From the sequence record PZ386971.1: DNA of 64,000 bases. One strand, 5' to 3'. The notes beneath the pieces were generated by a model that was given only the letters and a program-made list of their open reading frames with translations, had not been told where the DNA came from and ran no database searches. The position numbers were made by a program, and so were the translations under genes. This document shows, piece by piece, positions 1-64,000 of the stretch (positions are counted from its first letter, which is position 1; every line of letters begins with the position of its first letter). Origin of the DNA: a phage.

Positions 1-175
1 CATCACCGAAGTCCGTGCCCTGAACAAGACACTGTCTAAAGTGGTGTATGGTATCGTTGCTGGCCACGGCTGGTTCACCGACCTCGACCTGGAAGAGTCC
101 ACCATGGAAGTTGAAGTGGATGGCGTGAAGTACAAGGTCACTGCCGAACTGACAGAGAAAGAAATCAAAATCTAA
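1..175 (+). CDS. 3' end of an upstream gene (partial, product unknown)
   Basis: Open frame from window edge to TAA at 173-175; strong codon bias; followed by hairpin terminator. Confidence 0.5.
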   Translation, partial: ITEVRALNKTLSKVVYGIVAGHGWFTDLDLEESTMEVEVDGVKYKVTAELTEKEIKI

Positions 176-182
176 TCCAACG

Positions 183-205
183 GGCGGGGCAACCCGCCTT
201 TCTTT
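183..205 (+). terminator. rho-independent terminator (GGCGGG-gcaa-CCCGCC + T tract)
   Basis: GC stem-loop followed by TTTCTTT directly after stop codon. Confidence 0.6.
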
Positions 206-217
206 GGGAGAAGTAGC

Positions 218-541
218 ATGAGCAGTAAACCAACATATGTTGAAGTCATGCGTCATCTGGCTCAGTACGCCACTGACAATCTGAACTTGGATCTGTGGCG
301 TGACGATGACAAGCGCAAATTGCTGGACGACGTGGCATCTCAGAACGAGGACGCCCTAGACAAGCTGGCTGGCCTCCGCACCAAGAAAGACCTCGGCGGT
401 GATGAACTGGACGCTATCGAAATTGTAATGGACCTCGAAGAAGAGTTTCAGGTCGAAATCGACGATGGTTGGCTGGGCAGTAAAGGTGATGACCCGACCA
501 TGGGTGAACTCGCTGAACTCGTGGTTGCCCTGCGCAAATAA
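218..541 (+). CDS. acyl carrier protein-like protein with attachment Ser replaced by Glu (LGGDELDAIEIVMDLEEEF)
   Basis: Helix II region matches ACP signature [19 protein letters not shown] except S to E; ATG with GGGAGAAG RBS. Confidence 0.6.
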   Translation: MSSKPTYVEVMRHLAQYATDNLNLDLWRDDDKRKLLDDVASQNEDALDKLAGLRTKKDLGGDELDAIEIVMDLEEEFQVEIDDGWLGSKGDDPTMGELAELVVALRK

Positions 542-548
542 CAGAAGT

Positions 549-572
549 CCCCAACAAACGTTGGGGATTTTT
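549..572 (+). terminator. hairpin terminator (CCCCAAC-aaacg-TTGGGG + TTTTT), copy 1 of a duplicated cassette
   Basis: Perfect stem followed by T run; near-identical copy at 904-927. Confidence 0.6.
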
Positions 573-583
573 ACTTTTAGGGG

Positions 584-612
584 TTTACTTCTATAATGTA
601 AATGCGTATTAT
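584..612 (+). promoter_or_regulatory. early sigma70-type promoter TTTACT-N17-TATTAT
   Basis: Member of a 7-copy family with identical -35 TTTACT and 17-nt spacing. Confidence 0.5.
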
Positions 613-661
613 TGAATTCATAGAGCGGGGCGTTCCTGTTCATTGAAAGAAGGTATACATT

Positions 662-886
662 ATGTCTGCTATATCATGTGTTGTTGATCTCACCCCATTT
701 TGCCTGAACAATATTGCTAACCCTAAATTGGTCTTGTTTAAGGATCCCTCTAATTTCTGCTGGCTGGCAAGTTGTGATACCAACAACGGGCGTCGTGCTG
801 TTTGGGAGTTTCCCGCAACTGATGAAGGCAGAATTTCTGCTATAAGAAAATTAGAACTAGAAAATTCAAGCCGAGAAATTAAATAG
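662..886 (+). CDS. hypothetical early protein (74 aa)
   Basis: ATG ORF downstream of early promoter. Confidence 0.4.
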   Translation: MSAISCVVDLTPFCLNNIANPKLVLFKDPSNFCWLASCDTNNGRRAVWEFPATDEGRISAIRKLELENSSREIK

Positions 887-903
887 GCATAACTTTTATT
901 AAA

Positions 904-927
904 TCCCCAACAAACGTTGGGGATTTT
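904..927 (+). terminator. hairpin terminator, copy 2 of duplicated cassette
   Basis: Same sequence as 549-572. Confidence 0.6.
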
Positions 928-940
928 TAACTTTTAGGGG

Positions 941-969
941 TTTACTTCCTTTAAGGAATGTCCTATTAT
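941..969 (+). promoter_or_regulatory. early promoter TTTACT-N17-TATTAT
   Basis: Same family as 584-612. Confidence 0.5.
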
Positions 970-1020
970 TCAATAACTGGCGAACGATGGGTTCACCGGG
1001 TTGAAAGGTAAGATTATATC

Positions 1021-1260
1021 ATGAAGAACAAAATGGTCGAAACTTCAGTAGAGATTGATCGCAATTGGGGATTGCTCCGCGCTAAAGGGTTCCGTCGTGT
1101 GTATGCGACCAAAGAAGTCTACGCACAGCGCCGTGACGTTATCATCAGCAAGAAAGGCAAAGAGTGGGTTGCTGAAGAAGTTGATGTCGAGACAGGCATC
1201 GTAGGAAAGGTAAAGGCCAAGGCCGTGATCCTCTTCGCTCTTCTGAAGCACATCAGTTAA
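1021..1260 (+). CDS. hypothetical early protein (79 aa)
   Basis: ATG ORF preceded by ATTATATCATG leader. Confidence 0.45.
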   Translation: MKNKMVETSVEIDRNWGLLRAKGFRRVYATKEVYAQRRDVIISKKGKEWVAEEVDVETGIVGKVKAKAVILFALLKHIS

Positions 1261-1319
1261 TTCTATAACTTTGGGCGGGGTATGATTACCCCGTCTATTT
1301 GAAATGCAGGAACTATACC

Positions 1320-1826
1320 ATGACCGATCAACAAATTCAAGATTTATTTTACCTCGTCCATGATAAGTCCCACATCATGCGCCCCGGTACTGTTTCCCCT
1401 GCCGTCCGTGATCTGGTGCAAGAATTGCGCGAACCACAGACGACCACACTTTATCGCGGGTTGCCTAAAGAGGACGTTGCGCGTTTAGAGATGATGTTTG
1501 AACGAGGCGACATGTTCCAGACATGGGATTCTTGCCTTAGCTTCAGTGAACTGAAGCATGTGGCCAAAAAATTTTCTAAATCGTACGGAACCCAAGCTGT
1601 TGCCCGCATTTGTTACAAACATCGAAACAGACTCCCGGAGGGGCTTAATGTCTATGGTTCTCTAGAAAAATTTGTGAACAAAGGCGATGAATCAGAAATG
1701 GATATGCTGGACTTGGCGTCCATGGAGAAAGAATGGATATTCTGCCAGCCTCGCGTCATACCAGTTTCAAGAAAAATGGCAACAGACGGCACGATGGTTT
1801 TTACCGTATCACTTGTTACCCTATAA
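1320..1826 (+). CDS. putative mono-ADP-ribosyltransferase-like early protein (R-S-ExE signature: LYRG ... SCLSFS ... MEKEW)
   Basis: Track ORF begins at TTG 1299; real ATG at 1320 after conserved leader AGGAACTATACCATG; motif order resembles ART toxins and T4 ModA/ModB. Confidence 0.35.
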   Translation: MTDQQIQDLFYLVHDKSHIMRPGTVSPAVRDLVQELREPQTTTLYRGLPKEDVARLEMMFERGDMFQTWDSCLSFSELKHVAKKFSKSYGTQAVARICYKHRNRLPEGLNVYGSLEKFVNKGDESEMDMLDLASMEKEWIFCQPRVIPVSRKMATDGTMVFTVSLVTL

Positions 1827-1878
1827 ACCCACGGCGGGGTATGATTACCCCGTCTATTTGAAACCAAGAGACTATATC

Positions 1879-2256
1879 ATGAAAAAGTTAATCCTCGCTG
1901 TTGCCCTGCTGGGCGCTTCCTTTGCTGCTGTTTCCGCCCCTCCTGTCATCACCGGAGTGTCTACCAACGGTGTTTATGCTTTCAAGGCGTATGGCCAAGA
2001 CCTCGTTCTGTATAAGAACGGGAAGATGATTGAGCGCTGCGTATCAGACGACGTGAATCGTGGGATCGACAATCAGGGTAGCCCATACGTCCTGGACATC
2101 TATTCCTGCTCCAACGGGACGAAGTCCTTTGGCGTCAAGACCTTTGGCAACGTCGCCGACGGTGGCTGGGGCTTCATGTTCGAAACCCGCAACCACCACC
2201 CGGTCAAGACCATGCAAGAAGAGTTCTTGATCTCTGTCGGGGGTGGAACATTATGA
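1879..2256 (+). CDS. secreted/periplasmic small protein with signal peptide (MKKLILAVALLGASFAAVSA)
   Basis: Internal ATG after conserved leader; classical n-h-c signal peptide. Confidence 0.55.
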   Translation: MKKLILAVALLGASFAAVSAPPVITGVSTNGVYAFKAYGQDLVLYKNGKMIERCVSDDVNRGIDNQGSPYVLDIYSCSNGTKSFGVKTFGNVADGGWGFMFETRNHHPVKTMQEEFLISVGGGTL

Positions 2257-2540
2257 CGCCTGAACAACGCCGTTCCGTGAAAGTCATGGTGAAAGGTAAG
2301 ACTCAGCTGAGTTATGTCCAGTCTGCCAATGTTGTCCGCCTGATGGAAGTCAAGAACGACATCGACAACTCCCGATTCCAATCGGCACTCTACGGGCTTC
2401 TCGAGTTCGTTCTTCGCCAGGCTGATCTTGGTCCTGTCTATACTCTTGATGATCTGACCAAGCTGTTGAACACGGGCGGGGAAGGTTTCGACACTGCTCG
2501 TATCCTGATTGACGGTGGACCTAAAGAAGACGAGGTATAA
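2253..2540 (+). CDS. hypothetical protein (95 aa)
   Basis: ATGA overlap with upstream stop (translational coupling). Confidence 0.45.
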   Translation: MTPEQRRSVKVMVKGKTQLSYVQSANVVRLMEVKNDIDNSRFQSALYGLLEFVLRQADLGPVYTLDDLTKLLNTGGEGFDTARILIDGGPKEDEV

Positions 2541-2541
2541 T

Positions 2542-2700
2542 TTGGATAAAGAATTGGTTTGGGAAATTGTGAAGGGTGTCCTAGTAATAATCGCGGTGGT
2601 TTTCATCTTGGGTGGAAACTTCTTCTATTGGTTATTCCGATCCGACCAGAAACGTCGCGAACGCAAGGAGAAAGAGAGAAAGGATCGATGGATGCGCTAA
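2542..2700 (+). CDS. small membrane protein, single TM helix and basic C-terminus (TTG start?)
   Basis: TTG with GAGG 6 nt upstream; hydrophobic core VLVIIAVVFILGG; start uncertain. Confidence 0.3.
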   Translation: MDKELVWEIVKGVLVIIAVVFILGGNFFYWLFRSDQKRRERKEKERKDRWMR

Positions 2701-2732
2701 CTAAGGGATAACCCTATATCCCGAGGTGTGTC

Positions 2733-3182
2733 ATGTTCCTTACATCCTTTATTGACTGGTTGAACATCATTAACGGCCTGAGGATCCCTGTTGGGAACCT
2801 CGGGCTTTCTCGTTCTTCTATGCCGCAAATCGATGCCGACAAACAAGAAGATTTTCACAAATATCTTGAAGACAACGGCGTGTCCATAGATGCTGTGCAA
2901 GTGCCCATCAAAATGCTTCGTCTCACCCAGAACGAAATCAACAAGATGAAGGTCTGGAAGATCATGAAGCAGATCAGAAATAAGAAACCTATGGGTCGAG
3001 TTTGGGTGTCTTCTGACAATTACGTTGTTGACGGTTCTCACCGATTTGTCGCTGCGTTGAACATGGACGGCAAACAGCGCATGAAGGTCTACAAAGTTGA
3101 TTTGCCAGCGATGGAATTTGTTAAACTCGCTAAACAGTTTCAGGGTGTGCGATACAGAACGGTCAGCGATACCCGTTTCTGA
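2733..3182 (+). CDS. ParB-like nuclease domain protein
   Basis: ParB N-terminal-domain motif VVDGSHRFVAA. Confidence 0.55.
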   Translation: MFLTSFIDWLNIINGLRIPVGNLGLSRSSMPQIDADKQEDFHKYLEDNGVSIDAVQVPIKMLRLTQNEINKMKVWKIMKQIRNKKPMGRVWVSSDNYVVDGSHRFVAALNMDGKQRMKVYKVDLPAMEFVKLAKQFQGVRYRTVSDTRF

Positions 3183-3261
3183 ATACGATAGTTTATTGAA
3201 ACCCTTTACTCATCATGGTGAGCCGCCTATCATTTCATCCAATGAAATAAGGAGAATCACC

Positions 3262-3948
3262 ATGAAACGTTTAATCCTCGGGGTCGTGCTGTCTGGTCTG
3301 GCATTACCCGCCGCTGCTAAGCTGAACTCCACAGGTGATAAACTGTGGTCCGACCTTTCCTATTGTGCTGGGTTCTCCCAGGCGGTTGCCATCGACAAGT
3401 CTGGTTCCATAGAGAACTTCGCTGAACTCTGGAACACAGGCAACGTCTCCACTGCTGTCGTCAATGCCGGAATTGAGTTCAACCGTTACAAACAGGGAGC
3501 CTATAACCTCAAGGGCTACCTCAATGACGACGAATTTAACCGTGGAGGCATGGAGGCTGGCGATTTGATCATGACTGGGCGTATGGGCACCCAAGGCCGA
3601 ATGACCGTAAGACAGTGCCGTTCGCTCCCTTCTCCGGCATTACAGAAGGGTGTGCAGGTTGGTCGCCGCCACCTGAACCTCATCAACGATGGCAACCAGT
3701 GCGTCAAAGTATTCGAATACAGCGCTACGCAGACCTCTGATCGCGTCCTGAAGAAGGAATGGCGCACCCGCGCTCTTGGTCTCAGAGCCTGGCTGGTTGA
3801 GAACGATTATTACTTTGAAGACAGGGTTCAGAACGGTCTGAAAGACCTGGCCACGAATCTGAGCGTGAACCTTGATGATCCTCGCATGTCGCGCGAACTC
3901 CAGCAGACTCGTGTTGACTGCGACAATATGATGAAGGAGAACGAGTGA
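3262..3948 (+). CDS. secreted protein with signal peptide (MKRLILGVVLSGLALPAAAK)
   Basis: Track ORF starts at TTG 3097; ATG 3262 has RBS AGGAGAA; signal peptide. Confidence 0.55.
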   Translation: MKRLILGVVLSGLALPAAAKLNSTGDKLWSDLSYCAGFSQAVAIDKSGSIENFAELWNTGNVSTAVVNAGIEFNRYKQGAYNLKGYLNDDEFNRGGMEAGDLIMTGRMGTQGRMTVRQCRSLPSPALQKGVQVGRRHLNLINDGNQCVKVFEYSATQTSDRVLKKEWRTRALGLRAWLVENDYYFEDRVQNGLKDLATNLSVNLDDPRMSRELQQTRVDCDNMMKENE

Positions 3949-4274
3949 TGAAATGTAAAATCTTGCTCTTGTTGGTACTGATAGCCGGATGTGTAAACGC
4001 CGCGCCACCGTCCAAACTGAACACATGTGTGGCATGGATGGAGACGTATCAGCAGTTCCACCCAGATGACAAAGACACATCTATCCTCCTGTCTGACTTT
4101 GAGGGAGAGCTGAAGCGCCTTGATCTGTTCAGTGTTGATCAGATAGAGAATGCGCTGGATCTTCCCATGATGCTGACTGCGGCTGATAACAGTCCACAAA
4201 CGAAAAAAGACCTGATGTATTGTCGGGGGATTGCCCAGGACTTTGTCGGATTTCAAAATAAAGTTTCGGGTTAA
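3948..4274 (+). CDS. lipoprotein (lipobox LIAGC), candidate superinfection-exclusion factor
   Basis: Signal peptide ending L-I-A-G-C; TGATG overlap with upstream gene. Confidence 0.5.
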   Translation: MKCKILLLLVLIAGCVNAAPPSKLNTCVAWMETYQQFHPDDKDTSILLSDFEGELKRLDLFSVDQIENALDLPMMLTAADNSPQTKKDLMYCRGIAQDFVGFQNKVSG

Positions 4275-4313
4275 AATTTAGCCCTACATTGTGAACTGAA
4301 GGAATACACTGTG

Positions 4314-5180
4314 ATGCTCCTGACCAAAACAATCGCTGCGGCGATTATCGAAAAGAATAAGGCTTTTGCCCCCAACGCAGCCAAAGTTATGTTGGTACAC
4401 GAAGACGCTCGCGTGATCTTCGCCGAGAAGTTCGAGATGGGCGCGAAGTTCTGGTATGCCGACAACTTACGTGAGAGCAAACTTCAGGGTATCATCCACA
4501 AACTGACTCTGGTCGCCAAGCGTAATGACCAGGGTGACTGGGTCGGCGTTTCTGACTTCAGTACGAAGATCACCCCAAAGGCTCCGCTTTCTCGTCAAGA
4601 GCGCATTCTGGAAGCCCAGGAAAAGCTGCGTGCGGCTCGGAGTACCACAAAGGCGAAGCCAGATGCAAGCCCTGTCATCAAGCCAGCGGTTGTTCCTAAG
4701 TCCAAATACCTCCCGCCCGTGAGTCAAAAGTCTGTGGAGCAATTGGTTGAGAAGCGCAAGGGTGACGTTGTGATGAAGTCTGACTCTTCAGTGGAGTCGT
4801 TCAAGCCGGATCCAGCAGAAGTACAGGCGCTGGCAGAAAAGGTAAAGAATTCACAATTCATTTCCCTGCGCGAACTTGAACCGCCTACTCGCCGTCGTAT
4901 CGCCAACGAGCTGTTTGTGTCGTTCAGGTCGGATGGCAAGATCGTCCTGTGCAAAGCCCTGCGCGATGCAATCCCTTGGACAACTCTGAACATGATGGTC
5001 ACTCGCGACTTCAAGCGTTTTGGTATCATGCAAGGCAAGGACTACAACGTCAACCAGAGCGGGACTTATGTTAATCGCGCCATGTGTGACAAACTGACCT
5101 TCCCAGAAGACACCGGAACGATCCGTGTCGTTCTGAATTGGGATGACAAGCTGAACATGTATGTTGGCGATTTCCAATAA
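4314..5180 (+). CDS. hypothetical protein, two domains joined by Lys/Pro-rich linker
   Basis: ATG with GAAGGAA RBS; long ORF. Confidence 0.5.
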   Translation: MLLTKTIAAAIIEKNKAFAPNAAKVMLVHEDARVIFAEKFEMGAKFWYADNLRESKLQGIIHKLTLVAKRNDQGDWVGVSDFSTKITPKAPLSRQERILEAQEKLRAARSTTKAKPDASPVIKPAVVPKSKYLPPVSQKSVEQLVEKRKGDVVMKSDSSVESFKPDPAEVQALAEKVKNSQFISLRELEPPTRRRIANELFVSFRSDGKIVLCKALRDAIPWTTLNMMVTRDFKRFGIMQGKDYNVNQSGTYVNRAMCDKLTFPEDTGTIRVVLNWDDKLNMYVGDFQ

Positions 5181-5236
5181 TCAATAACCTCGGGCGGCTT
5201 ATCATAAAGCTGCCCTTTCATTTGAGAGACTATATC

Positions 5237-5899
5237 ATGGAAAAACTTTATTCTATTATCGTCGGTCCTGATCCTGACGGATTATTCTTCGCCTCGTTGT
5301 CTTATATTGCCCACGCCCGTATCGGTAGCTATTACGCATATTGCACACGTGGCCACGACGGTTCCAATATCCTCCATTATAGCCGCCTGAACGATTTCCT
5401 GGCACTTCAACCAGAAGATGTTGTGCTGGCGCGTCGCGTGTTCATCGACTTCAACGCGATGCACAACAACGAAATCGACGCTCGCTACCATGCCATGCGT
5501 TCTATGGACGGGGGAGATTGCATTTATCGTATCGACCATTTTAGTGAGTTTACCGAATGTATTGATTGGTTTATCTCTGATAAAGTGATGGGTGAAAGAA
5601 TCGTCACAACTCCGTGGGCACATGCGGAACAACTTCGTGTGTCTACCGATGCGTACAAAGAAGTCGACAATCTGTGCAACAAGTTCCGCATCTCGGTGAC
5701 CTGTAATCAAGACCTGGGCGAAGAGATACAATGGACAGCTGAGTCTCCTCATTTCAGTGGCCTGGTGATGACGGCCGAAACCCGTTCCCGTGCTGTTGTC
5801 CAGTTAGTACTCTGGGCGTTCTACCAGCGCACCCCGTTCTCGTACATGGGGCAGAAAGAGATTGATGAACTCCTGAAGTCTCACGCGGTGGAGGTGTAA
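5237..5899 (+). CDS. hypothetical protein (220 aa)
   Basis: ATG after conserved leader GAGACTATATCATG. Confidence 0.5.
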   Translation: MEKLYSIIVGPDPDGLFFASLSYIAHARIGSYYAYCTRGHDGSNILHYSRLNDFLALQPEDVVLARRVFIDFNAMHNNEIDARYHAMRSMDGGDCIYRIDHFSEFTECIDWFISDKVMGERIVTTPWAHAEQLRVSTDAYKEVDNLCNKFRISVTCNQDLGEEIQWTAESPHFSGLVMTAETRSRAVVQLVLWAFYQRTPFSYMGQKEIDELLKSHAVEV

Positions 5900-5900
5900 T

Positions 5901-6179
5901 ATGGCTGGCGTATGGTGTGATGTCTTGCTGGTTCGTTACAGCGTAAATGGGTGTGTCCAAGTGCGTTCCGCCTTCTATCCAGTACCGTTCTCTTCCGGTG
6001 GCCTGACGGTTCAGCGAGTTCTCGATATTGAGGCAGAACTGAACAAAAAGTCTTTTGGTGTACAAGTCCTGGGGTACGATCTTCTGAATGAAATGATGGT
6101 TGAAGAAGACAAAGTTGAGACTGTCATTGGTCGTCAGGAGATGGAATCGTTAATCTCCAAATCGGAGGTCAAATCATGA
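5901..6179 (+). CDS. hypothetical protein (92 aa)
   Basis: ATG with GGAGG RBS. Confidence 0.45.
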   Translation: MAGVWCDVLLVRYSVNGCVQVRSAFYPVPFSSGGLTVQRVLDIEAELNKKSFGVQVLGYDLLNEMMVEEDKVETVIGRQEMESLISKSEVKS

Positions 6180-6427
6180 GTCCCAACATGGCAATAATCT
6201 GGGTTGGTGAATCGTCAATGCGTTGTCCTCACAAGACGATCACCTTCTTGGACGATGAGCGCCTGGCCGAACAACGGGTTGAAGTCCGCGAAATGCAGGT
6301 TTCTTCAAAGGTGGTGAACGTTCCTGTGACTAATATTCAGACTTTTAAGCCTTGCGTCAGAGTGATTTGTGAACGCTGTGGATGTTATGGCACGATGACG
6401 ACTGAAGACGTGGCGAAAGGCTATTAA
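6176..6427 (+). CDS. hypothetical Cys-containing small protein (83 aa)
   Basis: ATGA coupling to upstream gene. Confidence 0.4.
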   Translation: MSPNMAIIWVGESSMRCPHKTITFLDDERLAEQRVEVREMQVSSKVVNVPVTNIQTFKPCVRVICERCGCYGTMTTEDVAKGY

Positions 6428-6517
6428 TTCCGCTTTATTCAATAAAATTTGTTAGTTAAACTGTAGTCCTCTTGTAGTGAACATGAAAGTAAACATTAAC
6501 CCAACGGAGAAATCCAG

Positions 6518-6796
6518 ATGAATCGTACTGAATTTGTTGCCCACATTGCTTCGACCCAGAACATCACCAAAGGCGAAGCGGAGAAAGTAGTGGCATCCTT
6601 TATCAACGGTGTTAAGACTGCAGTTGCTGCAGGCGCATCTGTACAGCTGGTCGGCTTCGGTGCGTTCGAAGTGAAACACCAAGAAGCGCGTGAAGGCCGC
6701 AACCCTCTGGACGGCCAGACCATTCAGATCGCGGCGAAAAACGTTGTGAAATTCAAAGTGGGCGAAGGTCTGAAGAACGCTGCCAACGGCAAGTAA
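6518..6796 (+). CDS. HU/IHF-family DNA-binding protein
   Basis: Strong match to HU signature VQLVGFGAFEV ... GRNP ... IQIAAKNVVKF. Confidence 0.85.
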   Translation: MNRTEFVAHIASTQNITKGEAEKVVASFINGVKTAVAAGASVQLVGFGAFEVKHQEAREGRNPLDGQTIQIAAKNVVKFKVGEGLKNAANGK

Positions 6797-6847
6797 TTCT
6801 ATCTGACGCGCGGCCAGGCTCTGCAATACAGGGCATGGCAAAGAGAA

Positions 6848-6876
6848 AGCCGGAGCATTGTACTCCGGCTTTTTCG
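6848..6876 (+). terminator. rho-independent terminator (GCCGGAG ... CTCCGGC TTTTT)
   Basis: Perfect stem plus T run after HU gene. Confidence 0.7.
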
Positions 6877-6924
6877 TTCTTGGGGATCGGGTAAACTATA
6901 GGCGAATCCCATAGGAGGAAGAAA

Positions 6925-8643
6925 GTGACAGCATTCAACCAATATACCAAGGCGCTTGACGGCGTCGGACCAGTCAGCATAGACCGCATCAAGTCTCTTG
7001 CCACTGAGTTCTTCCCGTATGACACCGCCAACCCCGGCCAGATGGAATGCATCGTTGAAGCCATTGATGCCCTTGTGAATAAGAAATTCAAACACGTGAT
7101 CATCGAGGCTCCGACTGGTGTAGGTAAATCCCTCATCGGCACTACCATCCATAATGTGCTTCGCCATTTGGTTCTTGAGCACAACCCGTATGGTCAGTTC
7201 CGCACGTCTATCACGACGCCGACCAAAGGTTTACAGGATCAGTATGCAGCAGAGAAAGCCGTGGCGATAGACATCCTGAAGGGCAAGAAGAACTACCGTT
7301 GCCACATCAGTCCCGACCTATACTACAACGCCATTCAGTGCCGTATGGCATGCCGTGATGGCCACTGTAGTAAGAATCGTTGCCCATATGTTCAGGCGCG
7401 TCGACAGTGGACCGACGTCTCCTCCCTGCGCTGCACCAACGCCGCCATGATGGTGGAGATGTGTACGACGATTTGTATGAAGCCGGAAAACCGTGCCGAT
7501 ATGCTGATCCTTGACGAGTGTCATAAGATGCCCTCTACGCTCCTAGAGCATACTATCATGGAATACAACATAAAGGCTGTGGAAGGGTTGCTTACGATCC
7601 CCGAGGGAGTGCCTATCGTGGAGACCATCAAGGATATCATCATCCGCACAGAGAACTATGAATTGGGCAAGCTGTATTCCCTGTCTGGTGAGATGCATGC
7701 GATATTTGATGAACTACACGGCAAGGTTGAAGCCCTGTTGGAAACTCTTGAAGAACTGGTAGAGGATGAGCGCCTGACTGAAGCCCAGGTGATGAAGCTG
7801 TCTGATATTATTGATAATCTTCACAACCTCAGTGACTACTGCGGTATCATGGGGCAGACCAACGCCAGCACTTTCATCGTACAGGAGAAGGACAAGGGTA
7901 TGATTCAGTTCAAGCCTGTCATCGCCTCTGATGTATCCCAGTTCGGTCTGTTCCGCAAGGGTGACTACCACGTTCACATGTCGGCGACCATCTGCGGGAT
8001 TGACTCGTACGCCCGGTCACTGGGTATCCGCGAGGGTGAGTACCACAAGATACAGATCGGCAACCCTATCCCGATTGAGAACCGGAAAGTCAACTACATG
8101 CCCATCATGAAGATGACAGCGAACATGGGTGACTACGAGATGAAGAAGCTGGCTGAATACGTGGATGAAATTATCGCGTTCCACCCTGGGCAGTCTGGCA
8201 TCATTCACACAGTCAGTTATGACCGCGCCCTGGCTCTACAAAAGTTCAGTAAGTACCGGAATATGATTCACGTTCCTCGTACTCGTAAGGCTCTGATGGA
8301 CATCATGGAAAACGCGTTCAGGACGAAGACGCCTTGTGTCATCGCCAGTCCGGCCATGGAAGAGGGGTATGACTTCAAAGGCGATTATAGTCGATTTCAG
8401 ATCTTGATCAAAGTGCCATACGATTACCTTGGTGATCCTCTGGTGGCCCACGTCAACAGTGTGGACCCATCGGCGTACTTCAGGATGGCGGTACTGCGTA
8501 TCGTTCAGATGTGTGGGCGTTCGGTCAGGGGCGTGAATGACTGGGCTGCGACGTACATCCTTGATTCTTCTTTTGAATCACTGATGATGCGCAACCCAGA
8601 GTTCTTCCCCGCTTGGTTCACTGATGCCGTGTTTGAGGTTTAG
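6925..8643 (+). CDS. SF2 DNA helicase, Rad3/XPD/DinG-like with Cys cluster (GTG start)
   Basis: Walker A APTGVGKS, DECH box, Cys-rich insert CRMACRDGHC; AGGAGG RBS before GTG. Confidence 0.7.
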   Translation: MTAFNQYTKALDGVGPVSIDRIKSLATEFFPYDTANPGQMECIVEAIDALVNKKFKHVIIEAPTGVGKSLIGTTIHNVLRHLVLEHNPYGQFRTSITTPTKGLQDQYAAEKAVAIDILKGKKNYRCHISPDLYYNAIQCRMACRDGHCSKNRCPYVQARRQWTDVSSLRCTNAAMMVEMCTTICMKPENRADMLILDECHKMPSTLLEHTIMEYNIKAVEGLLTIPEGVPIVETIKDIIIRTENYELGKLYSLSGEMHAIFDELHGKVEALLETLEELVEDERLTEAQVMKLSDIIDNLHNLSDYCGIMGQTNASTFIVQEKDKGMIQFKPVIASDVSQFGLFRKGDYHVHMSATICGIDSYARSLGIREGEYHKIQIGNPIPIENRKVNYMPIMKMTANMGDYEMKKLAEYVDEIIAFHPGQSGIIHTVSYDRALALQKFSKYRNMIHVPRTRKALMDIMENAFRTKTPCVIASPAMEEGYDFKGDYSRFQILIKVPYDYLGDPLVAHVNSVDPSAYFRMAVLRIVQMCGRSVRGVNDWAATYILDSSFESLMMRNPEFFPAWFTDAVFEV

Positions 8644-9407
8644 TAACCCGCAACGAAGGACAGATGGCACTTGACATTCGGTTCCAACGACGTCACAGAA
8701 ACCGTCATATTGTCCGTATCTTGGCTGAAGTCAATGGTGGCGAGAGGTTTGGTCTGAATATGGTTGTAAACACTGTAGATCAGATCCTCGCCACGATACC
8801 CTACCTTCCCGTCGGTGTCTTGCCAATGACCCAGTGTTTCATCGTAGACATGCACTCTGAACTCGATCATATGGAAGAGTGCCTTGGGGATGTCCTTGAG
8901 TACGCTGGTGCCAACCACGGGAATCTCTATGCTGGAATCATTGGAGTTCCCTTCATAGACCGAAGCCCATGCAAAGGTAGGATCACCCCCAGCAACAGGG
9001 GTTCGCTTCCAGTATTGGAATTCTGGGTTGCCTGAAGCGTTCTTCTGAAGTAGAATGACCTCACCACCTTTGAAGTTCGAGGTATCGATGTCGCCTCGCT
9101 GAAGTTCATCTGCTGGAGATCCAATAAATTTCCAACCTTCGCGATCCAGTAAAGACTTATAATAGTCGGTGAACACGTTGCTGTCTTCTGCATCGTTGAT
9201 GGCATCTTTGAGACCTTGGCCTGTCACCATCTCGTTGAGCTTCAACCACATGTTCTTGACAGCAGACGCTGCTGCGACTTGTCCAGCAGTCCCACCTGCA
9301 GCATAATCATAGATGATATCTTCTGACTTGATAGCATCATAGATAGAGAGGAGCAATTGCTCAATCTGCGGGGCGGTGAGACTGAAACGATATGCGCGGG
9401 GTGCCAT
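8640..9407 (-). CDS. hypothetical late protein (255 aa)
   Basis: Internal ATG with GAGGAATGA RBS; TATAAATA late-promoter motif about 35 nt upstream. Confidence 0.5.
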   Translation of the reverse strand: MAPRAYRFSLTAPQIEQLLLSIYDAIKSEDIIYDYAAGGTAGQVAAASAVKNMWLKLNEMVTGQGLKDAINDAEDSNVFTDYYKSLLDREGWKFIGSPADELQRGDIDTSNFKGGEVILLQKNASGNPEFQYWKRTPVAGGDPTFAWASVYEGNSNDSSIEIPVVGTSVLKDIPKALFHMIEFRVHVYDETLGHWQDTDGKVGYRGEDLIYSVYNHIQTKPLATIDFSQDTDNMTVSVTSLEPNVKCHLSFVAGY

Positions 9408-9439
9408 AGTTTCATTCCTCTTTCTATAAAACCAGTTTG

Positions 9440-9452
9440 GGATATTTATATC
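9440..9452 (-). promoter_or_regulatory. T4-type late promoter (GATATAAATATCC on minus strand)
   Basis: TATAAATA core upstream of 9407 start. Confidence 0.5.
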
Positions 9453-9980
9453 ATGATAGAAATTTATTCTGACGGGGGTTCTAACCCGAAGACCAACCAG
9501 GCCGCAGGCTGGGCATTTGTCATCAGGCCAATAACGGGTATGCAATGGAAGGTGTTCTTCGGTCATCTACCTCCCCCGTCCACTAACAATATCGCCGAGT
9601 TGTTGGGTGTGACCAACGCATTGAAGCTACTGTGGGCATTCTCAGGAAAGGGTGAGCGCAGAATACCAAAGGCAACAATTTGGTCTGACAGCCAATATGC
9701 CATCAAGAGTGTCACCGAATGGCGAGCGAAGTGGGAGTATCAGGGTTTCCCAGAAAAGAACGTTGAACTCATCAAAGATCTGTTCAGAATCTATGATCTC
9801 GTTTGTTCAATTTGTGATGTTGAACTAAAATGGGTTAAGGGTCATGCGGGGCACGAAGGCAACGAACTTGCCGATGACTGGGCCACAGCAGCCAAAAACG
9901 ACAGCAACTTCCTGATTGAGAATGACAAGATCTCAGTGAAGAAGGTTGTTGGATCTTTTGATGAATTTATCGGTATCTGA
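9453..9980 (+). CDS. rnh: ribonuclease H (RNase HI-like)
   Basis: Motifs IEIYSDGG and HAGHEGNELADDWA; internal ATG. Confidence 0.8.
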   Translation: MIEIYSDGGSNPKTNQAAGWAFVIRPITGMQWKVFFGHLPPPSTNNIAELLGVTNALKLLWAFSGKGERRIPKATIWSDSQYAIKSVTEWRAKWEYQGFPEKNVELIKDLFRIYDLVCSICDVELKWVKGHAGHEGNELADDWATAAKNDSNFLIENDKISVKKVVGSFDEFIGI

Positions 9981-9991
9981 GGGCTTTCATA

Positions 9992-10783
9992 ATGGGAATG
10001 AACTTCGTGGACAGAGGGGAGAATGTCGTCAAATATTTCACGGACGAAGACAACGAGCGTGTCATTAGTATCCTTCGTGATTGGATCCCCGCCCGCAAGA
10101 AAGCACTTGCTGAGGGCACCAGGCTTCCAAAGATCCCCAACTATGTTGCTCTGCAGGTCCAGCGCATCATCACCAAGATGAGTACCCGCTACAACTATCG
10201 CGACTATCCCTTCCGTGAAGACATGGTCTCTGAAGCAATAGTCAACATCCTGCGCTACCTCCACACCTTTGACGTCGAACACATTGGAAAGAAAGGGAAG
10301 ATCAACTTCTTCTCTTGGGTGACCATGTGCGCTGATCGATCATTCGCTCGTAAACTGAATATCGAAGAAGAACACACGTACATCAAATTGCGCTCATTTG
10401 AAGAGGCGGGTGGGTTCGCAGGCCTGGCAGACGATCCCGACTTCCAACAAGAGATCTTTGTTGACGCGACAGGGATTGGTATGGACTTCCGTGAGCGTAT
10501 CGGTAACTTTGAGAACAAAAAGGACGCTCAAAGGCAGAAGGAGCGAGAGAAGGTGGAGGCGGCTCGTCTCGCAGAATCGAATAAAAAGATTGCGAAAGGC
10601 ATACTTCAATACATGGCGCAGGCTAAGAATACGGTAACAGCGCAGGCCGAAGACAATTCAGATCAGGACTTTGGCAAAACCCAATTCAATCTGGAAGATG
10701 ATATCTGTGCGATGGAACCAGATTGGGAAGCCCTCAAACAAAGATTAGAAGAACGGGAGAAAAAGAATAATGGCGATTGCTAA
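9992..10783 (+). CDS. late-transcription sigma factor, T4 gp55-like, with C-terminal charged extension
   Basis: Block-wise similarity to recalled T4 gp55 (ILRDW, RYLHTFD, NFFSWVTMCADRSF). Confidence 0.6.
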   Translation: MGMNFVDRGENVVKYFTDEDNERVISILRDWIPARKKALAEGTRLPKIPNYVALQVQRIITKMSTRYNYRDYPFREDMVSEAIVNILRYLHTFDVEHIGKKGKINFFSWVTMCADRSFARKLNIEEEHTYIKLRSFEEAGGFAGLADDPDFQQEIFVDATGIGMDFRERIGNFENKKDAQRQKEREKVEAARLAESNKKIAKGILQYMAQAKNTVTAQAEDNSDQDFGKTQFNLEDDICAMEPDWEALKQRLEEREKKNNGDC

Positions 10784-11885
10784 AATCGGCGATCTGCATA
10801 TCGGGAGCCGTAATGGTTCCCGATACGTTCGCGACTTCATCAAGAACTACCTCATCAATTATTTCATCCCTGAACTTGTCGCCTCCGACATCCATGAGGT
10901 CTGGCAGTTTGGTGACACATTTGACGTCCGCAAATTCATGTACGGGCGTGACAAGGACTGGTTGAAAGATGAGCTGACTCCGGCGCTGAAAGCTGCTGGG
11001 ATCAAGTGGAATGGTATTGTTGGCAACCACGACATCACCCTGGAAGAGTCTAACCGCATCAACTGGCCATCCTACCTGAACGAACTCGACCCAGATGTAT
11101 ACTGCTATTATAGCGAACCGACCGAAGTGATGATCGAGGGTGTCAAGACTCTGCTCCTACCGTGGATCAACAAGGAGAACTATGATGCGTCTATTAAGGC
11201 GTTACAAGATACAGACGCCGAGTACTGTTTTGCGCATCTGGAGTTGGCAGGGTTCAAAATGTACCAGTCCTCTACTTGTGATCACGGTCAGATCGACGTT
11301 GCGTTGCTTTCCAAGTTTACCAGGGTCGACACGGGGCATTTCCATACCCGTTCGATGGAAGGTAACATTCAGTATCTTGGGACTCCGTATCACCTGAACT
11401 GGGAAGACTACAAAGATGGCACCAACCGTGGCTTCTATGTGGACGACATGCGCGGCGGTGAGGTATTCATTCCCAACAGCGAGCACCAGACGTTGTTCCG
11501 CTATGTGGAATATGATTACACCAAGTTGTCCTCAGACGATGAGGGTAACTGGATCGACCCGGAATGGTTGAACACAGGCTTGGGTATTGAAGGGCAAATC
11601 GTTAAGGTTATTGTACAGAATCGCGACAATGCTAAGCATTATGAAAAGTTCTGTGATGCAATGAAGCGATGCAAGTGTATTGACTACAACTTCATCGACC
11701 GGACTATTACCGTAGCGGCTGAGAAGGTTGAGGTCACCGAAGAGATGGTGGCAACCGACGCAGTGGAAGTCCTAAAGAAGGATATCCGCGCCGGGAACAA
11801 CATCCAGCGCCCTGAAAACGTCTGCAAGCTAGCAGAGCACTTCTACAACGCTGCCCAACAACGCCTGAATACACTGGATGCATAA
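10770..11885 (+). CDS. recombination nuclease subunit gp47 (Mre11/SbcD-like phosphoesterase)
   Basis: Metallophosphoesterase motifs GDLHIG, GNHD, GHFH. Confidence 0.85.
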   Translation: MAIAKIGDLHIGSRNGSRYVRDFIKNYLINYFIPELVASDIHEVWQFGDTFDVRKFMYGRDKDWLKDELTPALKAAGIKWNGIVGNHDITLEESNRINWPSYLNELDPDVYCYYSEPTEVMIEGVKTLLLPWINKENYDASIKALQDTDAEYCFAHLELAGFKMYQSSTCDHGQIDVALLSKFTRVDTGHFHTRSMEGNIQYLGTPYHLNWEDYKDGTNRGFYVDDMRGGEVFIPNSEHQTLFRYVEYDYTKLSSDDEGNWIDPEWLNTGLGIEGQIVKVIVQNRDNAKHYEKFCDAMKRCKCIDYNFIDRTITVAAEKVEVTEEMVATDAVEVLKKDIRAGNNIQRPENVCKLAEHFYNAAQQRLNTLDA

Positions 11886-11886
11886 C

Positions 11887-14223
11887 ATGACTCAAAGTAC
11901 AGATATCCTGGCCAAATTTGGCAATCTTTTGAAGGAAGCTGACACCCCGGTAGAGGTGGAAGTCCCATTTGAAGTGCGTGATAACGTTACGCACAAACTG
12001 ACTTTCCGCAAAGGTCGCGCCAAGAACTTCCGCTCCATCGGCAATCAGTTCATGGAGATTGATTATCAGCGCAACCCAGCCACCCTTGTCACGTCTGATG
12101 ACAACGGCGCGGGTAAATCCACGATGTTGGTATGGCTGCTGTTCTTCGTACTGTACAACACCACGTACAGTAAGAAGGAGAAGAAGGCAGGCCTGGTTAA
12201 CTCACAAAGCCGCAAGGAATGTGTGGGTGAGGTAGAGTTTGCCTGTCGTGGTAGTGAATGGAAAGTTCGCCGGGGTATCAAGCCCGACTTTGTTGAAGTC
12301 TACCAGATGGTGGACGGTAAGTGGTTGCAGATCGATAACGAAGCAGCCAAGGCCGACATGAACAAGTACATCGTGAACCTCATCGGTGTAGACCAGAAGA
12401 TGTTTGAGAACTCTCTGGTGCTGGGTAAAGAGAAGTTCATTCCGTTTACGGAGATGTACACTGCCGACCGTCGCGCCATGGTGGAGACAATTTGGGACTT
12501 GGGCTTCTTCAGCCTGATGAACGAAGATGTCAAGGCCGCCATCAAAAAGGCAAATACAACTCTGGACTCCATATCTAACGAATGCGCACTGAAGGTTATT
12601 GACCACACCAACAAGAAGACGCAGCTTCAGCAGATCGAGCAATCCAACGCCCTGATCCAACAGCAGTCGGCCGATATCCTTGTACAGCAACAGGAAGCCC
12701 TGAATTCCCTGGATGCTGACATCGCTTCCCAGAACGAAGAGCGCAGCCGCCTCACTGCGGTTGAGTTCGAAGCCACCCAGGAAATGAAGACGGTAGAAAA
12801 CCGCCTGAATGATGAATCCATGGTGGAGATCGAGGCTATCAAGAAAGACTTTGATGCCAAGATCCAGGCGGTGAAGGATGCCGCTCAGGAAAAGGCCGAT
12901 GATTATGAGCGCATCGAAGTGTCTACTGCGGAGCATGAACTTCAGGTCTTGCGTGACCGTGCCTTTACAGTGGCCGAAAGCAAGAACACCCTGCTCACCG
13001 AGCGCAACACAAACCTGGACGCCCTGAACGCTGCTATTCAGCGCCGCCAGCAGGGTGAGAACTTCCGCATCAAGTTCCAGACCGAAATGGACGGACATCA
13101 GTCGGCCATCAAGCGCTTCCACGACATGGGGACTTGCCCTACCTGTACCCAACTGGTGTCTGATGACACCAAGGCGCGGATTGAGAGTGAGTACAATCCT
13201 CAGATCCAGGAACTGCAGTCGAAGTTAGATCAACTAGACAAAGTTACCGCCGATATCAATGTCCTGATCGATGATCACAAGGCTCAGGACGATAAGTTGG
13301 TTGCTGACATTGCTGTGTTGGACACTGAACTGGATGCAATGCGCAAGCAGGCTGACGAAATCGTTGACAACATCAAGCAGCTGCGCCGTGATATTCAAGG
13401 TTTTCATGATGCTGCCACGATTGAGTGTAATTCACTGAACCGTGAATGTCAACAGAAGATCCTTGACATCCGTAAGGCACTGAACGTTCGTTTTGAAGAC
13501 ATCACTGCGTCACTACAACAAACTCGAGAGAATGCCGTCAGCGGGATTAAAGCCGTCGATGATAAGATCGCCGAGCTGAAAGCCCGTCGTGCTCCTCTCG
13601 TGGCGTCTATTGCCGATCTGGAGCGTAAACTGGCTGTACAACCAACGCCTACCGCCGAACTAGAGAACTCTATCGCTGTGTTGGAAGGTGAACTGGAGGA
13701 TCTATACCAGCGCCGCGAGGATGCCGATCAGGAACTCCAGGACTTACAGCACCTCCTGTTCTTCCTGAAGGATGACCAGACCAAGGCGCGTATCATCGCC
13801 CTGTATCTGCCATTCCTCAATAGCAAGATCAACGAGTATCTTGAAGCCCTCAACATGTTCTTGGACATCGTTGTTGACGATACCTTTGAGATCACCATGA
13901 GTGCAGCAGGCCGCAAGGGGCAGAGTATCTTCTCCCTGTCTACTGGCCAGCGGAGCCGCCTGAACCTGGCGGTGACATTAGCTCTGCGTGACGTGGCTAA
14001 CCTCAAGGCATCAGTGCAATGTAACCTGTTTGTCCTGGATGAAATCCTTGAGAACATGAGCGAGCGCGGGGTGCAGGAATCGGTTGAGATGCTGAAGCAT
14101 AAGTTCGGCGGGAACAACCTGTTTGTCATCAGCCAGCGTGAGCAGGAGTTCCAGGAATACTTCCAACACAACATTCGCTACGGCCTACGAAACGGCCTGA
14201 CCGAAGTTATCAAGAAGGATTGA
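11887..14223 (+). CDS. recombination ATPase gp46 (Rad50/SbcC-like)
   Basis: Walker A DDNGAGKST, long coiled coil, CPTC zinc hook, Walker B LFVLDEI; alternative ATG at 11878. Confidence 0.85.
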   Translation: MTQSTDILAKFGNLLKEADTPVEVEVPFEVRDNVTHKLTFRKGRAKNFRSIGNQFMEIDYQRNPATLVTSDDNGAGKSTMLVWLLFFVLYNTTYSKKEKKAGLVNSQSRKECVGEVEFACRGSEWKVRRGIKPDFVEVYQMVDGKWLQIDNEAAKADMNKYIVNLIGVDQKMFENSLVLGKEKFIPFTEMYTADRRAMVETIWDLGFFSLMNEDVKAAIKKANTTLDSISNECALKVIDHTNKKTQLQQIEQSNALIQQQSADILVQQQEALNSLDADIASQNEERSRLTAVEFEATQEMKTVENRLNDESMVEIEAIKKDFDAKIQAVKDAAQEKADDYERIEVSTAEHELQVLRDRAFTVAESKNTLLTERNTNLDALNAAIQRRQQGENFRIKFQTEMDGHQSAIKRFHDMGTCPTCTQLVSDDTKARIESEYNPQIQELQSKLDQLDKVTADINVLIDDHKAQDDKLVADIAVLDTELDAMRKQADEIVDNIKQLRRDIQGFHDAATIECNSLNRECQQKILDIRKALNVRFEDITASLQQTRENAVSGIKAVDDKIAELKARRAPLVASIADLERKLAVQPTPTAELENSIAVLEGELEDLYQRREDADQELQDLQHLLFFLKDDQTKARIIALYLPFLNSKINEYLEALNMFLDIVVDDTFEITMSAAGRKGQSIFSLSTGQRSRLNLAVTLALRDVANLKASVQCNLFVLDEILENMSERGVQESVEMLKHKFGGNNLFVISQREQEFQEYFQHNIRYGLRNGLTEVIKKD

Positions 14224-14225
14224 TC

Positions 14226-14390
14226 ATGAACTACGAACAAATTAAACTCGCAATCCTGGTCTTTGCATGCATCATTGATATCGTTGCGTTTTCTCGTGAA
14301 GTCGAAAGGAAAAACTACCTGAAAGCACTGGGGTATCTCGGGTTCTCTGTCTGGTTCTGTTATCTACTTGCAGGTCAAATCCTGAAATGA
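14226..14390 (+). CDS. small membrane protein (54 aa, not in ORF track)
   Basis: ATG overlapping gp46 stop; hydrophobic helices; stop overlaps next start. Confidence 0.4.
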   Translation: MNYEQIKLAILVFACIIDIVAFSREVERKNYLKALGYLGFSVWFCYLLAGQILK

Positions 14391-14716
14391 AAGTCGTCCA
14401 CTTCAAGAAGGAGCCATATGATGTCTACATTGGTCGGCCTGGTAAATGGGGGAACCCGTTTGAGGTCAAAGACCATGGACGAGGCGTCTGTATCGAACTG
14501 TTTGAGGACGACCTGTATGTGCGCCTGATTGAAGGGGATATCACTGAGGATGAACTCCTTGATCTTGACGGGAAGGTATTGGGGTGCTGGTGTAAGCCGC
14601 GCCCCTGCCACGGAGATGTTTACGTCAAAGTCGTCGGGCGTATTAAACTATTCCGCAAGCTGGGCAAATCCTTTACTGAACATCTGAGACAAACGTATGT
14701 CAGAAAACAAAGATGA
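14387..14716 (+). CDS. DUF4326-like protein (GRPGKWGNPF ... CWCKPRPCHGD)
   Basis: Recalled DUF4326 signature motifs. Confidence 0.55.
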   Translation: MKVVHFKKEPYDVYIGRPGKWGNPFEVKDHGRGVCIELFEDDLYVRLIEGDITEDELLDLDGKVLGCWCKPRPCHGDVYVKVVGRIKLFRKLGKSFTEHLRQTYVRKQR

Positions 14717-14981
14717 AATTCAGGAATCCTGTGACATTGCTGTGGAGATATGGAATCGCAGGAATCCTCATTACCAAGTGACCGTCACTCCGAATCGTTA
14801 TCTTGAGCAGGGCGGCCTGATTGTGGTTGATGCTGTACTCGCTTTCAACAAGTACCAAGATATGCAGATCCTGGACGGCAACTTTACCGTCGCGACCAAT
14901 ACGGCATGGGATGACCCTCTACAGTTCGTCTATGGCTGGCTGGAGTGTATCGAGGAATCCTACCACCTCATCTACGAATGA
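14697..14981 (+). CDS. hypothetical protein (94 aa)
   Basis: ATG ORF overlapping upstream gene by 20 nt. Confidence 0.4.
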   Translation: MSENKDEIQESCDIAVEIWNRRNPHYQVTVTPNRYLEQGGLIVVDAVLAFNKYQDMQILDGNFTVATNTAWDDPLQFVYGWLECIEESYHLIYE

Positions 14982-14989
14982 GGCTGAAG

Positions 14990-15021
14990 GGCACTAAATA
15001 CCACGTGCCCTTTATCTTTTA
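14990..15021 (+). terminator. hairpin terminator with TAAATACC in loop
   Basis: GGCAC ... GTGCC stem then CTTTATCTTTT; loop matches late-promoter core. Confidence 0.5.
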
Positions 15022-15080
15022 ACCCCTGTCAGGAGGCTCAAGCGAGCTGCAAGTCGACAAACCACATAAGGAACGCCATC

Positions 15081-15695
15081 ATGACGATGACAACGTTGAA
15101 GGCCATGGCCTTGTCCGTGACCTTTACCATTGCCAGCGGGAATGTGCACGCTTCCCAAAATACAAGTCAATGTGTTTATGATTTCTCTGAGCAACAACTT
15201 AATACGATGGCAACCGCCTATCACGTAGGCAAGACACAAGATCTTGGCTACACTCTGGCCGCCATATCTTGGCGAGAGAGCCGCGCTGGTGAAGATGTAG
15301 TGTCAATGCGATACGGCCTCAAGGCGGCCAACATGGGAGCCTTCCAGAACAAGGTGAAGACAGTTGGTGATCGCGAAGGTTGTAAGAATCGCAAGTGCTA
15401 TGCCAATGTCGCCATAAAGTTGCTGACCGACCAAGAATATGCCGCGCAAGCCGCCCTCGATGAGATACAGTTCTGGCTGACCTATCACAATCAGAATATC
15501 CGCAAATCCCTCTCCTCTTACAATGCTGGCTTCGCCCGTAATCCCGCATCGAACGCTTATGCTGCTGACGTCGTGAAGAAAGCTAAATATCTTCAGAAAT
15601 GTGTGTCTTTCGAAGGCCGGACCATCTCCGAGGTAGATCCTCAGGTGATCGCCATGAACAAGCACACAATAGAGAAACTGAAGAGGACAAGATAA
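15081..15695 (+). CDS. periplasmic lytic transglycosylase (SLT domain) with signal peptide
   Basis: Signal peptide; SLT motifs SWRESRAG, GAFQ, YNAGFAR. Confidence 0.6.
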   Translation: MTMTTLKAMALSVTFTIASGNVHASQNTSQCVYDFSEQQLNTMATAYHVGKTQDLGYTLAAISWRESRAGEDVVSMRYGLKAANMGAFQNKVKTVGDREGCKNRKCYANVAIKLLTDQEYAAQAALDEIQFWLTYHNQNIRKSLSSYNAGFARNPASNAYAADVVKKAKYLQKCVSFEGRTISEVDPQVIAMNKHTIEKLKRTR

Positions 15696-16333
15696 TGAAC
15701 ATCACTCCATCTCAGGCCGGATATGAACATATCTTGGTCTTCATTGCTCTACAGGGTGCGAAGGAAGGCATCATCGTATCCGAGTACTCAGGCACGGTTC
15801 GCCTTGCCGATTATGTCGCACCAGAGGCATTTATCAAGAAGTGTATTGACGCATGGTGCCTCTATGCCCTCGGCACGTATCCTGCTCCTCCTGATGGCGA
15901 GCTGTTGTTTACTGTGCCGACTCCGGCTGCTGGCGATACGGACGCGATCTTTGCCGATATGCTGGCCAAGGGGTATCTGGTGTATGACATCACCCACGAT
16001 GTCTACTCCTTTACTTCGCTGAACACCGTGTTTGGATTCACCATCACATCTGAAGCCAACATCCCTGACTGGGGTATCTTGGCATGGGGTGTTGACGGCC
16101 TGGGTGCAACCTACGCATCGTCTGACGTCGGTGCAGTTCTGATTGATGAGGGTGTCACCATGGAGCAGTACCTTGCCCAGTTCCCTCAGCACAATATCAC
16201 AGGCAGCGACATCATTTTGGTCCAGCCTGGCGCTATCGCTCTCCCCCGTTTGGTGGATGGATGGAATCCTCGGCTGAAGGACATCATCGCAGGTATTCGA
16301 TCCCACATTCCGATTGTGAATCCGACGCCGTAA
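15695..16333 (+). CDS. hypothetical protein translationally coupled to the SLT gene
   Basis: TAATG overlap; internal ATG of track ORF. Confidence 0.45.
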   Translation: MNITPSQAGYEHILVFIALQGAKEGIIVSEYSGTVRLADYVAPEAFIKKCIDAWCLYALGTYPAPPDGELLFTVPTPAAGDTDAIFADMLAKGYLVYDITHDVYSFTSLNTVFGFTITSEANIPDWGILAWGVDGLGATYASSDVGAVLIDEGVTMEQYLAQFPQHNITGSDIILVQPGAIALPRLVDGWNPRLKDIIAGIRSHIPIVNPTP

Positions 16334-16362
16334 AATAATTCAATAAAAGGGGCTTTTGCCCC

Positions 16363-16391
16363 TTTACTTCTTCAATATCCTTCCCTATACT
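16363..16391 (+). promoter_or_regulatory. early promoter TTTACT-N17-TATACT
   Basis: Promoter family member after hairpin AAAGGGGC ... GCCCCTTT. Confidence 0.5.
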
Positions 16392-16439
16392 TCATTCCAT
16401 AAGCAACACAACACCAACTTGAAAAGCAGGAACTACACC

Positions 16440-16715
16440 ATGAAAATTATCCTCGACGCATATATCCGCCACGGTCAGAAATACCTGATGGCCAAGGTTT
16501 ACGACGGCGAAGAATTGATCCACGCCCAGACCGCCCCAGCTGCCCAGCTGCGAGAAATCATGTCACGCGACTTCCCTGGTGTTGAAATGGTAGAGCCTAC
16601 CAACCAGGCCGAAGTAGACAAAGAGTGGGAGCGCGAATGGAGTCCAGCGGCTATCGCTCGGGCTGAAAAGAATTGGTCTAACCGCGAAAACGCAAACCGC
16701 CCTTTCCGCCGTTAA
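16440..16715 (+). CDS. hypothetical early protein (91 aa)
   Basis: ATG after conserved leader AGGAACTACACCATG. Confidence 0.45.
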   Translation: MKIILDAYIRHGQKYLMAKVYDGEELIHAQTAPAAQLREIMSRDFPGVEMVEPTNQAEVDKEWEREWSPAAIARAEKNWSNRENANRPFRR

Positions 16716-16737
16716 TTTGAACCGAAGGAACTATATC

Positions 16738-17073
16738 ATGACACAACTCAAGAACTTCACCGCCGATGACATGTTTGCCTTCCAGGGTGCTGAGCACTTT
16801 GCTGACGGCTCCGTACCTCGCATCTACTACTTCTCCGACGAAGAAATGGAAGATTTCTTCGCCCTGATGGAAAAGGACTACGAACCAGACGACTTCGTTT
16901 ATATCATCCATCACGCCGAAGGACTGACATTGGGCTGGACGGCCAACAATGAACCAGAAGAAGTAAACTTCCCTGAAGGTATCATGTCAGAGCGCGTCGA
17001 ATATCTACTGGAAGCCCTGGACCCCCACACCCTCCCGCTCTGGGCGATGTCTGTAGCCCAAGTTCAAAAATAA
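16738..17073 (+). CDS. acidic small protein (111 aa)
   Basis: ATG after conserved leader AGGAACTATATCATGAC. Confidence 0.45.
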   Translation: MTQLKNFTADDMFAFQGAEHFADGSVPRIYYFSDEEMEDFFALMEKDYEPDDFVYIIHHAEGLTLGWTANNEPEEVNFPEGIMSERVEYLLEALDPHTLPLWAMSVAQVQK

Positions 17074-17148
17074 GATAAGGGGGCTGACGCTCCCTTTTGG
17101 TTTCGCTAATTAGAAGAAACCGCCGTTAATTCAATCAGGAGATATAAA

Positions 17149-20133
17149 ATGTCAAAGCCAAGTTTCCTCCAGTTCATGCAGGAAAGAGATCAGTTGGACG
17201 AAGCGTTCAACTCCGCTCCGTATGAGCTGACCATGGGTAAGAAGAACGCAGGCGATGTGTTCTTCACCTTCGTCGACGAAGATGATAAGGAATACCGCAT
17301 TCAGTTCTATACTCCTCAGGGACTGGGCAAGAGCGTTCGTCAGGTTTTCATCGGCCAGAAGCGCGGCTCCGTCTATCCTGACGCCATCGCTCGCTTCAAG
17401 AACCCAATGCGCGTTATTGCTTCCATGATCGAAGCGACCAAACAATTCATGGCGACTCCTCTGGGCAAAACTATCGATGGCTATGCTGTCAACTTCTCGA
17501 AGAAAGCGCTGGATCGCGGTATGACCCTGATTCCTAAGATCATCCGCCAGTCCGGTCTGAAGCAGAAACTGAATGTCATGGACCTGACCTACGCGCCTGT
17601 CCCTGACCGTGGTTATGTGTGGCTAGTTCGTAAGGGCAAAGATCCGGCTCAGGTATTCGACGGTCCGAAGATGCAGGGTATCACCTGGGATGATCCAGAC
17701 AAGGTCGGTGACGTTCCGGTTCAGAACAATACTCCGGATGTGGGTGTGTCATCTTCTGTTGATAATTCCAACGGATGGAAATTAACTTCAAACGGGGATC
17801 AGCCCATGTTGATATGGGCTGGTAAGGAGAGAGGCCGCACGAATACGGCAAATATCGCTCCCCACTACAATGAGCCGGGCGTGTATGTTGGCGCATACAT
17901 GAATGAGAAACCTGTGCGTGGGCAAAGTGCTGATTTCATTGCTCGTCAGTTGAAATTACCACAAGTCCCTATCAGTATCCTGAATGATTTCACCACGGCG
18001 TCCACAAAATTTTGGAAAGGTTCTCAACAGAAATCTGCGCCTGTTGTGCCGGCAGGTTCGGACAGAAATAACCCAGCCAACATTATCGGTTCTGGAACTG
18101 CTGTTATTGATGCCAAACGGCTTGGTGCTCAGGAAGTAAACGTGGAACGATTCAAAAACGGCGTTCGCATGCGTTCTCGAAACGGTGACGTCGACATCAG
18201 TATTTCTGACCCAGACTTTTCAAATGCAGCAAGTGCGGCTGATGCTGCCACAGCCTCTGTTGTGGTCAAGAACGGGCGTTACGAAGGTGCCATCAATTCA
18301 AAGCGCAAGATTGCCCGCACCTCGAACGAGCAGGGTACTGAATGGGATATTATCGGCGTCAACGGGGAAATCCTTGTCTCTATCAAGTTGAACAAAGTGT
18401 CTAAATCCACATCAGATTCGACCGAGGGTGCAACCAGTGTTGATCAATTACGTGACAGCGGTTTCATCGCTCGTGTTCTGGGTATCATTGATACCAACGT
18501 TGGGCTGGACACTTCTATTCTTCCTGGTGAAAACATCCGTCGCGTGGGCGCTGGTCGTTACACGACGACAGGCGGGTTGGTTATCGTTGTCAACTTCACA
18601 AACGTCCTCGCTGGTTTCGTTCAATACTCAGTTTTCAGCGAAATTGCTGAAGAGGAGAACGTGGCCAAAGGTAGCGCCCGTGACGTCGCCAAGGCGGTAA
18701 TTGCGTCCATCTTTGAGGTTGCTAAGACCCAGTACACTGGCAAATGGGAAATTAGCGCAGTGCCAACAAGCGCTCCATATCCTATCAAAGCCATTCGCCG
18801 TTCTCGGGGCTGGGGTTATGTGGAAACCGCAAACTGGACTCTGACAGTGTCCGACGCTGTCCTGAATCGTGTGAAGCCAGGGAACACTGCTCTGCTGGAA
18901 CTCATCAAAGAGCCTCCGCGTGGCAAGCACCTGCTGGAAATCATCCCAGAGAAGGGCGACAAGACCCTGATGCTGAAAGATCGTATTACCGGGGCCATCT
19001 ATGGTTCTATCGACCTGAATGCCCAAGGCGCTGATCTGGTCAACTCTGGAACCCTGAAGATACCAAGCAACGCCATGGTGTTTGGTGAGACTGTCAACGG
19101 TATGTCCATTCGGTGGGATGTCAATTTCCCCGAAACGGGAAAATACGCCGGTACTTCTATGATAACCAACGTGACCTATTACTACGACAAAGGTAAAGTT
19201 GCATTCACCCCAATTGTCTCTCAGAAAGGGCGTACCCTGAACAATCCGAAGACATATGAACTTCCTTTAAACAAAGATATGGTCCAGAGTGTGATTGATG
19301 AGATTTCATCAAAAATGGTATATCTTTCCAGAAACCTCCAACAGTTGAAAAGTCAGTCATACAACCCAAACCAGGTGTTCTTGAACGATATAACCATCAC
19401 GGATAAAGGTGAAGTGATTTGGAATGATTACAACTTGTCTGACGGCAAAGTTACACAAATTATGCTGTCCATGATAAGCGCAGAAAATAAACGCCTGGAG
19501 AAAGTAGCAAACACGCCGGATATCAATATCACATTGCCCAAGAAACAAGCTGAAGTGGTAGAATTTATAAACCGGATGATCGACATCGATCTCACCCCTT
19601 ATGTGAGAACCCCCAAAAAACGTGATGTGGTATTATTTGACTCTTCTGAATTGTCGATAAACCAACTCAACAACATAGAACGCCTGGGAAGAGAAACAGG
19701 AAAATGGTCTCTTCAGCCAAACGGTGGTATGGGTCATGCACTACTTCTGAAAAGCACGTCGCACAATCCGAAGGACGACCTTGCGGCATACGCCGACTCC
19801 ATTCGCGACAACGCACCAAAAGGTCGCGACCTGGATTGGCAGATCTATGCAAGCCGTGATGGTCAGACTCTGAACGTGGACTGGGATATCACCTTCCGCC
19901 GCAACACAACTGAAGGGGCATATCGCGAGTTCAAAGCTCAGATTGACCGCGCCAACCAGTACCTGCAGACACTGTACCGGGATGCGAAGTCCAAGGGTTA
20001 CAACCCGACTGAACCAAACCTGATGACTCTGGCTCGCGCCCAGCAGTCTGACCAGTGGTCACAAGACAACGGGGAAAGCGCATACAGCGAGTACGAGCAG
20101 TCCCTGGGTGGCAACATGCAGATTAAGATCTGA
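17149..20133 (+). CDS. large hypothetical protein (994 aa)
   Basis: Long uninterrupted ORF; no recognisable catalytic motifs. Confidence 0.6.
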   Translation: MSKPSFLQFMQERDQLDEAFNSAPYELTMGKKNAGDVFFTFVDEDDKEYRIQFYTPQGLGKSVRQVFIGQKRGSVYPDAIARFKNPMRVIASMIEATKQFMATPLGKTIDGYAVNFSKKALDRGMTLIPKIIRQSGLKQKLNVMDLTYAPVPDRGYVWLVRKGKDPAQVFDGPKMQGITWDDPDKVGDVPVQNNTPDVGVSSSVDNSNGWKLTSNGDQPMLIWAGKERGRTNTANIAPHYNEPGVYVGAYMNEKPVRGQSADFIARQLKLPQVPISILNDFTTASTKFWKGSQQKSAPVVPAGSDRNNPANIIGSGTAVIDAKRLGAQEVNVERFKNGVRMRSRNGDVDISISDPDFSNAASAADAATASVVVKNGRYEGAINSKRKIARTSNEQGTEWDIIGVNGEILVSIKLNKVSKSTSDSTEGATSVDQLRDSGFIARVLGIIDTNVGLDTSILPGENIRRVGAGRYTTTGGLVIVVNFTNVLAGFVQYSVFSEIAEEENVAKGSARDVAKAVIASIFEVAKTQYTGKWEISAVPTSAPYPIKAIRRSRGWGYVETANWTLTVSDAVLNRVKPGNTALLELIKEPPRGKHLLEIIPEKGDKTLMLKDRITGAIYGSIDLNAQGADLVNSGTLKIPSNAMVFGETVNGMSIRWDVNFPETGKYAGTSMITNVTYYYDKGKVAFTPIVSQKGRTLNNPKTYELPLNKDMVQSVIDEISSKMVYLSRNLQQLKSQSYNPNQVFLNDITITDKGEVIWNDYNLSDGKVTQIMLSMISAENKRLEKVANTPDINITLPKKQAEVVEFINRMIDIDLTPYVRTPKKRDVVLFDSSELSINQLNNIERLGRETGKWSLQPNGGMGHALLLKSTSHNPKDDLAAYADSIRDNAPKGRDLDWQIYASRDGQTLNVDWDITFRRNTTEGAYREFKAQIDRANQYLQTLYRDAKSKGYNPTEPNLMTLARAQQSDQWSQDNGESAYSEYEQSLGGNMQIKI

Positions 20134-20157
20134 TCATTGAAAGCCCCTTCGGGGGCT

Positions 20158-20165
20158 TATAAATA
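20158..20165 (+). promoter_or_regulatory. T4-type late promoter TATAAATA
   Basis: Exact TATAAATA 25 nt upstream of ATG 20190, after hairpin AGCCCC ... GGGGCT. Confidence 0.55.
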
Positions 20166-20189
20166 ACTGAAATCCCCGAGGAGATTAAG

Positions 20190-20759
20190 ATGAAACCGTT
20201 TATCGAATATTTTAAAGAACAAGCCGCTAAACCTCAGACCCATGCTGGTGTCCAGGGTAAGACCGTATCCATCACCAAGCAAGCTGACGGCACCCAGTGG
20301 TGTTCCGGCGCTACCGTGACCCAGATCACCCCTGACAATCAGGCGGATGTCTACAACCTGGAGTTAACCAACGGCAACACTATCAAGGTGAAGCTGACTC
20401 CGGATCAGACCCATGGCATTACCCAAGGCCAGGAAGTTGTTGCTGTCCATGACGGTTTCGAATTCTTCTTTGGCAAGTCTGCCGACAAAGGCCAGGTGAC
20501 CGAATCCTATGCTCAGGAACTGGCGAACATGGACAAGATGATCGGTAAAGCACTGGGTGCTGGCAAGTCTCGCAAGAGTGGTCGTACTGAGTTTGAATAC
20601 TCTGGCATCCCTGGCATCGGCAAGGCGATCACCGTGAACTTCGGTGGTGAAGATGACCCGTATGTGATCGTCACCTGCAACGGCAAGGAGCATGATATCA
20701 GCAAGGGTAAAAACCTGGCTGCTGACATTGCCAAGTTCCTCGGTGTTAAGCCTGTCTAG
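20190..20759 (+). CDS. hypothetical late protein (189 aa)
   Basis: ATG with GAGGAG RBS; late promoter upstream. Confidence 0.55.
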   Translation: MKPFIEYFKEQAAKPQTHAGVQGKTVSITKQADGTQWCSGATVTQITPDNQADVYNLELTNGNTIKVKLTPDQTHGITQGQEVVAVHDGFEFFFGKSADKGQVTESYAQELANMDKMIGKALGAGKSRKSGRTEFEYSGIPGIGKAITVNFGGEDDPYVIVTCNGKEHDISKGKNLAADIAKFLGVKPV

Positions 20760-20808
20760 AAGGTTGCACTAGACGACGCCACGGCGAAAGAACTTGGTCT
20801 GTAACTGG

Positions 20809-20840
20809 ATCCCCCTAAATACAGGGGGATTTCTTTTTCT
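20809..20840 (+). terminator. rho-independent terminator (ATCCCCCT ... AGGGGGAT + T tract)
   Basis: Perfect stem plus TTTCTTTTTCT. Confidence 0.7.
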
Positions 20841-20852
20841 GAGGACAACATC

Positions 20853-21206
20853 ATGGTCAACGCTAGTATTTTCATCAACCGTGGATTGCTTGCTATAGCC
20901 CACTCTCATGCCTTACACTTCGTTACAACGTCCTATGCCAAGCACAAGGCACTCGGGGAGTTCTACGGGGAACTGGAGGACTTACTAGACACGTTTACCG
21001 AAGCATACATCGGCGCGGGTGGTCAGTATGTTCCATCATTCGAGAATATCAAATTGTACAATCCTGATCCGATATCGTATATCAACAGCGTAATCATCGA
21101 CGTCAATGGGATCTACAATCAATGTGACAGCCATTTACAAAACACGCTTGACGAAATCAAAACTCTGTGCTATCAAACGATTTACAAACTGAAGCAACTG
21201 GCGTAG
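20853..21206 (+). CDS. hypothetical protein (117 aa)
   Basis: ATG ORF with GAGGA RBS. Confidence 0.45.
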   Translation: MVNASIFINRGLLAIAHSHALHFVTTSYAKHKALGEFYGELEDLLDTFTEAYIGAGGQYVPSFENIKLYNPDPISYINSVIIDVNGIYNQCDSHLQNTLDEIKTLCYQTIYKLKQLA

Positions 21207-21267
21207 TCTATAGATCTATCTGATAATATAATTGCCCATTATTTGTCAATCATAGATAAGGATAAAG

Positions 21268-21876
21268 ATGGGCAAGATCTTCGTTCCAACACATTTAGAA
21301 GGCTGTCAAATTGCAGCCAAATATCTTCACAAGCAGATGAATTGCGGTGCCGTATTTATCGAACCGAATCCTCACACCAATTCTGAATCCCCTGATGCAA
21401 TCGGGTTTCGCCCCGATGGGTGCAGTATTTTGATCGAGGTCAAAATCAGCCGGGATGATTTCCGAGCAGATGCTAAGAAACCTCATCGCATCAATCCTGA
21501 GCAGGGGATGGGCAGCTATCGTTTTTATGCATGTCCTGAGGGAGTCATCCGCATTGAAGATCTACCACCAAAGTGGGGGTTGTTCTACTTCACGCCTCGA
21601 AAATCATTGAAGGCGATCCATGTCCCCGACATGAAGATATCTTCCCTGTATTCCCCTCAGCACTATCTGAATATGATAGCCTGCCGAGGCCAGAATGGCA
21701 AGATGCCTCCTTATCTCCTCCATTACCAAAAGATGGTGGAAGACTTCGGCCATGTCGTAAAGAACACCGTCGCTGAACACAATGTCCTCTATGGGGCTTG
21801 GCGTCAGCTCTGTATTGCTCAAACCCGTGGTGTGGCATATACTGTCAATGAGGTATTCCAGAGGCCCGCGATTTAA
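21268..21876 (+). CDS. PD-(D/E)xK nuclease-fold protein
   Basis: Motif SPDAIGF ... ILIEVK. Confidence 0.4.
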   Translation: MGKIFVPTHLEGCQIAAKYLHKQMNCGAVFIEPNPHTNSESPDAIGFRPDGCSILIEVKISRDDFRADAKKPHRINPEQGMGSYRFYACPEGVIRIEDLPPKWGLFYFTPRKSLKAIHVPDMKISSLYSPQHYLNMIACRGQNGKMPPYLLHYQKMVEDFGHVVKNTVAEHNVLYGAWRQLCIAQTRGVAYTVNEVFQRPAI

Positions 21877-21886
21877 GAGGTGTACT

Positions 21887-22171
21887 ATGTCATTAGCAGC
21901 ATACAACAAAGAATTTTCAGAAATAAATTATGACTTCTTGTTTGCGAGTGAGCGCCGATTTGTACAGGCGAATGAATATTTGGAAAACCACGGTATGGAA
22001 TCCAGATATGAAAATATATTGAACATGCAAGCGGCCATGGCGACGACTGAACTTGGGGCTGACAGTTATGAAGCCAAAGCATATTCTCGTCTTACCCATT
22101 ATGATCAGACCATGGTAGAAAAATATAAATCTATCCTTTCTCAGAACGGGTGGGTAAATGAAATTTCTTGA
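21887..22171 (+). CDS. hypothetical protein (94 aa)
   Basis: ATG with AAGAGG RBS; track ORF started upstream at an alternative codon. Confidence 0.4.
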   Translation: MSLAAYNKEFSEINYDFLFASERRFVQANEYLENHGMESRYENILNMQAAMATTELGADSYEAKAYSRLTHYDQTMVEKYKSILSQNGWVNEIS

Positions 22172-23219
22172 CGAACAATTCATAAATTACGTTGCTCCCA
22201 GACTCGATAAATTCAAGTGGGAACGTGTTGGGTCTGTCGCAAATTTTAGATGCCCACTTTGTGGAGATTCTCTCAAAAGTGCTAACAAGCGACGCGGTTA
22301 TTTTTTCTTCGATCGAGATAATGATTGCTTTCGGTTTAAATGTCATAATTGCCATAACATGAGTGGCTGGGCGTTTGAGTTCTGGTTGAAGAAGTTTGAT
22401 GAACGCTTGTCCACCGAGTACAACATGGAGAAGTTCCGTCTGCTGGGTGATTCATCTTCCAAGCCGCTCCCGGCGCTGAAGCCTTTGCCAAAGCTGACAC
22501 AGTCAGCCCGTATCGGTTCAATGGAGGCTAAACGCGACGAGAGCCTCCTCGGCAATATGCTCCGACTTGATCTGCTACCGCCCAACCATAAGGCTCGGCA
22601 GTACGTACAGGGCAGGGGAATGCCGGAGAGCACGTTGCCCCTCCTGTATTACACCCAACACTTCCGCCAGGATCTACTCCAGTTCGAAACGAACCCCGAG
22701 AAGCAGCTGAAAATCCCCGATGACGAACGGCTGGTGATTCCATTCTGGACGCAAGACGGGCGTATGAAGATCGTCCAGGGGCGTGCATTTGAAGTGCGTG
22801 ATGGGATACTGCGGTACTCTACTGTCAAGCCGCGCGATGAAGACACTAAGGTCTATGGTGAAGACCGGGTGAACATTCACAAGACCAAGCTGGTTGTGGA
22901 AGGTCCGATTGACAGCCTATTCCTACCCAACTGTCTTGCATCGGCCGACGCTGATCTACTGAGTGTGAAGGGCGACATCTATATCCCCGACAACCAGTAC
23001 CGGAACCCGCAGGTGTGTGACGGTATCCAGAAGATGATAGATAAAGGTGTCAAGGTTGTACTGTTCCCACCAGACGTTCCTTGGAAGGATATCAACGACA
23101 TGGTCATGCCATCAAAGGGCAACATGTCCATACAAGACCTCCTGAAGCTGATCGCCAAGAACGTTTACCAGGGTATGGCCGCATCATTACAATTCGCAGA
23201 ACTGAGGAAAGTACGATGA
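22158..23219 (+). CDS. DNA primase, T4 gp61-like
   Basis: Zinc ribbon CPLCGD ... CHNCHN and TOPRIM motif VVEGPIDSLF; colinear with recalled T4 gp61. Confidence 0.85.
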   Translation: MKFLDEQFINYVAPRLDKFKWERVGSVANFRCPLCGDSLKSANKRRGYFFFDRDNDCFRFKCHNCHNMSGWAFEFWLKKFDERLSTEYNMEKFRLLGDSSSKPLPALKPLPKLTQSARIGSMEAKRDESLLGNMLRLDLLPPNHKARQYVQGRGMPESTLPLLYYTQHFRQDLLQFETNPEKQLKIPDDERLVIPFWTQDGRMKIVQGRAFEVRDGILRYSTVKPRDEDTKVYGEDRVNIHKTKLVVEGPIDSLFLPNCLASADADLLSVKGDIYIPDNQYRNPQVCDGIQKMIDKGVKVVLFPPDVPWKDINDMVMPSKGNMSIQDLLKLIAKNVYQGMAASLQFAELRKVR

Positions 23220-23422
23220 CGTTAGAAGAACTGAACAAACTGGACGACGGAGAGATCTTGCGGGGGTACTTGAAATCTCGTGAGGGATATGTCCTATCTG
23301 GGGAAGAGTCTCCGAGTTTCATCCACGGCTGGAAGAATGGTCAGGCGGACTTCCATGGGGTTCCCATCAGTGATGAGCAGGCCGAATTGGCTCGCGAGTT
23401 TGTAAGATTTCGCCCGAACTAA
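23216..23422 (+). CDS. hypothetical small protein (68 aa)
   Basis: ATGA coupling to primase stop. Confidence 0.4.
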   Translation: MTLEELNKLDDGEILRGYLKSREGYVLSGEESPSFIHGWKNGQADFHGVPISDEQAELAREFVRFRPN

Positions 23423-23450
23423 AACTTTTTAATTCACATTACTTCCCTCC

Positions 23451-23476
23451 AGGCCTCATTCGACGAGGCCTTTTAA
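23451..23476 (+). terminator. hairpin terminator (AGGCCTC ... GAGGCCT TTTAAAA)
   Basis: Stem-loop directly after small ORF. Confidence 0.55.
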
Positions 23477-23516
23477 AATACTTCAAAAATAATTTTAAAA
23501 AATTATTGAAAAAGAC

Positions 23517-23545
23517 TTTACTCTTCAATAATAGCGCACTATTAT
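23517..23545 (+). promoter_or_regulatory. strong early promoter TTTACT-N17-TATTAT with AT-rich UP-like region
   Basis: Promoter family member preceded by 40 nt of A/T. Confidence 0.55.
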
Positions 23546-23617
23546 AATCACATAGGGCGGCAACACACCGCCGAATGAAAAGTGAAACGAACCAACTACA
23601 TTATGAGGAATTACATC

Positions 23618-24106
23618 ATGGCTACTACCAAAACTCTGATCACCAACGGCACCATCTCTTTCGAACTGAACACCGAAGTTGCTAAAGTTGAAATGTTCCG
23701 CATCGCTCAAGCAGCTGGCTTCACTGGTGGCAAAACTTCCTTCATGAACCTGCTGAACGGTAAAGTGAAAGCGACTAACGGCTTCACCCTGGTAGAGCAG
23801 GTTGTGGTTGATAAAGCTGTGGTTGCTAAGACTGCCGACAAAGTTGGTATGCTGAAAAACCTGGGCCACGACATTCACATTGTCGAAGCGAAGACCGAAA
23901 CTTACGGCACCATCGTAGTCGGTAAAGGTCGCATCCAGCTGAACCCACTGAACAACGGTTCCTTCTCTGTGATGGTCTTCCCTAAGAAGGGATACGACAA
24001 CACCGACATCGTGAAAGCTGCTGGCGGCGAAGCAAAAGCTCAGTACGTCAAAATGGGTAAACTGAGCGCCGACGCAGTTGAAGATCTGGTGAGCAAACTG
24101 GCCTAA
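23618..24106 (+). CDS. abundant hypothetical protein (162 aa), highly codon-optimised
   Basis: ATG with GAGGAA RBS; strong promoter; optimal codons. Confidence 0.6.
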   Translation: MATTKTLITNGTISFELNTEVAKVEMFRIAQAAGFTGGKTSFMNLLNGKVKATNGFTLVEQVVVDKAVVAKTADKVGMLKNLGHDIHIVEAKTETYGTIVVGKGRIQLNPLNNGSFSVMVFPKKGYDNTDIVKAAGGEAKAQYVKMGKLSADAVEDLVSKLA

Positions 24107-24251
24107 TCCAGACGTGTAACATAGGGGAGGCAACTCCCCCTATCAGGTCTTGGGAGGAGATCACAGTCATTCAATCCTCTTTGGTGCTCTCTGGGTTGCT
24201 GACACATCCAGAACAAAGTCTCCCCCAGCTCCTCGAGTAGTTCACTTTCAC

Positions 24252-24261
24252 TTTAAATACC
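24252..24261 (+). promoter_or_regulatory. late promoter-like element TTTAAATACC
   Basis: Shares TAAATACC core with gp5 promoter; about 28 nt upstream of endolysin ATG. Confidence 0.45.
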
Positions 24262-24288
24262 TCTGCATTCATTGTGGAGGTATTTCTT

Positions 24289-25083
24289 ATGGCCATTCTA
24301 AAACTTGGCAACCGTGGCACTGAAGTGAAGGCACTTCAGGATAGCCTCAACAAAATCGGCTTCACCCTCGTCGCTGATGGTATCTTTGGCAAGGCAACAG
24401 AGAACGCCGTCAAGACTGTTCAGGCGGGTGCGGGGCTTGTCATCGATGGTATCGTGGGTCCAAAGACCTCCTATGCTATTCGCAACGCCGGAGACGCCCA
24501 TCAGGATCATCTAACTGAGTCAGACCTGATTGATGCTGCTAACGATCTGGGTGTTGACCTCGCCTCTGTCAAGGCGGTGAATCAGGTTGAGTCGCGCGGC
24601 ACGGGCTTCACCAAGTCAGGTAAGATCAAGACATTATTTGAGCGCCACATCATGTATAAGAAGCTGATGGCGAAGTTCGGACAGGCTCGGGCGAATGCCA
24701 TGGGACATATGTACCCGACGTTGGTCAGTCCTTCCGCAGGCGGGTACACGGGAGGCGACGCGGAGTTGGATCGACTTCATGCGGCCATCAACATCGATGA
24801 GGATTGTGCGTACGAGAGCGCCTCTTACGGTCTCTTCCAGATCATGGGATTCAACTGCCAGGTCTGTGGATACGCCAACGCCAAGGAGATGTTCAACGAC
24901 TTCCTGACAGGAGAACGTGCTCATTTGATGGCATTCGTGAAGTTCATCAAGGCTGACGCCAAGCTCTGGCAGGCTCTGAAGGACAAGAACTGGTCTGAAT
25001 TTGCACGGCGCTATAATGGTCCGGCGTATGCCAAGAACCAGTACGACAAGAAGCTCGCAGCAGCATACAAGAGTTTCAGTTAA
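24289..25083 (+). CDS. endolysin: N-terminal peptidoglycan-binding domain + C-terminal N-acetylmuramidase (DUF3380-like)
   Basis: PG_binding_1-like N-terminus (LKLGNRGTEVKALQ ... DGIFG); C-terminal motifs typical of DUF3380 muramidases. Confidence 0.7.
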   Translation: MAILKLGNRGTEVKALQDSLNKIGFTLVADGIFGKATENAVKTVQAGAGLVIDGIVGPKTSYAIRNAGDAHQDHLTESDLIDAANDLGVDLASVKAVNQVESRGTGFTKSGKIKTLFERHIMYKKLMAKFGQARANAMGHMYPTLVSPSAGGYTGGDAELDRLHAAINIDEDCAYESASYGLFQIMGFNCQVCGYANAKEMFNDFLTGERAHLMAFVKFIKADAKLWQALKDKNWSEFARRYNGPAYAKNQYDKKLAAAYKSFS

Positions 25084-25088
25084 CTCAA

Positions 25089-25111
25089 AGGCCGGAAACG
25101 GCCTTTTCTTT
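25089..25111 (+). terminator. rho-independent terminator (AGGCCG-gaaa-CGGCCT TTTCTTT)
   Basis: Perfect stem plus T tract. Confidence 0.7.
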
Positions 25112-25185
25112 ATCCAATCCTCAGGTATGCTGGGGTTGTCACCTTAATTAGAGGTGATGACACCCTGAGATATAGGAAGGTTCCC

Positions 25186-26028
25186 ATGCAATCTGCCACC
25201 AAAGTTGTAAGTAAGAAGCCAGCGGGTAAGACCAAGTCAGCACGTAAGAAAGAGACAATTCAGAAAGAAGATGACTGGATGAAGTTCTCTAAAGGTGACT
25301 TCAGAATCGCTCCATTCAATGGCCTCTCAGAAAATCAGAACCTCGCGTATCAATCTGCTCTTGAAGAAAACCTCACCATCGCAATCGGTCCGGCAGGCAC
25401 AGGTAAATCGTATTGTGGTGCCTCAGCCGCCGCCAAGCTCCTGATCGATAAAGTGGTCAGCAAGATCGTCATCACGCGCTCTCCGCTGCCAACAGGCCAG
25501 ACTGCAGGCTTCCGCCCTGGCGACACATACGAAAAACTGATGCCATATCTGATGCCCCTGATTCAGACGCTGAAGAAGGTGCTGAAGACTGACACAGGTA
25601 GCGACGGTTTCTTCAACTATCTGTGGGAGAAGCGGATCATTGAGATCCAGGATCTGGAGACCATCAAGGGGATGACCTTCGACGACACCTTCCTGATCAT
25701 TGAAGAAGCGCAGGAATGTGATATGGAGCAGCTGAAGAACCTACTGACCCGCGCATCCGACTCGACTTATATCTTTGTCAACGGTGACATCAAACAGTCC
25801 AACAAGCGCCTGCGCGACAGCGCCCTTGAAAAGTACGTCAGTTCCTTCCGCGACTTCAACGCCAAGCTGGAGGCCGGAACCCTGAAGATCGATGGTATTG
25901 ACGTCGGTGATGAGTACCCTGAATGGGTTCAGCCGTTCAGTATCATCGAGTTCGACAAGTCTGACCGCAACGGGCGCGGCGACTTCACCCGCCTGATGCT
26001 GGAAGTCAACGATCTGTACGACATTTAA
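25186..26028 (+). CDS. phoH: PhoH-like ATPase
   Basis: Walker A GPAGTGKS and PhoH family layout. Confidence 0.8.
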   Translation: MQSATKVVSKKPAGKTKSARKKETIQKEDDWMKFSKGDFRIAPFNGLSENQNLAYQSALEENLTIAIGPAGTGKSYCGASAAAKLLIDKVVSKIVITRSPLPTGQTAGFRPGDTYEKLMPYLMPLIQTLKKVLKTDTGSDGFFNYLWEKRIIEIQDLETIKGMTFDDTFLIIEEAQECDMEQLKNLLTRASDSTYIFVNGDIKQSNKRLRDSALEKYVSSFRDFNAKLEAGTLKIDGIDVGDEYPEWVQPFSIIEFDKSDRNGRGDFTRLMLEVNDLYDI

Positions 26029-26111
26029 GTAACTCGCCAACCCTCCCCGCCGCCTTCAATCTACGAGGGCGGCGTATAATAAAACCTGCGTAAACAAACC
26101 CGAGGAACACC

Positions 26112-28394
26112 ATGATTAACGTTATAAAACGTGACGGATCTTCTGTCCCATTTGATATTGAGAAACTACACGCAGTCGTAGACCGCGCATGTGATGGCCT
26201 GTCTGGTGTGTCAATGTCAGAGGTGATCGCTGCATCGAAGATTCAGTTCACCGACAACATGAGAACAGATCGCATTCAGGATATCCTCATCCAGGCTGCG
26301 GCTTCACTGATCTCTGTAGAGAAACCCAACTACCAGTATGTGGCCGCTCGCCTGAAGTCATATGATCTGCGCAAGGCTGTCTATGGCCAGTACAAGCCGC
26401 CTCACCTGCTGGACATCTTCGTCAAGAACATCAAACAGCGCGTGTATGATCGTGAGTTCCTTGATCTCTACACGACCGAAGAGTTCAACGAGCTGAACGA
26501 TGTTATTAACCACAAACGTGACAAGAACTTCACGTGGGCGGCCATGGGCCAGCTGACAGAGAAGTATCTGCTGCGCGACCGTTCCAAGAAAGACAGCAAG
26601 ATCTTCTATGAAACTCCACAGGTCATGTACATGGGCATCGCCATGGCGTTGTTCTCCAACTGGGACAAAGCCAGCCGCCTGGAGATGGTGAAAAAGTTCT
26701 ATGAATATGCCAGCACAGGCAAGTTCAGTCTTCCCACCCCGATTATGGCAGGTGTTCGTACTCCTACCCGTCAGTTCAGTTCCTGTGTGTTAATCAAGAC
26801 GGATGACACCCTGAACTCTATCAACGCAACAGCCAAGACCATCGTTGACTATGTGTCCAAACGTGCGGGTATCGGCTTCGATGTCGGGGCAATCCGTGGG
26901 ATTGGTAGTCCTATTCGCGGCGGAGAGATGGTTCACACAGGCCTGATCCCGTTCATCAAGTATCTCACTGGGGCACTCAAATCGTGCTCTCAGGGCGGCA
27001 TTCGTGGTGGTGCAGCAACAGCGTACATCCCTCTGTGGCATTACCAGTTCGATGACGTCGTTGTTCTGAAGAACAACCGTGGTACTGAAGAAAACCGCGA
27101 ACGCCGTATCGACTATGGCATTCAGATCAACCGCGTGATGTTTGAGCGCCTGGTTGCCAAGCAGCCTCTGTATCTGTTCGACCCGAAAGACAACCGCGAA
27201 ATGTATGAAGCATACTTCGCTGACGTTGACAAGTTCCGTACTCTGTATGAGAACATGATCAAGGCCGCTGATGCTGGTTTGGTTCGTGCTAAAAAGTTGC
27301 AGGCAGAAGAGGTGTTCCAGATGCTGTTAGACCAGCGTTCAGACACAGGCCGCATCTACATCGCATTTGTCGATCACATGAATGAATACAGTCCATTCAA
27401 CCTAGACACGATTTATTCTTCAAATCTTTGTTTAGAAATCGCCCTGCCGACCCGTGAGTTTGAGCAGTACAACGATGAAAACGGGCGCGTGGCTCTGTGC
27501 ACCCTGGCTTCCTTCAACCTGACAGCGTTCGAAGATCCTACGGAAATGGAAGACGTGGCGTTCGTGTTGGTGTCTGCGCTGGACATGCTGTTGGAATATC
27601 AGGACTATCCAGCGATTCAGGCTCGCAAGGCTGTTGAAGACTATCGTCCTCTGGGTGTTGGTATCGTGAACGTGGCTCACTTCCTGGCCAAGAACTTCAC
27701 GGGCTATGGCTCACCAGCTGGTCTTGAAATGCTGGATGCGTGGATGGCACACCTGCACTTCTATCTGGTCAAGGCGTCCAACCGTCTGGCCATGAAGTTC
27801 GGGGCGTGTAAACGCAGAACCATCCACAATAATGGGCAGGTCACCGCCGACCTTCAGCCGCTTCCACTTGATATCCTACCAAATGGCAAGAAGCCAGAAG
27901 GGATGGCATACGGGCTGGATTGGGATGAGTTGAAGGATAATCTGAAGACCTATGGTATCCGCAACGCCACTCTGCTGGCAGTAGCCCCTACCGAAAGCTC
28001 CTCACAGGTCCTCAACGCAACGAACGGCATTGAGCCACCGAAGGGCTTGGTGAGCATCAAGGGTAGCAAGGACGGCACTTATAAGCAGGTCGTCCCGGAC
28101 GTTGAGACCCTTGGACCGATGTATGACCTCAAGTGGGACCTGGACTGTATTGAGTACCTGAAGACCGCTGCTGTCATCCAGCGCTGGGTTGACCAGTCCA
28201 TCAGTACCAACACGTGGTATGACCCAGAGAAGTACCCTGACAGCAAGATCCCTCGCGCCAAGATGATGCAGGATATCCTGTCGTTCTATATGTGGGGTGG
28301 CAAGACTCTGTATTACAACACAAACAAGGACGCCAAGGAAGACGAAGAGCTGAAGCAGGCTGAGGAAACTCAGTGCGATAGCTGTGTTGTATAA
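26112..28394 (+). CDS. nrdA: ribonucleoside-diphosphate reductase large subunit (class Ia NrdA)
   Basis: 760 aa; ATP-cone N-terminus, active-site NLCLEI, C-terminal Cys pair. Confidence 0.9.
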   Translation: MINVIKRDGSSVPFDIEKLHAVVDRACDGLSGVSMSEVIAASKIQFTDNMRTDRIQDILIQAAASLISVEKPNYQYVAARLKSYDLRKAVYGQYKPPHLLDIFVKNIKQRVYDREFLDLYTTEEFNELNDVINHKRDKNFTWAAMGQLTEKYLLRDRSKKDSKIFYETPQVMYMGIAMALFSNWDKASRLEMVKKFYEYASTGKFSLPTPIMAGVRTPTRQFSSCVLIKTDDTLNSINATAKTIVDYVSKRAGIGFDVGAIRGIGSPIRGGEMVHTGLIPFIKYLTGALKSCSQGGIRGGAATAYIPLWHYQFDDVVVLKNNRGTEENRERRIDYGIQINRVMFERLVAKQPLYLFDPKDNREMYEAYFADVDKFRTLYENMIKAADAGLVRAKKLQAEEVFQMLLDQRSDTGRIYIAFVDHMNEYSPFNLDTIYSSNLCLEIALPTREFEQYNDENGRVALCTLASFNLTAFEDPTEMEDVAFVLVSALDMLLEYQDYPAIQARKAVEDYRPLGVGIVNVAHFLAKNFTGYGSPAGLEMLDAWMAHLHFYLVKASNRLAMKFGACKRRTIHNNGQVTADLQPLPLDILPNGKKPEGMAYGLDWDELKDNLKTYGIRNATLLAVAPTESSSQVLNATNGIEPPKGLVSIKGSKDGTYKQVVPDVETLGPMYDLKWDLDCIEYLKTAAVIQRWVDQSISTNTWYDPEKYPDSKIPRAKMMQDILSFYMWGGKTLYYNTNKDAKEDEELKQAEETQCDSCVV

Positions 28395-28463
28395 ATTGGT
28401 CTAAACCTACTACCGTTATATCATCAGGGGTGAGAGATCACCCCTATTCATCAGGAGTTCTAT

Positions 28464-28757
28464 ATGTTCCAAACGTTATTGTTAGTCCCTGGCCAACCAG
28501 GTATCTTGCTCGAACACAACAGCAAAATGGAAGCGGAGAATGTTCTGCGCAACGTGAAGGTGGCCACTGCTTGGCACAACGGCGGCGAAGTCACGGCTAT
28601 CCCGTTGAACTACACGGATCCAATGGATACTGTGAACCGTACTCACATCCTTCTAGACCTCAGCAAATTACCTGCAGACAAACGCCGGGATTTTGTTGTT
28701 AACATCAAGAATTACATTACCACCGAACAGATCAAACTCCACGAAGGCAAGGCATAA
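28464..28757 (+). CDS. hypothetical protein between nrdA and nrdB (97 aa)
   Basis: ATG after hairpin GGGGTGA ... TCACCCC; stop 1 nt before nrdB start. Confidence 0.45.
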   Translation: MFQTLLLVPGQPGILLEHNSKMEAENVLRNVKVATAWHNGGEVTAIPLNYTDPMDTVNRTHILLDLSKLPADKRRDFVVNIKNYITTEQIKLHEGKA

Positions 28758-28758
28758 C

Positions 28759-29862
28759 ATGAGCGAACAGAAACAATTCTCCGTATTCGACCCAAGCTCC
28801 GATAACACTGGTCTGCCGTTCTTCGGTGACCCAGTGAGCATTCAGCGTTACGATGTCGTGGCCTGGCCATTCGTACAGAAGTGGTATGAGAAAGGTCTCA
28901 GTCAATTCTGGCGTCCTGAAGAGGTGGACATCACCAAGGACAAGGCAGACTTCGCTACTCTGAACGAAGCAGAGAAACATGTCTACTTCAGCAACCTGAA
29001 GCGCCAGACCATGCTGGACTCTATCCAGGGTGCGGCTCCGTTCGAGGCGTTTGGTCCATGGGCGTCTACCCCTGAAATGCAGTTTGCTGTCCTTGAATGG
29101 ACGCGCCAGGAAGCCATTCACTCTTTATCTTACACCCACATTTTGCGCAATACTGTGAACGATCCAGGTATTGTGTTTGACCACGTACTGGATGTTGTGG
29201 AGATCGTGGACTGTGCTCACCAGATCAGTGTGTACTACGATGACATGGTACAGTACAGTGGCATGCGTATGGCCGGACGCATCTTCACCCGAGAAGATCT
29301 GATGAATGCCAAACGCGCATTCTGGCGTGCTCTGTTTGCTGCCAACACACTGGAAGGCATCCGCTTCTACGTGTCCTTTGCATGCTCTTGGGCATTCACA
29401 CAGTTCCAGAAGAAGATGGAAGGCAATGCCAAAATCATTCGACAGATCGCCCGTGATGAGCAGGATCACCTGATCCTGACCCAGACGCTGCTAAACCGCC
29501 TGCCTGGTATGGACCCTGACTTTGCAATCATCCGTGAGGAACTGCGTGGTGAGATGACCCAGATGTTCCTGGACGTGGTTCATCAAGAGAAGGAGTGGGC
29601 GAACTACCTATTCAAAGACGGTTCCATCCTGGGGCTGAACGCCAAGATCCTTCATCAGATGGTAGACTGGCTGGCAACCCACCGAATGGGCGCTATCGGG
29701 CATCCATATCCCGGTGAACCTCGCAAGGAGAACCCAGTCCCATGGATTAATGACTGGCTAGATAATAAGGCAATGCAGTACGCGTTGCAGGAAGCGGAAG
29801 CTCCTGATTATCTGATGGGTGTACTGACTGGTTCGGTATCCGATGGCCTCAAATTCGCTTAA
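28759..29862 (+). CDS. nrdB: ribonucleoside-diphosphate reductase small subunit (NrdB)
   Basis: Ferritin-like di-iron protein next to nrdA; internal ATG. Confidence 0.85.
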   Translation: MSEQKQFSVFDPSSDNTGLPFFGDPVSIQRYDVVAWPFVQKWYEKGLSQFWRPEEVDITKDKADFATLNEAEKHVYFSNLKRQTMLDSIQGAAPFEAFGPWASTPEMQFAVLEWTRQEAIHSLSYTHILRNTVNDPGIVFDHVLDVVEIVDCAHQISVYYDDMVQYSGMRMAGRIFTREDLMNAKRAFWRALFAANTLEGIRFYVSFACSWAFTQFQKKMEGNAKIIRQIARDEQDHLILTQTLLNRLPGMDPDFAIIREELRGEMTQMFLDVVHQEKEWANYLFKDGSILGLNAKILHQMVDWLATHRMGAIGHPYPGEPRKENPVPWINDWLDNKAMQYALQEAEAPDYLMGVLTGSVSDGLKFA

Positions 29863-29871
29863 AGGTGAGAA

Positions 29872-30096
29872 ATGATTACTATCTATTCCAAACAAGGTTG
29901 CGCTCAGTGTGTAACAGCCGAAAATCTGTGCAAAATGAAAGGGCTGGAACACAAGATCCTCAAGCTGGACAAAGATTACCGGCTGGAAGAACTTCAGCAG
30001 TTGACGGGTAAGCCGCGCGTGTCGATGCCTGTAATCGTCCTCGCTGACCAGACCGTGACCGACGTTAATGGACTCGCCGCCAGCCTTAAACGCTGA
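29872..30096 (+). CDS. glutaredoxin-like protein (CxxC: GCAQC)
   Basis: 74 aa thioredoxin-fold with CAQC immediately after nrdB. Confidence 0.7.
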   Translation: MITIYSKQGCAQCVTAENLCKMKGLEHKILKLDKDYRLEELQQLTGKPRVSMPVIVLADQTVTDVNGLAASLKR

Positions 30097-30102
30097 CAAG
30101 CC

Positions 30103-30151
30103 AAAGCCCCTCATTGAGGGGCTTTACTTCTATAATCCCTGCGCTTATACT
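30103..30151 (+). promoter_or_regulatory. terminator hairpin (AGCCCCTC ... GAGGGGCT) fused to early promoter TTTACT-N17-TATACT
   Basis: Same cassette architecture as at 549-612. Confidence 0.55.
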
Positions 30152-30202
30152 TCCCAGTAATTCATTGGCATTCGCCACAAATTGAACAGCAGGAACTATA
30201 TC

Positions 30203-30442
30203 ATGACCGACTCTGAAGTCTACGACACCTCAATGAAATACCACGCCATGACAGCCAAACGCGGCTGTGCTGCTAACAAGGCATATTGGATAGGTGAACT
30301 CAGAACCCTCCGCGCCGTGGTCAACCACGAAATCATTATGAATCACGACAACAACGGTCAAGGTAAAGACCGAGAAGAATTGAAGGTTGCTCGTGAACGT
30401 CTTCGCTTTGGTCTGACCAAAGCCCTTGAATATGTGAAATAA
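30203..30442 (+). CDS. hypothetical early protein (80 aa)
   Basis: ATG after conserved leader AGGAACTATATCATGAC. Confidence 0.45.
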   Translation: MTDSEVYDTSMKYHAMTAKRGCAANKAYWIGELRTLRAVVNHEIIMNHDNNGQGKDREELKVARERLRFGLTKALEYVK

Positions 30443-30453
30443 GGAACTATATC

Positions 30454-30915
30454 ATGACAAACAAAGTACTCACCAACCCACTGCACAACTTCGGTTACAT
30501 TCAACTCCCTCTGGTGATCGACACCCTGTACGCCGACGACAAAGAAGAGATCTGCTGGTCACCCACCGCACTGATTGAACGCGAAATCTTCAAGTCTGTT
30601 GTTGATGTCATGTTCCGTATCGGTCGCAATGGACCTCTGGTCTACCTCGGCAAGGTGACTGAGTTGAAGACAAGCCACAACGAACGCTTCCTTCGTATCG
30701 ATACAACGGGGTGCTCTCATCAGGACTTCAACACATTGCGCAATTATGTTCTGGTCAACCGCCCGGTCAGTCAACACCGCCCGTATCTGACGTCAATGCA
30801 CATCGACAATTTCATCACCGACGTACACCTCCGCGCCGAAACCCTCCATGAAGAGGAAACAGGCCGAGCTATCGACACAGTCTTAAATATGGTTGTGATC
30901 ACCCTGGCGGAGTAG
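30454..30915 (+). CDS. hypothetical early protein (153 aa)
   Basis: ATG after conserved leader. Confidence 0.5.
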   Translation: MTNKVLTNPLHNFGYIQLPLVIDTLYADDKEEICWSPTALIEREIFKSVVDVMFRIGRNGPLVYLGKVTELKTSHNERFLRIDTTGCSHQDFNTLRNYVLVNRPVSQHRPYLTSMHIDNFITDVHLRAETLHEEETGRAIDTVLNMVVITLAE

Positions 30916-30920
30916 TCCTC

Positions 30921-31271
30921 ATGCAAGATTACAAAGAGTTGAGAATGCAGCTGGCAGTCCCCATACCAGACAAAGGTTTATACCAGAACCTGCATCATCT
31001 GATGTCTGAAGGGCATATGCTGCCCTTGCGGTCTGAGGATGGATCTCAGATCGGTTATGCCACCAGTTGCGTGGTCTACGACAAACCAGGAGACGAAGAG
31101 CGCGGAAAGGTCAGTGTGGGTTCCAGATTTGTGTTGAACAAGAAGCTGGAGGGATCAGTGGTTGACGTCAGGCCGATGATTATCCTCTACCAATTCAACG
31201 GCAAAGAAATGTTCAGGTTATTGAGCCACTTCATGTTAGTCGTGGCTCCGGCATTCAGGACGAAATTCTAA
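30921..31271 (+). CDS. hypothetical protein (116 aa)
   Basis: ATG with GGAG RBS. Confidence 0.4.
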   Translation: MQDYKELRMQLAVPIPDKGLYQNLHHLMSEGHMLPLRSEDGSQIGYATSCVVYDKPGDEERGKVSVGSRFVLNKKLEGSVVDVRPMIILYQFNGKEMFRLLSHFMLVVAPAFRTKF

Positions 31272-31648
31272 TTCGTCCTTTTCAACCACACGGTGTCTGT
31301 TATTGGATCTGGATTGTTGACCACATAGAATGTGATGGTCACGCCCAGAGAGTGGTAATCCTCTGACAGACTCACCGTGACTTCTTCTACCTCTGCTCTG
31401 GGTTCATACAGGGCGATGGCGTCCTCTACTTTGTTCTTCACATCTACCTGGATAGTCGGTGTCGTGTTTTCACCCAGCAGCCCATAAAGTCCCGCGCCGA
31501 TCCCAGGATAAGTGGGCCAGTCCCCGACTGAAGACATGACGATATTCCGCACGGATTGTAAGACAGCATACACACCTGATTTCATGGTGACATCTTTGGT
31601 CACCGGATGCATGCCGAACTTCAGATCGACATCTTTATACTCTTTCAT
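31268..31648 (-). CDS. baseplate wedge protein, gp25/GPW-like
   Basis: About 126 aa with gp25-family layout, immediately downstream of gp5-like gene. Confidence 0.6.
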   Translation of the reverse strand: MKEYKDVDLKFGMHPVTKDVTMKSGVYAVLQSVRNIVMSSVGDWPTYPGIGAGLYGLLGENTTPTIQVDVKNKVEDAIALYEPRAEVEEVTVSLSEDYHSLGVTITFYVVNNPDPITDTVWLKRTN

Positions 31649-31721
31649 TTCGCGATCCTCTCAGGATGCCTATAAGGAGCAGAGAGACGTGCTGTCCCTC
31701 TGCCACTAAACTTATACCAAC

Positions 31722-33332
31722 TTACTCTTTGGTGCCGAAATTACCACCATTGTCTTTTAATTCTGCCTTGATGTCAATCTCACCCGGACCCGTAGGGGAT
31801 GCAGGGGTTGCACCTGACAGAGAAGAAGCGCGACCAGCACCTTCGGCATATATGATGTTACCATTGATCGTCTGAGCGACAGTCAGTTTGTCAGCGATTA
31901 TCTCAGTCGTTAGAATCTTAGGAACCTTCAATGTCCCACCGACCTCCAGAGTCTCGCAGATAATGCGCAGAATATTCTGCGCTTGCATTTCCGCTAGGTC
32001 ACTGAATTTCATCAGCGCTGTGCCCGCAACCACGTTGGAGTAATTGTTGGAATGCAAATGATAGACCTCACCTGTCTTGCGCTGAACTTCAGTTCCTTTG
32101 ACCGTCAGGTTGTGGTCCCCGCCGACATAATAACGCTTGTTGAACATCGTCAGGTCATAGTGGTCTTTGACGGACTTGTTGACCACATCACCATCCGGCA
32201 ACATTTGCTTGTAAGACCCAGACTTATGCATCCAGTGAAGACGTTCACCACCAGGGGTGTCGTCCACTTCCATAATATGCCCAGCTCGGGACACCATGAC
32301 GTTATTGTACGGGTATTTAGATCCACCCGCAGCCGGAACCATGGTTTCTCCAGTGTTGTCAATATCCTGTACTCGCCCAGTAGGAGCCGGAGTCGGTTGT
32401 TCCTTTGGGGTACGATCTGGGATAGGTTCTGACCATTTACCATTCTGCTGCGCAGGCGCGGCTGTGGCTGTGTTAGCAGGACCAGGCCAACGATATCCCA
32501 AGACCGAAGAACGTCTGAAACGACTGACCTTCACTGAATCGGATTGGTTGCCACCAATACACCAGACATAGTTTGCATCGAACTTCTGCACAAACGCTAC
32601 GTGTCCAAATGTGGGGTTGTTACCACGCCGGAAGACTACGATAGCGCCATATTGTGGTGCTGACAGTGCAGTACCCCATGTAAGGTAAGATCGGGCAAGA
32701 GCGGAGCGTGTAGACGTGTATCCAGCCTGTATCATAACCCAACCCACGAACGCCGCACACCACGACACTTCATCTTCAGAAGCACCAAGGGAGGTTGTCT
32801 TGTGATATTCTATAATGCGCGGGTTGTTGTTGAACTTTCCGGCATACTCCTTGATACCTAATTCGCCACGAGCGATTGTCATCCACTTCTCTGGATCATA
32901 CCCACCAACAGGTGGTTGTGGATCTGGTTGTGGTTCGTCTTCTTGTTTCACAGGAACGTCAGTGACAGCGTTGTACGCCTGACGTTCTACAGATTGAACG
33001 ACCTGCCCGAGAGCCAGTGGGTTTGTGTCGGCGCCATCAGTAGGACTTGAACCAGTCCAAGTCCAGGTGATGCGTAAATTCTGGTATGCTTCGTCAAGGG
33101 CGAACCCCATAACCTCAGTACCAGGAATGATACCCGTTGGAGACCAACCTAAACCAGCAGAGGAGGCGTTAGAAGCAGGCATCAGTACCTTCGCCCACGG
33201 GAGTTTGTCTGTAGGCAGGAGGACGGGATCGTCGGTGTGTACGCCATAGATGCGGACGGCGACGCGCCCGTTTTGGTCTGGATCGTTGACATCTTCAACG
33301 GTGCCGTAAAACCATCTCATATTGTCTAACAT
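31722..33332 (-). CDS. baseplate central spike, gp5-like, with embedded cell-wall hydrolase domain (TIGR02594/CHAP-like)
   Basis: N-terminus RWFYGTVEDVNDPDQNGRVAVRIYGVHTDD matches gp5 OB domain; hydrolase segment; C-terminal beta-helix-like repeats. Confidence 0.7.
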   Translation of the reverse strand: MLDNMRWFYGTVEDVNDPDQNGRVAVRIYGVHTDDPVLLPTDKLPWAKVLMPASNASSAGLGWSPTGIIPGTEVMGFALDEAYQNLRITWTWTGSSPTDGADTNPLALGQVVQSVERQAYNAVTDVPVKQEDEPQPDPQPPVGGYDPEKWMTIARGELGIKEYAGKFNNNPRIIEYHKTTSLGASEDEVSWCAAFVGWVMIQAGYTSTRSALARSYLTWGTALSAPQYGAIVVFRRGNNPTFGHVAFVQKFDANYVWCIGGNQSDSVKVSRFRRSSVLGYRWPGPANTATAAPAQQNGKWSEPIPDRTPKEQPTPAPTGRVQDIDNTGETMVPAAGGSKYPYNNVMVSRAGHIMEVDDTPGGERLHWMHKSGSYKQMLPDGDVVNKSVKDHYDLTMFNKRYYVGGDHNLTVKGTEVQRKTGEVYHLHSNNYSNVVAGTALMKFSDLAEMQAQNILRIICETLEVGGTLKVPKILTTEIIADKLTVAQTINGNIIYAEGAGRASSLSGATPASPTGPGEIDIKAELKDNGGNFGTKE

Positions 33333-33364
33333 ATTGAGTTCCGGTTGTCAAACAAGGATTTGAA

Positions 33365-33377
33365 GGTATTTATGCGC
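33365..33377 (-). promoter_or_regulatory. late promoter (GCGCATAAATACC on minus strand)
   Basis: TAAATACC core about 35-45 nt upstream of gp5-like start. Confidence 0.5.
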
Positions 33378-33672
33378 AGCTGATTTTGCCTTATATACTA
33401 TAGGAAGCTCTGCTTCCGTTCATTTTATTTGTTTTATTCGATCCTATTCGCTTCGCTCATCAAACCGCCCTATGCGGGCAGCACCATTCCAATGCCATGG
33501 AGGCATAAGGGCGAGGCAATAACTGTACACCCCAGAACACTCCTTGAAAAATGGTATTTTACTGACAATCTGATTCAAAACAGACAAACACCAACAAATG
33601 ACTCGGGAACAAGCCCATTATAGCAATTTCAGGTAAAAAGAGCGCGTGTTAACCGATTTTACAGTTAAGCCA

Positions 33673-33695
33673 ATAAAAATCCCGCCGAAGCGGGA
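33673..33695 (-). terminator. rho-independent terminator on minus strand (AATCCCGC-ttcg-GCGGGATT TTTATT)
   Basis: Perfect stem plus T run after small ORF stop. Confidence 0.65.
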
Positions 33696-33845
33696 TTACT
33701 GTTTCTTAGACAACCTGACCTTGAGGGCTTCGGTTAACAAGTCAAGATGCCATGGCATCGACTCGTTGATTTCAAATATGCTATAGCCGTGTAACTTCAA
33801 TTCATCACACATCACGAAGTAGGATAATAAATCAGTTTCAAACAT
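33696..33845 (-). CDS. small protein (49 aa, not in ORF track)
   Basis: ATG overlapping upstream stop (TAATG); terminator follows. Confidence 0.4.
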   Translation of the reverse strand: MFETDLLSYFVMCDELKLHGYSIFEINESMPWHLDLLTEALKVRLSKKQ

Positions 33846-34651
33846 TAAATGAAAATTTCATTAATACTATTGAATTCGATTTTGTGCTCCTTACCACATT
33901 TCGGACACTTGATCGAACTCTTGTAGTGGATGCGCGGTATTTTATGGAAGAAGTTCTTCGTAATGCTGTCAATAACATCTGATTCGATGTTATCCTTCAC
34001 CCACTCAACAAACGCTTCTTTCACACGGCGGCGCTCAGTAGCCTCTTCCGGAGTGATTCCGATTTCTTCAGGATTCTCAACCTTCCACACCTGACCGTCA
34101 TCATCGTACAGACAGTCGATAAAGGTGGCCAGCATCATCTCAACGCTTGCAGCATCAGACAGTGCCGTAGCGTCCGAGAAGGAAGGTTGGCGCATCTTGA
34201 GGTGATATCCACCTGGCAGGTCAAACGTCTCCCGGAAGCCGTCCTGAGCAATGCATTTGACGTTGTTCAACGGGATAGGTAGAGTCAGTTCCTGCTCACA
34301 GGGAACCATCTGGTGCTTTTCTTGACCATCTCCCAGATCGATCGTTTCTTCAATCTGATTATTGCACTTATAACGAATCTTCATCAATTCACCGATGGAG
34401 ATCATGCGCATGCGGATGAACACTTCCTCAACAACGCCGATTGGCAGTTTACTGAAAGGTGCGCCTGCATTTACACACTCGCTAAAGAGACTCTCCATCA
34501 TGGCCGCGCGTTCTTCAATCGGCGTTTGCGGATCTGACACCTGAAGTAATAAAGTTTGTTGCCCCGCAGTAAAGGCGCGATATTTGATCACAGTAGGCCA
34601 AAAGTCGCTTTTATATGTCTTTTCTGTTCTGGGCAATGATGGTAAATTCAT
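33845..34651 (-). CDS. putative baseplate-associated protein with C-terminal CxxC (268 aa)
   Basis: ATG 34651 with GGAG RBS (track ORF starts at GTG 34765); located upstream of gp5/gp25. Confidence 0.4.
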   Translation of the reverse strand: MNLPSLPRTEKTYKSDFWPTVIKYRAFTAGQQTLLLQVSDPQTPIEERAAMMESLFSECVNAGAPFSKLPIGVVEEVFIRMRMISIGELMKIRYKCNNQIEETIDLGDGQEKHQMVPCEQELTLPIPLNNVKCIAQDGFRETFDLPGGYHLKMRQPSFSDATALSDAASVEMMLATFIDCLYDDDGQVWKVENPEEIGITPEEATERRRVKEAFVEWVKDNIESDVIDSITKNFFHKIPRIHYKSSIKCPKCGKEHKIEFNSINEIFI

Positions 34652-34694
34652 AATGTATCTCCACGGTATATTGTAAGAGTAATTATAACGAGGA

Positions 34695-35225
34695 ATGAAA
34701 ATGCGCGGATTTTGTTTTAGTGAAATAGGCAAAGAACTGTCTATACAATATCCCGATCCCAACACAGACTTCTTTATCTTCCTGACTGATTATGCCAAGA
34801 AAGAGAATATCCTCCATGTGGCAATGAAACACGAAGATTATAAGTTCTGTCGGCTGGGTGTCAAAGACCTGCTGCGTTATGGTCTACAAGTGGTCATTGT
34901 AGACCCATACTACAGCCCTATCGACGATGAAGAAGTTCTACCCGTATATGTTCACCGCAACATCAATACATTGGAAAAGCATTATCCAGATTGTATTGTC
35001 ATCGGCGAACTCATCTCGTATTATCATCGTGTGCGAAAGCTGGAACAGATTAAAAGTTATTTTCAAGAGGGTGTTGGTCAATATAAGATGAATGCCCTTA
35101 GTAGTGGATGGATGGTGCTGTCTTCAGCAGGCAGTGCTGACTATATTAAGATGCGTGTCTACCAATACGTTGTGGAGCGCGATTATGAACTGGAGAAAAG
35201 TAATGCAAAACGAAAAACCCGTTGA
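34695..35225 (+). CDS. hypothetical protein (176 aa)
   Basis: ATG with GAGGA RBS. Confidence 0.45.
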   Translation: MKMRGFCFSEIGKELSIQYPDPNTDFFIFLTDYAKKENILHVAMKHEDYKFCRLGVKDLLRYGLQVVIVDPYYSPIDDEEVLPVYVHRNINTLEKHYPDCIVIGELISYYHRVRKLEQIKSYFQEGVGQYKMNALSSGWMVLSSAGSADYIKMRVYQYVVERDYELEKSNAKRKTR

Positions 35226-35694
35226 ACGTGCTCCGATTGAGGAAGTACAACAACACGTCCTGGACCTTATGAAACACACAGTTTCTGATGCCGAAGGTAA
35301 AGTGCCGGATGAGTTCATCGGTGCGTTCGATCAGGTGGCTTTCGATACAGAGGGAGTTCCTTTGATCCAGACGATCGCTGGTATGGTTTTGTTTGAACCA
35401 AAAGCAGTAGAAAATGGCGTAATCGTCTACTCAGCCAACATCGGTGTGGACGGTGAGTCCCTGTCTCTCGAAGTTAGCAACATTGCTAAGTACCTGATCA
35501 AGTGTGGTTATGATCTGCAGGTTGTGACAGCCCACTACATCGATCCTCAGGGACAGATCTCCTACGGTGATGAAGCGCGCAAAGTGAAACGCCACATCGA
35601 CACTACCGTGATCCTGCAGAGTATCCAACAGATGCAGAAGAACCTGGACCACCCTGGTCTGATCCTACCTGATAGCAAAATCATCACCCGTTAA
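35203..35694 (+). CDS. hypothetical protein (163 aa)
   Basis: ATG 35203 with GGAG RBS; 23-nt overlap with upstream gene. Confidence 0.45.
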   Translation: MQNEKPVERAPIEEVQQHVLDLMKHTVSDAEGKVPDEFIGAFDQVAFDTEGVPLIQTIAGMVLFEPKAVENGVIVYSANIGVDGESLSLEVSNIAKYLIKCGYDLQVVTAHYIDPQGQISYGDEARKVKRHIDTTVILQSIQQMQKNLDHPGLILPDSKIITR

Positions 35695-35700
35695 CCCGGC

Positions 35701-35745
35701 GTAAATAGCCCATACACCAATGAAACTTCGTTATGGGCTATTTAC
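35701..35745. promoter_or_regulatory. perfect 13-bp inverted repeat GTAAATAGCCCAT ... ATGGGCTATTTAC containing late-promoter-like TAAATAGCC on both strands
   Basis: Exact palindrome arms with 19-nt spacer, abutting ATG 35746. Confidence 0.5.
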
Positions 35746-44687: not shown

Positions 44688-45241
44688 TCACAGCAGGACA
44701 TATCAAAAGCCTGCTCGAACTCCAAAAGGCCACCAACGTGGCCTATTTTGGGGAAGAGTGGAAGAATGTATGGAGTCAGAACGCAGTCATCAACTCTATC
44801 TATCGTGAGTGGGCAGAGTTCCTTGATGAAACCACCCGTGACTGGAAGGTCTATGGCAACGACATCAGGTTTGACCATACGAACGCAGTTTATGAACTGG
44901 TGGACGTGGTACACTTCATGTTGTGCTTCATCCTTGTGGACCGCACCAAAGGTGAGATCGAAGAAGAAGAATTTGAAGTCCTTAGCAATCGCGAATTCAC
45001 CCCATCTGCTTTGGGTGTTGTAGGGCATCGCAATGTTACGTACCGCCTTGGGCAATTCATGAACGATCCTTGCGTTGAGACTCTCATGTTCTTCCTGTCG
45101 TCTGCGTGTTCTTATATGGAGATCGACATTGAGACTTACATGCTGGCACACAAACGCAAGAACGATCGCAATCGTCTGCGTGCTTCTGGTGGTGTGGATT
45201 ACGACAAGTCCGCAGAAACCCCTCTGACCCTGGAGTTCTAA
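44684..45241 (+). CDS. dNTP pyrophosphatase, T4 gp56 (dCTPase)/MazG-like; candidate dUTP/dTTPase
   Basis: ELVDVVHFMLCF matches gp56 ELVDIFHFVLNMF block. Confidence 0.6.
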   Translation: MITAGHIKSLLELQKATNVAYFGEEWKNVWSQNAVINSIYREWAEFLDETTRDWKVYGNDIRFDHTNAVYELVDVVHFMLCFILVDRTKGEIEEEEFEVLSNREFTPSALGVVGHRNVTYRLGQFMNDPCVETLMFFLSSACSYMEIDIETYMLAHKRKNDRNRLRASGGVDYDKSAETPLTLEF

Positions 45242-45783
45242 TGTTTACAGTCGTCGTTTCATACCATGCGGAGAACGCTGCTCAGGCATCCTCCAAATTC
45301 GCCGAGCACATCATCGGCGGCGGCCATAATGTATTCCTTACCGAATACAACAGGCCTGTTAAACCGGGCGACGGTCTTTCGGCGACTGTTACGCATAAGA
45401 TCGCCAGCGAGCAACCAGAGTCTCTGTTCAGAATGATCGAAGAGTATGCCAGTGGTGGCATCAAGATACCAGATGAACTGGTAGACGTCTATTTCGAAGG
45501 CTCGATCTATTACATCCACGCTATGCCAAAGGATATAACCATTGAACAGATGATGTATATCCTGAATATAGCACTGAACACTGCGTGCATCAACCGCACG
45601 AACTACAACAATCTGCGCAATATGTACCTAACCGACCGGCATAATGACGCATCGTCACTTGTTGAGACAATGTCCCTGAAGAGCATCCAAGAGGCGGTTA
45701 ACATTTTGTCCCAGAAGGTTATGGGTGTAGACTTACTAACGACGATTAACAACAAAGAGGAAGTGAAATGGCCAGTTCATTAA
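45241..45783 (+). CDS. hypothetical protein (180 aa)
   Basis: ATG coupled to upstream stop (TAATG). Confidence 0.5.
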   Translation: MFTVVVSYHAENAAQASSKFAEHIIGGGHNVFLTEYNRPVKPGDGLSATVTHKIASEQPESLFRMIEEYASGGIKIPDELVDVYFEGSIYYIHAMPKDITIEQMMYILNIALNTACINRTNYNNLRNMYLTDRHNDASSLVETMSLKSIQEAVNILSQKVMGVDLLTTINNKEEVKWPVH

Positions 45784-46853
45784 TGGACCGCATGCTGAAG
45801 GTTGCTAAGAAACACGATGACCAGGCTTCAGTGCTGTCCCAATCAGACGCTCTGGAACCGTCTATCATCTGTTCTACTGGTATTCCCCTGATCGACATCG
45901 CATGGTCTGGGCGTATTGACGGCGGTCTGATCTCCGGTATCAAGATGATGGTGGGTGATTCCCGTACCTTCAAAACGATGTTCGGCCTGGTCGATGTCAA
46001 GGCGTACATGGACAAGTTCCCTGATGCTATCTGCGTCTTTGCGGACTCAGAAAAGGGTGCCAACGCAGATTACTGGACCTCTATGGATATTGACATGGAC
46101 CGCGTCCTGTACGTACCGATCGACAACGTTGAACAGACCAAGATCCGCTTGCTACAGATCCTACAGGAAGTCAAGAAAGGCGACCATGTTATTGTCTTCA
46201 TCGACTCTATCAGCCAACTTCCCTCCACCAAGGAAGTTGAAGATGCGATCAAAGGGAACGACACTCAAGACATGACCCGCGCCCGTGCCCTCAACAGCTT
46301 CTGGCGTGTCATGACTCCTGAAATCAACAGCAAAAATCTCGTGTGTGTTTGGATCAACTCCTATTACGATGAGATCGGCAACCAGTATGCCGAGCCCAAC
46401 ATCAAAGGCGGCAAGCAGGGCTTCTTATCCTCCAACTTGATCTGGTTTATCACCCGTTCTCAGGTGAAGGAAGACAAAGATCTGCTGGGCTGGAACTTCA
46501 ACATAAGCATCATGAAAGGTCGCCATGTCAAAGAGAAAGCCAAGCTCCCTGTGACGGTACTGTACAACGGTGGTATTGATCGCTGGAGCGGCCTGCTTGA
46601 GATCGCTCGTGCTCTGGGTTATGTTGATATGCCGTCTTCCGGCTGGTATGTGCGTACAGCCAAGGGTGGTTTCGATCCTGAGAAGGAAAAGAAATATCAG
46701 AAGCGCCAGATGGGTGATGATTTCTGGTATCCGCTGCTGGAGAATGTCAACTTCGCCGATGACGTGAAGAAAATGTTCGGTGTTTCTAACGGTACTGTTA
46801 TGCCTGCTAACATGCTGGAGCAAATGGACCATGTTATTAACACAAGCGAATAA
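45768..46853 (+). CDS. uvsX: recombinase UvsX (RecA-like)
   Basis: Colinear with recalled T4 UvsX (GIPLIDIAWSG, DMTRARALNSFWRVMTP, GGIDRWSGLLEIA). Confidence 0.9.
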   Translation: MASSLMDRMLKVAKKHDDQASVLSQSDALEPSIICSTGIPLIDIAWSGRIDGGLISGIKMMVGDSRTFKTMFGLVDVKAYMDKFPDAICVFADSEKGANADYWTSMDIDMDRVLYVPIDNVEQTKIRLLQILQEVKKGDHVIVFIDSISQLPSTKEVEDAIKGNDTQDMTRARALNSFWRVMTPEINSKNLVCVWINSYYDEIGNQYAEPNIKGGKQGFLSSNLIWFITRSQVKEDKDLLGWNFNISIMKGRHVKEKAKLPVTVLYNGGIDRWSGLLEIARALGYVDMPSSGWYVRTAKGGFDPEKEKKYQKRQMGDDFWYPLLENVNFADDVKKMFGVSNGTVMPANMLEQMDHVINTSE

Positions 46854-47160
46854 TAGTGGAGGGGGAGGAGACTCCCCCAATAACTACACAATCATCGACC
46901 CTGGTGCTGATCAGCTGGCGATCATCAAGATCACTTCTGGCAAATTCCGTGGTGTTCAATTCCGGTTCGGCAAGGTGGCTATTAACGAAGTGGACGGCGA
47001 ACCCCGCCTGTCTTTCGTGACTGATATATTGAAGAAACCATTGCGTCTGATGTTTGTGAATTTGAAAGAAAATGACTTGTTCACTGAGGTATCAGGGGAT
47101 ATCCTTGTAGACCTCATGCAGCGTAATGCTCAGGAATATAATAAATTTTTGGTGGGGTAG
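46831..47160 (+). CDS. hypothetical small protein (start uncertain)
   Basis: Frame open through UvsX 3' end; first in-frame ATG 46831; track ORF starts at GTG 46780. Confidence 0.3.
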   Translation: MLLTQANNSGGGGDSPNNYTIIDPGADQLAIIKITSGKFRGVQFRFGKVAINEVDGEPRLSFVTDILKKPLRLMFVNLKENDLFTEVSGDILVDLMQRNAQEYNKFLVG

Positions 47161-47166
47161 TGGCCA

Positions 47167-48591
47167 ATGTTACTCGAATCTGTCGTGCTTTCACAGTTGA
47201 TTTACAATGAAGATTACCAAAGAAAGATCCTGCCGTACCTGAAAGCCGATTATTTTGACAACGAAGGCGAAAAGGTCATCTTTGGCCTGATTGACAGTTA
47301 TACCTCAGAGTACAATGCCCGCCCGTCTGTCGAAGCACTATCTATCATTCTTGAACGGACAAAGTTGAACGAATATGTGTTTGACCAGGCAGTGACTGCC
47401 CTGGAGAACATCAACGACAACACCTTCAATGAAGAGTGGCTGGCGAAGGAAACCGAGGCTTGGGCGCGGCAAAAAGCCGTACACAACGCAATCAAGACCG
47501 CCGTCAACATCTACGGTGACGAGAAGCGCAAGGACGAGATGAACAACATCCCGACCATGTTGCAGGAAGCCCTGGCTATCCGGTTTGATTCATACCTCGG
47601 TCACATCTATTGGGAGATGGCGGCAGAGCAGTATGACCACATGAACTCCAACGAGGCCAAGATCCCGTTCGCAGTTGAGATCTTCAATAAGGCGACACGT
47701 GGTGGCGTTGGTAAGAAGACACTGAACATCGTAACAGGTGCGATCAACGCAGGTAAGACCACAACGCTGATTGACCTGACCGCAGGGTACTCGGAGCAGG
47801 GGCTGAACGTCTTTGTCTTCACCCTTGAAGTGGCCGAGAACGTCTGGCGACACCGTCTTGATGCCCGTATCATGCGTCGCGACTTTGAGTCTTTAGAGAA
47901 ACTCACAAGGCACGAGTATATTGCAACGATAGAGAAGCTCCGCAGTCGCCAAGATGGTGCGCCCAAGGGTGATATCGTCATCAAGGAATATCCTTCTGGT
48001 ACTGGACACACGGGTTTATTCCGCCGCGATATCCTTGAGTACATCCAGGCAACAGGTCGTGCTCCTGATGTTATCGTTATTGACTATCTTGGCGAAGCTG
48101 CTTCCTCGCGCCTGCCTTCCCACCTGATGCAGAACACGAACGTCTATTACACGTCTGTGGCTCGTGAGTTTCGTGCGCTGGGATTTGAGTTTGATGTCCC
48201 TGTATGGACTGGTATGCAGTTCAATCGTGAGAATCAGAATAGCACTGATGGTGGAATCAGTGATCTGGCAGATGCTATCGGTATTCCGAAGGTGGCCGAC
48301 TTCATCATGGCATTCTATGCTCCTGACGAACTGGCGGCGGTCAAGAAAGCCCGAGCCTCAATACTCAAGAACCGTTATGCCAACAAGCAGAAGCTGAAGT
48401 CATTCCTGTTTGGTATGGACCAAGACAAACAGATCCTGTTTGACCTGGACTGGAACGAAGTTAAGAAGGATCTGACTGAGGCTGAGGCCAAATATGTCGA
48501 AAACGTACACATCAAACATGACCTCAACAAGTCCGGGGCTGCTGCCAGCGATGAGCAGAAAGCCCAAACAGTCAATAATTGGAAATTCTAG
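47167..48591 (+). CDS. replicative DNA helicase, T4 gp41/DnaB-like
   Basis: Walker A GAINAGKTT and DnaB-family architecture. Confidence 0.85.
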   Translation: MLLESVVLSQLIYNEDYQRKILPYLKADYFDNEGEKVIFGLIDSYTSEYNARPSVEALSIILERTKLNEYVFDQAVTALENINDNTFNEEWLAKETEAWARQKAVHNAIKTAVNIYGDEKRKDEMNNIPTMLQEALAIRFDSYLGHIYWEMAAEQYDHMNSNEAKIPFAVEIFNKATRGGVGKKTLNIVTGAINAGKTTTLIDLTAGYSEQGLNVFVFTLEVAENVWRHRLDARIMRRDFESLEKLTRHEYIATIEKLRSRQDGAPKGDIVIKEYPSGTGHTGLFRRDILEYIQATGRAPDVIVIDYLGEAASSRLPSHLMQNTNVYYTSVAREFRALGFEFDVPVWTGMQFNRENQNSTDGGISDLADAIGIPKVADFIMAFYAPDELAAVKKARASILKNRYANKQKLKSFLFGMDQDKQILFDLDWNEVKKDLTEAEAKYVENVHIKHDLNKSGAAASDEQKAQTVNNWKF

Positions 48592-48603
48592 GCAATTCAA
48601 TAA

Positions 48604-48632
48604 AGCGGGTCATAGGGTATAATTCTATGATC
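48604..48632 (+). promoter_or_regulatory. sigma70-like promoter TTCAAT-N16-TATAAT
   Basis: Hexamers with 16-nt spacing upstream of 48656. Confidence 0.4.
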
Positions 48633-48655
48633 TGAATGTAAACCAGGAGCACATC

Positions 48656-48991
48656 ATGTCACACAATGATTTTATGGCTGGCCTGGTGCAGGCCGCCAAA
48701 CAGGTGTGCCACACCAAACAAGCGATTGAGCTGAGTCCGGAGCAGACTCTGGAGTTCTTCAACAATCGTAAAATCTGGGAGGAATATGGAATTGGTATGA
48801 TATGCCAAGAGGGTGAACTCGTACAGCTGGATCTGCCGTCATTCCCCCTTCCAGTGCGCACTAACACAGTGGAATGGTATACGACGGAAGATGGTGTAGA
48901 GATCATCCCGAAGTTCCAGTATCACTCCATCGTAAACTTCTTTTTACGCCGTTGCGGGACTAATCTGATCCCACAAGGTATGAGATCCTAA
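48656..48991 (+). CDS. hypothetical protein (111 aa)
   Basis: ATG with AGGAG RBS. Confidence 0.45.
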   Translation: MSHNDFMAGLVQAAKQVCHTKQAIELSPEQTLEFFNNRKIWEEYGIGMICQEGELVQLDLPSFPLPVRTNTVEWYTTEDGVEIIPKFQYHSIVNFFLRRCGTNLIPQGMRS

Positions 48992-49006
48992 CAAGAGGAA
49001 CACCAA

Positions 49007-49321
49007 ATGTCTGTAGAACAAATCGGTTTTTATGTACTACCTTCTGATCCTGAATCCCGTCGCAAGCTGATAGGTGCGATTGAAAACTGTCGTGCCGCCC
49101 AGGTCCGCATCAAGTCGGAACAGACTTTCATTACTGAGACTCTGGCCGAGCTGGCGAAAGAGACGGGCATCAAGGCCAGCGACCTGCGCAAGGTTGTATC
49201 CGACCGCGCCAATGGAACTTACCATAAGACGATCGAAACGAGCGAGAAATATCAAGACTTGTACGAGTCTCTATTCCCGAACGCCAAGCCCGATCGAGAT
49301 CCGAATGCCAGTGGCGAATAA
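49007..49321 (+). CDS. hypothetical protein (104 aa)
   Basis: ATG with AAGAGGAA RBS. Confidence 0.45.
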   Translation: MSVEQIGFYVLPSDPESRRKLIGAIENCRAAQVRIKSEQTFITETLAELAKETGIKASDLRKVVSDRANGTYHKTIETSEKYQDLYESLFPNAKPDRDPNASGE

Positions 49322-49329
49322 GTCAATAG

Positions 49330-49360
49330 AACACCAAGAAGCCCAGTCAAGTACTGGGCT
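49330..49360 (+). terminator. rho-independent terminator (AGCCCAGT ... ACTGGGCT TTTT)
   Basis: Perfect stem plus T run. Confidence 0.7.
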
Positions 49361-49376
49361 TTTTAACTTCAATAAC

Positions 49377-49405
49377 TTTACTTTCAAGAAATAATCGCCT
49401 AATAT
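49377..49405 (+). promoter_or_regulatory. early promoter TTTACT-N17-TAATAT
   Basis: Promoter family member. Confidence 0.5.
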
Positions 49406-49436
49406 TTAATCTGTATTGAAGAGTTACAACTACATC

Positions 49437-50642
49437 ATGAGGCTGGAAATGAACGTCAAAACATTCAATATTCCGATCGACAATGAAGGGTTGGTAGTTG
49501 AGCGACTGAAGAAGCTCGAGCGCACTGCCGAAAGGTTGGGTGTTCCGTTTCCGACTGTGACTTATGGTGAACCCTTCAAAACCCACACCCGCGACTTCAC
49601 TGGTGAGATCCTTACTCACTGGTGGAAACCTGTTACTCTCGAAGGCGAAGGCATTGACCGCCCCGTCTCTTATGGTGGCTGGAAGATCATCGGTCAGTTC
49701 AATCACGAATATCCAAAGGTTATTCTTAACCGCCTGTCCGACAACATCAATCCTGACTTCATCCGTCACTTCGAGACAGAGAACGTCTCTTGGTGTCAGC
49801 ATTGCAATCTAGTCATCCGTCGCAAGAACACGTATGTGATTGAAAATGAGGAAACGCATACCCAGATGCTGATTGGTAGCACCTGTATGCATCATTATGT
49901 GCCTCATCAGAAGTCCCTTGACGCGATTATGTCTTACTATCTGGAAATCCAAGAGTTCTTCATGCCAGACGAGGACGACCCAGAGGGTATATATCGCGTC
50001 CAAAATGAGCGCTTCGTCGACACCCACAGTTTCCTGCGCGCATGCTTCCAGGTGATGCTAGCAGGCGTGGATATCAAGTCTGAACTGTTTGACAAAGTAC
50101 TGGGCTATGTCCGGTCTCATCAGAAACCAAAAGCAGGTTCCGATGAAGAGTATTTCGTAAACAAGGCACACGAATACCGTGAAGATGCCGAGTCGGAAAT
50201 GTACCATATGAAGCTTTTCATCAGTGCGCTGTCCGAATCTAATGAGTTCAATGTTCGCCTGAAACGCATGTGTGAACCCGGCTATCACCTCATCAAGGAT
50301 AACAACACAGTCCGCTGGGGTGCCAAGAAGTATTACGATTACATCCATCGTCCTCGTACTGACCGCAAGGCGGAGAACAAATGGGTGGGTGAAGTCGGTG
50401 AAATGCTGGAAGTGCAAGTCAGGTTCGACAAGCGCACCTTCCTCTTCTCCAATGAATATGGTGATAGCTACCTGTTTACTTTCAAAACAGCAGAAGGCAA
50501 TACAATTACCTGGAAGACCTCTTATATGGATACAGAGTTCTTGCAGGGTGATATGATCATCCGTGGTCGTGTTAAAGAACTGACTGAGTACAACGGCGTT
50601 AAACAAACTCAGGTCACCAGAGCTAAATTGAGGAAGTTATGA
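49437..50642 (+). CDS. hypothetical protein (401 aa) with Cys/His cluster
   Basis: ATG after conserved leader ACTACATCATG; CQHC ... CMHH. Confidence 0.5.
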   Translation: MRLEMNVKTFNIPIDNEGLVVERLKKLERTAERLGVPFPTVTYGEPFKTHTRDFTGEILTHWWKPVTLEGEGIDRPVSYGGWKIIGQFNHEYPKVILNRLSDNINPDFIRHFETENVSWCQHCNLVIRRKNTYVIENEETHTQMLIGSTCMHHYVPHQKSLDAIMSYYLEIQEFFMPDEDDPEGIYRVQNERFVDTHSFLRACFQVMLAGVDIKSELFDKVLGYVRSHQKPKAGSDEEYFVNKAHEYREDAESEMYHMKLFISALSESNEFNVRLKRMCEPGYHLIKDNNTVRWGAKKYYDYIHRPRTDRKAENKWVGEVGEMLEVQVRFDKRTFLFSNEYGDSYLFTFKTAEGNTITWKTSYMDTEFLQGDMIIRGRVKELTEYNGVKQTQVTRAKLRKL

Positions 50643-50755
50643 ATTTGATTGAGTTTGTTCTGAAGTCGTTCGCCTTCGGTCTGATAGCATGTGGGATGAT
50701 TACAGCTATGCTTCTCATCATAGCCCTGGTCATCCCCTTTAAGAGGAAACGTTGA
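50639..50755 (+). CDS. small membrane peptide (38 aa, not in ORF track)
   Basis: ATGA coupling, GAGGAAG RBS, hydrophobic core. Confidence 0.35.
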   Translation: MNLIEFVLKSFAFGLIACGMITAMLLIIALVIPFKRKR

Positions 50756-50967
50756 TGGAATGTTCATGCGGAGGGCAGGGCACAAGTGCTTACCTGCCAT
50801 TCACCACTGTGAAGGAAGCCGAAGCCGCTGGATTTGCCGTGGACAAGGCTCCCTGTGTAATCGCCACGAAGGATTGCCCGTGCTGTAAGAGGCACTCTCA
50901 GGACGTCTTCTACGCTCCTGATGCGCGTCCGGCTACGGTCAACCTACTCTCATTGATGAGGAAGTGA
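50755..50967 (+). CDS. Cys-rich small protein (70 aa)
   Basis: CSCGG ... CVIATKDCPCC; ATG overlapping upstream stop. Confidence 0.4.
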   Translation: MECSCGGQGTSAYLPFTTVKEAEAAGFAVDKAPCVIATKDCPCCKRHSQDVFYAPDARPATVNLLSLMRK

Positions 50968-51197
50968 CATGCGCAAGTATTTCAACTGGCTGTTGGCAAG
51001 CCCCTGAGCACCGAAATCCGTTGTCTGATAGATGCGATCGATGTTGAAATGGAATGGCGAGCGCCGGATTAATCGCACAAAGGCTCAGGCCGAAATTAAA
51101 ATCGTGAAGAAGTCCACAAGGCTCTGGGTTTCATAACAAATAATTCAATAAACTATTCACCCATATAATACATGGGAACTTACAGAAGGAACAGACC

Positions 51198-51539
51198 ATG
51201 ACTACACTCGTAGAAACATTATTCCCAGGCTGCGTGCTTGGGCGCGGTGGATCCGAAGCCAACGGGCTACCGATTGACGTCGAACCTCAGAACTGTGTTA
51301 TTGTTGACAAGTTTCACGACAACCACTATGCCCTGAACAATCGTCGTGACCACTATCTTGTTTCCGTAGGAGATTCTTTGGTCAGTCTGCGCATCTGCAA
51401 GGCTATGCCAGGATCCGGCTATGGAGCATTCGCCTATATTCACAGCGTGTCAAATGACAAGCTGGGTAAAGAAGCCCTGGTTGAAAAATTCAAGAGTTGG
51501 AAGGATTCTTTCACCTCAATTGAACCCCCGAAGAAATAA
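51198..51539 (+). CDS. hypothetical protein (113 aa)
   Basis: ATG with AGAAGGAA RBS. Confidence 0.45.
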   Translation: MTTLVETLFPGCVLGRGGSEANGLPIDVEPQNCVIVDKFHDNHYALNNRRDHYLVSVGDSLVSLRICKAMPGSGYGAFAYIHSVSNDKLGKEALVEKFKSWKDSFTSIEPPKK

Positions 51540-51556
51540 CTGAGGACTACACACTG

Positions 51557-52165
51557 ATGTCACTGAAAAACTTACTGAAACGCATCTTCACCACTGTTGA
51601 AGCTAACGTCACCGCAGGTCTGGATAAACTGACCGACACCGAAAAGCGCCTGAACCTGGCTGCTCGCAAGCTGTCTGACGAAATCCGTCGCCTGGAGGAA
51701 GCCCGTGTCACCAACGTCCGCAACGGCGTCAAGCTGAAGAAGACCGCAGAACAGAACCTAAGTGAAGCCGCCAAGCGCGAAGAAGTTCTGAAGGACGCCA
51801 TCGCTCGTGGTGTCACACCAACCCGCGCCGACGCCCTGATTATTCTGCATCGCCGCCGTATCGGTGAAGCCCTGTTGGCTCAGGTGAAGGACATCGAAGC
51901 AAGCAGCGACAAACTGAACGGTGCGATCATCCAGCTGGGTGACAAACTGGACGAAGTCAAGTCCAATCTCGAGCTGGTTCGTGTTCAGAAAGAGACGAAC
52001 GACCTGGGTCTGGTGCTCCCTGAAGATATCGATTATGCCGCTGGTATGACCACCATCGATATCGATGCCATCCTGCGCGAAACCGAAATCGCTGATTCGA
52101 GCTACTCCGCCAACAGCCCGTCGTCTATCGAAGCCGACAACTACCTCGCCAGCCTGAGCAAATAA
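51557..52165 (+). CDS. PspA/IM30 (phage shock protein A)-like coiled-coil protein
   Basis: N-terminus LKRIFTTVEANVTAGLDKLTD parallels PspA [21 protein letters not shown]; coiled-coil composition. Confidence 0.45.
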   Translation: MSLKNLLKRIFTTVEANVTAGLDKLTDTEKRLNLAARKLSDEIRRLEEARVTNVRNGVKLKKTAEQNLSEAAKREEVLKDAIARGVTPTRADALIILHRRRIGEALLAQVKDIEASSDKLNGAIIQLGDKLDEVKSNLELVRVQKETNDLGLVLPEDIDYAAGMTTIDIDAILRETEIADSSYSANSPSSIEADNYLASLSK

Positions 52166-52167
52166 CA

Positions 52168-52195
52168 TCAGAGGGGCTTATGCCCCTCTATCACT
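52168..52195 (+). terminator. hairpin terminator (AGAGGGGC-ttat-GCCCCTCT)
   Basis: Perfect 8-bp stem after stop. Confidence 0.55.
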
Positions 52196-52206
52196 TCGGG
52201 GATCTT

Positions 52207-52740
52207 ATGAACATTATTGATTCTTTCAACATACTCACTGGTGCTACTGCTTTCGTTCTTTTGTGTATTGGCAGTGCCTGGCTGAGAGGTCGACTGAAGA
52301 AACGGGAAGTCTTGAAGCGAGACCGTATTGACATCCACAAAATAATGCTGGATAGAACTTGCAAACATGGCCCCAGCGGTGACTTCCGTTTGTATTATTT
52401 GTCGGATGAAGTCACCCCTTCGGAATTCTTCAATTATGCGATGGCTGGGTTGCGATGGCCGGAGATAAACGGCGTTGTTCAGAAAACTGATTACGTGTAC
52501 GTGAATATGGCTTCCCTGAACAAGCACGGGGAACGCGACGATCTGCGGATGTGGTTCTTTGGAGGAGAGGAACAAGAAGAGTTTGTAAAAGAACTTGCTC
52601 TCTTGCTTAACACGTACGAAAAGGCTGGTTGCCCACCACTCGAGGTGGAAGAATCAGTAGAATCTATCGTGGCTCGCGCTCGTGGTGAAACCGTGGATCT
52701 ACTGAACAAATACGGCTTTGTCTGGGCGGAGGGTTCATGA
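52207..52740 (+). CDS. membrane-anchored protein (N-terminal TM helix, 177 aa)
   Basis: ATG 52207 preferred over 52180, which lies inside the terminator hairpin. Confidence 0.45.
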   Translation: MNIIDSFNILTGATAFVLLCIGSAWLRGRLKKREVLKRDRIDIHKIMLDRTCKHGPSGDFRLYYLSDEVTPSEFFNYAMAGLRWPEINGVVQKTDYVYVNMASLNKHGERDDLRMWFFGGEEQEEFVKELALLLNTYEKAGCPPLEVEESVESIVARARGETVDLLNKYGFVWAEGS

Positions 52741-52845
52741 TGGATACAGAAGTCATTATCAGCCAAGCAAGATCCCACACCCGCCAATAATCTATTGAAG
52801 TCCCCAGGGTTATAATAGCAGCACATATAACCCTGGAGACACCGC

Positions 52846-54276
52846 ATGATCCCTATCCTTGAAACAGTCCGCCGACTTCGCGAAACCAAAGGCAGCAATG
52901 CGAAGAAAGCCGTGCTGACCGAAGCATTCAAGAACAACCCAGACTTGGCAGACTTCCTGCAGTATGTCTATGACCCAATGACGTCGTTCTATCGGACTGA
53001 GTTGAAGCTCAGCGCGTACCCTCGCATGCTCGTCCGTGAGAAGACTGATGACATTAGCGAAGTCTATGGCGTCCTCGACCAGATGGCGCAGCGCCTTGTC
53101 GGTGGCCAAAAGGCTGATGCCCTGTTGGCCTCTGTCGCCCTGAAGATGGATCCCCAATACCACGAACTCATTCAGATGATCCTAGACCGTGATATCAAGG
53201 CGGGTATCGCTGAGAAGGGCATCAATGCAGCGTTCAAAGCAGCGGGTGGCACAGGCCGACTGATCAACATCCTTCCGTATCATCGTTATGACAACATGAC
53301 GATTGACCTGCTGAAGAAGATGGACTTCAAGCGTGGTGTCTACAGCCAGCTGAAGTCAGACGGTATGTTCGCCAACATCATATGTCGGTACAATAAAGAG
53401 CCTGAGATTCGCTCTCGATCCGGTTCCCTTATCGCAGGCGGTTCGGTTGACAACCTGTCACTGGTGTTCAAGGACATCATCTACGATGCGGGGATTGGTG
53501 AGAGTGTGTTCCATGGTGAACTTCTCGTTGTTGACCTCAAGTCGAATACCATCCTGCCTCGTGCTGTCGGTAACGGTAAACTCAACAGCGTGATTCAGAC
53601 AGGAGAACCCCTAGAAGATCGTTATCGGGTGATCTACCGGGTGTGGGATGTTATCCCGTACGACAACTGGTTCAACGCCCAGCGCGTGGACACCCCGTAT
53701 GAAACCCGCTTCGACATGATCATGCAAATGTTTTGTGAAGACGACGGTCTGGTTCAGGTTCAAGAAACCCGTGTTGTTCACTCATTTGCCGAAGCCGTCG
53801 ACCACTTCAAAGACGCGCTGGCTCGCAAAGAAGAAGGCACGATATGTAAGGCCGCAGACATGCCGTGGGAAGATGGTACTTCTTCTGAAGGTCTGAAGCT
53901 GAAGATGGAGGTTGAGTGTGACCTTGAAATCGTGGGCTTCAACGAGGCTGACAAGAAGGGTAAACACGCCAAGACTTTTGGCTCACTGATTTGTAAAACT
54001 TCCGATGGCCTGCTTGTTGTTGGCGTATCAGGGATCTCAGATGAGCTGAGACGCCATATGTGGGAGAACCAGGGCGATTACATTGGCAAGATCGCCGCAG
54101 TGCTCTCCAATGGCGTACAGGACAAGACAGACGATGCGATGAAGTCTTTGTTCCTACCTCGCCTTGTAGAAGTCCGCATTGACAAGAAAGTGGCCAACAC
54201 ACTGGATGAAGTCTATGCGATACAGAAAGCGTACATCGAAAACATCGCATTCCTGTTGGAGAAGGGTAATGGGTGA
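52846..54276 (+). CDS. ATP-dependent DNA ligase, T4 gp30-like
   Basis: N-terminus and KxDG adenylation motif (QLKSDG) colinear with recalled T4 ligase. Confidence 0.85.
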   Translation: MIPILETVRRLRETKGSNAKKAVLTEAFKNNPDLADFLQYVYDPMTSFYRTELKLSAYPRMLVREKTDDISEVYGVLDQMAQRLVGGQKADALLASVALKMDPQYHELIQMILDRDIKAGIAEKGINAAFKAAGGTGRLINILPYHRYDNMTIDLLKKMDFKRGVYSQLKSDGMFANIICRYNKEPEIRSRSGSLIAGGSVDNLSLVFKDIIYDAGIGESVFHGELLVVDLKSNTILPRAVGNGKLNSVIQTGEPLEDRYRVIYRVWDVIPYDNWFNAQRVDTPYETRFDMIMQMFCEDDGLVQVQETRVVHSFAEAVDHFKDALARKEEGTICKAADMPWEDGTSSEGLKLKMEVECDLEIVGFNEADKKGKHAKTFGSLICKTSDGLLVVGVSGISDELRRHMWENQGDYIGKIAAVLSNGVQDKTDDAMKSLFLPRLVEVRIDKKVANTLDEVYAIQKAYIENIAFLLEKGNG

Positions 54277-54502
54277 GTATATGAGTTTCTGGTGGGCGAA
54301 GTTCTTGGTTGAACTTCAGATATCCGGCATCGTCTTCTTGATCGCCTTGATCCCAGTTGCCCGTTCGGCGTTCAAGCAATGGCGCTGCAAACACAGCACC
54401 TATCGTGAGAACCATGCTTGCCATGCTATCTGCACCCATTGTGGGAAGGATCTTGGGTTTGTGGGCACTGTCCGCAAGATGAAGAATCACAAAGAGGTGT
54501 GA
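54269..54502 (+). CDS. small membrane protein with C-terminal zinc ribbon (77 aa)
   Basis: ATG overlapping ligase stop; TM helix; CKHS ... CHAICTHCG. Confidence 0.4.
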   Translation: MGEYMSFWWAKFLVELQISGIVFLIALIPVARSAFKQWRCKHSTYRENHACHAICTHCGKDLGFVGTVRKMKNHKEV

Positions 54503-54506
54503 TCTG

Positions 54507-54764
54507 ATGGACGAGCTATTCGCATTGGTGATTGCATTAACGTTCTTACTGTCCTTGATTATCAGCTCGCTTGTGTTGTTGCTGGTGTGGATAGCTATTC
54601 CCGAGATCAATAACCACAAGGCGCTCGTTGTCGTGATTATCCTAGGTCTGAGTGCTTCCCTTACTCTTCACTATTCCAAACAGGAGTATAATCCTAACAA
54701 ATATTACAAGACATTAGCGGACAAGTATCATGAGTTTAAGAATGAAAGAGCTTCCGGTAAATGA
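54507..54764 (+). CDS. small two-TM membrane protein (holin-like topology)
   Basis: Two hydrophobic helices, charged C-terminus. Confidence 0.4.
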   Translation: MDELFALVIALTFLLSLIISSLVLLLVWIAIPEINNHKALVVVIILGLSASLTLHYSKQEYNPNKYYKTLADKYHEFKNERASGK

Positions 54765-54984
54765 CAAGAAGTACATGTACAAGGTTCTGCTGAGCCTCGG
54801 GGTGTCACAATCTGGGCTGGCTCGTTTATTGGATTGTTCTAATGTTGTGAACTACTGGGCGAAGGGATATCGTGTTGTCCCCCGCTCCTTCCGTCGCTTC
54901 ATCCTGGTGTTACAGTTCATCAAGAAGAAAGGGCTGATGGAAGAGTTATTGCAATTTATTAAAGAAGAGGAACGCAAATGCTAA
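54730..54984 (+). CDS. helix-turn-helix DNA-binding protein
   Basis: HTH-like LSLGVSQSGLARLLDCSNVVNYW. Confidence 0.45.
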   Translation: MSLRMKELPVNDKKYMYKVLLSLGVSQSGLARLLDCSNVVNYWAKGYRVVPRSFRRFILVLQFIKKKGLMEELLQFIKEEERKC

Positions 54985-55637
54985 CAGAGTGGCAGAAGAT
55001 GGAGTTCGAGCGGGCGTTCAACGTTTACTGTGTCTTCATGGCGATCAAGCTGCACTTCACCACTAAGGACTTCGATTACAGCTTGTATGGGCCGATGAAT
55101 TACAAGTTCGAGACGTTCTTGGCGAAGGAGGCCGTGTGCAAACAGTTTGCTCGCCTTGCCCGTCGGTTCGAGTCATCACAGGGTGAAGTGGTAGAGAACT
55201 ACATCATCGCCAACTTCATCAAATCACCCAAAACCTGGGTGACGACATTGCTTACACGCCAGGCTCAGGCCAATTATGATGAATACCGTAAGCTGTACGA
55301 GAACTTCACATATAACTTCCTTGAGGAGTTCGAGCGGGAGATGATCCCTGCCATAAGGGAACGCAACTGCACCTTCATTGAGTACATCAAGGGGACGGGT
55401 ACAGGACATCCACCGTTGCTGACAGACATCATCATCAAGAAGTTCCCGATTTGGTTCCTTGTCGGTCTGAACAAGATCGTTGGTTTCATTCATCTATACG
55501 ATACGATTCTGCGTGATGACATCTATTGGAACTCGGAGGCGTTCTTGCTCAGGAAGACGAATGCTGTGGTTCCGGATGAGGATACCACATATTCAAAACA
55601 GAGACTCCGTGAGCTAATACAAGCCCACGGAATTTGA
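54978..55637 (+). CDS. helicase loader, T4 gp59-like
   Basis: Block-wise similarity to recalled gp59 (VYCVFMAIKLH, NYIIANFIKS, FPIWFLVGLNKIVGF). Confidence 0.5.
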   Translation: MLTEWQKMEFERAFNVYCVFMAIKLHFTTKDFDYSLYGPMNYKFETFLAKEAVCKQFARLARRFESSQGEVVENYIIANFIKSPKTWVTTLLTRQAQANYDEYRKLYENFTYNFLEEFEREMIPAIRERNCTFIEYIKGTGTGHPPLLTDIIIKKFPIWFLVGLNKIVGFIHLYDTILRDDIYWNSEAFLLRKTNAVVPDEDTTYSKQRLRELIQAHGI

Positions 55638-57584
55638 TTACCATTCCCACAGGATGCGGGAATTATCTGTTTTGTTCTCAGGCTCAAGATATGAGCTGTT
55701 GAAGTTATTGGTCGTGTTGATCCTCTTAGAAGCATCCACATTCTGCTGTACTGGCATCACGACGCTGGCTGGAGGCGGTGAATAGCCGCCTTGTACTTGC
55801 TCAATATTAGACAGCGCCCTCCCTTGTGTTGGCATGGCCCCGCCCAGAGTACCACCCCCGATAGAACCATACGCAGCTTTCAGCTGAGAGGTGCGGTCAT
55901 TAGTCATATTCTTGTCATCCGAAGACGCACCAGAAGGTATTGGAGTCAGCGTTTGTGGATCGATGTTCGGTTGTGCTGGCTTCTGTGGCTGCTGGGTCTC
56001 TGTCACATTAGGAGACGGATTCTCATCAGTGTCAATCAGCATAGACTGGCGAGCCTCATCCATCTTCTGCTTCGCAGCCTGTCCACCCAGAGCGTCAGGG
56101 ATGATGCTGACGAACTTGTCAACGATATCGAACATCGCATTGGTGATTGTGTTCAGCATGTTGAAGAAAGGTTTCTTCACATTTTCGGCAAATCCCTTCT
56201 TGATATCGTCAATGACCTTGTTGGCCACACCCATGCCCTCGTCGATCACACTACTGATACCCCCTGTGATCCAGTCTACCAGCTTTATCAACTCGGACTG
56301 TAGGTTGTCTGCTAACTTGCCAGGGATATCCGTAAGAGACGTGTCTCTCCCGATCCCTGCAAACAAGTCGTTGCTAATCCAGTCGATAATACCATTCAGC
56401 CAACGAGCGGGAGCCTCAGTGATCATGAGGGTGTATTTGCGCAGGGTTTCACCCGCCTCGGTATCAAAGCCAAAGATCTTGGACACCCAGTCAAATAGAT
56501 CACCAAATCCACCAACCAGTTCTGATATCCCCGCCCGTACTCGGTCAACTATCGTGACAGCACCTTTACCCAGGATCTCCTTCGCATCAATGAAGCCTTT
56601 ACCGAAGTCCCAGATCATAGACAGGAGAGCCAGTGGGCCGACTTTCAGGAACTTAAACACCTTCCCAAATGGACCCAGAAGTTTGGTGATACCTTCTCCC
56701 AGCTTGGAGAACATGCCGAGGAAAGTCCCGACAACACCACCGATGATCTTGAACGGCTTGAGCAAGAAGCCCTTCAGTGCATTCAGGCCAAGCATGGCCG
56801 CCACCGCCGCCCCGATACCGGAGGAATCGTCTTTCTGGTCATCGTCTTTGGGTATAACAGAACCCGCCTGAGGATGACCACCCGTTTCTTTGTCGGTTTC
56901 CCCACGGCGCATCTCGTCCTTCTCACGCCACTTCTGGTCTTCATCAAAGATGCGTGTCAACACTCCAACGATATGACCACCCGTGCGCCCAATCTTGTTT
57001 TCAATGCTAGACAAGCGAGTAAGGGTGTCATCGGAGTTCTTTTTCAGTTCAGCAACATCGTCACGAACCTCGATCATCACTCCGTCGATCATGTTCAAGA
57101 ATGATCCCACGCGGACCAGAGACACACTCTGCTCGTCCATGCGCTTGAGGGTGTCATCATTGGCAGACTTCAGCTGGTCTGAGATCAGGTTAAGATACTC
57201 CAGGGACGTGTCATCTGTTGGCATGCGGGTGATCTCACCGAGGCGGTCAATCTTGCCTGCGATATTCTCCAGTTCCCGATTGCCTTCGTTACCCACATCG
57301 ACAGTATCCTTCATCCATACGCTGAAGTCGCGGGTGAAGATCGGAGACATGCGAGCGAATCCCATGACGATCTCATTGACTGTCGGGATACGGATTTCAA
57401 ATGGCTTGGACTCGGCCTTGGTGCCCTGTTTAGTGGCAGATTCCAGCTTGGCCAGATTCTTGTTCATCCGGTCAAGCTGTCTGTTGGTTTCATTCTGAGC
57501 GCGGAGTTGTTTGCGCTGCATCATCTCCGCCTTGATCTTGTCTAGAACTTTGACAACATCATTGTTCGTTGCTTCCTGTGCCAT
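55638..57584 (-). CDS. tail tape-measure/baseplate hub-like protein (648 aa) with Gly-rich hydrophobic core
   Basis: Coiled-coil N-terminus, Gly/hydrophobic central region typical of tape-measure proteins; last gene of late baseplate operon. Confidence 0.45.
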   Translation of the reverse strand: MAQEATNNDVVKVLDKIKAEMMQRKQLRAQNETNRQLDRMNKNLAKLESATKQGTKAESKPFEIRIPTVNEIVMGFARMSPIFTRDFSVWMKDTVDVGNEGNRELENIAGKIDRLGEITRMPTDDTSLEYLNLISDQLKSANDDTLKRMDEQSVSLVRVGSFLNMIDGVMIEVRDDVAELKKNSDDTLTRLSSIENKIGRTGGHIVGVLTRIFDEDQKWREKDEMRRGETDKETGGHPQAGSVIPKDDDQKDDSSGIGAAVAAMLGLNALKGFLLKPFKIIGGVVGTFLGMFSKLGEGITKLLGPFGKVFKFLKVGPLALLSMIWDFGKGFIDAKEILGKGAVTIVDRVRAGISELVGGFGDLFDWVSKIFGFDTEAGETLRKYTLMITEAPARWLNGIIDWISNDLFAGIGRDTSLTDIPGKLADNLQSELIKLVDWITGGISSVIDEGMGVANKVIDDIKKGFAENVKKPFFNMLNTITNAMFDIVDKFVSIIPDALGGQAAKQKMDEARQSMLIDTDENPSPNVTETQQPQKPAQPNIDPQTLTPIPSGASSDDKNMTNDRTSQLKAAYGSIGGGTLGGAMPTQGRALSNIEQVQGGYSPPPASVVMPVQQNVDASKRINTTNNFNSSYLEPENKTDNSRILWEW

Positions 57585-57595
57585 GGGTCACCTCG

Positions 57596-58984
57596 TTAAA
57601 CCTTCTGTGCTTGGCCTTTCTCAATCGCCTGAGGAGTAGTGGTGGAAGCAGTTGTCTGATTGGTCTGAGGTGGAAGCACCTGCTCCAGCAAACTGTCCTT
57701 GGCAATCTCAGCGATGCACTGATAATCTTTGGTCAGGCGGGAAATTTTGTGACGCACTTTGGTCACGATATAGTGGCCTGTCGATAGCTTACTTAACTCT
57801 GCCAGGTTTTCGTTCTTCTTAGGACGGTTGGACTGGTCTTCGACGTAGAACACCTGACCGACGTTCAGGCGGTTATCACCAACGAGCAACACGCGCATCA
57901 CAGTGCTGGCAAGACTGAAGTTGATAACACGACGAGCATAATCAATCTGCTCCGCTCCATCCGGCTGGGCTTCAATGTAACGGACGTTCTGACGATTGAA
58001 TTCATCTGAGAACATCGGGAACGGATCAAGGTGAGCCGTCTCTGCAAACCACTCAGTATAGATGCGCTGTGTTGGGGTGACTGTCTTGGTCTCAAAGTCG
58101 TAGACGCGCTCGTTCACCGCCAGGACATCGCGGTAGTTTGCCATAAATTGGTCACGCGTCAGCTTCTTCTCTGCCTTGATGATCGTGCGCATAAAGCGCT
58201 CAGAGTTGAAGTTGTTATCCTGCATGAGCGGTGCGTCCTGAGGATCACGGAATAACTTGTTCTGCTGAGCCAGTTCCTGCTTCTCTTCTGCCGTCAATGA
58301 CTGGCTGCCCTGGTTGAACAACGTCGTCAGGCTCTTGAAGTGATAGCCATTGAAGTCTTCATAGAAAACGAATGGCATGAACAATTCGTCATAAGAACGG
58401 CTCGCCATATAATCAATAGATCGCAGCACAGGCCAGAGCGGGGTGGCGAACCGCTCTTGAATTCCATACGACGGGTCGATGTCTTCGAACTTGGTGCGCG
58501 ACTCCAACTGATTGAAGATTGCCTTCGCCATGTCAGAATACGAACCGTCGAGACCGAGGGAGCATCGGATCATGCTGTCCTTATAGGCATCGGTGGTCAC
58601 CATGTGCAACCAGAATGCTTTCTTGGACGAGCTGTTGGACTCATCAGCTACGCGCCCAACACGCGCTACGCGCAGGGAGAGAGTGGTGTATTCCGAGGCC
58701 GCCGGACTCTTGAATGACACCACAACTTCTTCACCACCCAAGATAGGCATTGTGTCAAGAATGTCCCACCCTTCTTTTATCAAGACATTGGCTGTAAGTG
58801 ATGGAGATGACTTCCCTTCAAGACCCAGATCCTGGAAGACGTTGAACTCCTCAAACAACGCCGTCAGGTCATATGGCGTTGGTGATCCGCCCTGGGGTGT
58901 ATGAGGGAGTATCGCCATATACTTCAGGTCAAATGTTGTTGACGGTGTTACAATACCGTCTTGGGTCTCTCTGTTTTCGATCAT
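57596..58984 (-). CDS. putative baseplate hub/wedge protein (462 aa)
   Basis: Operon position between gp53-like and tape-measure-like genes. Confidence 0.4.
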   Translation of the reverse strand: MIENRETQDGIVTPSTTFDLKYMAILPHTPQGGSPTPYDLTALFEEFNVFQDLGLEGKSSPSLTANVLIKEGWDILDTMPILGGEEVVVSFKSPAASEYTTLSLRVARVGRVADESNSSSKKAFWLHMVTTDAYKDSMIRCSLGLDGSYSDMAKAIFNQLESRTKFEDIDPSYGIQERFATPLWPVLRSIDYMASRSYDELFMPFVFYEDFNGYHFKSLTTLFNQGSQSLTAEEKQELAQQNKLFRDPQDAPLMQDNNFNSERFMRTIIKAEKKLTRDQFMANYRDVLAVNERVYDFETKTVTPTQRIYTEWFAETAHLDPFPMFSDEFNRQNVRYIEAQPDGAEQIDYARRVINFSLASTVMRVLLVGDNRLNVGQVFYVEDQSNRPKKNENLAELSKLSTGHYIVTKVRHKISRLTKDYQCIAEIAKDSLLEQVLPPQTNQTTASTTTPQAIEKGQAQKV

Positions 58985-59535
58985 TTCGCCAACTCCTGCT
59001 CCAGCTGATTGACAAACGAAGACACATAATCTGGGTCGAGTACTTGGATGTTCCGTTTGGCTTCATTCTTACTGATTGCATCATCATGGTATGAAACTGC
59101 CGTCAGACCATAGTTAGCAATTATGGACGGCTCATCTAGGTCTAGGTTATATGCAAATTTGATAGCACGGGCGTCGGTCACATTGTTGAACTGGTCGACA
59201 TAATAGGCTGTATCCCACATACCATCGATGCCGTAATCTGCAGTCAGTTCTTCAACAATACGGCGTTCCGGTTTCGGCCAGTCCTTATTGATGTCCATGA
59301 TGCCGTTTATCAGACAAGGTATCCAAAACAACTCGAAGGATCCGTAAACGCGTTCTGCGAAAGACCTTGGGGTTTCCCCATCTTGGATCGTATACGGCAG
59401 GAGAAGTCCTTCGATGTCCTTAATTTTCTGTAAGATCATCACCCGGCGCGTTAAGTTCTGTAACAGCACCTGATCATTCTCTTGGACATCTTGCAATTGA
59501 TGCCAAACAAGTGGAAACTTCTCAAAATATTTCAT
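58981..59535 (-). CDS. baseplate wedge protein, T4 gp53-like
   Basis: YTIQDGETPRSFAERVYGSFELFWIPCLINGIMD parallels gp53 YYIKGSPRPEELANAIYGNPQLYWVLLMCNDNYD. Confidence 0.6.
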   Translation of the reverse strand: MKYFEKFPLVWHQLQDVQENDQVLLQNLTRRVMILQKIKDIEGLLLPYTIQDGETPRSFAERVYGSFELFWIPCLINGIMDINKDWPKPERRIVEELTADYGIDGMWDTAYYVDQFNNVTDARAIKFAYNLDLDEPSIIANYGLTAVSYHDDAISKNEAKRNIQVLDPDYVSSFVNQLEQELAK

Positions 59536-59546
59536 GGCATCCTCTC

Positions 59547-60515
59547 TTAGAAGCTATCGCCTTCGGTTTCAAAGCGCCCTTTGTGTAGAGGCTCCAGTTC
59601 GATGAAGGTCATGTCAACCTGCGTGGACACGATACCATCATCTTTGTGAACCGCGTATGAACTGTCCGGCGTCTCGTTGACGAACATGTTGGAAAGTACA
59701 CAAGTGGAGATGCGGTGCAGCCACTGGTTACGCTCCCCATTGACCATGAACGTAATGTCGAATGTTGAAGGATGCAAGTAAAACGCGCTGGAATTCTTGT
59801 TGTACTTGTACTCTGGGTACATATGCATCTTGAACATGCGGATGATCTCACGGACCATCTTGGCTTCCTTCTGAGATCGCGGCGTGAATTTGAATGTAAA
59901 TGGAATCTCACGGTTGCGAACACCCTGGAAGATCATCTCCACATATGGGTTGGTCATGGTGCCTGTGAACAACTCAAGGGTGTCATGAGCGTTAATGCTC
60001 GGCAGGAATGGAATAGCCTCCGACGCAGATTGGATAGCCTTGGTGGCAGCGAATCGCCCCATCTCCTTCCCGACGTTGAGCGCATCACCCAGTTTAAACT
60101 GAGTCATGTCTTGGGCGGCGCGGGAAAGGAACTGTGCCCCCATACCAGCCAGCCCCAGCTCGCTACCGTTCCAGCCAACACCATAGTTGGTTGTAATGTA
60201 CTCCGGCATACACAGAACAATAGATTCGTTCGAACGAACGTGACGCGCCCATGCATATTTGGTGATGGAACCAGACTTGGACCCATAGACCACAGGAGTA
60301 TTCCCCAGAGGGTTCTGTATTGGGTTCTCGATAGTCTGAGTAGCCGTGTTGCCATAAGATGAACCGGAGATGCGGTTGATGTTGAATAGGACATAGTGTC
60401 CCAAGGTCTTACCCCCAGTAACGTCTAGGGGATAAGACAATTGCTTCTGAGCCTGGGACAATCCCTTCGTGTTCAGAACCTTGATCTTATCGATTGTCTT
60501 CTTGAAGTCGGCCAT
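59547..60515 (-). CDS. tail tube-family baseplate protein (gp48/gp54-like), first gene of late operon
   Basis: Tube-family layout; late-promoter-like CTAAATAGCC upstream. Confidence 0.45.
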   Translation of the reverse strand: MADFKKTIDKIKVLNTKGLSQAQKQLSYPLDVTGGKTLGHYVLFNINRISGSSYGNTATQTIENPIQNPLGNTPVVYGSKSGSITKYAWARHVRSNESIVLCMPEYITTNYGVGWNGSELGLAGMGAQFLSRAAQDMTQFKLGDALNVGKEMGRFAATKAIQSASEAIPFLPSINAHDTLELFTGTMTNPYVEMIFQGVRNREIPFTFKFTPRSQKEAKMVREIIRMFKMHMYPEYKYNKNSSAFYLHPSTFDITFMVNGERNQWLHRISTCVLSNMFVNETPDSSYAVHKDDGIVSTQVDMTFIELEPLHKGRFETEGDSF

Positions 60516-60526
60516 GGTCTCAGCCC

Positions 60527-60557
60527 TTAAATAGATAGAGTGTTATGGCTATTTAGG
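60527..60557. promoter_or_regulatory. divergent late promoter pair (TTAAATAGAT plus strand; CCTAAATAGCC minus strand)
   Basis: TAAATAG cores 30-40 nt upstream of divergent ATGs at 60566 and 60515. Confidence 0.45.
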
Positions 60558-60565
60558 ACTAGATT

Positions 60566-61180
60566 ATGAGCAACTATCTTCAGGGGAAGTACACCCCGGT
60601 TAATCCCAAGAAGTATCAGGGGAATGTGAATAACATCATCTTCCGCTCTTCGCTGGAGTTGGTGGCTTTCAAGTTCTGTGATATGAACTCCGCGATAGTG
60701 AAGTGGTCTAGTGAGGAGACCGTAATCCCTTACATTTCCCCAGTCGACGGGCGCACCCATCGTTACTTCATGGACCTCAAGGTCTGGACGCGCCGTGAAG
60801 GGCAAGAGGAACTACAGGTCACCCTCATTGAGATCAAGCCCAAAGACCAGATCAAGCAGCCGAAGAAGACTCCGAACATGAAGGAGTCGACATTCAACAA
60901 TGCGATGCGAACCTGGTTGGTCAATTCTGCCAAGTGGGAGGCCACCCGCGAACTGTGTGCCAAGAAGAACTGGAAGTTCATTATCTGGACCGAAGAGCAT
61001 CTTGTTCCAGGTGAAGATCCGGATGTTCGTAAACAGTTTGAGCTGAAGTCGAAAAAGAAACGGGATATGGAGATGCAAGATCGCCGACATGCCGAACGTG
61101 TCAGGGTGCTGAAGGAACAGATGCGGAAGGAGATTAAACCCGCCCCAACGGAGCGGGATGATGGACTTCTATTACCTTAA
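60566..61180 (+). CDS. late protein with PD-(D/E)xK-like motif; possible head-completion nuclease (gp4-like)
   Basis: Motif DLKVW ... LIEIKPKD; late promoter; divergent from baseplate operon. Confidence 0.3.
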   Translation: MSNYLQGKYTPVNPKKYQGNVNNIIFRSSLELVAFKFCDMNSAIVKWSSEETVIPYISPVDGRTHRYFMDLKVWTRREGQEELQVTLIEIKPKDQIKQPKKTPNMKESTFNNAMRTWLVNSAKWEATRELCAKKNWKFIIWTEEHLVPGEDPDVRKQFELKSKKKRDMEMQDRRHAERVRVLKEQMRKEIKPAPTERDDGLLLP

Positions 61181-61185
61181 CTACC

Positions 61186-61398
61186 TTAACTTCTTTTGTG
61201 GCCAGGGGCGTAGCAGGTATGCCTGTCGCGCCCGATTTGCCAGCCGTCTGCTCGCGCCTGTTTGACACAATCACCCCAAGTCTCACCAGTGTATTGTTTG
61301 AACCCGCACTTGGGGTGATGCTCTTCCCAAGCCCAACTGCATGCCTTGCAATCTGAGCATTCACAATAAAGATCGATGGTGTAACCTGAAATGATCAT
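61186..61398 (-). CDS. Cys-rich zinc-binding small protein (70 aa)
   Basis: CECSDCKAC ... HHPKCG ... HTCYAPGH. Confidence 0.4.
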   Translation of the reverse strand: MIISGYTIDLYCECSDCKACSWAWEEHHPKCGFKQYTGETWGDCVKQARADGWQIGRDRHTCYAPGHKRS

Positions 61399-61400
61399 AA

Positions 61401-61808
61401 TCAGTCTTCTAGGTGATCGTAGATCTTCTGACGGAACGCATTACCACCAGCACAACCCTTGGCCAGCAGGTGGGTGCCGCCCGTACCGATCACGCTGATT
61501 GTTGAGAAGCCCAAGATACGGCCTGTGATGGACTGATCAACCTTCACTGTCTCCACCTTACCGATGCGCAACTCATCAGCATCACGACGGATGAAACCAC
61601 GTTTGACGATGACACGCTTATTAGTCACAGCGAATTCAGTTGTCAATACATTTAAAATTGTTGGTATCAGAAATAACAAGCTGAATCCAAATGTTGGGAT
61701 AAACGTTAAAATAACCAGAACGTAAATCCAAAAACCGCTCCACCAGGTCGGGCGGGTGAAGGCAATAACGTGCTCGTCTTTGCCGAGCATACGATCTACA
61801 TAACGCAT
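61401..61808 (-). CDS. membrane protein with bacterial PH domain (bPH_2/YdbS-like)
   Basis: Two TM helices then bPH_2-like segment FAVTNKRVIVKRGF. Confidence 0.5.
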   Translation of the reverse strand: MRYVDRMLGKDEHVIAFTRPTWWSGFWIYVLVILTFIPTFGFSLLFLIPTILNVLTTEFAVTNKRVIVKRGFIRRDADELRIGKVETVKVDQSITGRILGFSTISVIGTGGTHLLAKGCAGGNAFRQKIYDHLED

Positions 61809-61818
61809 GATAAATTCC

Positions 61819-62325
61819 TTATTTGTCAGGGTTCACTAAAACAGGGGTGGATACCAGTTCGCCGTTCTTCACAGAATGCTGGACTACAACAAACTGATCG
61901 ACCATGCGATATACTTCAATTCCAGCAGCCAGCATGTCAATAATGCCGTCTATGATACGATATGGTCGGTCATAGAACACTTTAGCGATCTTGCCACTGT
62001 CGATAATACGACGGGTGCACTCTGGGCATGGACTATGAGTGACAAACATCACTAGGCCACAACAGTCTTCAGTGTGCTGGGGGAGTTTGCTCAGAGCATT
62101 CTCCTCGGCGTGGATAACACCCACCGATACCAGTTGACCGTCTACTTCCTTCTCACAGACATTAGGAGCGCCAGGAGCAGTCCCGTTCCAACCGATAGAC
62201 AGGGGCTGGTCAACACGCGGGTCAACGATAACACAGCCGACCTTCAGGCGCTGGGCATAGCTGGACAGGGCGTATGCATGAGCCGAGCGCATATGCGCAA
62301 ATAACATACGGGGTTTGATAGCCAT
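61819..62325 (-). CDS. cd: dCMP deaminase
   Basis: Zinc-binding motifs HAEENAL and SPCPEC; ATG 62325 (track ORF starts at GTG 62328). Confidence 0.85.
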   Translation of the reverse strand: MAIKPRMLFAHMRSAHAYALSSYAQRLKVGCVIVDPRVDQPLSIGWNGTAPGAPNVCEKEVDGQLVSVGVIHAEENALSKLPQHTEDCCGLVMFVTHSPCPECTRRIIDSGKIAKVFYDRPYRIIDGIIDMLAAGIEVYRMVDQFVVVQHSVKNGELVSTPVLVNPDK

Positions 62326-62639
62326 CACATCACCAGTTTCTTTTCAAGGAGGAAGATCATGTCGTCTTGGTCTGCACGACCAAAGATCTGACCCATGGCG
62401 ACCATCTGGTGGACTTCCCTGACAATGATTTCTTTACCAGGAGTAACTTCATCCAGGTCCATGATAGTGCTGACGCGGTCTACCATGCGCGGCGGGTGAT
62501 TAATGTAGCGCTGCAGGTACTTCTCGCGAGTGGCAATCAGGTTGTTCAGCTCGGAGATTTCAGACTCTTCTTCTGAGAAGCGCTTTTCCTTCGCCTGCAG
62601 TTCAGCCAGGCGCTCATACATTTCTTTTAATGGGGTCAT
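62325..62639 (-). CDS. hypothetical protein (104 aa)
   Basis: ATG with GAGGAACCGGAA RBS region; stop overlaps next start. Confidence 0.45.
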   Translation of the reverse strand: MTPLKEMYERLAELQAKEKRFSEEESEISELNNLIATREKYLQRYINHPPRMVDRVSTIMDLDEVTPGKEIIVREVHQMVAMGQIFGRADQDDMIFLLEKKLVM

Positions 62640-62708
62640 TTCCGGTTCCTCTTAATAAACGAAGGGAAGTATATACTCCCCCTTCTTCAATAACCGCTGA
62701 ATCTTTAT

Positions 62709-63038
62709 TCAGAGATAAGATTTACCGAGTTCGGTCAGGCGATAGAACGTCACCTCAGTGTTCGGCCAGTTCACGTAAGAACCGTCATGAACCATTGAGC
62801 CAGCTGGTTCGATCAACCCCTTGGCGAGCAGGGAAGCCCCAGTGCGGGGGTTGCCTTTGACGGAGGTGAAACCACCAGCGTTCGGGCATACCTGGAACGT
62901 CCAGACGGTGTTGCCCTTGTCATTGGTCCAGGATTTGGGATGAAAGTACCATTCACCATAACGGTAATGACCTTTCTCAAAGTTCAACATTCCTAAAAGG
63001 ACGCAGAGTTGATGTCCTGTGATGCGCGGCTTTTTCAT
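62709..63038 (-). CDS. hypothetical protein (109 aa)
   Basis: Internal ATG 63038 overlapping upstream stop (ATGA). Confidence 0.4.
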   Translation of the reverse strand: MKKPRITGHQLCVLLGMLNFEKGHYRYGEWYFHPKSWTNDKGNTVWTFQVCPNAGGFTSVKGNPRTGASLLAKGLIEPAGSMVHDGSYVNWPNTEVTFYRLTELGKSYL

Positions 63039-63352
63039 GACAATACTCCTTTCAGAGCTAAAACGGAAAGCACACCAATAATCAACCATGTCGGGATAAT
63101 TGGCTTGCAGTTCATGTGGGTTTCTCCACCTTCGATGTTCGGGCTTCCTTGTATAAGAACGTGTTCACAGGAAGCTCTGAACGTCATTACACAGCCCATC
63201 AACACAATTGGCCTGATATAATAACCCGTTTTAGTTTGCTTCACGATACATGGAGAGGAGAAGCGCAGATATGGATCCCCTTTCCGGTAGCCTGTGATTG
63301 TGACCTTCTGCACTTCAGAAGGCACTTTTTGGCCAGGAAAATAAATTTTCAT
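63035..63352 (-). CDS. hypothetical protein with C-terminal TM helix (105 aa)
   Basis: ATGA coupling to metallophosphoesterase gene. Confidence 0.4.
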
Positions 63353-63909
63353 ATTTCAATCCCCAGATTGGTGTATAACAACTCAGACAGGGTTACAGGA
63401 CGCTTGAATTGTTCCCAGCTGCAGTTCAGGTATTCGCGCTCTTCACGCATTTCACCGTGAAGATGGCCATGGATATTATACGCCCAGCGGTCTAATTGAT
63501 AAGGAACGTGAGTGGTCAGCACACGACCAACCGGAGTATCACGCTCATACATCGCACCAAAGGAGCTAATCCATCCCTCTTGATACAGCTGCATCAACAT
63601 CTTGAATTTGTCATGGTTGCCTTGCGCCACCCTGATGATAAAGTTCGGTCGCCAGTCATCAGGGACGGGGCGGCGCTTGAACTCATCAATATTCCGCTTG
63701 GCAACCTCGCGCATCAGGCGAATGAACCCCTCAGCCCCGATGAAGCAGATGTCCCCAGCCAGTTCAAGGACGTCTCGGGACTTCAGCCCCTGAAAGATAC
63801 TGTCGATAACTGCAGCATCATGTGCCTCTTGGGTATCGAACCCACGGGGCTTGAAGATCTTCTTGTGTCCGAGGTGAGTGTCGCCCAGATACTTTACAAT
63901 TCCTGCCAT
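63349..63909 (-). CDS. calcineurin-like metallophosphoesterase (Ser/Thr phosphatase-like)
   Basis: Motifs GDTHLG, GNHD, GHLHG; internal ATG 63909 with GAGGAG RBS. Confidence 0.75.
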
Positions 63910-64000
63910 TATGGTCTCCTCAACCATTCTAAAATCGGTACGTTCACAAACCCTTTATGCCAGCGATGGGGTTTATGGCCTCTGTTGTGTTCGAGCAAAC

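Follow-up and report, generated by a model that had tools for sequence, protein, structure and literature searches.

A recurrent translation-initiation leader in an Agtrevirus-like phage is probably the 3′ end of a repeated, PeSL-like early-gene cassette

The window analyzed here is a 64,000-nt stretch of phage DNA (sequence record PZ386971.1) that carries replication genes, nucleotide-metabolism genes, and many small genes, mostly on the + strand. Based on megablast analysis of its first 8 kb, the matches belong to the family Ackermannviridae, subfamily Aglimvirinae, and the window is Agtrevirus-like. The best match is Escherichia phage vB_EcoM-ZQ1 (96.5% identity), and Shigella phage Ag3, AV101, and others rank below it. 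Relative to the ZQ1 record, the window is in antiparallel orientation.

An ADP-ribosylase-like gene near the left end of the window starts within a short leader that recurs before other genes. We identified 11 window copies of this motif, with ATGs at 662, 1021, 1320, 1879, 5237, 16440, 16738, 23603, 30203, 30454, and 49437, and every copy ends on an ATG that opens an ORF. The copies, together with the predicted promoters and hairpins near them, are as follows.

584-612, + strand: sigma70-like early promoter (predicted), TTTACT-N17-TATTAT, with a terminator hairpin upstream (548-567)
644-666, + strand: weak copy of the motif, TGAAAGAAGGTATACATT-ATG, opening gene 662-886
ATG at 676, + strand: TATATCATG, a second, out-of-frame occurrence 14 nt 3′ of the 644-666 copy
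941-969, + strand: sigma70-like early promoter (predicted), TTTACT-N17-TATTAT, with a terminator hairpin upstream (904-923)
1002-1025, + strand: copy of the motif, TGAAAGGTAAGATTATATC-ATG, opening gene 1021-1260
1274-1295, + strand: hairpin GGCGGGGTATGATTACCCCGTC with a −10-like TATGAT in its loop
1300-1324, + strand: index copy of the motif, TGAAATGCAGGAACTATACC-ATGAC, opening the ADP-ribosylase-like gene 1320-1826
1833-1854, + strand: hairpin identical to that at 1274-1295, in the right repeat of the slot
1859-1883, + strand: copy of the motif, TGAAACCAAGAGACTATATC-ATG, opening gene 1879-2256
5192-5215, + strand: hairpin GGGCGGCTTATCATAAAGCTGCCC with a −10-like TATCAT in its loop, directly 5′ of the next copy
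5223-5241, + strand: shortened copy of the motif, TGAGAGACTATATC-ATG, opening gene 5237-5899
16363-16391, + strand: early promoter (predicted), TTTACT-N17-TATACT, with a terminator hairpin (16345-16365) overlapping the −35 element
16420-16444, + strand: copy of the motif opening gene 16440-16715 and forming the left-hand junction of a 298-nt unit that ZQ1 lacks
16718-16742, + strand: intercistronic copy of the motif alone, opening gene 16738-17073 and forming the right-hand junction of the 298-nt unit
23517-23545, + strand: early promoter (predicted), TTTACT-N17-TATTAT, upstream of the next copy
23583-23622, + strand: motif copy TGAAACGAACCAACTACATT-ATG (23603), lacking a Shine-Dalgarno sequence, stacked on AGGAATTACATC-ATG (23618)
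30123-30151, + strand: early promoter (predicted), TTTACT-N17-TATACT, with a terminator hairpin (30104-30124) abutting the −35 element
30183-30207, + strand: copy of the motif opening gene 30203-30442 and forming the left-hand junction of a 251-nt unit
30435-30458, + strand: intercistronic copy of the motif alone, opening gene 30454-30915 and forming the right-hand junction of the 251-nt unit
49377-49405, + strand: early promoter (predicted), TTTACT-N17-TAATAT, with a hairpin upstream (49342-49358)
49417-49441, + strand: motif copy TGAAGAGTTACAACTACATC-ATGAGG, lacking a Shine-Dalgarno sequence, with ATG 49449 as the probable true start

We searched the window for the 17-mer AGGAACTATATCATGAC with ≤3 mismatches and identified eight matches, every one of them on the + strand. 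Shuffled sequence gave an expectation of 0.15, and 0 of 100 shuffles reached eight matches. The conserved leader at gene starts that the original prediction had described is real and non-random by this measure. The 10-mer core CTATATCATG (≤1 mismatch) matched 12 times in the window versus 3.1 expected. For TAYAYYATG, we counted 15 + strand sites and two − strand sites, against a chance rate of ~2 per strand that we estimated from the degeneracy of the pattern. In a direct-repeat search of the window, the motif was the largest family and extended to a 29-nt form, (A/T)ATTTGAA(A/C)NNNAGGAACTATATCATGAC, which takes in the TTGAA box that had been noticed upstream. The full unit of ~25-29 nt reads TTGAA-N4-AGGAAC-TAYAYY-ATG-AC, and by arithmetic from the coordinates its copies cover ~0.4% of the window.

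The sites originally listed as near-identical are present; however, the exact 17-mer is found only at 16726, 30191, and 30442, and four of the listed sites are variants, with the spacer reading TATACC at 1308-1324 and TACACC at 16428 and the Shine-Dalgarno region reading AGAGAC rather than AGGAAC at 1867 and 5225. Among the weaker copies listed, those at 1021 and 49437 were found again, a further one at gene 662 had been missed, and the one at 23618 proved to be two stacked versions with ATGs at 23603 and 23618. In the copies at 23603 and 49437, AACTACATYATG is kept and the Shine-Dalgarno sequence is absent; the true start of the gene is probably ATG 23618 at the stacked copy and ATG 49449 at the copy at 49417-49441. 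The 9-mer TTATATCAT at 28412-28420, also proposed as a copy, was rejected, as it is followed by ATC, not ATG, and lacks the upstream motif; we estimate that ~0.5 single 9-mer matches of this kind are expected by chance.

The downstream proteins (74-220 aa) belong to eight different PHROG families, seven of which are of unknown function, and the PHROG profiles align to these proteins from residue 1. Similarity among the motif genes stops after codon 2-3. The encoded proteins are therefore unrelated, and the conservation is at the nucleotide level rather than a coding constraint, both in agreement with the original prediction. Among the orthologs and paralogs examined, changes in the spacer are pyrimidine transitions (TAYAYY) with the A positions fixed, a pattern that suggests a constraint on the spacer.

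Six window copies lie 31-57 nt 3′ of a predicted promoter of the form TTTACT-N17-TAYWMT. Most of these six promoters have a G+C-rich hairpin upstream, with its T-tract running into the −35 element; the hairpins at 548-567, 904-923, 16345-16365, 30104-30124, and 49342-49358 abut that element. Two genes illustrate the full arrangement of hairpin, promoter, and motif: gene 662 (hairpin 548-567, promoter 584-612) and gene 1021 (hairpin 904-923, promoter 941-969). Three more copies (1320, 1879, and 5237) have a strong hairpin upstream with TATGAT or TATCAT in its loop, where the orthologous hairpins of other phages have TATTAT or TATAAT. The hairpin at 1274-1295 and the motif that follows it together form the 50-nt left repeat of a slot that holds the ADP-ribosylase-like gene or denV or is empty. 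The remaining two copies (16738 and 30454) are bare and intercistronic, consisting of the motif with neither hairpin nor promoter.

Whole genomes contain 8-11 sites of the form TTTACT-N17-TAYWMT, of which 5-6 have a strong motif within 80 nt. When we aligned 10 relatives of gene 16440, the hairpin, promoter, leader, and motif were all conserved. Five ZQ1 copies beyond the window (135771, 125041, 91938, 79019, and 16199) are built from near-identical blocks with differing promoter spacers; the common blocks are TTTACTTCTTCAATAA (TTTACTTCTATAAT at 79019), the −10 box, and TTGAA...AGGAACTATATC, and several of the five also have a leader of the CATAAGCAG(T/C)ACGACAC type. Because hairpin, promoter, and leader blocks recur upstream of the motif, the unit appears to be a cassette of ~100 nt, of which the original prediction saw the 3′ end. 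The genes look early because they lie directly 3′ of sigma70-like promoters; we infer their early timing, the activity of the promoters, and the strength of the translation initiation regions (TIRs) from sequence.

The motif could itself be read as a DNA-level promoter, with TATATC as a sense −10 element or the complement TGATATAGT as an antisense extended −10 box. A consensus scan returned antisense promoter-like matches over copies 1021 and 1320, and TGnTATAGT resembles an extended −10 element; however, many copies, including four strong CBA120 copies, read TACA, which turns the essential A2 of the antisense −10 hexamer into G. For a sense promoter, the gap between TTGAA and TATATC is only 9-10 nt, there is no −35 element 17 nt 5′, and the start would fall inside the ORF. 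The fixed register to the ATG argues for a translational role, and we consider a DNA-level promoter very unlikely.

We used a weight matrix built from the window copies to scan related genomes; this analysis identified ~12 sites in the whole ZQ1 genome and ~9 strong sites in CBA120, all of them sense to genes and nearly all ending on an annotated ATG. CBA120 belongs to a different subfamily, Cvivirinae. LIMEstone1 also carries the motif, and ZQ1, CBA120, and LIMEstone1 have ~9-12 copies per genome. The search across the window and related phages thus extends the enrichment at gene starts genome-wide and family-wide, in line with what the original prediction implied. In IMG/VR, exact 17-mer matches with the TTGAA part all fall in Ackermannviridae-like contigs, and a degenerate pattern occurs 1-7 times per 141-164 kb contig among the matches listed. 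Outside Ackermannviridae, 17-mer matches in IMG/VR lack the TTGAA part and look like chance combinations of a Shine-Dalgarno sequence and ATG; we rejected them as copies. In the literature searched, we found nothing relevant on Ackermannviridae transcriptomics and no earlier description of the motif. The sigma70-like and late promoters given in the genome papers on AG3 and LIMEstone do not include the motif, and the words promoter, transcriptome, translation, and regulatory are all absent from a 2024 Ackermannviridae review.

The motif combines the Shine-Dalgarno sequence AAGGA with an 8-nt spacer to the ATG. Motif TIRs are less structured than the other TIRs called in the window (mean MFE −3.4 vs. 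−7.5 kcal/mol, p=0.001), and their accessibility is 0.58, compared with 0.46 for the other window TIRs. The T7 gene 10 leader, which is the ribosome-binding site used in pET vectors (AAGAAGGAGATATACATATG), has a similar layout, with an AAGGA-type Shine-Dalgarno sequence and an 8-nt alternating A/T/C spacer (ATATACAT, against ACTATATC or TATACATT in the motif). Both have an A/U-rich element a few bases 5′, a pattern tied to very efficient initiation; however, the T7 leader serves a single, late gene and is neither repeated nor recombining. In the Ackermannviridae phages, the motif is absent from highly expressed late genes and is therefore not simply the phage's best TIR. ATC directly before the ATG is also common at late structural genes and therefore reflects a general preference of the phage. 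Ribosome binding alone does not account for the copies that lack a Shine-Dalgarno sequence (23603 and 49437), and the CBA120 copy of the 49437 type has its ATG in a different frame from the annotated start. These copies could have an extra function, e.g., as a protein binding site or a recombination target.

Another reading of the motif is pairing, either with 16S rRNA beyond the anti-Shine-Dalgarno sequence or with a phage-encoded antisense RNA. Nothing beyond the ordinary pairing of AAGGA speaks for a partner of this kind: the best duplex with E. coli 16S rRNA has −10.7 kcal/mol versus a shuffled mean of −11.9, and the strong complements in the ZQ1 genome are only the opposite strands of the motif sites themselves, with the next best at −18.6, inside the shuffled range of −17.7 to −20.1. 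We consider a pairing partner exceedingly improbable. No Rfam match was found in the window at gathering thresholds.

The original prediction interpreted the leader as either an RNA-level operator for a RegA-like translational repressor or a RegB-like RNA-processing site. In the first version, a RegA homolog or other phage RNA-binding protein would bind the Shine-Dalgarno sequence, spacer, and AUG and so jointly shut off early translation later. Both ZQ1 and CBA120 encode a RegA homolog (PF01818, E=2e-34), which adjoins clamp-loader genes/the gene 62 homolog, is 43% identical to T4 RegA, and in relatives lies ~7 kb upstream of the window's left end. The homolog keeps the RNA-binding residues T18, R21, and W81 (residue list in PMC3014915) but not K14 or F106. 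In T4, the RegA sites cover or border the AUG and are A+U-rich and unstructured, with a 5′ poly(A) tract and no clear sequence conservation (Uzan and Miller 2010, PMC3014915). The motif fits this description in part: it is short and unstructured, overlaps the AUG of genes that look early, and, read directly, has A or U at 9 of the 12 bases of AACUAUAUCAUG. Its core is kept even where the Shine-Dalgarno sequence is missing, and it is limited to early-type genes, with late genes lacking it. However, T4 RegA operators are loosely conserved, whereas the motif is nearly invariant and contains C, has no poly(A) tract, and does not look like AAAAUUGUUAUGUAA. In ZQ1, the TIRs of regA itself, 44, 45, 62, rIIA, rIIB, and dexA, the orthologs of T4 RegA targets, lack the motif. 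An operator at the AUG also does not account for conservation that runs ~70-100 nt upstream through the promoter. A RegA-like or other operator is thus an unlikely, though not far-fetched, explanation, and one that could coexist with a cassette.

In the second version, RegB or another endoribonuclease would inactivate early mRNAs by a cut in the Shine-Dalgarno region. The position of the motif in early-gene TIRs parallels that of the T4 RegB/S1 sites, which lie in early-gene Shine-Dalgarno regions and read GG*AGRAYARAA (PMC3014915, PMC1702504), and the ZQ1 record annotates a "putative RegB". RegB requires GGAG/U (PMC3014915), however; the motif reads GGAA (AGGAAC) or AGAGAC instead and does not fit GGAGRAYARAA. 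Based on Pfam analysis, the "putative RegB" (window 15081-15695) has no RegB domain and a weak match to an SLT domain; its CBA120 counterpart is described as Vs.1-like, and it matches no solved structure. As this protein is the sole candidate, no RegB homolog was detected with Pfam. We regard processing of this type as highly improbable, and the RegA/RegB operator reading as a whole is not supported, although the motif may still have a regulatory role.

Comparisons among relatives instead place the copies at the junctions of gene gain, loss, and replacement. All three tandem pairs of copies in the window flank a gene that is absent or replaced in relatives, and we counted four cases of presence/absence and three replacements of the cargo gene with junctions inside the repeats. 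Gene 16440-16715 is absent from ZQ1, where the leader of gene 16440 is joined to the ORF of gene 16738; the BLAST blocks flanking 16444-16713 overlap by 28 nt on ZQ1, corresponding to the motif, and the crossover lies within AGGAACTA. Gene 30203-30442 is absent from ZQ1, LIMEstone1, and three other contigs, in which the promoter and leader are fused at the motif directly to gene 30454 (block overlap of 24 nt between the window and ZQ1). The CBA120 ortholog of gene 30454 has an ordinary AGGAG TIR, and the motif copy at 30454 is therefore lineage-specific. PC3 and LIMEstone1 lack gene 662-886 along with the hairpin and promoter that belong to it, and the junction is in the repeated cassette. Between the window and ZQ1, two of nine breakpoints are motif-to-motif deletions; Pfam analysis found no domain in the genes at the other indels between the two.

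The slot bounded by the 50-nt repeats at 1274 and 1833 has been found in three states. We built in silico the junction expected from recombination of these repeats and searched for it; it occurs as an uninterrupted 322-nt piece with 96-98% identity in the natural phages PC3, PH4, A221, YX22, LHE287, RPN242, CAU_YEP3, Marshall, and Maynard, in which the slot is empty. In ZQ1, AV101, and MK-13, the slot holds the ADP-ribosylase-like gene, whereas in LIMEstone-like Dickeya phages, P46FS4, and EspM4VN it holds denV, which begins with the same GCAGGAACTATATC-ATGACC. The slot 3′ of the ADP-ribosylase-like gene holds a different gene in CBA120.

Two cassettes are common to ZQ1 and CBA120. In these, the last 70 nt shown 5′ of the ATG match at all or all but one of the positions, and the ATG and the next 5-6 nt (ATGGCAATC, ATGACAAC) match as well; however, the proteins encoded behind them gave no significant blastp match to each other and are unrelated, each being confined to its own genome. 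Junctions and a shared start that reach past the ATG explain why the second codon is part of the conserved string.

Composite elements of this kind are known from T4-type phages as promoter-early stem-loop (PeSL) cassettes, described in RB49/phi1, T4/PST, and KVP40/nt-1 (PMC2839356, PMC4122927). Comeau et al. 2014 (PMC4122927) described a stem-loop just 5′ of a sigma70-like promoter, with the T4/PST consensus TTTACW-N17-TAYWAT; Arbiol et al. 2010 (PMC2839356) reported RB49 versions with a stem-loop that overlaps the −10 box and mapped crossovers between this box and the ATG/Shine-Dalgarno region. The Ackermannviridae element resembles PeSLs in combining a stem-loop or terminator with a sigma70-like early promoter, a Shine-Dalgarno sequence, and a start codon. 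Its predicted promoter matches the T4/PST consensus, and some copies have the stem-loop over the −10 box, as in RB49. Many dispersed copies lie before small genes of unknown function, and copies are found at deletion, insertion, and replacement junctions among close relatives. It differs in its carrier family, Ackermannviridae, and in that the stretch from leader to ATG (24-29 nt, reaching into codons 2-3) is the most conserved and most often recombining module. The motif is also far more uniform than the SD-ATG ends described for PeSLs, and the Ackermannviridae module additionally stands alone between cistrons, with no promoter or hairpin. Known features of PeSLs also include excised mini-circles and measured promoter and terminator activity. 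The literature searched contained no mention of PeSLs together with any Ackermannviridae term.

Taken with the genome comparisons, these likenesses make it probable that Ackermannviridae carry a repeated composite regulatory cassette equivalent to PeSLs, with the 17-nt leader as its 3′ end. In a full cassette, a terminator hairpin would come first, followed by a sigma70-like early promoter (TTTACT-N17-TAYWMT), then by ~30-55 nt of leader with TTGAA-N4-AGGAAC-TAYAYY at its end, and finally by the ATG plus 1-2 codons; shortened cassettes would retain a hairpin with a −10-like loop and the motif, or the motif alone. As RNA, the motif may provide early genes with a uniform, unstructured ribosome-binding site (AAGGA Shine-Dalgarno sequence, 8-nt A/U/C spacer, and ATG). 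As DNA, the repeats of 24-50 nt may act as homology patches for recombination: a crossover between two copies would delete, insert, or replace the gene between them in start-codon register, and an incoming gene that arrives in register could be expressed at once. The comparative data document the outcome of the exchange, from which we infer recombination as its mechanism. Nucleotide identity before unrelated genes would then follow from common cassette ancestry, exchange, and constraint on the start site, with no need for a dedicated operator. Repeats of 24-29 nt are short for general homologous recombination. For T4, the PeSL authors cited homology patches of <50 bp as sufficient (PMC2839356/PMC4122927).

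A more specific possibility is that the hairpin and core (TTGAA-N4-AGGAAC-TAYAYY-ATG) are the target of a dedicated phage recombinase or endonuclease. If so, the near-invariance of the motif and the cores without a Shine-Dalgarno sequence would reflect a protein recognition site, and the phages would have an integron-like capture-and-expression system that swaps early-gene cassettes registered to the start codon. We consider this improbable.

For Ackermannviridae, whose members are in wide use in biocontrol and diagnostics, a PeSL-equivalent cassette would provide a first outline of the signals that control early genes, and it would mean that PeSL-type cassette shuffling operates beyond the classical T4-like phages. 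It would also account for swaps of small accessory early genes, such as the ADP-ribosylase-like gene versus denV, that leave the neighbours undisturbed. In practice, the motif may serve as a marker for early genes and natural insertion slots and as a predicted, ready-made expression signal for engineering Ackermannviridae phages.

A role for the TGA within TTGAA as the stop codon of a uORF or of a preceding gene holds for single cases only, and we rejected it for the motif in general. In the leader of gene 1021, a 5-codon uORF ends at this TGA, and in LIMEstone1 the same TGA is the stop codon of denV.

Hairpins that resemble a known class of phage regulatory element were identified in the window at the following positions.

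37383, 42380, 48618 and 52811: TATAAT-type hexamer in a strong hairpin, in the loop or the stem
1281, 1840 and 5200: the same arrangement

One hexamer-bearing hairpin, CGGGGTATAATTACCCCG, lies 74 nt upstream of the gp32 gene, and others are located upstream of genes 42416, 48656, and 52846, the last of which encodes a ligase. Judged from sequence, these elements look like a second class of combined terminator/promoter; they resemble the promoter-early stem-loop cassettes (PeSLs) of the RB49 type, in which the stem-loop overlaps the -10 box. In the related phage vB_EcoM-ZQ1 (ZQ1), the gene 44 homolog encoding the clamp-loader large subunit (10700-10760 in ZQ1 coordinates) has an annotated start without a Shine-Dalgarno (SD) sequence; upstream of its ATG come TATAAT, a hairpin, and then CTATTTGAA immediately against the start codon. 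The hairpin and the string TATTTGAA are common to this start and to window 1274-1304. T4-late-promoter-like strings (TATAAATA and CTAAATAG) were found on both strands at about 39446-39498 and 60516-60565, which are divergent intergenic regions with late structural genes on either side.

TAYAYYATG, the 3' end of the repeated start-site motif (TTGAA-N4-AGGAAC-TAYAYY-ATG), occurs in tandem at two loci (window 662-678 and 23603-23620) with a spacing of 14-15 nt, and slippage during cassette recombination may have left these pairs behind as scars. The second ATG at the former locus, at 676, opens an ORF of only 3 codons. Within the leader of gene 1021, a 5-codon upstream ORF (ATGGGTTCACCGGGTTGA, window 986-1006) uses as its stop codon the TGA within the TTGAA box of the motif, and it is kept in the Ackermannviridae phages PC3, ZQ1, and CBA120.

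Between nrdA and nrdB, the window carries a 97-aa ORF (28464-28757) that is absent from ZQ1 (indel 28457-28755) and has no Pfam match. The insertion point falls between the nrdB SD region and the nrdB ATG, and the segment is a further start-site-registered gene insertion, in this case with no motif present. Motif copies are likewise absent from the borders of the following further differences from ZQ1.

6146-6399, 17747-17769, 20500-20808, 21213-22156, 24221-24239 and 30964-31225: indels or replacements relative to ZQ1

Among the indels and replacements not bounded by the motif are two ORFs found in the window only (21268-21876 and 21887-22171), neither of which has a Pfam match.

The ZQ1 record applies the label "putative RegB" to the C-terminal part of the ORF at window 15081-15695. 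The only Pfam match of this ORF is a weak one to SLT transglycosylase, PHROGs lists its function as unknown, and no solved structure matches it. Its CBA120 counterpart is annotated as similar to Vs.1, and the RegB label in ZQ1 looks like an annotation error.

In the ZQ1 record, ATC often directly precedes the ATG of late structural genes (major capsid, scaffold, portal, gp15, gp6, and tail spike). Within the window, ATC lies just 5' of the ATG at 7 of 68 non-motif starts, compared with a trinucleotide frequency of 2%. Both observations suggest that positions -3 to -1 are subject to a preference across the genome.

What the first reader, a model, noticed from the sequence alone, without database searches (positions are those of the whole stretch)
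1320..1826. Small early protein with an R-S-ExE ADP-ribosyltransferase-like signature
The 168-aa protein shows, in the canonical order, an aromatic-Arg motif (TTTLYRG), a Ser-rich beta-strand motif (WDSCLSFS) and a hydrophobic-flanked E-x-E (MEKEWIF). Spacing is similar to mono-ADP-ribosyltransferase toxins and to small phage ARTs such as T4 ModA/ModB. It sits in the immediate-early region behind the conserved leader, where a host-modifying enzyme would be expected.
Basis: inference. Interest (0 to 1): 0.65.

Follow-up and report, generated by a model that had tools for sequence, protein, structure and literature searches.

The report
Small phage ModA/ModB-like ADP-ribosyltransferase cassette
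The 168-residue protein is a genuine ADP-ribosyltransferase of the phage T4 ModA/ModB family, carried on a small swappable gene cassette in an Ackermannviridae phage; databases already name its near-identical relatives this way, so it is a correct but ordinary finding whose host target is still untested.

Summary

The window is an Agtrevirus-like Ackermannviridae phage. Orthologues at 94-97% identity (CBA120 orf140, Det7 gp48, MK-13) are already annotated this way in RefSeq, so the identification is not new. No experiment on them was found, and the target cannot be read from sequence: RNA polymerase alpha, the translation apparatus or something else.

New minor points: the gene is a 559-bp cassette bracketed by a perfect 31-bp hairpin repeat. 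Relatives carry denV or nothing in the same slot. The subfamily has a conserved N-terminal HDKxH motif that T4 ModA/ModB lack.

The parts
1320..1826 (+). CDS of the 168-aa Mod-family R-S-ExE mono-ADP-ribosyltransferase (stop included). Key codons: R46 1455-1457, S74 1539-1541, N110 1647-1649, E136 1725-1727, E138 1731-1733; HDKSH motif 1359-1373.
1274..1304 (+). Left copy of a perfect 31-bp direct repeat, GGCGGGGTATGATTACCCCGTC (hairpin) + TATTTGAAA. With the following RBS and ATGA (to 1323) it forms the conserved leader in front of the ART gene.
   Evidence: (family D2); RNA fold -18.8 kcal/mol, z -3.9
1833..1863 (+). Right copy of the same 31-bp repeat, which is the leader of the next gene (1879-2256). 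Start-to-start spacing is 559 bp, so the ART ORF plus one repeat copy forms a discrete cassette.
   Evidence: A221 and SKML-39 have one copy and no ART.
941..969 (+). Nearest upstream sigma-70-type promoter-like site, TTTACT-N17-TATTAT. It is part of a terminator-plus-promoter module (901-974) that is duplicated at 548-617.
   Evidence: (family D1)
1021..1260 (+). 79-aa ORF (phrog_804, function unknown) between the promoter and the ART leader. It is probably the first gene of the same transcript.
   Evidence: conserved in relatives with and without the ART

Best explanation
The ORF encodes a compact, single-domain, arginine-specific mono-ADP-ribosyltransferase of the phage 'Mod' family, the R-S-E clade that holds T4 ModA and ModB. 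It is probably transcribed by host RNA polymerase early in infection from the T4-early-like promoter at 941-969, reading through the 79-aa ORF and the hairpin leader. The enzyme would bind NAD+ with R46 and the S74-F-S76 strand. It would use E138 as the catalytic glutamate, with E136 (the ExE pattern typical of arginine-modifying enzymes) steering transfer of ADP-ribose onto arginine side chains of host proteins, as part of host takeover.

Shown here: the gene is real and under purifying selection, it is homologous to ModA/ModB, it has the ART fold, the catalytic residues are conserved, and it is a dispensable cassette. Inferred: enzymatic activity, arginine specificity, early timing and a host-protein target.

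The target cannot be read from sequence. My split is: a ModB-like set of translation or RNA-binding proteins (possibly also with NAD-capped RNA as donor) about 0.4; RNA polymerase alpha as for ModA about 0.3; another host protein, including defence proteins, about 0.3.
For: PHROG 832 'RNA polymerase ADP-ribosylase' matches at E 5.8e-15 over residues 2-159, and 43 of 46 family members hit the same PHROG.

hhalign and BLASTP place R46 on ModB R73 and EKEW on EQEW. R73 is the residue whose mutation inactivates ModB (PMC10468400).

The family profile aligns YRG and S-F-S with the YRG and S-T-S of the solved toxins Vis (6.5e-7) and ExoT (1.3e-4).

dN/dS is 0.13 against CBA120 and 0.09 against phage bering.

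For timing, a promoter-like site lies upstream, and the gene sits at the head of a same-strand block that runs into replication genes.
Against: No biochemical or expression data exist for this protein or any Ackermannviridae orthologue in the searchable literature.

Direct Pfam, NCBIfam and PDB sequence searches with the single protein find nothing significant, so the assignment rests on profiles and predicted structure.

Identity to ModA/ModB is only about 23-25%, too low to transfer target specificity.

The gene is absent from most Ackermannviridae: about 67 Ackermannviridae records (78 in all, less 11 Erwinia jumbo phages) carry it, against 276 that match the region. It is therefore not essential for takeover.

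The hairpin in front of the gene could attenuate transcription, so 'early' may be delayed-early or weak.
Confidence: 0.8

Rival explanations
1. The enzyme is a counter-defence ADP-ribosyltransferase. Its main job would be to switch off a host immunity or toxin protein, as T4 Alt does to MazF or AcrIF11 does to the Csy complex, rather than to reprogramme transcription or translation.
For: It is an accessory, patchily distributed cassette: about 67 Ackermannviridae records carry it against 276 that match the region. It occupies a slot that is swapped with denV or left empty, which is the pattern expected of host-specific accessory or anti-defence genes. Alt is reported to modify MazF R84 (review PMC8120803).
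Against: There is no similarity to known anti-defence families. PADLOC gives no hit. AcrIF11 belongs to the other ART clade, with a diphtheria-toxin-like fold. The closest characterised homologues, ModA and ModB, act on RNA polymerase and the ribosome.
Confidence: 0.12
2. The protein is an NAD+ glycohydrolase or a catalytically dead ART-fold protein that works by binding rather than by transferring ADP-ribose.
For: Many R-S-E proteins show NADase side activity. The subfamily carries an extra conserved HDKxH motif of unknown role.
Against: The complete R / S-x-S / E-x-E set is conserved across a family with a mean column identity of 24%, and dN/dS is about 0.1. A dead enzyme would not be expected to keep exactly the catalytic residues.
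Confidence: 0.06
3. The motif match is coincidental and the ORF is not an ART, or not a gene at all.
For: The nearest genome record (vB_EcoM-ZQ1) does not annotate the ORF. Direct Pfam gives only a sub-threshold RavZ_cat hit.
Against: All profile, fold, conservation and selection evidence listed above contradicts this.
Confidence: 0.02

Closest known systems
Phage T4 ModB (207 aa; ADP-ribosylates and RNAylates ribosomal protein S1, L2, EF-Tu and others)
   Same: It is the best characterised homologue: family HMM 1.8e-23 over ModB residues 26-196. It is likewise a stand-alone single-domain R-S-ExE enzyme. LYRG is identical, E-x-E-W is shared, and the (G/A)FN(Y/V) strand is shared. R46 corresponds to the catalytic R73.
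   Different: Identity is only about 23%. The window protein is 39 residues shorter overall and about 26-27 residues shorter at the N-terminus. It carries the HDKSH motif where ModB has MEAKKNE. It sits in a different phage family (Ackermannviridae rather than Straboviridae). Its targets and any use of NAD-capped RNA are untested.
Phage T4 ModA (200 aa; ADP-ribosylates Arg265 of both RNA polymerase alpha subunits)
   Same: It is homologous (family HMM 8e-15; BLASTP 2e-4 and hhalign 3.5e-5 over the R-to-S region). It has the same R / S / N / ExE layout. The RefSeq product name of the orthologues is taken from this protein.
   Different: The match is weaker than to ModB. ModA has E-Q-E-V rather than E-x-E-W and lacks HDKxH. 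The review-listed ModA 'S109' aligns with K87 here. The serine that aligns with the STS of solved toxins is ModA S96/S98, which corresponds to S74/S76 here. Nothing here shows that RNA polymerase is the target.
Phage T4 Alt (682 aa, packaged in the capsid and injected)
   Same: It belongs to the same R-S-E clade and the same PHROG 832, and is also an arginine-specific mono-ART acting on host proteins.
   Different: The family HMM does not detect it even at E < 10. Alt has a long N-terminal region and is delivered from the virion. This protein is a bare catalytic domain encoded among non-structural genes.
Bacterial R-S-E toxins and effectors (C3 exoenzymes, Vis, Certhrax, VIP2/iota, ExoS/ExoT, HopU1, Tre1)
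   Different: Identity is 6-17%. The protein has no secretion, translocation or immunity partner, and no neighbouring gene matches a hydrolase or immunity family. It is phage-encoded and presumably acts inside the infected cell.
PeSL (promoter-early stem-loop) cassettes of T4-like phages (PMC2839356, PMC4122927)
   Same: Short repeated regulatory stem-loop modules bracket variable small genes and mark the indel or swap points between close relatives.
   Different: Here they occur in Ackermannviridae. The repeat around the ART is a hairpin plus RBS leader with no recognisable promoter. Only the neighbouring 74-aa ORF cassette is bracketed by a full terminator-plus-promoter module.

Membership tests
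R-S-E (cholera-toxin-like, ARTC) mono-ADP-ribosyltransferase superfamily | ART fold (split beta-sheet NAD-binding core) | tested here: met
R-S-E (cholera-toxin-like, ARTC) mono-ADP-ribosyltransferase superfamily | Aromatic-Arg on the first core strand | tested here: met
   Y45-R46-G47 lies in strand 44-47. R46 is at least 90% conserved and G47 is invariant in 51 sequences. It aligns to ModB R73 and to the YRG of Vis.
R-S-E (cholera-toxin-like, ARTC) mono-ADP-ribosyltransferase superfamily | Ser-x-Ser (STS) motif at the end of a beta-strand followed by a helix | tested here: met
   S74-F-S76 lies in strand 72-76, followed by helix 79-89. S74 is at least 90% conserved. The profile aligns it to the STS of Vis and ExoT.
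R-S-E (cholera-toxin-like, ARTC) mono-ADP-ribosyltransferase superfamily | Catalytic Glu in a (Q/E)-x-E motif | tested here: met
   In E136-K-E138, E138 is invariant and E136 is at least 90% conserved. It aligns with ModB E171-Q-E173 and ModA E163-Q-E165.
R-S-E (cholera-toxin-like, ARTC) mono-ADP-ribosyltransferase superfamily | NAD+-dependent ADP-ribosyl transfer | not testable with these tools
   This needs an enzyme assay.
Phage Mod family (T4 ModA/ModB; PHROG 832) | Significant full-length sequence homology to ModA/ModB | tested here: met
   PHROG 832 matches at 5.8e-15. A T4-free family HMM hits ModB at 1.8e-23 and ModA at 8e-15. The remote member P0011 links the Ackermannviridae proteins to annotated modA/modB genes of T4-like phages by tblastn.
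Phage Mod family (T4 ModA/ModB; PHROG 832) | Stand-alone catalytic domain of about 160-210 aa, not virion-associated | tested here: met
   The protein is 168 aa and the predicted secondary structure shows a single domain spanning residues 3-166. Most relatives are 160-215 aa. Absence from the virion is not tested.
Phage Mod family (T4 ModA/ModB; PHROG 832) | Expression in the pre-replicative (early) period | tested here: inconclusive
   A sigma-70-type promoter-like site lies at 941-969 upstream on the same strand, but promoter-like sites are not enriched over shuffles. The gene sits in a same-strand block leading into replication genes. No transcript data were found.
Phage Mod family (T4 ModA/ModB; PHROG 832) | Defined target (RNA polymerase alpha R265 for ModA; S1, L2, EF-Tu and RNAylation for ModB) | not testable with these tools
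   Identity of 23-25% does not allow the target to be transferred.
T4 Alt / VIP2 family | Sequence homology to the Alt catalytic domain plus a long N-terminal capsid-targeting region | tested here: not met
   The family HMM does not detect Alt at E < 10, and the protein has no N-terminal extension. It is not filed here.
PeSL-type mobile regulatory cassette | Variable gene bracketed by direct repeats of a regulatory stem-loop, with close relatives showing a single repeat and no gene | tested here: met
   A perfect 31-bp repeat lies at 1274-1304 and 1833-1863. A221 and SKML-39 have one copy joined to both outer flanks. The same leader precedes denV in phiDP23.1 and Se-J.
PeSL-type mobile regulatory cassette | The repeat contains an early promoter next to the stem-loop | tested here: not met
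   No promoter-like site was called in the 31-bp repeat around the ART. Only the neighbouring module (548-617 and 905-974) has stem-loop plus promoter.

The most novel reading that the evidence does not exclude
The HDKxH-bearing proteins form a separate, uncharacterised branch of the Mod family. It is found in Ackermannviridae, in Erwinia jumbo phages and in many metagenomic phages. Its extra conserved N-terminal His/Lys motif would give it a substrate or donor specificity different from both ModA and ModB, for example a nucleic-acid target or preferential use of NAD-capped RNA. That would make it a new host-takeover chemistry delivered on a mobile cassette.
Probability: 0.15. Interest if true: 0.55.

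Novelty: already known. Interest (0 to 1): 0.22.

Why it matters
The result confirms that a tool-free reading of three short motifs correctly picked out a real enzyme. Biologically, it extends ModA/ModB-type host modification from T4-like phages to the Ackermannviridae, a family widely used for Salmonella and E. coli biocontrol. No such enzyme from this family has been characterised in the literature searched. ART-plus, denV-plus and empty variants exist naturally at the same locus, so the contribution of the enzyme to infection could be tested directly with near-isogenic phages. The practical gain is small: the annotation already exists, and the open question (which host arginine is modified) needs wet-lab work.

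Tried and rejected
- Direct Pfam scan of the protein gave only a sub-threshold RavZ_cat hit (E 0.041, 13.6 bits against a cut-off of 27). I rejected it as noise.
- Direct and close-homologue profile searches of PDB sequences gave nothing significant. Only the 46-sequence profile reached Vis and ExoT.
- NCBIfam and PADLOC gave no hits.
- Pfam PF26816, precomputed for two homologues, is not in the local Pfam copy, and no paper mentions it. Its name stays unknown.
- Alt membership is rejected, because the HMM does not detect Alt.
- The TTG start at 1299 is rejected (see the observation check).
- I looked for a neighbouring immunity protein, ADP-ribosylhydrolase or macro-domain partner. The nine flanking ORFs match only unknown-function PHROGs plus an acyl carrier protein.
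- I looked for NAD-salvage genes (NAMPT, RPPK, reported as variable in Agtrevirus) among ten larger ORFs of the window and found none.
- No second ART paralogue was found among 247 other stop-free translated segments of the window.
- Literature searches for any study of this gene in Ackermannviridae found nothing.
- The dN/dS comparison with vB_CECAV_050 was discarded, because that gene has a one-codon deletion that put the ungapped comparison out of register.
I re-ran it without them.

Full report
**1. What is in the sequence**

On the + strand an ORF runs from ATG 1320 to TAA 1824-1826 and encodes 168 aa. The three quoted strings are present:
- TTTLYRG is residues 41-47.
- WDSCLSFS is residues 69-76.
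- MEKEWIF is residues 135-141.

An in-frame TTG at 1299 would add 7 residues. I reject it because every close homologue starts MTDQ/MKED at the ATG, AGGA lies 9 nt upstream of the ATG, and the TTG lies at the 3' end of the repeated leader element.

A loose composite regex for aromatic-RG, S-x-[ST] and E-x-E-hydrophobic at these spacings hits one of 127 stop-free segments of at least 120 aa in the whole window. That one is this ORF. Shuffled sequences give 0.02 hits.

**2. Where the window comes from**

The first 6 kb match Ackermannviridae phages. The best match is Escherichia phage vB_EcoM-ZQ1 (Aglimvirinae) at 96.8% over 100% of the query, followed by Agtrevirus and Kuttervirus genomes. The ORF lies just after late structural genes and an acyl carrier protein gene. 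It is on the same strand as, and at the head of, a long block of small unknown ORFs. That block leads into a DNA helicase, RNase H, the late sigma factor, SbcCD, primase and ribonucleotide reductase.

**3. Homology**

Searches with the single protein alone find nothing significant:
- Pfam gives only a sub-threshold RavZ_cat hit.
- PDB sequences give nothing.
- NCBIfam and PADLOC give nothing.

The phage-specific library does recognise it. PHROG 832, 'RNA polymerase ADP-ribosylase', matches at E 5.8e-15 over residues 2-159.

The word-indexed protein search returns nine close relatives at 56-93% identity. In their alignment R46, S74, E136 and E138 are invariant.

An exhaustive profile search of 1.84 billion representatives finds 58 clusters at E < 1e-3. 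Most are 160-215 aa, and a few are fused to other domains, for example a topoisomerase IB. Of 46 aligned members, 43 hit PHROG 832, and a few reach Pfam ADPrib_exo_Tox or DRAT.

- T4 ModB scores 1.8e-23 (residues 26-196).
- T4 ModA scores 8e-15.
- T4 Alt is not detected.
- None of the other 247 stop-free translated segments of the window is detected.

Direct comparisons agree but are weaker. hhalign of the close-homologue profile gives 1.2e-4 against ModB and 3.5e-5 against ModA. BLASTP gives 23% and 25% identity. A remote member (P0011) links the Ackermannviridae genes by tblastn to annotated modA/modB genes of T4-like Enterobacter, Citrobacter, Salmonella and Serratia phages.

**4. Catalytic residues**

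Both the hhalign and HMM alignments place R46 on ModB R73 and E136-K-E138-W on ModB E171-Q-E173-W. Mutating R73 inactivates both ADP-ribosylation and RNAylation by ModB (PMC10468400).

The 46-sequence profile reaches solved toxins by sequence: Vis at 6.5e-7 and ExoT at 1.3e-4. It aligns YRG with their YRG, and S-F-S-E with their S-T-S.

Across 51 relatives with a mean column identity of 24%, G47 and E138 are invariant. L9, H14, K16, L44, R46, S74, E77, A82, F85, E136 and W139 are at least 90% conserved. N110, in strand 107-110, lines up with ModA N128 between F127 and F129. A review lists F127 and F129 among the important ModA residues (PMC8120803).

One discrepancy needs noting. That review gives ModA 'S109' as the family serine, but S109 aligns with K87 here. 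The serine that matches the STS of solved structures is ModA S96/S98, which corresponds to S74/S76 here.

An E-x-E motif, rather than Q-x-E, is characteristic of arginine-specific enzymes (stated for MTX and other arginine-modifying ARTs in PMC8120803). So arginine is the inferred acceptor.

**5. Fold**

AlphaFold2 with the 10-sequence alignment gives pLDDT 82.7 and pTM 0.75. With 51 sequences it gives pLDDT 94.6 and pTM 0.88, with the same secondary-structure elements in the same order and all five models between 92 and 95.

- In Foldseek against the PDB, the 50 best hits are all R-S-E ADP-ribosyltransferases: HopU1 at 8.3e-8, then C3 exoenzymes, Tre1, ExoS/ExoT, Vis, Certhrax, and the iota and CDT toxins.
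- In the viral library, after the phage bering orthologue, the best named hits are ModA, ModB and 'ADP-ribosylase' proteins of T4-like phages, with TM about 0.7.

The interpretation survives.

**6. Is it a working gene?**

dN/dS is 0.13 against the CBA120 orthologue (dS 0.17) and 0.09 against phage bering (dS 1.24). This shows strong purifying selection.

**7. Expression context**

The nearest upstream promoter-like site on the same strand is TTTACT-N17-TATTAT at 941-969. It sits immediately after a strong terminator hairpin with a T-run (901-926; -16.3 kcal/mol). From memory, the GTTTAC-type -35 element resembles the T4 early-promoter consensus. This is a lead, not a test.

The promoter is followed by a 79-aa ORF (1021-1260, phrog_804), then a stable hairpin (1274-1296; -18.8 kcal/mol, z -3.9), an RBS and the ART gene. 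The terminator scan does not call the hairpin as a terminator because its tail is only UCUAUUUG. It may attenuate or stabilise the transcript.

Early expression is therefore a reasonable inference, not a demonstrated fact. I found no transcriptome of an Ackermannviridae infection.

**8. The gene is a cassette**

The 31-bp sequence GGCGGGGTATGATTACCCCGTCTATTTGAAA occurs exactly twice in the 64-kb window, at 1274-1304 and 1833-1863, with none expected by chance. The repeat extends to 50 nt at 88% identity, through the RBS and start codon.

Close relatives show what happens at this slot:
- A221 and SKML-39 lack the ART. They have a single copy of the repeat, joined on the left to the window's upstream flank and on the right to its downstream flank.
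- Dickeya phage phiDP23.1 and Kuttervirus Se-J have the same hairpin leader, followed in the same slot by denV (endonuclease V).

By tblastn, 78 phage records carry the ART. That is about 67 Ackermannviridae plus 11 Erwinia jumbo phages at about 28-30% identity. By comparison, 276 records match the surrounding 6 kb. The Klebsiella, Dickeya and Serratia members lack the gene.

Immediately upstream, the 74-aa ORF at 662-886 is bracketed in the same way by a duplicated terminator-plus-promoter module (548-617 and 905-974). A221 and CBA120 have one module and no ORF. This is the pattern described as PeSL-mediated modular shuffling in T4-like phages (PMC2839356, PMC4122927).

**9. What it most likely does**

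By homology and by conservation of the full catalytic set, it is an active arginine-specific mono-ADP-ribosyltransferase. It would be made inside the infected cell and would modify host proteins.

The characterised homologues act as follows, according to the review PMC8120803 and PMC10468400:
- ModA modifies Arg265 of both RNA polymerase alpha subunits and reduces its activity.
- ModB modifies S1, EF-Tu and other translation proteins, and can attach NAD-capped RNAs to S1 and L2.

The window protein scores better against ModB and shares its E-x-E-W. At about 23% identity, however, the target cannot be transferred. The RefSeq product name 'RNA polymerase ADP-ribosylase' is a family label, not evidence.

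No immunity or hydrolase partner is recognisable among the neighbours. The accessory, swappable nature of the gene leaves room for a host-specific counter-defence role, as reported for Alt acting on MazF.

**10. Novelty**

Orthologues are already named 'RNA polymerase ADP-ribosylase' in RefSeq and in Pharokka-type annotations: 94-97% identical proteins in Shigella phage MK-13, CBA120 orf140, Det7 gp48 and PhaxI, a slightly shorter one in vB_CECAV_050, and a 57% identical one in phage barely. A survey of viral NAD/ADP-ribose systems lists the 'Mod family of the RSE clade' among the commonest phage ARTs (PMC9503650).

The identification is therefore already known, even though the nearest genome record leaves the ORF unannotated and no experimental work on it was found.

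The modest new observations are the hairpin-bounded ART/denV/empty slot and the subfamily-wide N-terminal L-x-HDK-x-H motif. That motif is present in 55 of 66 retrieved proteins and is as conserved as the catalytic residues. It is absent from T4 ModA and ModB, and its role is unknown.

Noticed in passing
window 1274-1323 and 1833-1882; L005 1384-1473; L006 1388-1477; L009 540-1110; L010 1740-2300: The slot behind the conserved hairpin-plus-RBS leader is polymorphic among Ackermannviridae. It holds the ART here and in many Kuttervirus, denV (endonuclease V) in Dickeya phage phiDP23.1 and Kuttervirus Se-J, and nothing in A221 and SKML-39. The repeat marks the exact swap points.
   Followed up: yes
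window 548-617, 662-886, 905-974: A second cassette lies just upstream. A 74-aa ORF (phrog_22629, function unknown) is bracketed by a duplicated terminator-plus-promoter module (TCCCCAACAAACGTTGGGGA, a T-run, then GGGGTTTACT-N17-TATTAT). A221 and CBA120 have one module and no ORF. This resembles PeSL-type shuffling, which has so far been described for T4-like phages.
   Followed up: partly
window 1359-1373 (residues H14-D-K-S-H18): An N-terminal L-x-HDK-x-H motif is as conserved across the subfamily as the catalytic residues. H14 and K16 are kept in at least 90% of 51 sequences, and HDK is present in 55 of 66 retrieved proteins. T4 ModA (CITNK) and ModB (MEAKKNE) lack it. It sits at the end of helix 1, with pLDDT about 91 in the deeper model. 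Its role is unknown.
   Followed up: partly
T4 ModA residues 96-109 versus window residues 74-87: The review table gives ModA 'S109' as the R-S-E serine. In every alignment made here, S109 falls on the non-conserved K87. The serine that aligns with the STS of the solved toxins Vis and ExoT is ModA S96/S98, which corresponds to S74/S76. The literature assignment may be off.
   Followed up: partly
L004 2941-3560 (MW650886.1, vB_EcoM-ZQ1): The closest genome record leaves the 99.4%-identical ART ORF unannotated, with a 618-bp gap between called genes.
   Followed up: yes
L003 9560-9838 (CBA120 orf138): In CBA120 the gene after the ART also starts MTDQ. The repeated leader extends through the start codon and the first codons, although the rest of the protein is unrelated to the ART.
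   Followed up: no
window 1-883 of query 1000-2300 (that is, 1000-1882): Kuttervirus genomes match the stretch from the 79-aa ORF through the ART to the hairpin at about 93% nucleotide identity, and the match stops at the right-hand repeat. This is consistent with exchange of the cassette between the two subfamilies.
   Followed up: no
window 51557-52162, 60566-61177, 52846-54273: The phage ORFs include a PspA/IM30-family domain (4.9e-11), a TnsA-like endonuclease N-terminal domain (1.1e-17) and an ATP-dependent DNA ligase (1.3e-14). The first two are unusual-looking for a lytic phage replication region.
   Followed up: no
P0013 (763 aa, metagenomic relative): One relative fuses the HDK-type ART domain (residues 10-146) to a bacterial-type topoisomerase IB catalytic core (Pfam 8e-21).
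   Followed up: no
window 1879-2256 and 3262-3948: Two downstream ORFs begin with near-identical signal-peptide-like N-termini (MKKLILAVALLG / MKRLILGVVLSG; DNA repeat D5). Both belong to unknown-function PHROGs.
   Followed up: no

What the first reader, a model, noticed from the sequence alone, without database searches (positions are those of the whole stretch)
1879..4274. Early-region cluster of exported proteins: two secreted proteins and a lipoprotein
Genes at 1879..2256 and 3262..3948 encode proteins with classical signal peptides, and 3948..4274 encodes a lipoprotein with an L-I-A-G-C lipobox. Phage early lipoproteins are established receptor-masking superinfection-exclusion factors (T5 Llp precedent). 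A ParB-like nuclease (2733..3182) sits between them.
Basis: partly seen in the sequence, partly recalled or inferred. Interest (0 to 1): 0.55.

Follow-up and report, generated by a model that had tools for sequence, protein, structure and literature searches.

The report
Exported phage protein pair mislabelled spanins
The three exported proteins are really there, but the "lipoprotein" and its upstream partner are a coupled pair of periplasmic proteins found in every phage of this family (Ackermannviridae). Databases call them spanins (outer-membrane lysis proteins), a label that fails the defining tests, and their true function is unknown.

Summary
The window is an Agtrevirus-like Ackermannviridae phage (96.6% nt identity to Escherichia phage ZQ1). 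The ORFs at 1879-2256, 3262-3948 and 3948-4274 exist, and they are the only real genes in the 64 kb with signal-peptide-like N-termini. The 108-aa ORF carries the only credible lipobox in any frame.

That label traces to phage Marshall and PHROG 3843, with no experiment behind it.

It fails the defining features:
- The lipobox Cys is present in only 6 of 43 homologue clusters. Vi01, LIMEstone1, Magnus, Kevin, Bue1 and two divergent metagenomic relatives have plain AxA-type signal peptides.
- The large protein keeps a -3/-1 cleavage motif in every homologue while its hydrophobic core drifts.

The pair is universal in the family (272-282 records), always overlaps by 4 nt, and is strongly conserved. 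The small protein folds confidently (pLDDT 87) into a compact helical bundle with no match in PDB.

Best reading: a two-protein periplasmic effector, lipid-anchored only in this clade, probably expressed early and acting on the envelope. Superinfection exclusion is plausible but untested. No Llp similarity was found.

The parts
1879..2256 (+). 125-aa accessory secreted protein (phrog_5474, unknown function). It has a Sec-type signal peptide and 2 conserved Cys.
   Evidence: ORF and sequence. PHROG E=1.5e-52, with no Pfam or NCBIfam family. The N-terminus is conserved in the 46%-identical Klebsiella phage Magnus homologue. Present in 105 phage records (Agtre-, Limestone- and Taipeivirus, few Kuttervirus).
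2542..2700 (+). 52-aa single-TMD protein with a very basic C-tail (context gene, holin-like architecture, function unknown).
   Evidence: phrog_14464 'membrane protein'. Pfam Phage_holin_2_4 only at E=0.06. KD(19)=2.66 and Hessa sum -1.0.
2733..3182 (+). 149-aa cytoplasmic protein, possibly ParB/Srx fold (DGSHR motif). It is the best conserved gene of the block and always sits immediately upstream of the pair.
   Evidence: Weak PHROG ParB hits. Sulfiredoxin is the top PDB profile hit but E=0.93. 93-99% aa identity to Magnus/Vi01 and 62% to Bue1.
3205..3233 (+). Sigma70-like promoter TTTACT-17-TATCAT, 29 nt upstream of the 228-aa gene.
   Evidence: The motif TTTACT-N16-18-TATNAT occurs 5 times in the window against 0.05 expected, always on the + strand. 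The site is identical in Marshall, CECAV_050 and Vi01.
3262..3948 (+). Large subunit: 228-aa exported protein (phrog_4260). Signal peptide with invariant P-A-x-A|K, 4 invariant Cys, mixed alpha/beta. Annotated 'i-spanin' in relatives.
   Evidence: AF2 failed (pLDDT 34).
3948..4274 (+). Small subunit: 108-aa exported protein (phrog_3843, 'Rz-like spanin'). It carries an LIAG|C lipobox here, plain SPase-I signals in most relatives, 2 invariant Cys, and a compact helical bundle.
   Evidence: ATGA overlap with the upstream gene.
4314..5180 (+). 288-aa cytoplasmic protein (phrog_3828) in conserved synteny downstream. Probably the last gene of the same transcription unit.
   Evidence: Homologues in Vi01 (66%) and Bue1 (31%) sit at the same position.
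5192..5215 (+). Intrinsic-terminator-like hairpin (9 pairs, 6 GC) followed by a T-run.

Best explanation
Genes 3262-3948 and 3948-4274 encode a two-protein periplasmic module that is a hallmark of Ackermannviridae. It is neither a spanin nor an Llp-type lipoprotein.

How it is made (inferred from sequence):
- Both proteins are made together: the genes overlap by 4 nt (ATGA), each has its own AGGAG, and a sigma70-type promoter lies upstream.
- Both are exported by Sec and oxidised in the periplasm. The large protein has 4 invariant Cys and the small one has 2.
- The mature products are a ~209-aa alpha/beta protein and a ~90-aa acidic helical bundle.

In most of the family both are soluble periplasmic proteins. 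In this phage's clade (most Agtrevirus plus Marshall/Maynard) the small subunit's signal peptide was shortened and gained a lipobox. It is therefore probably tethered to the inner face of the outer membrane (Val at +2, no Lol-avoidance signal).

Proposed function (inferred, not shown): the two form a complex that binds a conserved envelope target from early in infection. The most likely role is protecting the infected cell's envelope against secondary attack, that is superinfection exclusion or protection from lysis from without, analogous in logic to T4 Spackle.

The 125-aa protein (1879-2256) is an unrelated accessory secreted protein in a mosaic slot.
For: Export:
- The -3/-1 cleavage pattern of the large protein is kept in all 18 aligned homologues (P16, A17, A19 invariant) while the h-region varies.
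- It is also kept in all distant homologues, whose signals are otherwise unrelated: AWS|E, ASA|A, ANA|G, VHA|R.
- The LIMEstone1 authors independently noted 'putative signal peptide' for both genes.

Lipidation is dispensable:
- A lipobox is present in 6 of 43 clusters at 90% identity.
- P0037 has AGS in place of AGC, with the same VNA|TP site.
- Vi01, PhiSH19, ISTP3, EspM4VN, LIMEstone1, Magnus, Kevin, Bue1 and two metagenomic relatives all have AxA-type signals.

A coupled pair:
- The 4-nt overlap is conserved in the window, Vi01, Magnus, Bue1, L018 and L019.
- The large protein is found in 272 phage records and the small in 282, all Ackermannviridae-type.
- Only 10 hits appear among 1.8 billion representative proteins.

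Strong constraint: the large protein is 85-94% identical between genera whose neighbouring genes are 33-66% identical.

Fold: the small protein has pLDDT 86.8 with five helices in a compact bundle.

Early-type expression: a sigma70-like promoter of a class enriched 100-fold in the window, terminator-promoter cassettes, and an ADP-ribosyltransferase homologue upstream.
Against: - Physical interaction of the two proteins is inferred only from gene coupling and co-occurrence.
- Expression timing is inferred from promoter-like motifs alone. No transcriptome exists for the family.
- Signal-peptide cleavage is a rule-based call. The hydrophobicity of the large protein's N-terminus does not separate it from the T7 gp18.5 i-spanin anchor.
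- The large protein could not be modelled (pLDDT 34).
Confidence: 0.45

Rival explanations
1. The pair is a two-component spanin, as annotated in Marshall, ChubbyThor, UniRef, PHROG 3843 and RefSeq. The 228-aa protein would be an inner-membrane i-spanin and the 108-aa lipoprotein an outer-membrane o-spanin, together fusing or disrupting the outer membrane at lysis.
For: - The gene architecture fits: an N-terminal hydrophobic protein is directly followed by, and overlaps, a lipobox protein.
- It is the only lipobox ORF in the genome, and no other spanin candidate is annotated.
- Kongari et al. list the Marshall pair as a two-component spanin.
- The T7 i-spanin anchor is no more hydrophobic than this N-terminus.
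- More than 120 accepted i-spanins lack a coiled-coil prediction.
Against: - The lipobox is absent from about 86% of homologue clusters and from 5 of the 6 genera examined. The family's conserved function therefore cannot need an outer-membrane lipid anchor.
- The large protein has a conserved SPase-I motif.
- The same paper lists Vi01, Maynard, SFP10, SJ2, SJ3, AG3, CBA120, PhaxI, ECML-4 and RC-2014 as spanin-less, although they carry the same pair.
- The Marshall pair is a singleton in both spanin classifications, with the longest periplasmic length in the data set (300 aa), 35% helix and zero coiled coil.
- The small protein is a compact globular bundle with 5% Pro.
- The endolysin lies 20 kb away.
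- The promoter is of sigma70 type rather than the T4-type late TATAAATA.
- No experiment exists.
Confidence: 0.12
2. The lipoprotein is a T5 Llp/Cor-type outer-membrane factor that masks the phage's own receptor, blocking superinfection and protecting progeny from adsorbing to debris.
For: In this phage the protein has a canonical lipobox with an outer-membrane sorting signal. It sits in a probably early transcription unit. Lipoproteins are rare in phages.
Against: - There is no similarity to Llp, Cor or any solved structure.
- It is not linked to the tailspike or receptor-binding genes, which in the relative lie about 40-55 kb away.
- Lipidation is clade-specific and is replaced by Ser in a near-identical relative.
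- From general knowledge, Ackermannviridae adsorb through tailspikes to O-antigen or capsule polysaccharide, which a periplasm-facing lipoprotein cannot mask.
- It is obligately paired with a second, larger exported protein, which Llp and Cor are not.
Confidence: 0.08
3. The pair regulates lysis timing from the periplasm, in the manner of T4 RI. RI is a secreted antiholin that binds the periplasmic domain of the holin. On this reading the pair would be a periplasmic sensor or antiholin for a still unidentified Ackermannviridae holin.
For: - Relatives of the window phage carry rIIA/rIIB, and no holin is annotated.
- A holin-like 52-aa single-TMD protein lies 560 bp upstream.
- The small protein is a secreted helical protein with 2 Cys, of RI-like size.
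- The same promoter class precedes the gene next to the endolysin.
Confidence: 0.1
4. The pair manipulates some other conserved host envelope process, such as a peptidoglycan hydrolase or lysozyme, a periplasmic protease or nuclease, an envelope stress sensor, or a secretin/pilotin-like system. It would do so for the benefit of replication rather than for exclusion.
For: - The pair is extremely conserved across phages infecting Salmonella, Escherichia, Klebsiella, Dickeya, Serratia and Erwinia, which points to a conserved target.
- The switch between soluble and lipidated forms recalls the PliC/MliC lysozyme inhibitors (general knowledge).
Against: The structural matches are at the level of generic helix bundles. 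No specific target is indicated by any result.
Confidence: 0.2

Closest known systems
Lambda Rz/Rz1-type two-component spanins (and the 'separated' class such as T4 PseT.3/PseT.2)
   Same: Two adjacent, overlapping genes. The first has an N-terminal hydrophobic segment. The second, in this phage, has a lipobox with an outer-membrane sorting signal. Both have periplasmic Cys residues. This is why databases label them spanins.
   Different: The lipobox is missing in most family members. The first protein has a conserved cleavable signal peptide rather than an anchor. There is no homology to any spanin family (singletons in Kongari 2018). The small protein is globular rather than extended or proline-rich. 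The pair is not linked to the endolysin, and it has a sigma70-type promoter.
T5 Llp and Cor (phi80/N15/T1) receptor-blocking outer-membrane lipoproteins
   Same: A small phage lipoprotein predicted to go to the outer membrane, in a probably early transcription unit.
   Different: There is no sequence or structural similarity and no linkage to receptor-binding protein genes. Lipidation is not conserved. It is obligately paired with a second exported protein. The phages' primary receptors are surface polysaccharides.
T4 Spackle (Sp, gp61.3), a periplasmic inhibitor of the gp5 tail lysozyme
   Same: A small Sec-exported, largely helical, disulfide-containing periplasmic protein. It is encoded among early and replication genes of a T4-like myovirus and acts in the envelope of the infected cell.
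   Different: There is no detectable fold or sequence similarity. This is a two-protein module. No evidence exists for lysozyme binding.
T4 RI antiholin
   Same: A secreted small helical periplasmic protein with Cys residues, in phages that also carry rIIA/rIIB.
   Different: There is no similarity to the RI or RI-T structures or families, and no identified holin partner.
PliC/MliC periplasmic versus membrane-bound lysozyme inhibitors (bacterial)
   Same: One conserved mature domain occurs either as a soluble periplasmic protein or as an outer-membrane lipoprotein, depending only on the signal peptide.
   Different: The fold is unrelated (beta-rich inhibitors versus a helical bundle). This is an analogy of targeting logic only.

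Membership tests
Two-component spanin: o-spanin | N-terminal lipoprotein signal (lipobox Cys) giving an outer-membrane lipid anchor | tested here: not met
   Met in this window (LIAG|C, Val at +2). It is absent from 37 of 43 homologue clusters and from Vi01, PhiSH19, ISTP3, EspM4VN, LIMEstone1, Magnus, Kevin, Bue1, L018 and L019. P0037 has Ser instead of Cys. It is therefore not a property of the family.
Two-component spanin: i-spanin | Type II (N-in, C-out) inner-membrane protein with an uncleaved N-terminal TMD | tested here: inconclusive
   This leans towards not met. The apolar run is 16 residues and ends in invariant P-A-x-A|K. The -3/-1 rule is kept in all close and distant homologues despite unrelated h-regions. 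Hydrophobicity (KD19 1.70) matches E. coli signal peptides, but T7 gp18.5 is no more hydrophobic. SignalP and fractionation were not available.
Two-component spanin | Adjacent, overlapping or embedded gene pair | tested here: met
   The 4-nt ATGA overlap is conserved across genera.
Two-component spanin | Homology to an experimentally validated spanin family | tested here: not met
   There is no Pfam or NCBIfam hit. The PHROG 3843 label contains only this family. Marshall is a singleton in both the i- and o-spanin classifications.
Two-component spanin | Linkage to holin/endolysin, or late expression | tested here: not met
   The endolysin is at about 24.3-25.1 kb in the window, 20 kb away. A sigma70-like promoter lies upstream, and there is no TATAAATA nearby. 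This feature is not obligatory in T4-like phages.
Two-component spanin | Disrupts the outer membrane / complements lambda RzRz1 | not testable with these tools
   No experiment was found in the literature searched.
Llp/Cor-type superinfection-exclusion lipoprotein | Outer-membrane lipoprotein | tested here: inconclusive
   A motif is present in this clade only. A competing SPase-I site (VNA|A) lies 4 residues downstream.
Llp/Cor-type superinfection-exclusion lipoprotein | Sequence or fold similarity to Llp/Cor | tested here: not met
   No family hit. No PDB sequence or structure match.
Llp/Cor-type superinfection-exclusion lipoprotein | Gene next to the receptor-binding protein gene | tested here: not met
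   The neighbours are the ParB/Srx-like gene, a 288-aa gene, HU and a helicase. In the relative, the tailspikes are at 113-128 kb versus 74 kb for this gene.
Llp/Cor-type superinfection-exclusion lipoprotein | Blocks the phage receptor or adsorption | not testable with these tools
   Needs expression and adsorption/EOP assays.
T4 Spackle-like periplasmic exclusion protein | Fold similarity to Spackle and binding of a tail lysozyme | tested here: not met
ParB/Srx superfamily (for 2733-3182) | ParB N-terminal / sulfiredoxin fold with the DGxHR-type motif | tested here: inconclusive
   The VVDGSHRFVAAL motif is invariant. PHROG ParB families match at E=0.0015 and 0.0097. No Pfam hit at E<=1. The PDB profile top hit is sulfiredoxin at E=0.93. 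Nuclease activity is unsupported.

The most novel reading that the evidence does not exclude
The universally conserved pair could be a previously unrecognised kind of phage envelope system built from two soluble periplasmic proteins (one optionally lipidated), in either of two forms.

(a) It is the missing outer-membrane-disruption or lysis-control device of the Ackermannviridae. These phages were classed as 'spanin-less', and no holin or spanin of theirs has ever been shown.

(b) It is a new two-component superinfection-exclusion system.

Reading (a) would mean outer-membrane breaching without membrane-anchored spanins.
Probability: 0.15. Interest if true: 0.75.

Novelty: new variant of a known kind. 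Interest (0 to 1): 0.45.

Why it matters
Ackermannviridae (Vi01, CBA120 and their relatives) are among the phages most used for biocontrol of Salmonella, E. coli O157, Klebsiella and Dickeya. Yet their lysis and exclusion biology is essentially unstudied: a 2024 family review does not mention spanin, holin, endolysin or superinfection at all.

The label 'Rz-like spanin / i-spanin' now sits on these genes in many RefSeq and GenBank records and in published gene tables. It appears to stem from one unverified annotation, and the source paper contradicts itself about it.

Showing that the label fails its defining features has two consequences:
- It reopens the question of how these phages breach the outer membrane.
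- It identifies a strongly conserved, family-specific, exported two-protein module as a concrete target for experiment.

The natural lipobox, no-lipobox and Cys-to-Ser variants are a ready-made test of whether membrane tethering matters.

Tried and rejected
- **Structure of the 228-aa protein.** AF2 with 18 homologues gave pLDDT 34, so it was unusable and no fold search was done on it.
- **Remote homologues of the large protein.** A full HMMER scan of 1.8 billion representatives found only 10 hits, all from the family. P0068 and P0069 turned out to be divergent Ackermannviridae-like contigs with the same synteny, and IMG/VR scans for them found nothing.
- **Family libraries.** Pfam, NCBIfam, PADLOC and PDB sequence searches returned nothing for either protein.
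- **T4 holin-T/RI-like or Spackle-like pair.** Rejected at the fold level.
- **Large and small proteins as paralogues.** Both share a Cys-x-A-aromatic motif after the signal and a C-terminal Cys, but hhalign aligned only 8-9 residues at 15% probability, so this was rejected.
- **Hydrophobicity as a discriminator of signal peptide versus i-spanin anchor.** Inconclusive, because the T7 gp18.5 anchor is weakly hydrophobic.
- **Vi01 'superinfection exclusion protein' (Vi01_111c) and Bue1 gp090.** They have no signal peptide or TMD and are absent from the window, so they are not relevant.
- **Transcriptome literature for the family.** None was found.
- **T4-type late promoter TATAAATA.** Three sites in the window, none near the region.
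Full report
**Identity of the window.** Megablast of 1200-5200 hits 274 phage records, all Ackermannviridae-type. The best are Escherichia phage vB_EcoM-ZQ1 and Enterobacter phage fGh-Ecl02 (96.6% over 100%), then AV101 and Salmonella phage vB_CECAV_050, an Agtrevirus. The region lies between an acyl-carrier-protein gene and an HU/helicase/RNase H/late-sigma block.

**Observation.**
- 1879-2256 gives MKKLILAVALLGASFAAVSAPP....
- 3262-3948 gives MKRLILGVVLSGLALPAAAKLNS..., with AGGAG 8 nt upstream.
- 3948-4274 gives MKCKILLLLVLIAGCVNAAPPS..., with AGGAG upstream and its ATG overlapping the previous TGA (ATGA).

A rule-based signal-peptide scan of every ORF in six frames returns these three as the only real genes with such N-termini in 64 kb. 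A six-frame lipobox scan of the window plus 150 kb of the 94%-identical vB_CECAV_050 returns the 108-aa ORF as the only credible lipoprotein.

The 'ParB-like nuclease' (2733-3182) is weaker. It gets only marginal PHROG ParB hits and no Pfam hit. A profile search of PDB puts sulfiredoxin (ParB/Srx fold) first, aligning DGSHR with SGCHR, but at E=0.93.

**What the databases say.** In Salmonella phage Marshall the homologues of 3262-3948 and 3948-4274 are annotated i-spanin and o-spanin. ChubbyThor, ISTP3, UniRef and many RefSeq records follow, and the small protein falls in phrog_3843 'Rz-like spanin'.

Kongari et al. 2018 (PMC6139136) list the Marshall pair as a two-component spanin, but as a singleton in both classifications. 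It has the longest periplasmic length of the whole data set (300 residues), an i-spanin domain only 35% helical, and no coiled coil. The same paper lists Vi01, Maynard, SFP10, SJ2, SJ3, phiSboM-AG3, CBA120, PhaxI, ECML-4 and RC-2014 as spanin-less. Vi01, Maynard, SJ2, SJ3, AG3, PhaxI and RC-2014 were seen here to carry the same genes.

Neither genome announcement discusses spanins. A 2024 review of the family never mentions spanin, holin, endolysin or superinfection. A proteomics paper only repeats the labels. The spanin call is therefore an unverified and internally inconsistent annotation.

**Test of the o-spanin / lipoprotein feature.** I aligned 35 homologue clusters of the small protein. 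The mature domain is strongly conserved: invariant C27, W30, Y34, Q36-F37-H38 and C92. The signal region is not.

Only 6 of 43 clusters (49 of about 217 member sequences) have a lipobox, and all are the window's own clade. One near-identical cluster (P0037) reads LLLMAGSVNA|TP, with Ser in place of the Cys.

Representative genomes show the following:
- LIAGC: the window, Marshall and CECAV_050.
- LMAGC: SW16-7 and ChubbyThor.
- Plain AxA-type signals: EspM4VN (Agtrevirus), LIMEstone1 (Limestonevirus), PhiSH19, ISTP3 and Vi01 (Kuttervirus), Magnus (Taipeivirus), Kevin (Miltonvirus) and Bue1 (Nezavisimistyvirus).

Two still more divergent metagenomic relatives also have plain signals. Compared with the 93%-identical LIMEstone-type sequence (..LAVAVAYIGGVYA|APPSK), the window's signal is 5 residues shorter and retains the ancestral SPase-I site (VNA|A) four residues after the Cys. 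Lipidation is thus a recent, dispensable variation. It is a property of this phage's protein, not of the family's function.

**Test of the i-spanin feature.** In 18 homologues of the large protein, P16, A17 and A19 are invariant and K20 nearly so, while the hydrophobic core varies. The distant homologues have entirely different signals that still obey the -3/-1 rule: P0068 at 37% identity, P0069 at 34%, and the short forms P0075 and Bue1 gp094. Their sites are AWS|E, ASA|A, ANA|G and VHA|R.

There is no reason for an uncleaved anchor to preserve this pattern. The LIMEstone1 authors also recorded 'putative signal peptide' for both genes. Hydrophobicity (KD19 1.70) resembles the OmpA, DsbA and MalE signals and is far below lambda Rz (2.63). 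The T7 gp18.5 anchor is weaker still, however, so this measure alone is inconclusive.

Other points:
- The endolysin lies 20 kb away, and no holin is annotated.
- The mature small protein has 5% Pro and pI 4.4.
- AlphaFold2 gives it a confident compact five-helix bundle (pLDDT 86.8, mature part above 90). That is not an extended periplasm-spanning shape.

**What the pair is.**
- The small protein is found in 282 phage records and the large one in 272. The remainder are short, divergent forms.
- The large protein has only 10 hits among 1.8 billion representative proteins.
- The 4-nt overlap is conserved from the window to Bue1 and the metagenomic relatives.
- Synteny is conserved: ParB/Srx-like gene, large, small, then a 288-320-aa protein.
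- The large protein is 85-94% identical between genera whose neighbouring genes are 33-66% identical.
- Short forms keep C35 and C220 and lack the segment carrying C119 and C147. This suggests a C35-C220 disulfide, with a second one in an inserted subdomain.

**Expression context.** A sigma70-like site, TTTACT-17-TATCAT, lies at 3205-3233. That motif class occurs 5 times in the window against 0.05 expected, always on the + strand. One of the other sites precedes the gene next to the endolysin. A strong terminator-like hairpin follows the 288-aa gene at 5192-5215.

Upstream are two identical hairpin-plus-promoter cassettes and an Alt/Mod-type ADP-ribosyltransferase homologue. No T4-type late promoter is nearby. 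This fits early or middle transcription by host polymerase, but no transcriptome exists to confirm it.

**Interpretation.**
- Shown by sequence: the three genes have export signals, the lipobox is clade-specific, the pair is coupled and universal in the family, and the small protein's fold is new.
- Inferred: both proteins are released into the periplasm, except that the small one is tethered to the outer membrane in this clade. They form a complex and act on a conserved envelope target from early in infection.

I consider superinfection exclusion or envelope protection (in Spackle-like logic) the most likely role, with low confidence. Spanin function, Llp-type receptor masking, RI-type lysis control and other envelope manipulation are rivals.

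The 125-aa protein is a separate accessory secreted protein. It occurs in 105 records and is 46% identical in Taipeivirus. It sits in a mosaic slot that holds other genes in Marshall and Vi01.

**Verdict.** The prevailing database annotation (spanin) fails its defining features at family level. What remains is a family-specific two-protein periplasmic module of unknown function. It is moderately interesting, mainly because it reopens how 'spanin-less' Ackermannviridae deal with the outer membrane and gives a clean set of natural variants to test.

Noticed in passing
window 548-597 and 904-969: There are two identical 26-nt GC-rich hairpins (TCCCCAACAAACGTTGGGGATTTTTA). Each is followed by a GGGGTTTACTTC...TAT(A/T)AT promoter-like site. 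These are terminator-promoter cassettes flanking a 74-aa ORF.
   Followed up: partly
window 570, 584, 941, 3205, 23517 (+ strand): The motif TTTACT-N16-18-TATNAT occurs 5 times against 0.05 expected, always on the + strand. It is probably the phage's host-polymerase promoter class. One copy precedes the gene next to the endolysin.
   Followed up: partly
window 2542-2700: A 52-aa protein has one strong TMD and a very basic C-tail (RSDQKRRERKEKERKDRWMR). This is a holin-like architecture in a family with no annotated holin. The Pfam holin hit is only E=0.06.
   Followed up: partly
window 1320-1826: This is a homologue of the T4 Alt/Mod-type RNA polymerase ADP-ribosyltransferase (phrog_832, E=6e-15). 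Together with the 125-aa secreted-protein gene it occupies a mosaic slot that holds a 102-aa ORF in Marshall and denV in Vi01.
   Followed up: no
window 2733-3182: The ParB/Srx-like 149-aa protein is the most conserved gene of the block (93-99% to Taipeivirus/Kuttervirus, 62% to Bue1). It always sits directly upstream of the exported pair. One record calls it 'cytidyltransferase'.
   Followed up: partly
L007 4454-5233 (Bue1 gp092); L018 7237-8028: Divergent Ackermannviridae carry a separate SPFH/Band_7 lipoprotein (..LLAGC|GVIDQG) two to three genes downstream of the pair. It is also reported in Vi01-like Sajous1. It is absent from the window and from vB_CECAV_050, the lineage where the small protein itself has gained a lipobox.
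   Followed up: no
Kongari et al. 2018 (PMC6139136) versus L001 and L006: The spanin census counts the Marshall pair as a spanin but lists at least ten phages of the same family as spanin-less; seven of them were seen here to carry the same genes. The 'Rz-like spanin' label has since spread through PHROGs and RefSeq.
   Followed up: yes
window 24274-25083: The endolysin gene (annotated N-acetylmuramidase in relatives) has no adjacent membrane-protein gene. Its upstream neighbour, 23582-24106, is a soluble 174-aa protein.
   Followed up: no

Follow-up and report, generated by a model that had tools for sequence, protein, structure and literature searches.

An HU-family gene in an Agtrevirus genome

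The sequence that we analysed (the window) is a 64,000-nucleotide stretch of phage DNA (record PZ386971.1). The 3.2 kb surrounding the gene considered here display 98% identity to Escherichia phage vB_EcoM-RPN242 and 92.5% identity to Shigella phage Ag3; the window is the genome of an Agtrevirus, belonging to the Aglimvirinae within the family Ackermannviridae.

The gene occupies positions 6518–6796 of the plus strand, stop codon included, and, in both the sequence and the ORF listing, runs from an ATG start to a TAA stop and encodes 92 amino acids. An earlier note on this DNA had described the product as a clear member of the HU/IHF family, and that description was borne out. The protein matches Pfam family PF00216 (Bac_DNA_binding) over its full length (residues 1–90/90; E-value 5.7e-29, with a score of 100.6 bits where the cut-off is 22.4), and also matches PHROG 379 ('DNA binding protein'; E-value 4e-35). 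We therefore regard it as confirmed that this ORF encodes a full-length HU/IHF-family protein. Minus-strand ORFs of 129 and 75 amino acids that lie across the same gene were rejected as by-products of the ORF listing, since the homology and the selection signal both fall on the plus-strand frame.

Matches to solved HU structures settle the fold. These comprise Bacillus anthracis HU (PDB 3RHI; E-value 2e-19), Bacillus HU (1HUE; 7.5e-18), E. coli HU-alpha (1.6e-15) and TF1 of phage SPO1 (4e-11 to 1e-10). In alignments, the residues of the hydrophobic dimer core (G46, F47, G48, F50 and F79) are all present, as is the beta-arm motif R58-x-G60-R61-N62-P63, including the intercalating proline P63. 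Within a 17-sequence alignment R58, G60, N62 and P63 are invariant and R61 is replaced in TF1 only.

The highest-scoring PDB match of all was a single-chain IHF, and the best score against the NCBIfam equivalog models was likewise obtained for IHF-alpha (71.4 bits). These matches could be taken to indicate an IHF-like, sequence-specific factor that would act at one defined site (an origin or a packaging site, for example), but we consider this very improbable. The score of the single-chain IHF is inflated by its two domains, each of which matches the phage protein, and the equivalog cut-offs were missed by a wide margin for IHF (71.4 versus 111 bits for IHF-alpha and 65.7 versus 115 bits for IHF-beta) as well as for HU-beta (69.6 versus 157 bits) and HU-alpha (67.3 versus 162 bits). 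Identity to the two IHF subunits of E. coli is also only ∼30%, as compared to ∼41% for HU. Finally, the window contains a single HU-family ORF, and a search with the protein returned 539 matches distributed over 534 phage records. With a genome record almost always contributing a single match, the protein has no partner with which to form a heterodimer.

The equivalog results also indicate that the gene is no recent copy of a host gene. Capture from the host in the recent past is further ruled out by the 40–41% identity to E. coli HU-alpha and HU-beta (these two sequences and that of TF1 were verified against the PDB) and by the identity of the nearest cellular homologues found, which are HU proteins of Bacteroidota (Flavobacteriia) at 50–53% identity; the search was word-indexed and might have missed closer relatives. 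Bacterial HU proteins in general (E. coli HU-alpha and HU-beta, 1HUE, and the Staphylococcus aureus HU-DNA complex 4QJU) belong to the same fold family, are 90–92 residues long and 40–42% identical to the phage protein, and share with it the R58-x-G-R61-N-P63 arm motif and the hydrophobic dimer core. The Bacteroidota proteins share in addition an arm and strand motif, AREGRNP..G.TIQIAAKNVVKFK. The record for phage phiMAM1 likewise notes a likeness of its HU protein to a Chlorobaculum histone-like protein.

Flanking elements and gene order

A Shine-Dalgarno sequence, GGAG, can be read at positions 6506–6509 (plus strand), 8 nucleotides before the ATG, and both the motif and its spacing are kept in all six of the phages that we aligned. 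Further upstream on the same strand, the six-phage alignment revealed a conserved block (6432–6479) that forms a putative phage-specific promoter region. It consists of GCTTTATTCAATAA (which contains TTCAATAA at 6438–6445), 11 nucleotides of spacer, TAAACT (6457–6462) and then GTAGTCCTCTTGTAGTG. The pattern GCTTTATTCAATAA-N11-TAA(A/G)CTGTA..CTTG.AGT is almost unchanged across the six phages, which represent five genera, while the sequences on either side of it diverge. The block is retained even in phiMAM1, although the HU protein of that phage is only 51% identical to the one described here.

Related motifs recur elsewhere in the window. TTCWATAA occurs 21 times, as compared to ∼4 occurrences expected, with 17 copies on the plus strand (the main coding strand). 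At five sites it is followed ∼12 nucleotides 3′ by a TATAAT-like hexamer (∼0.3 expected), and all five are intergenic according to our own ORF list. From these patterns, we regard the block upstream of the HU gene as a putative member of a class of phage-specific promoters. A scan for sigma-70 consensus promoters detected none between positions 6000 and 7300, and no T4-style late promoter (TATAAATA) lies close to the gene. We also considered whether a MotA-box-like GCTTTA (6432–6437) might belong to a T4-style promoter, and rejected it on inspection by eye, as its spacing to the −10-like hexamer is wrong. Early and middle promoters of these phages could not be defined in published work (PMC3184105), and our literature search found no transcriptome study of the Ackermannviridae.

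The earlier note had also credited the gene with its own terminator, and we found this to be correct. The intrinsic terminator (6849–6881, plus strand) comprises a stem formed by GCCGGAG (6849–6855) and CTCCGGC (6863–6869), a 7-nucleotide loop (CATTGTA), and then a T-rich tail, TTTTTCGTTCTT. The region 3′ of the gene folds with an energy of −40.5 kcal/mol (z = −4.2 relative to shuffled sequences) and 13 stem pairs. The hairpin is kept in the six phages from five genera, with compensatory changes on both sides at three stem pairs, and the record for phage Menlow annotates a terminator at the equivalent place. A consensus terminator scan of positions 6000–7300 returned none, probably because A/G-T pairs extend the stem into the T-run. 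An Rfam search of positions 6300–7000 gave only a chance-level match to ar35 (20 bits, the threshold being 45) and hence no evidence of an RNA element. Possession of a conserved upstream element and a terminator of its own argues that the HU gene is a stand-alone transcription unit.

Between the terminator and the next gene lies a second conserved block, TCGGGTAAACTATA (6887–6900, plus strand), which is kept in six of six phages and has TAAACTRTA in common with the block upstream of the HU gene; it is possibly a promoter for the gene that follows. That gene (6925–8643, plus strand, with a GTG start) encodes a DinG/Rad3-like helicase, for which the matches to NCBIfam DinG-like models all fall below their cut-offs. 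The order at the locus is variable small ORFs, HU, terminator, DinG-like helicase, a reverse-strand gene and RNase H, beyond which lie genes for a gp55 late sigma factor and then the gp47/46 nuclease. The same order is found in Agtrevirus, Limestonevirus (phiD3), Kuttervirus (GG32), Taipeivirus (Menlow) and Miltonvirus (phiMAM1). The HU gene is thus the first in a group of genes for DNA metabolism.

This location bears on one possible role for the protein, that of a host-takeover factor that would form mixed dimers with host HU-alpha or HU-beta, or compete with them on the host nucleoid, and thereby disrupt host chromosome organisation or gene expression instead of acting on phage DNA. Mixed dimers are conceivable given the conservation of dimer-core residues between the phage and host proteins, and phages do target HU, as SPO1 does with Gp46 (PMC8892312). 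The gene sits, however, among replication and recombination genes and outside any early host-takeover cluster, and the intact DNA-binding arm fits a working DNA binder better than a poison subunit. We accordingly hold such a role to be improbable.

Thymidine-modification genes

The earlier note had proposed that this genome probably encodes a pathway for thymidine modification. Pfam and PHROG matches identify the nucleotide arm of such a pathway at positions 42404–45241, with all of its genes on the plus strand. The first (42404–43075) encodes a 5-HMUDK-like P-loop kinase that resembles gp13 of phage YuA (E-value 3.6e-13). It is followed by a divergent thymidylate-synthase homologue (43075–44121) that we assign as a dUMP-hydroxymethylase homologue, and then, from Pfam and PHROG matches, by a dNMP kinase (44118–44687) and an NTP pyrophosphohydrolase (44684–45241). 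The thymidylate-synthase homologue matches the corresponding Pfam family with an E-value of 1e-15 and scores only 58 bits against an NCBIfam thymidylate-synthase cut-off of 327. It is 42% identical to the thymidylate-synthase homologue of phage PhiW-14, which is annotated as like the SPO1 dUMP hydroxymethylase, and 32% identical to its counterpart in YuA. The corresponding enzymes of phages ViI, CBA120 and AG3 have been grouped with hydroxymethylases (PMC3184105).

These assignments agree with what is known of the family. Ackermannviridae DNA contains 5-(2-aminoethoxy)methyl-deoxyuridine (5-NeOmdU) in place of ∼40% of thymidines, made from 5-hydroxymethyl-deoxyuridine (hmdU) after replication by way of a 5-hmdU DNA kinase, glycosylase-fold transferases and a PLP enzyme (PMC5889632, PMC11721090). 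The pathway is thereby upheld by the thymidylate-synthase homologue, the YuA gp13-like kinase and the presence of 5-NeOmdU in the family. The modification module is not adjacent to the HU gene, lying ∼36 kb away from it.

Conservation, codon usage and prior annotation

A tblastn search found copies of the HU protein with at least 60% identity in 270 phage records, as compared to 273 records with a homologue of the hydroxymethylase. When the records are divided by host genus, the two counts (HU and hydroxymethylase, respectively) are 44 and 44 for Klebsiella, 19 and 19 for Dickeya, 168 and 162 for Salmonella, and 34 and 32 for Escherichia. The HU gene is a core gene of the Ackermannviridae, the ViI-like phages. 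It is under purifying selection, with pairwise dN/dS values between genera of 0.10–0.19 (dS reaching 1.6).

The fraction of codons that are optimal for E. coli is 0.736 in the HU gene, ranking first among 72 ORFs in the window (z = 2.8); the comparison involves a gene of only 91 codons and depends on the list of optimal codons that was used. All of its Gly, Arg and Leu codons are host-preferred. This codon usage suggests that the gene is highly expressed and its product abundant.

The presence of an HU gene in these phages is already known as an annotation, and our analysis adds no new type of system. Among the Ackermannviridae entries of GenBank that our searches listed, many name the product 'DNA-binding protein HU-beta', 'DNA binding protein', 'histone family' or 'transcription factor 1'. 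In the searchable literature we found no experimental study of this protein or of any orthologue, and no paper that links the Ackermannviridae with HU or TF1. What is added here is an origin independent of that of TF1, a set of surface residues specific to the clade, conserved regulatory sequences on either side of the gene and a mixed outcome for co-occurrence with thymidine modification.

A probable architectural role on phage DNA

We believe that the protein is probably an abundant, HU-type architectural protein for phage DNA, which bends or wraps that DNA and aids replication and recombination, and possibly the transcription programme. By homology it would form a homodimer whose two beta-arms (with R58, R61 and Pro63) enter the minor groove, bending DNA largely irrespective of its sequence. 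It would then coat or bend the phage's own replicating DNA, containing hmdU and 5-NeOmdU, and in doing so might assist replication, recombination, a transcription switch, or several of these. The analysis demonstrates the family to which the protein belongs, its conservation, the selection acting on it, its gene neighbourhood and its signature residues; we infer its dimerisation, bending, abundance and timing of expression, as well as the process that it serves. The genes of DNA metabolism that follow it, from that of the DinG-like helicase to those of the gp46/47 nuclease, are consistent with such a role, as are the codon bias of the HU gene and its organisation as a stand-alone unit with a terminator.

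An alternative destination for an abundant DNA-binding protein would be the virion, where it might be packaged together with the genome and aid the condensation or ejection of DNA. HU-type proteins do compact DNA, and the gene appears to be highly expressed. The paper on phage LIMEstone1, which includes a table of 39 virion proteins, does not contain the terms 'DNA binding' or 'DNA-binding', which argues for an intracellular role; neither the name HU nor a peptide from it occurs in the portion of the virion mass-spectrometry table of phage Sajous1 that was examined; and the gene lies outside the structural module. A virion component therefore seems highly unlikely to us.

Host cells already provide abundant HU. 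A phage protein that was merely a generic HU would consequently seem redundant, which gives scope for some narrower function within the architectural role.

Relationship to TF1

TF1 of phage SPO1 is an HU homologue that binds preferentially to DNA containing hydroxymethyl-uracil. The earlier note had invoked it as a precedent, suggesting that the present protein may organise or mark modified phage DNA. Stated in full, the protein would be a specialist of the TF1 kind, binding far more strongly to hmdU or 5-NeOmdU DNA than to unmodified DNA, marking the phage's own DNA and regulating phage transcription. We regard this as possible, and on balance doubtful. It might include, for example, the shut-off of early promoters, as by TF1 in SPO1; as such it is compatible with the architectural role and refines it.

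Several features of the genome and the gene are consistent with such a specialist. Thymidine in the Ackermannviridae is hypermodified, as described above, and no regulators of early or middle transcription have been identified in the family (PMC3184105). The HU gene belongs to the strictly conserved core of the family and evolves under purifying selection, and its leading share of host-preferred codons points to a product that is abundant, like TF1. The closest parallels, TF1 itself (PDB 1WTU and 1EXE), gp103 of CP-51 and gp190 of SP-10, are HU proteins of lytic phages whose DNA contains hmdU or a derivative of it, as is the case here.

The protein is not, however, a member of the TF1 lineage. 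Several GenBank records name the orthologue 'transcription factor 1', but the protein described here is only 38% identical to TF1. We constructed a neighbour-joining tree (200 bootstraps) that included four Ackermannviridae proteins and the Herelleviridae proteins TF1, CP-51, SP-10 and YungSlug. The Ackermannviridae proteins formed a clade in 91% of bootstraps and the Herelleviridae proteins formed another in 96%, while the two were united as sisters in only 7%. The hallmarks of TF1 are likewise absent. Position 61 is Phe or Tyr in the TF1 clade (Phe61 in TF1 itself) and R61 in the Ackermannviridae protein; L48, I50 and P52 of the TF1 clade correspond to G48, F50 and V52; and the C-terminal tail of 7–10 residues that is found in TF1 (residues 91–99), CP-51, SP-10 and YungSlug is missing from the Ackermannviridae protein, which ends at residue 92. 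Orthology with TF1 is ruled out by the low identity, the separate clade, and the lack of Phe61 and of the C-terminal tail. The separation of the two clades indicates that SPO1-like phages and the Ackermannviridae acquired HU independently.

A family-specific set of surface residues

Comparison of 19 cluster representatives of the Ackermannviridae type revealed that R3, A26, S41, K53, Q55 and E83 are nearly invariant among them (R3 in 19 of 19 and A26 in 18 of 19, for example); R61 is found in all 19. As a comparison set we used the 71 nearest other homologues from the search, for which the named sources are all Bacteroidota. At position 3 the Ackermannviridae R is replaced by K in 64 of these 71, at position 26 the A by an acidic residue (E or D) in 59, at position 41 the S by R or K in 61, and at position 55 the Q by R in 67. 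The glutamate at position 83 occurs in none of the 71, and K53 is also among the signature positions at which they differ. The Bacteroidota proteins thus retain K3, E/D26, R/K41 and R55, with E83 found in none of them, unlike the phage protein, and bacterial HU proteins display the same kind of difference, with K41, R55, K83 and an acidic residue 26 in place of S41, Q55, E83 and A26. Judged by these residues, the Ackermannviridae proteins constitute a distinct subfamily that is specific to this phage family.

Several of these positions are known to be involved in DNA contacts. In HBsu, contacts are made by residues 41, 80, 83 and 86 (the 'pit') and by residues 53, 55 and 58 of the arms (PMC8892312). 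S41, Q55 and E83 of the phage protein therefore represent canonical basic contact positions that have become neutral or acidic. A further change, A26, removes the acidic partner of residue 3. For TF1, which lacks D26, it has been proposed that K3 is free to make a distal DNA contact, such that the binding site is lengthened to 37 bp; this is the model of Grove 2003, for which we rely on the summary in PMC2528193. By that salt-bridge model, the missing acidic partner of residue 3 in the Ackermannviridae protein would correspond to a longer wrapped DNA site.

The signature as a whole (S41, Q55, E83 and A26) sets the Ackermannviridae protein apart from all 71 nearest other homologues, in keeping with a specialised surface. 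A26 and E83 are also shared with TF1. Among the other phage proteins, that of CP-51 has E83 and no acidic residue at 26 (T26), and those of SP-10 and YungSlug have E26 and K83. The partial convergence with TF1 at these two positions is the one hint in the sequence of TF1-like binding, and we regard it as suggestive. That the protein actually prefers hmdU or 5-NeOmdU DNA is in our estimation unlikely, if far from negligible.

Co-occurrence with thymidine modification

Co-occurrence of HU and modification genes within the Ackermannviridae is uninformative, as both are core (the hydroxymethylase, for instance, is encoded by 14 of 14 Agtrevirus genomes; PMC10791037), and we dropped it as evidence of a link between them. 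In other phage lineages, the association that the earlier note had suggested checking was upheld in some cases and contradicted in others.

On the positive side, TF1-type proteins are present in SPO1-like phages, CP-51 and SP-10. The DNA of SPO1 and that of CP-51 contain hmdU, and SP-10 hypermodifies its thymidine; that these additional Bacillus phages also carry an HU homologue agrees with a connection to modified DNA. On the negative side, a search of the complete genomes of two other thymidine-hypermodifying lineages, PhiW-14 and YuA, revealed no ORF of the HU family (best hmmsearch E-value 0.2). PhiW-14 is a T4-like relative with putrescinyl-thymine, and YuA, for which hmdU production has been reported, is listed together with M6 as carrying homologues of PhiW-14 genes. 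In the searches at large, Pseudomonas (73 records) and Vibrio (66 records) are among the commonest names in the search for hydroxymethylase homologues, yet both fall outside the ten commonest names in the HU search, for which the tenth entry has 10 records.

The converse case also occurs. Phages of the SPbeta-like, BcepMu-like and temperate Ralstonia groups commonly carry HU homologues, and one is found in the Herelleviridae phage YungSlug. The first three groups are temperate or transposable, and thymidine modification is not known in phages of these types. Their proteins (YonN of SPbeta, gp04 of BcepMu and those of the Ralstonia phages) are phage-carried members of the HU family, as is the one described here, but are close to host-type HU, with K83 and an acidic residue 26, unlike the Ackermannviridae protein. 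An HU gene in a phage is thus neither required nor predicted by thymidine hypermodification, and the association is limited to particular lineages. The sample of lineages on which this rests is small, with gains in SPO1-like phages and the Ackermannviridae, and absence in PhiW-14 and YuA/M6-like phages.

We tentatively suggest, while considering it unlikely, that the Ackermannviridae protein is a second, independently evolved counterpart of TF1, in which a surface formed by S41, Q55, E83 and A26 (the last freeing R3) would fit aminoethoxymethyl DNA, and which would thereby discriminate phage from host DNA and help to set the early-to-middle transcription programme or the replication programme. 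With ∼40% of thymidines modified and T making up about a quarter of bases, we estimate that around a tenth of all nucleotides would carry the positively charged aminoethoxymethyl group.

The HU gene offers a tractable test case for such ideas, since two unrelated lineages with hmdU-derived DNA gained HU separately and other thymidine hypermodifiers did not. If the protein were to prefer 5-NeOmdU DNA, this would indicate that nucleoid proteins co-evolve with DNA hypermodification, and it would provide a handle on early and middle gene regulation in the Ackermannviridae, which are widely used in biocontrol. If it has no such preference, TF1 stays a one-off.

Promoter-like sequences in the window

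The octamer TTCWATAA occurs 21 times in the window, versus approximately 4 expected copies, with 17 of the 21 found on the + strand (at positions 1261, 5182, 6438, 23524, 26055, 37365, 40204, 48596 and 51144, among others). In most cases the motif is located directly 3' of a stop codon, and it is usually followed approximately 12 nt downstream by a TATAAT-like hexamer that is often contained within a GC-rich hairpin. The genes downstream of these sites include the DNA-metabolism genes nrdA, gp32 and HU, and a looser variant of the motif, TTCAAAAG, precedes the genes for the hydroxymethylase homologue and its adjoining kinase. This arrangement resembles that of T4 middle promoters in its geometry (the T4 box being positioned at approximately −30), although the T4 box is unlike TTCWATAA in sequence. 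According to published work, neither early nor middle promoters have been identified in ViI-like phages (PMC3184105).

Three intergenic regions (542–661, 887–1020 and 30097–30181) contain a GC hairpin with a run of T residues, followed directly by TTTACT-N17-TATTAT or TATACT. The regions at 542–661 and 887–1020 have the hairpin sequence CCCCAACAAACGTTGGGGATTTTTA in common. Judged by sequence, each region looks like a terminator with a sigma-70-like early promoter placed directly after it.

The surroundings of the HU gene

The element TAAACT(G/A)TA is present in only two copies in the window (6457–6465 and 6892–6900), one on either side of the HU gene, and both copies lie within blocks that are kept across the five genera aligned around that gene. 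It may correspond to a −10 or start-site element that is common to putative promoters of the HU and helicase genes. The DinG-like helicase gene 3' of HU starts with a GTG codon at position 6925, preceded by AGGAGGA, and this GTG start is kept in all six aligned phages.

A slot directly upstream of the HU gene (5901–6427) is variable between relatives. It is occupied by two small ORFs (92 and 83 amino acids) in the window phage and its close relative RPN242, by one ORF of 146 amino acids in AV101, and by a P22-type superinfection-exclusion gene in Kuttervirus and Taipeivirus. Many relatives cover only 90–91% of a 3.2-kb query around the HU gene.

The kinase adjoining the hydroxymethylase homologue

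The P-loop kinase that adjoins the hydroxymethylase homologue (42404–43075) resembles YuA gp13, a ‘putative kinase’, and is presumably a 5-hmdU DNA kinase. It is assigned to PHROG 800, which is labelled ‘terminase small subunit’; this apparently wrong name is also found in numerous RefSeq records, PhiW-14 gene 37 among them.

Histone-like proteins of other phages

Within the TF1 clade we compared SPO1 TF1 and its counterparts from CP-51, SP-10 and YungSlug. Residue 61 is aromatic in SPO1 (F), CP-51 (F) and SP-10 (Y) and is an arginine (R61) in YungSlug; the C-terminal extension is kept in all four proteins. The presence of hmdU or an hmdU derivative is documented for SPO1 and SP-10 DNA, and the DNA of CP-51 also carries hmdU or a derivative of it.

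The annotation of kutterviruses places a ‘histone-like protein’ first in an operon (operon 15 of FrontPhageNews) that also holds an ‘N-glycosidase’ and topoisomerase II (PMC10892097, Table S2). This protein is separate from, and additional to, the helicase-adjacent HU gene, and lies outside the window. Because tblastn returned only one HU-family match per genome, we infer that it belongs to a non-HU family. The accompanying ‘N-glycosidase’ may be among the hypermodification enzymes with a glycosylase fold.
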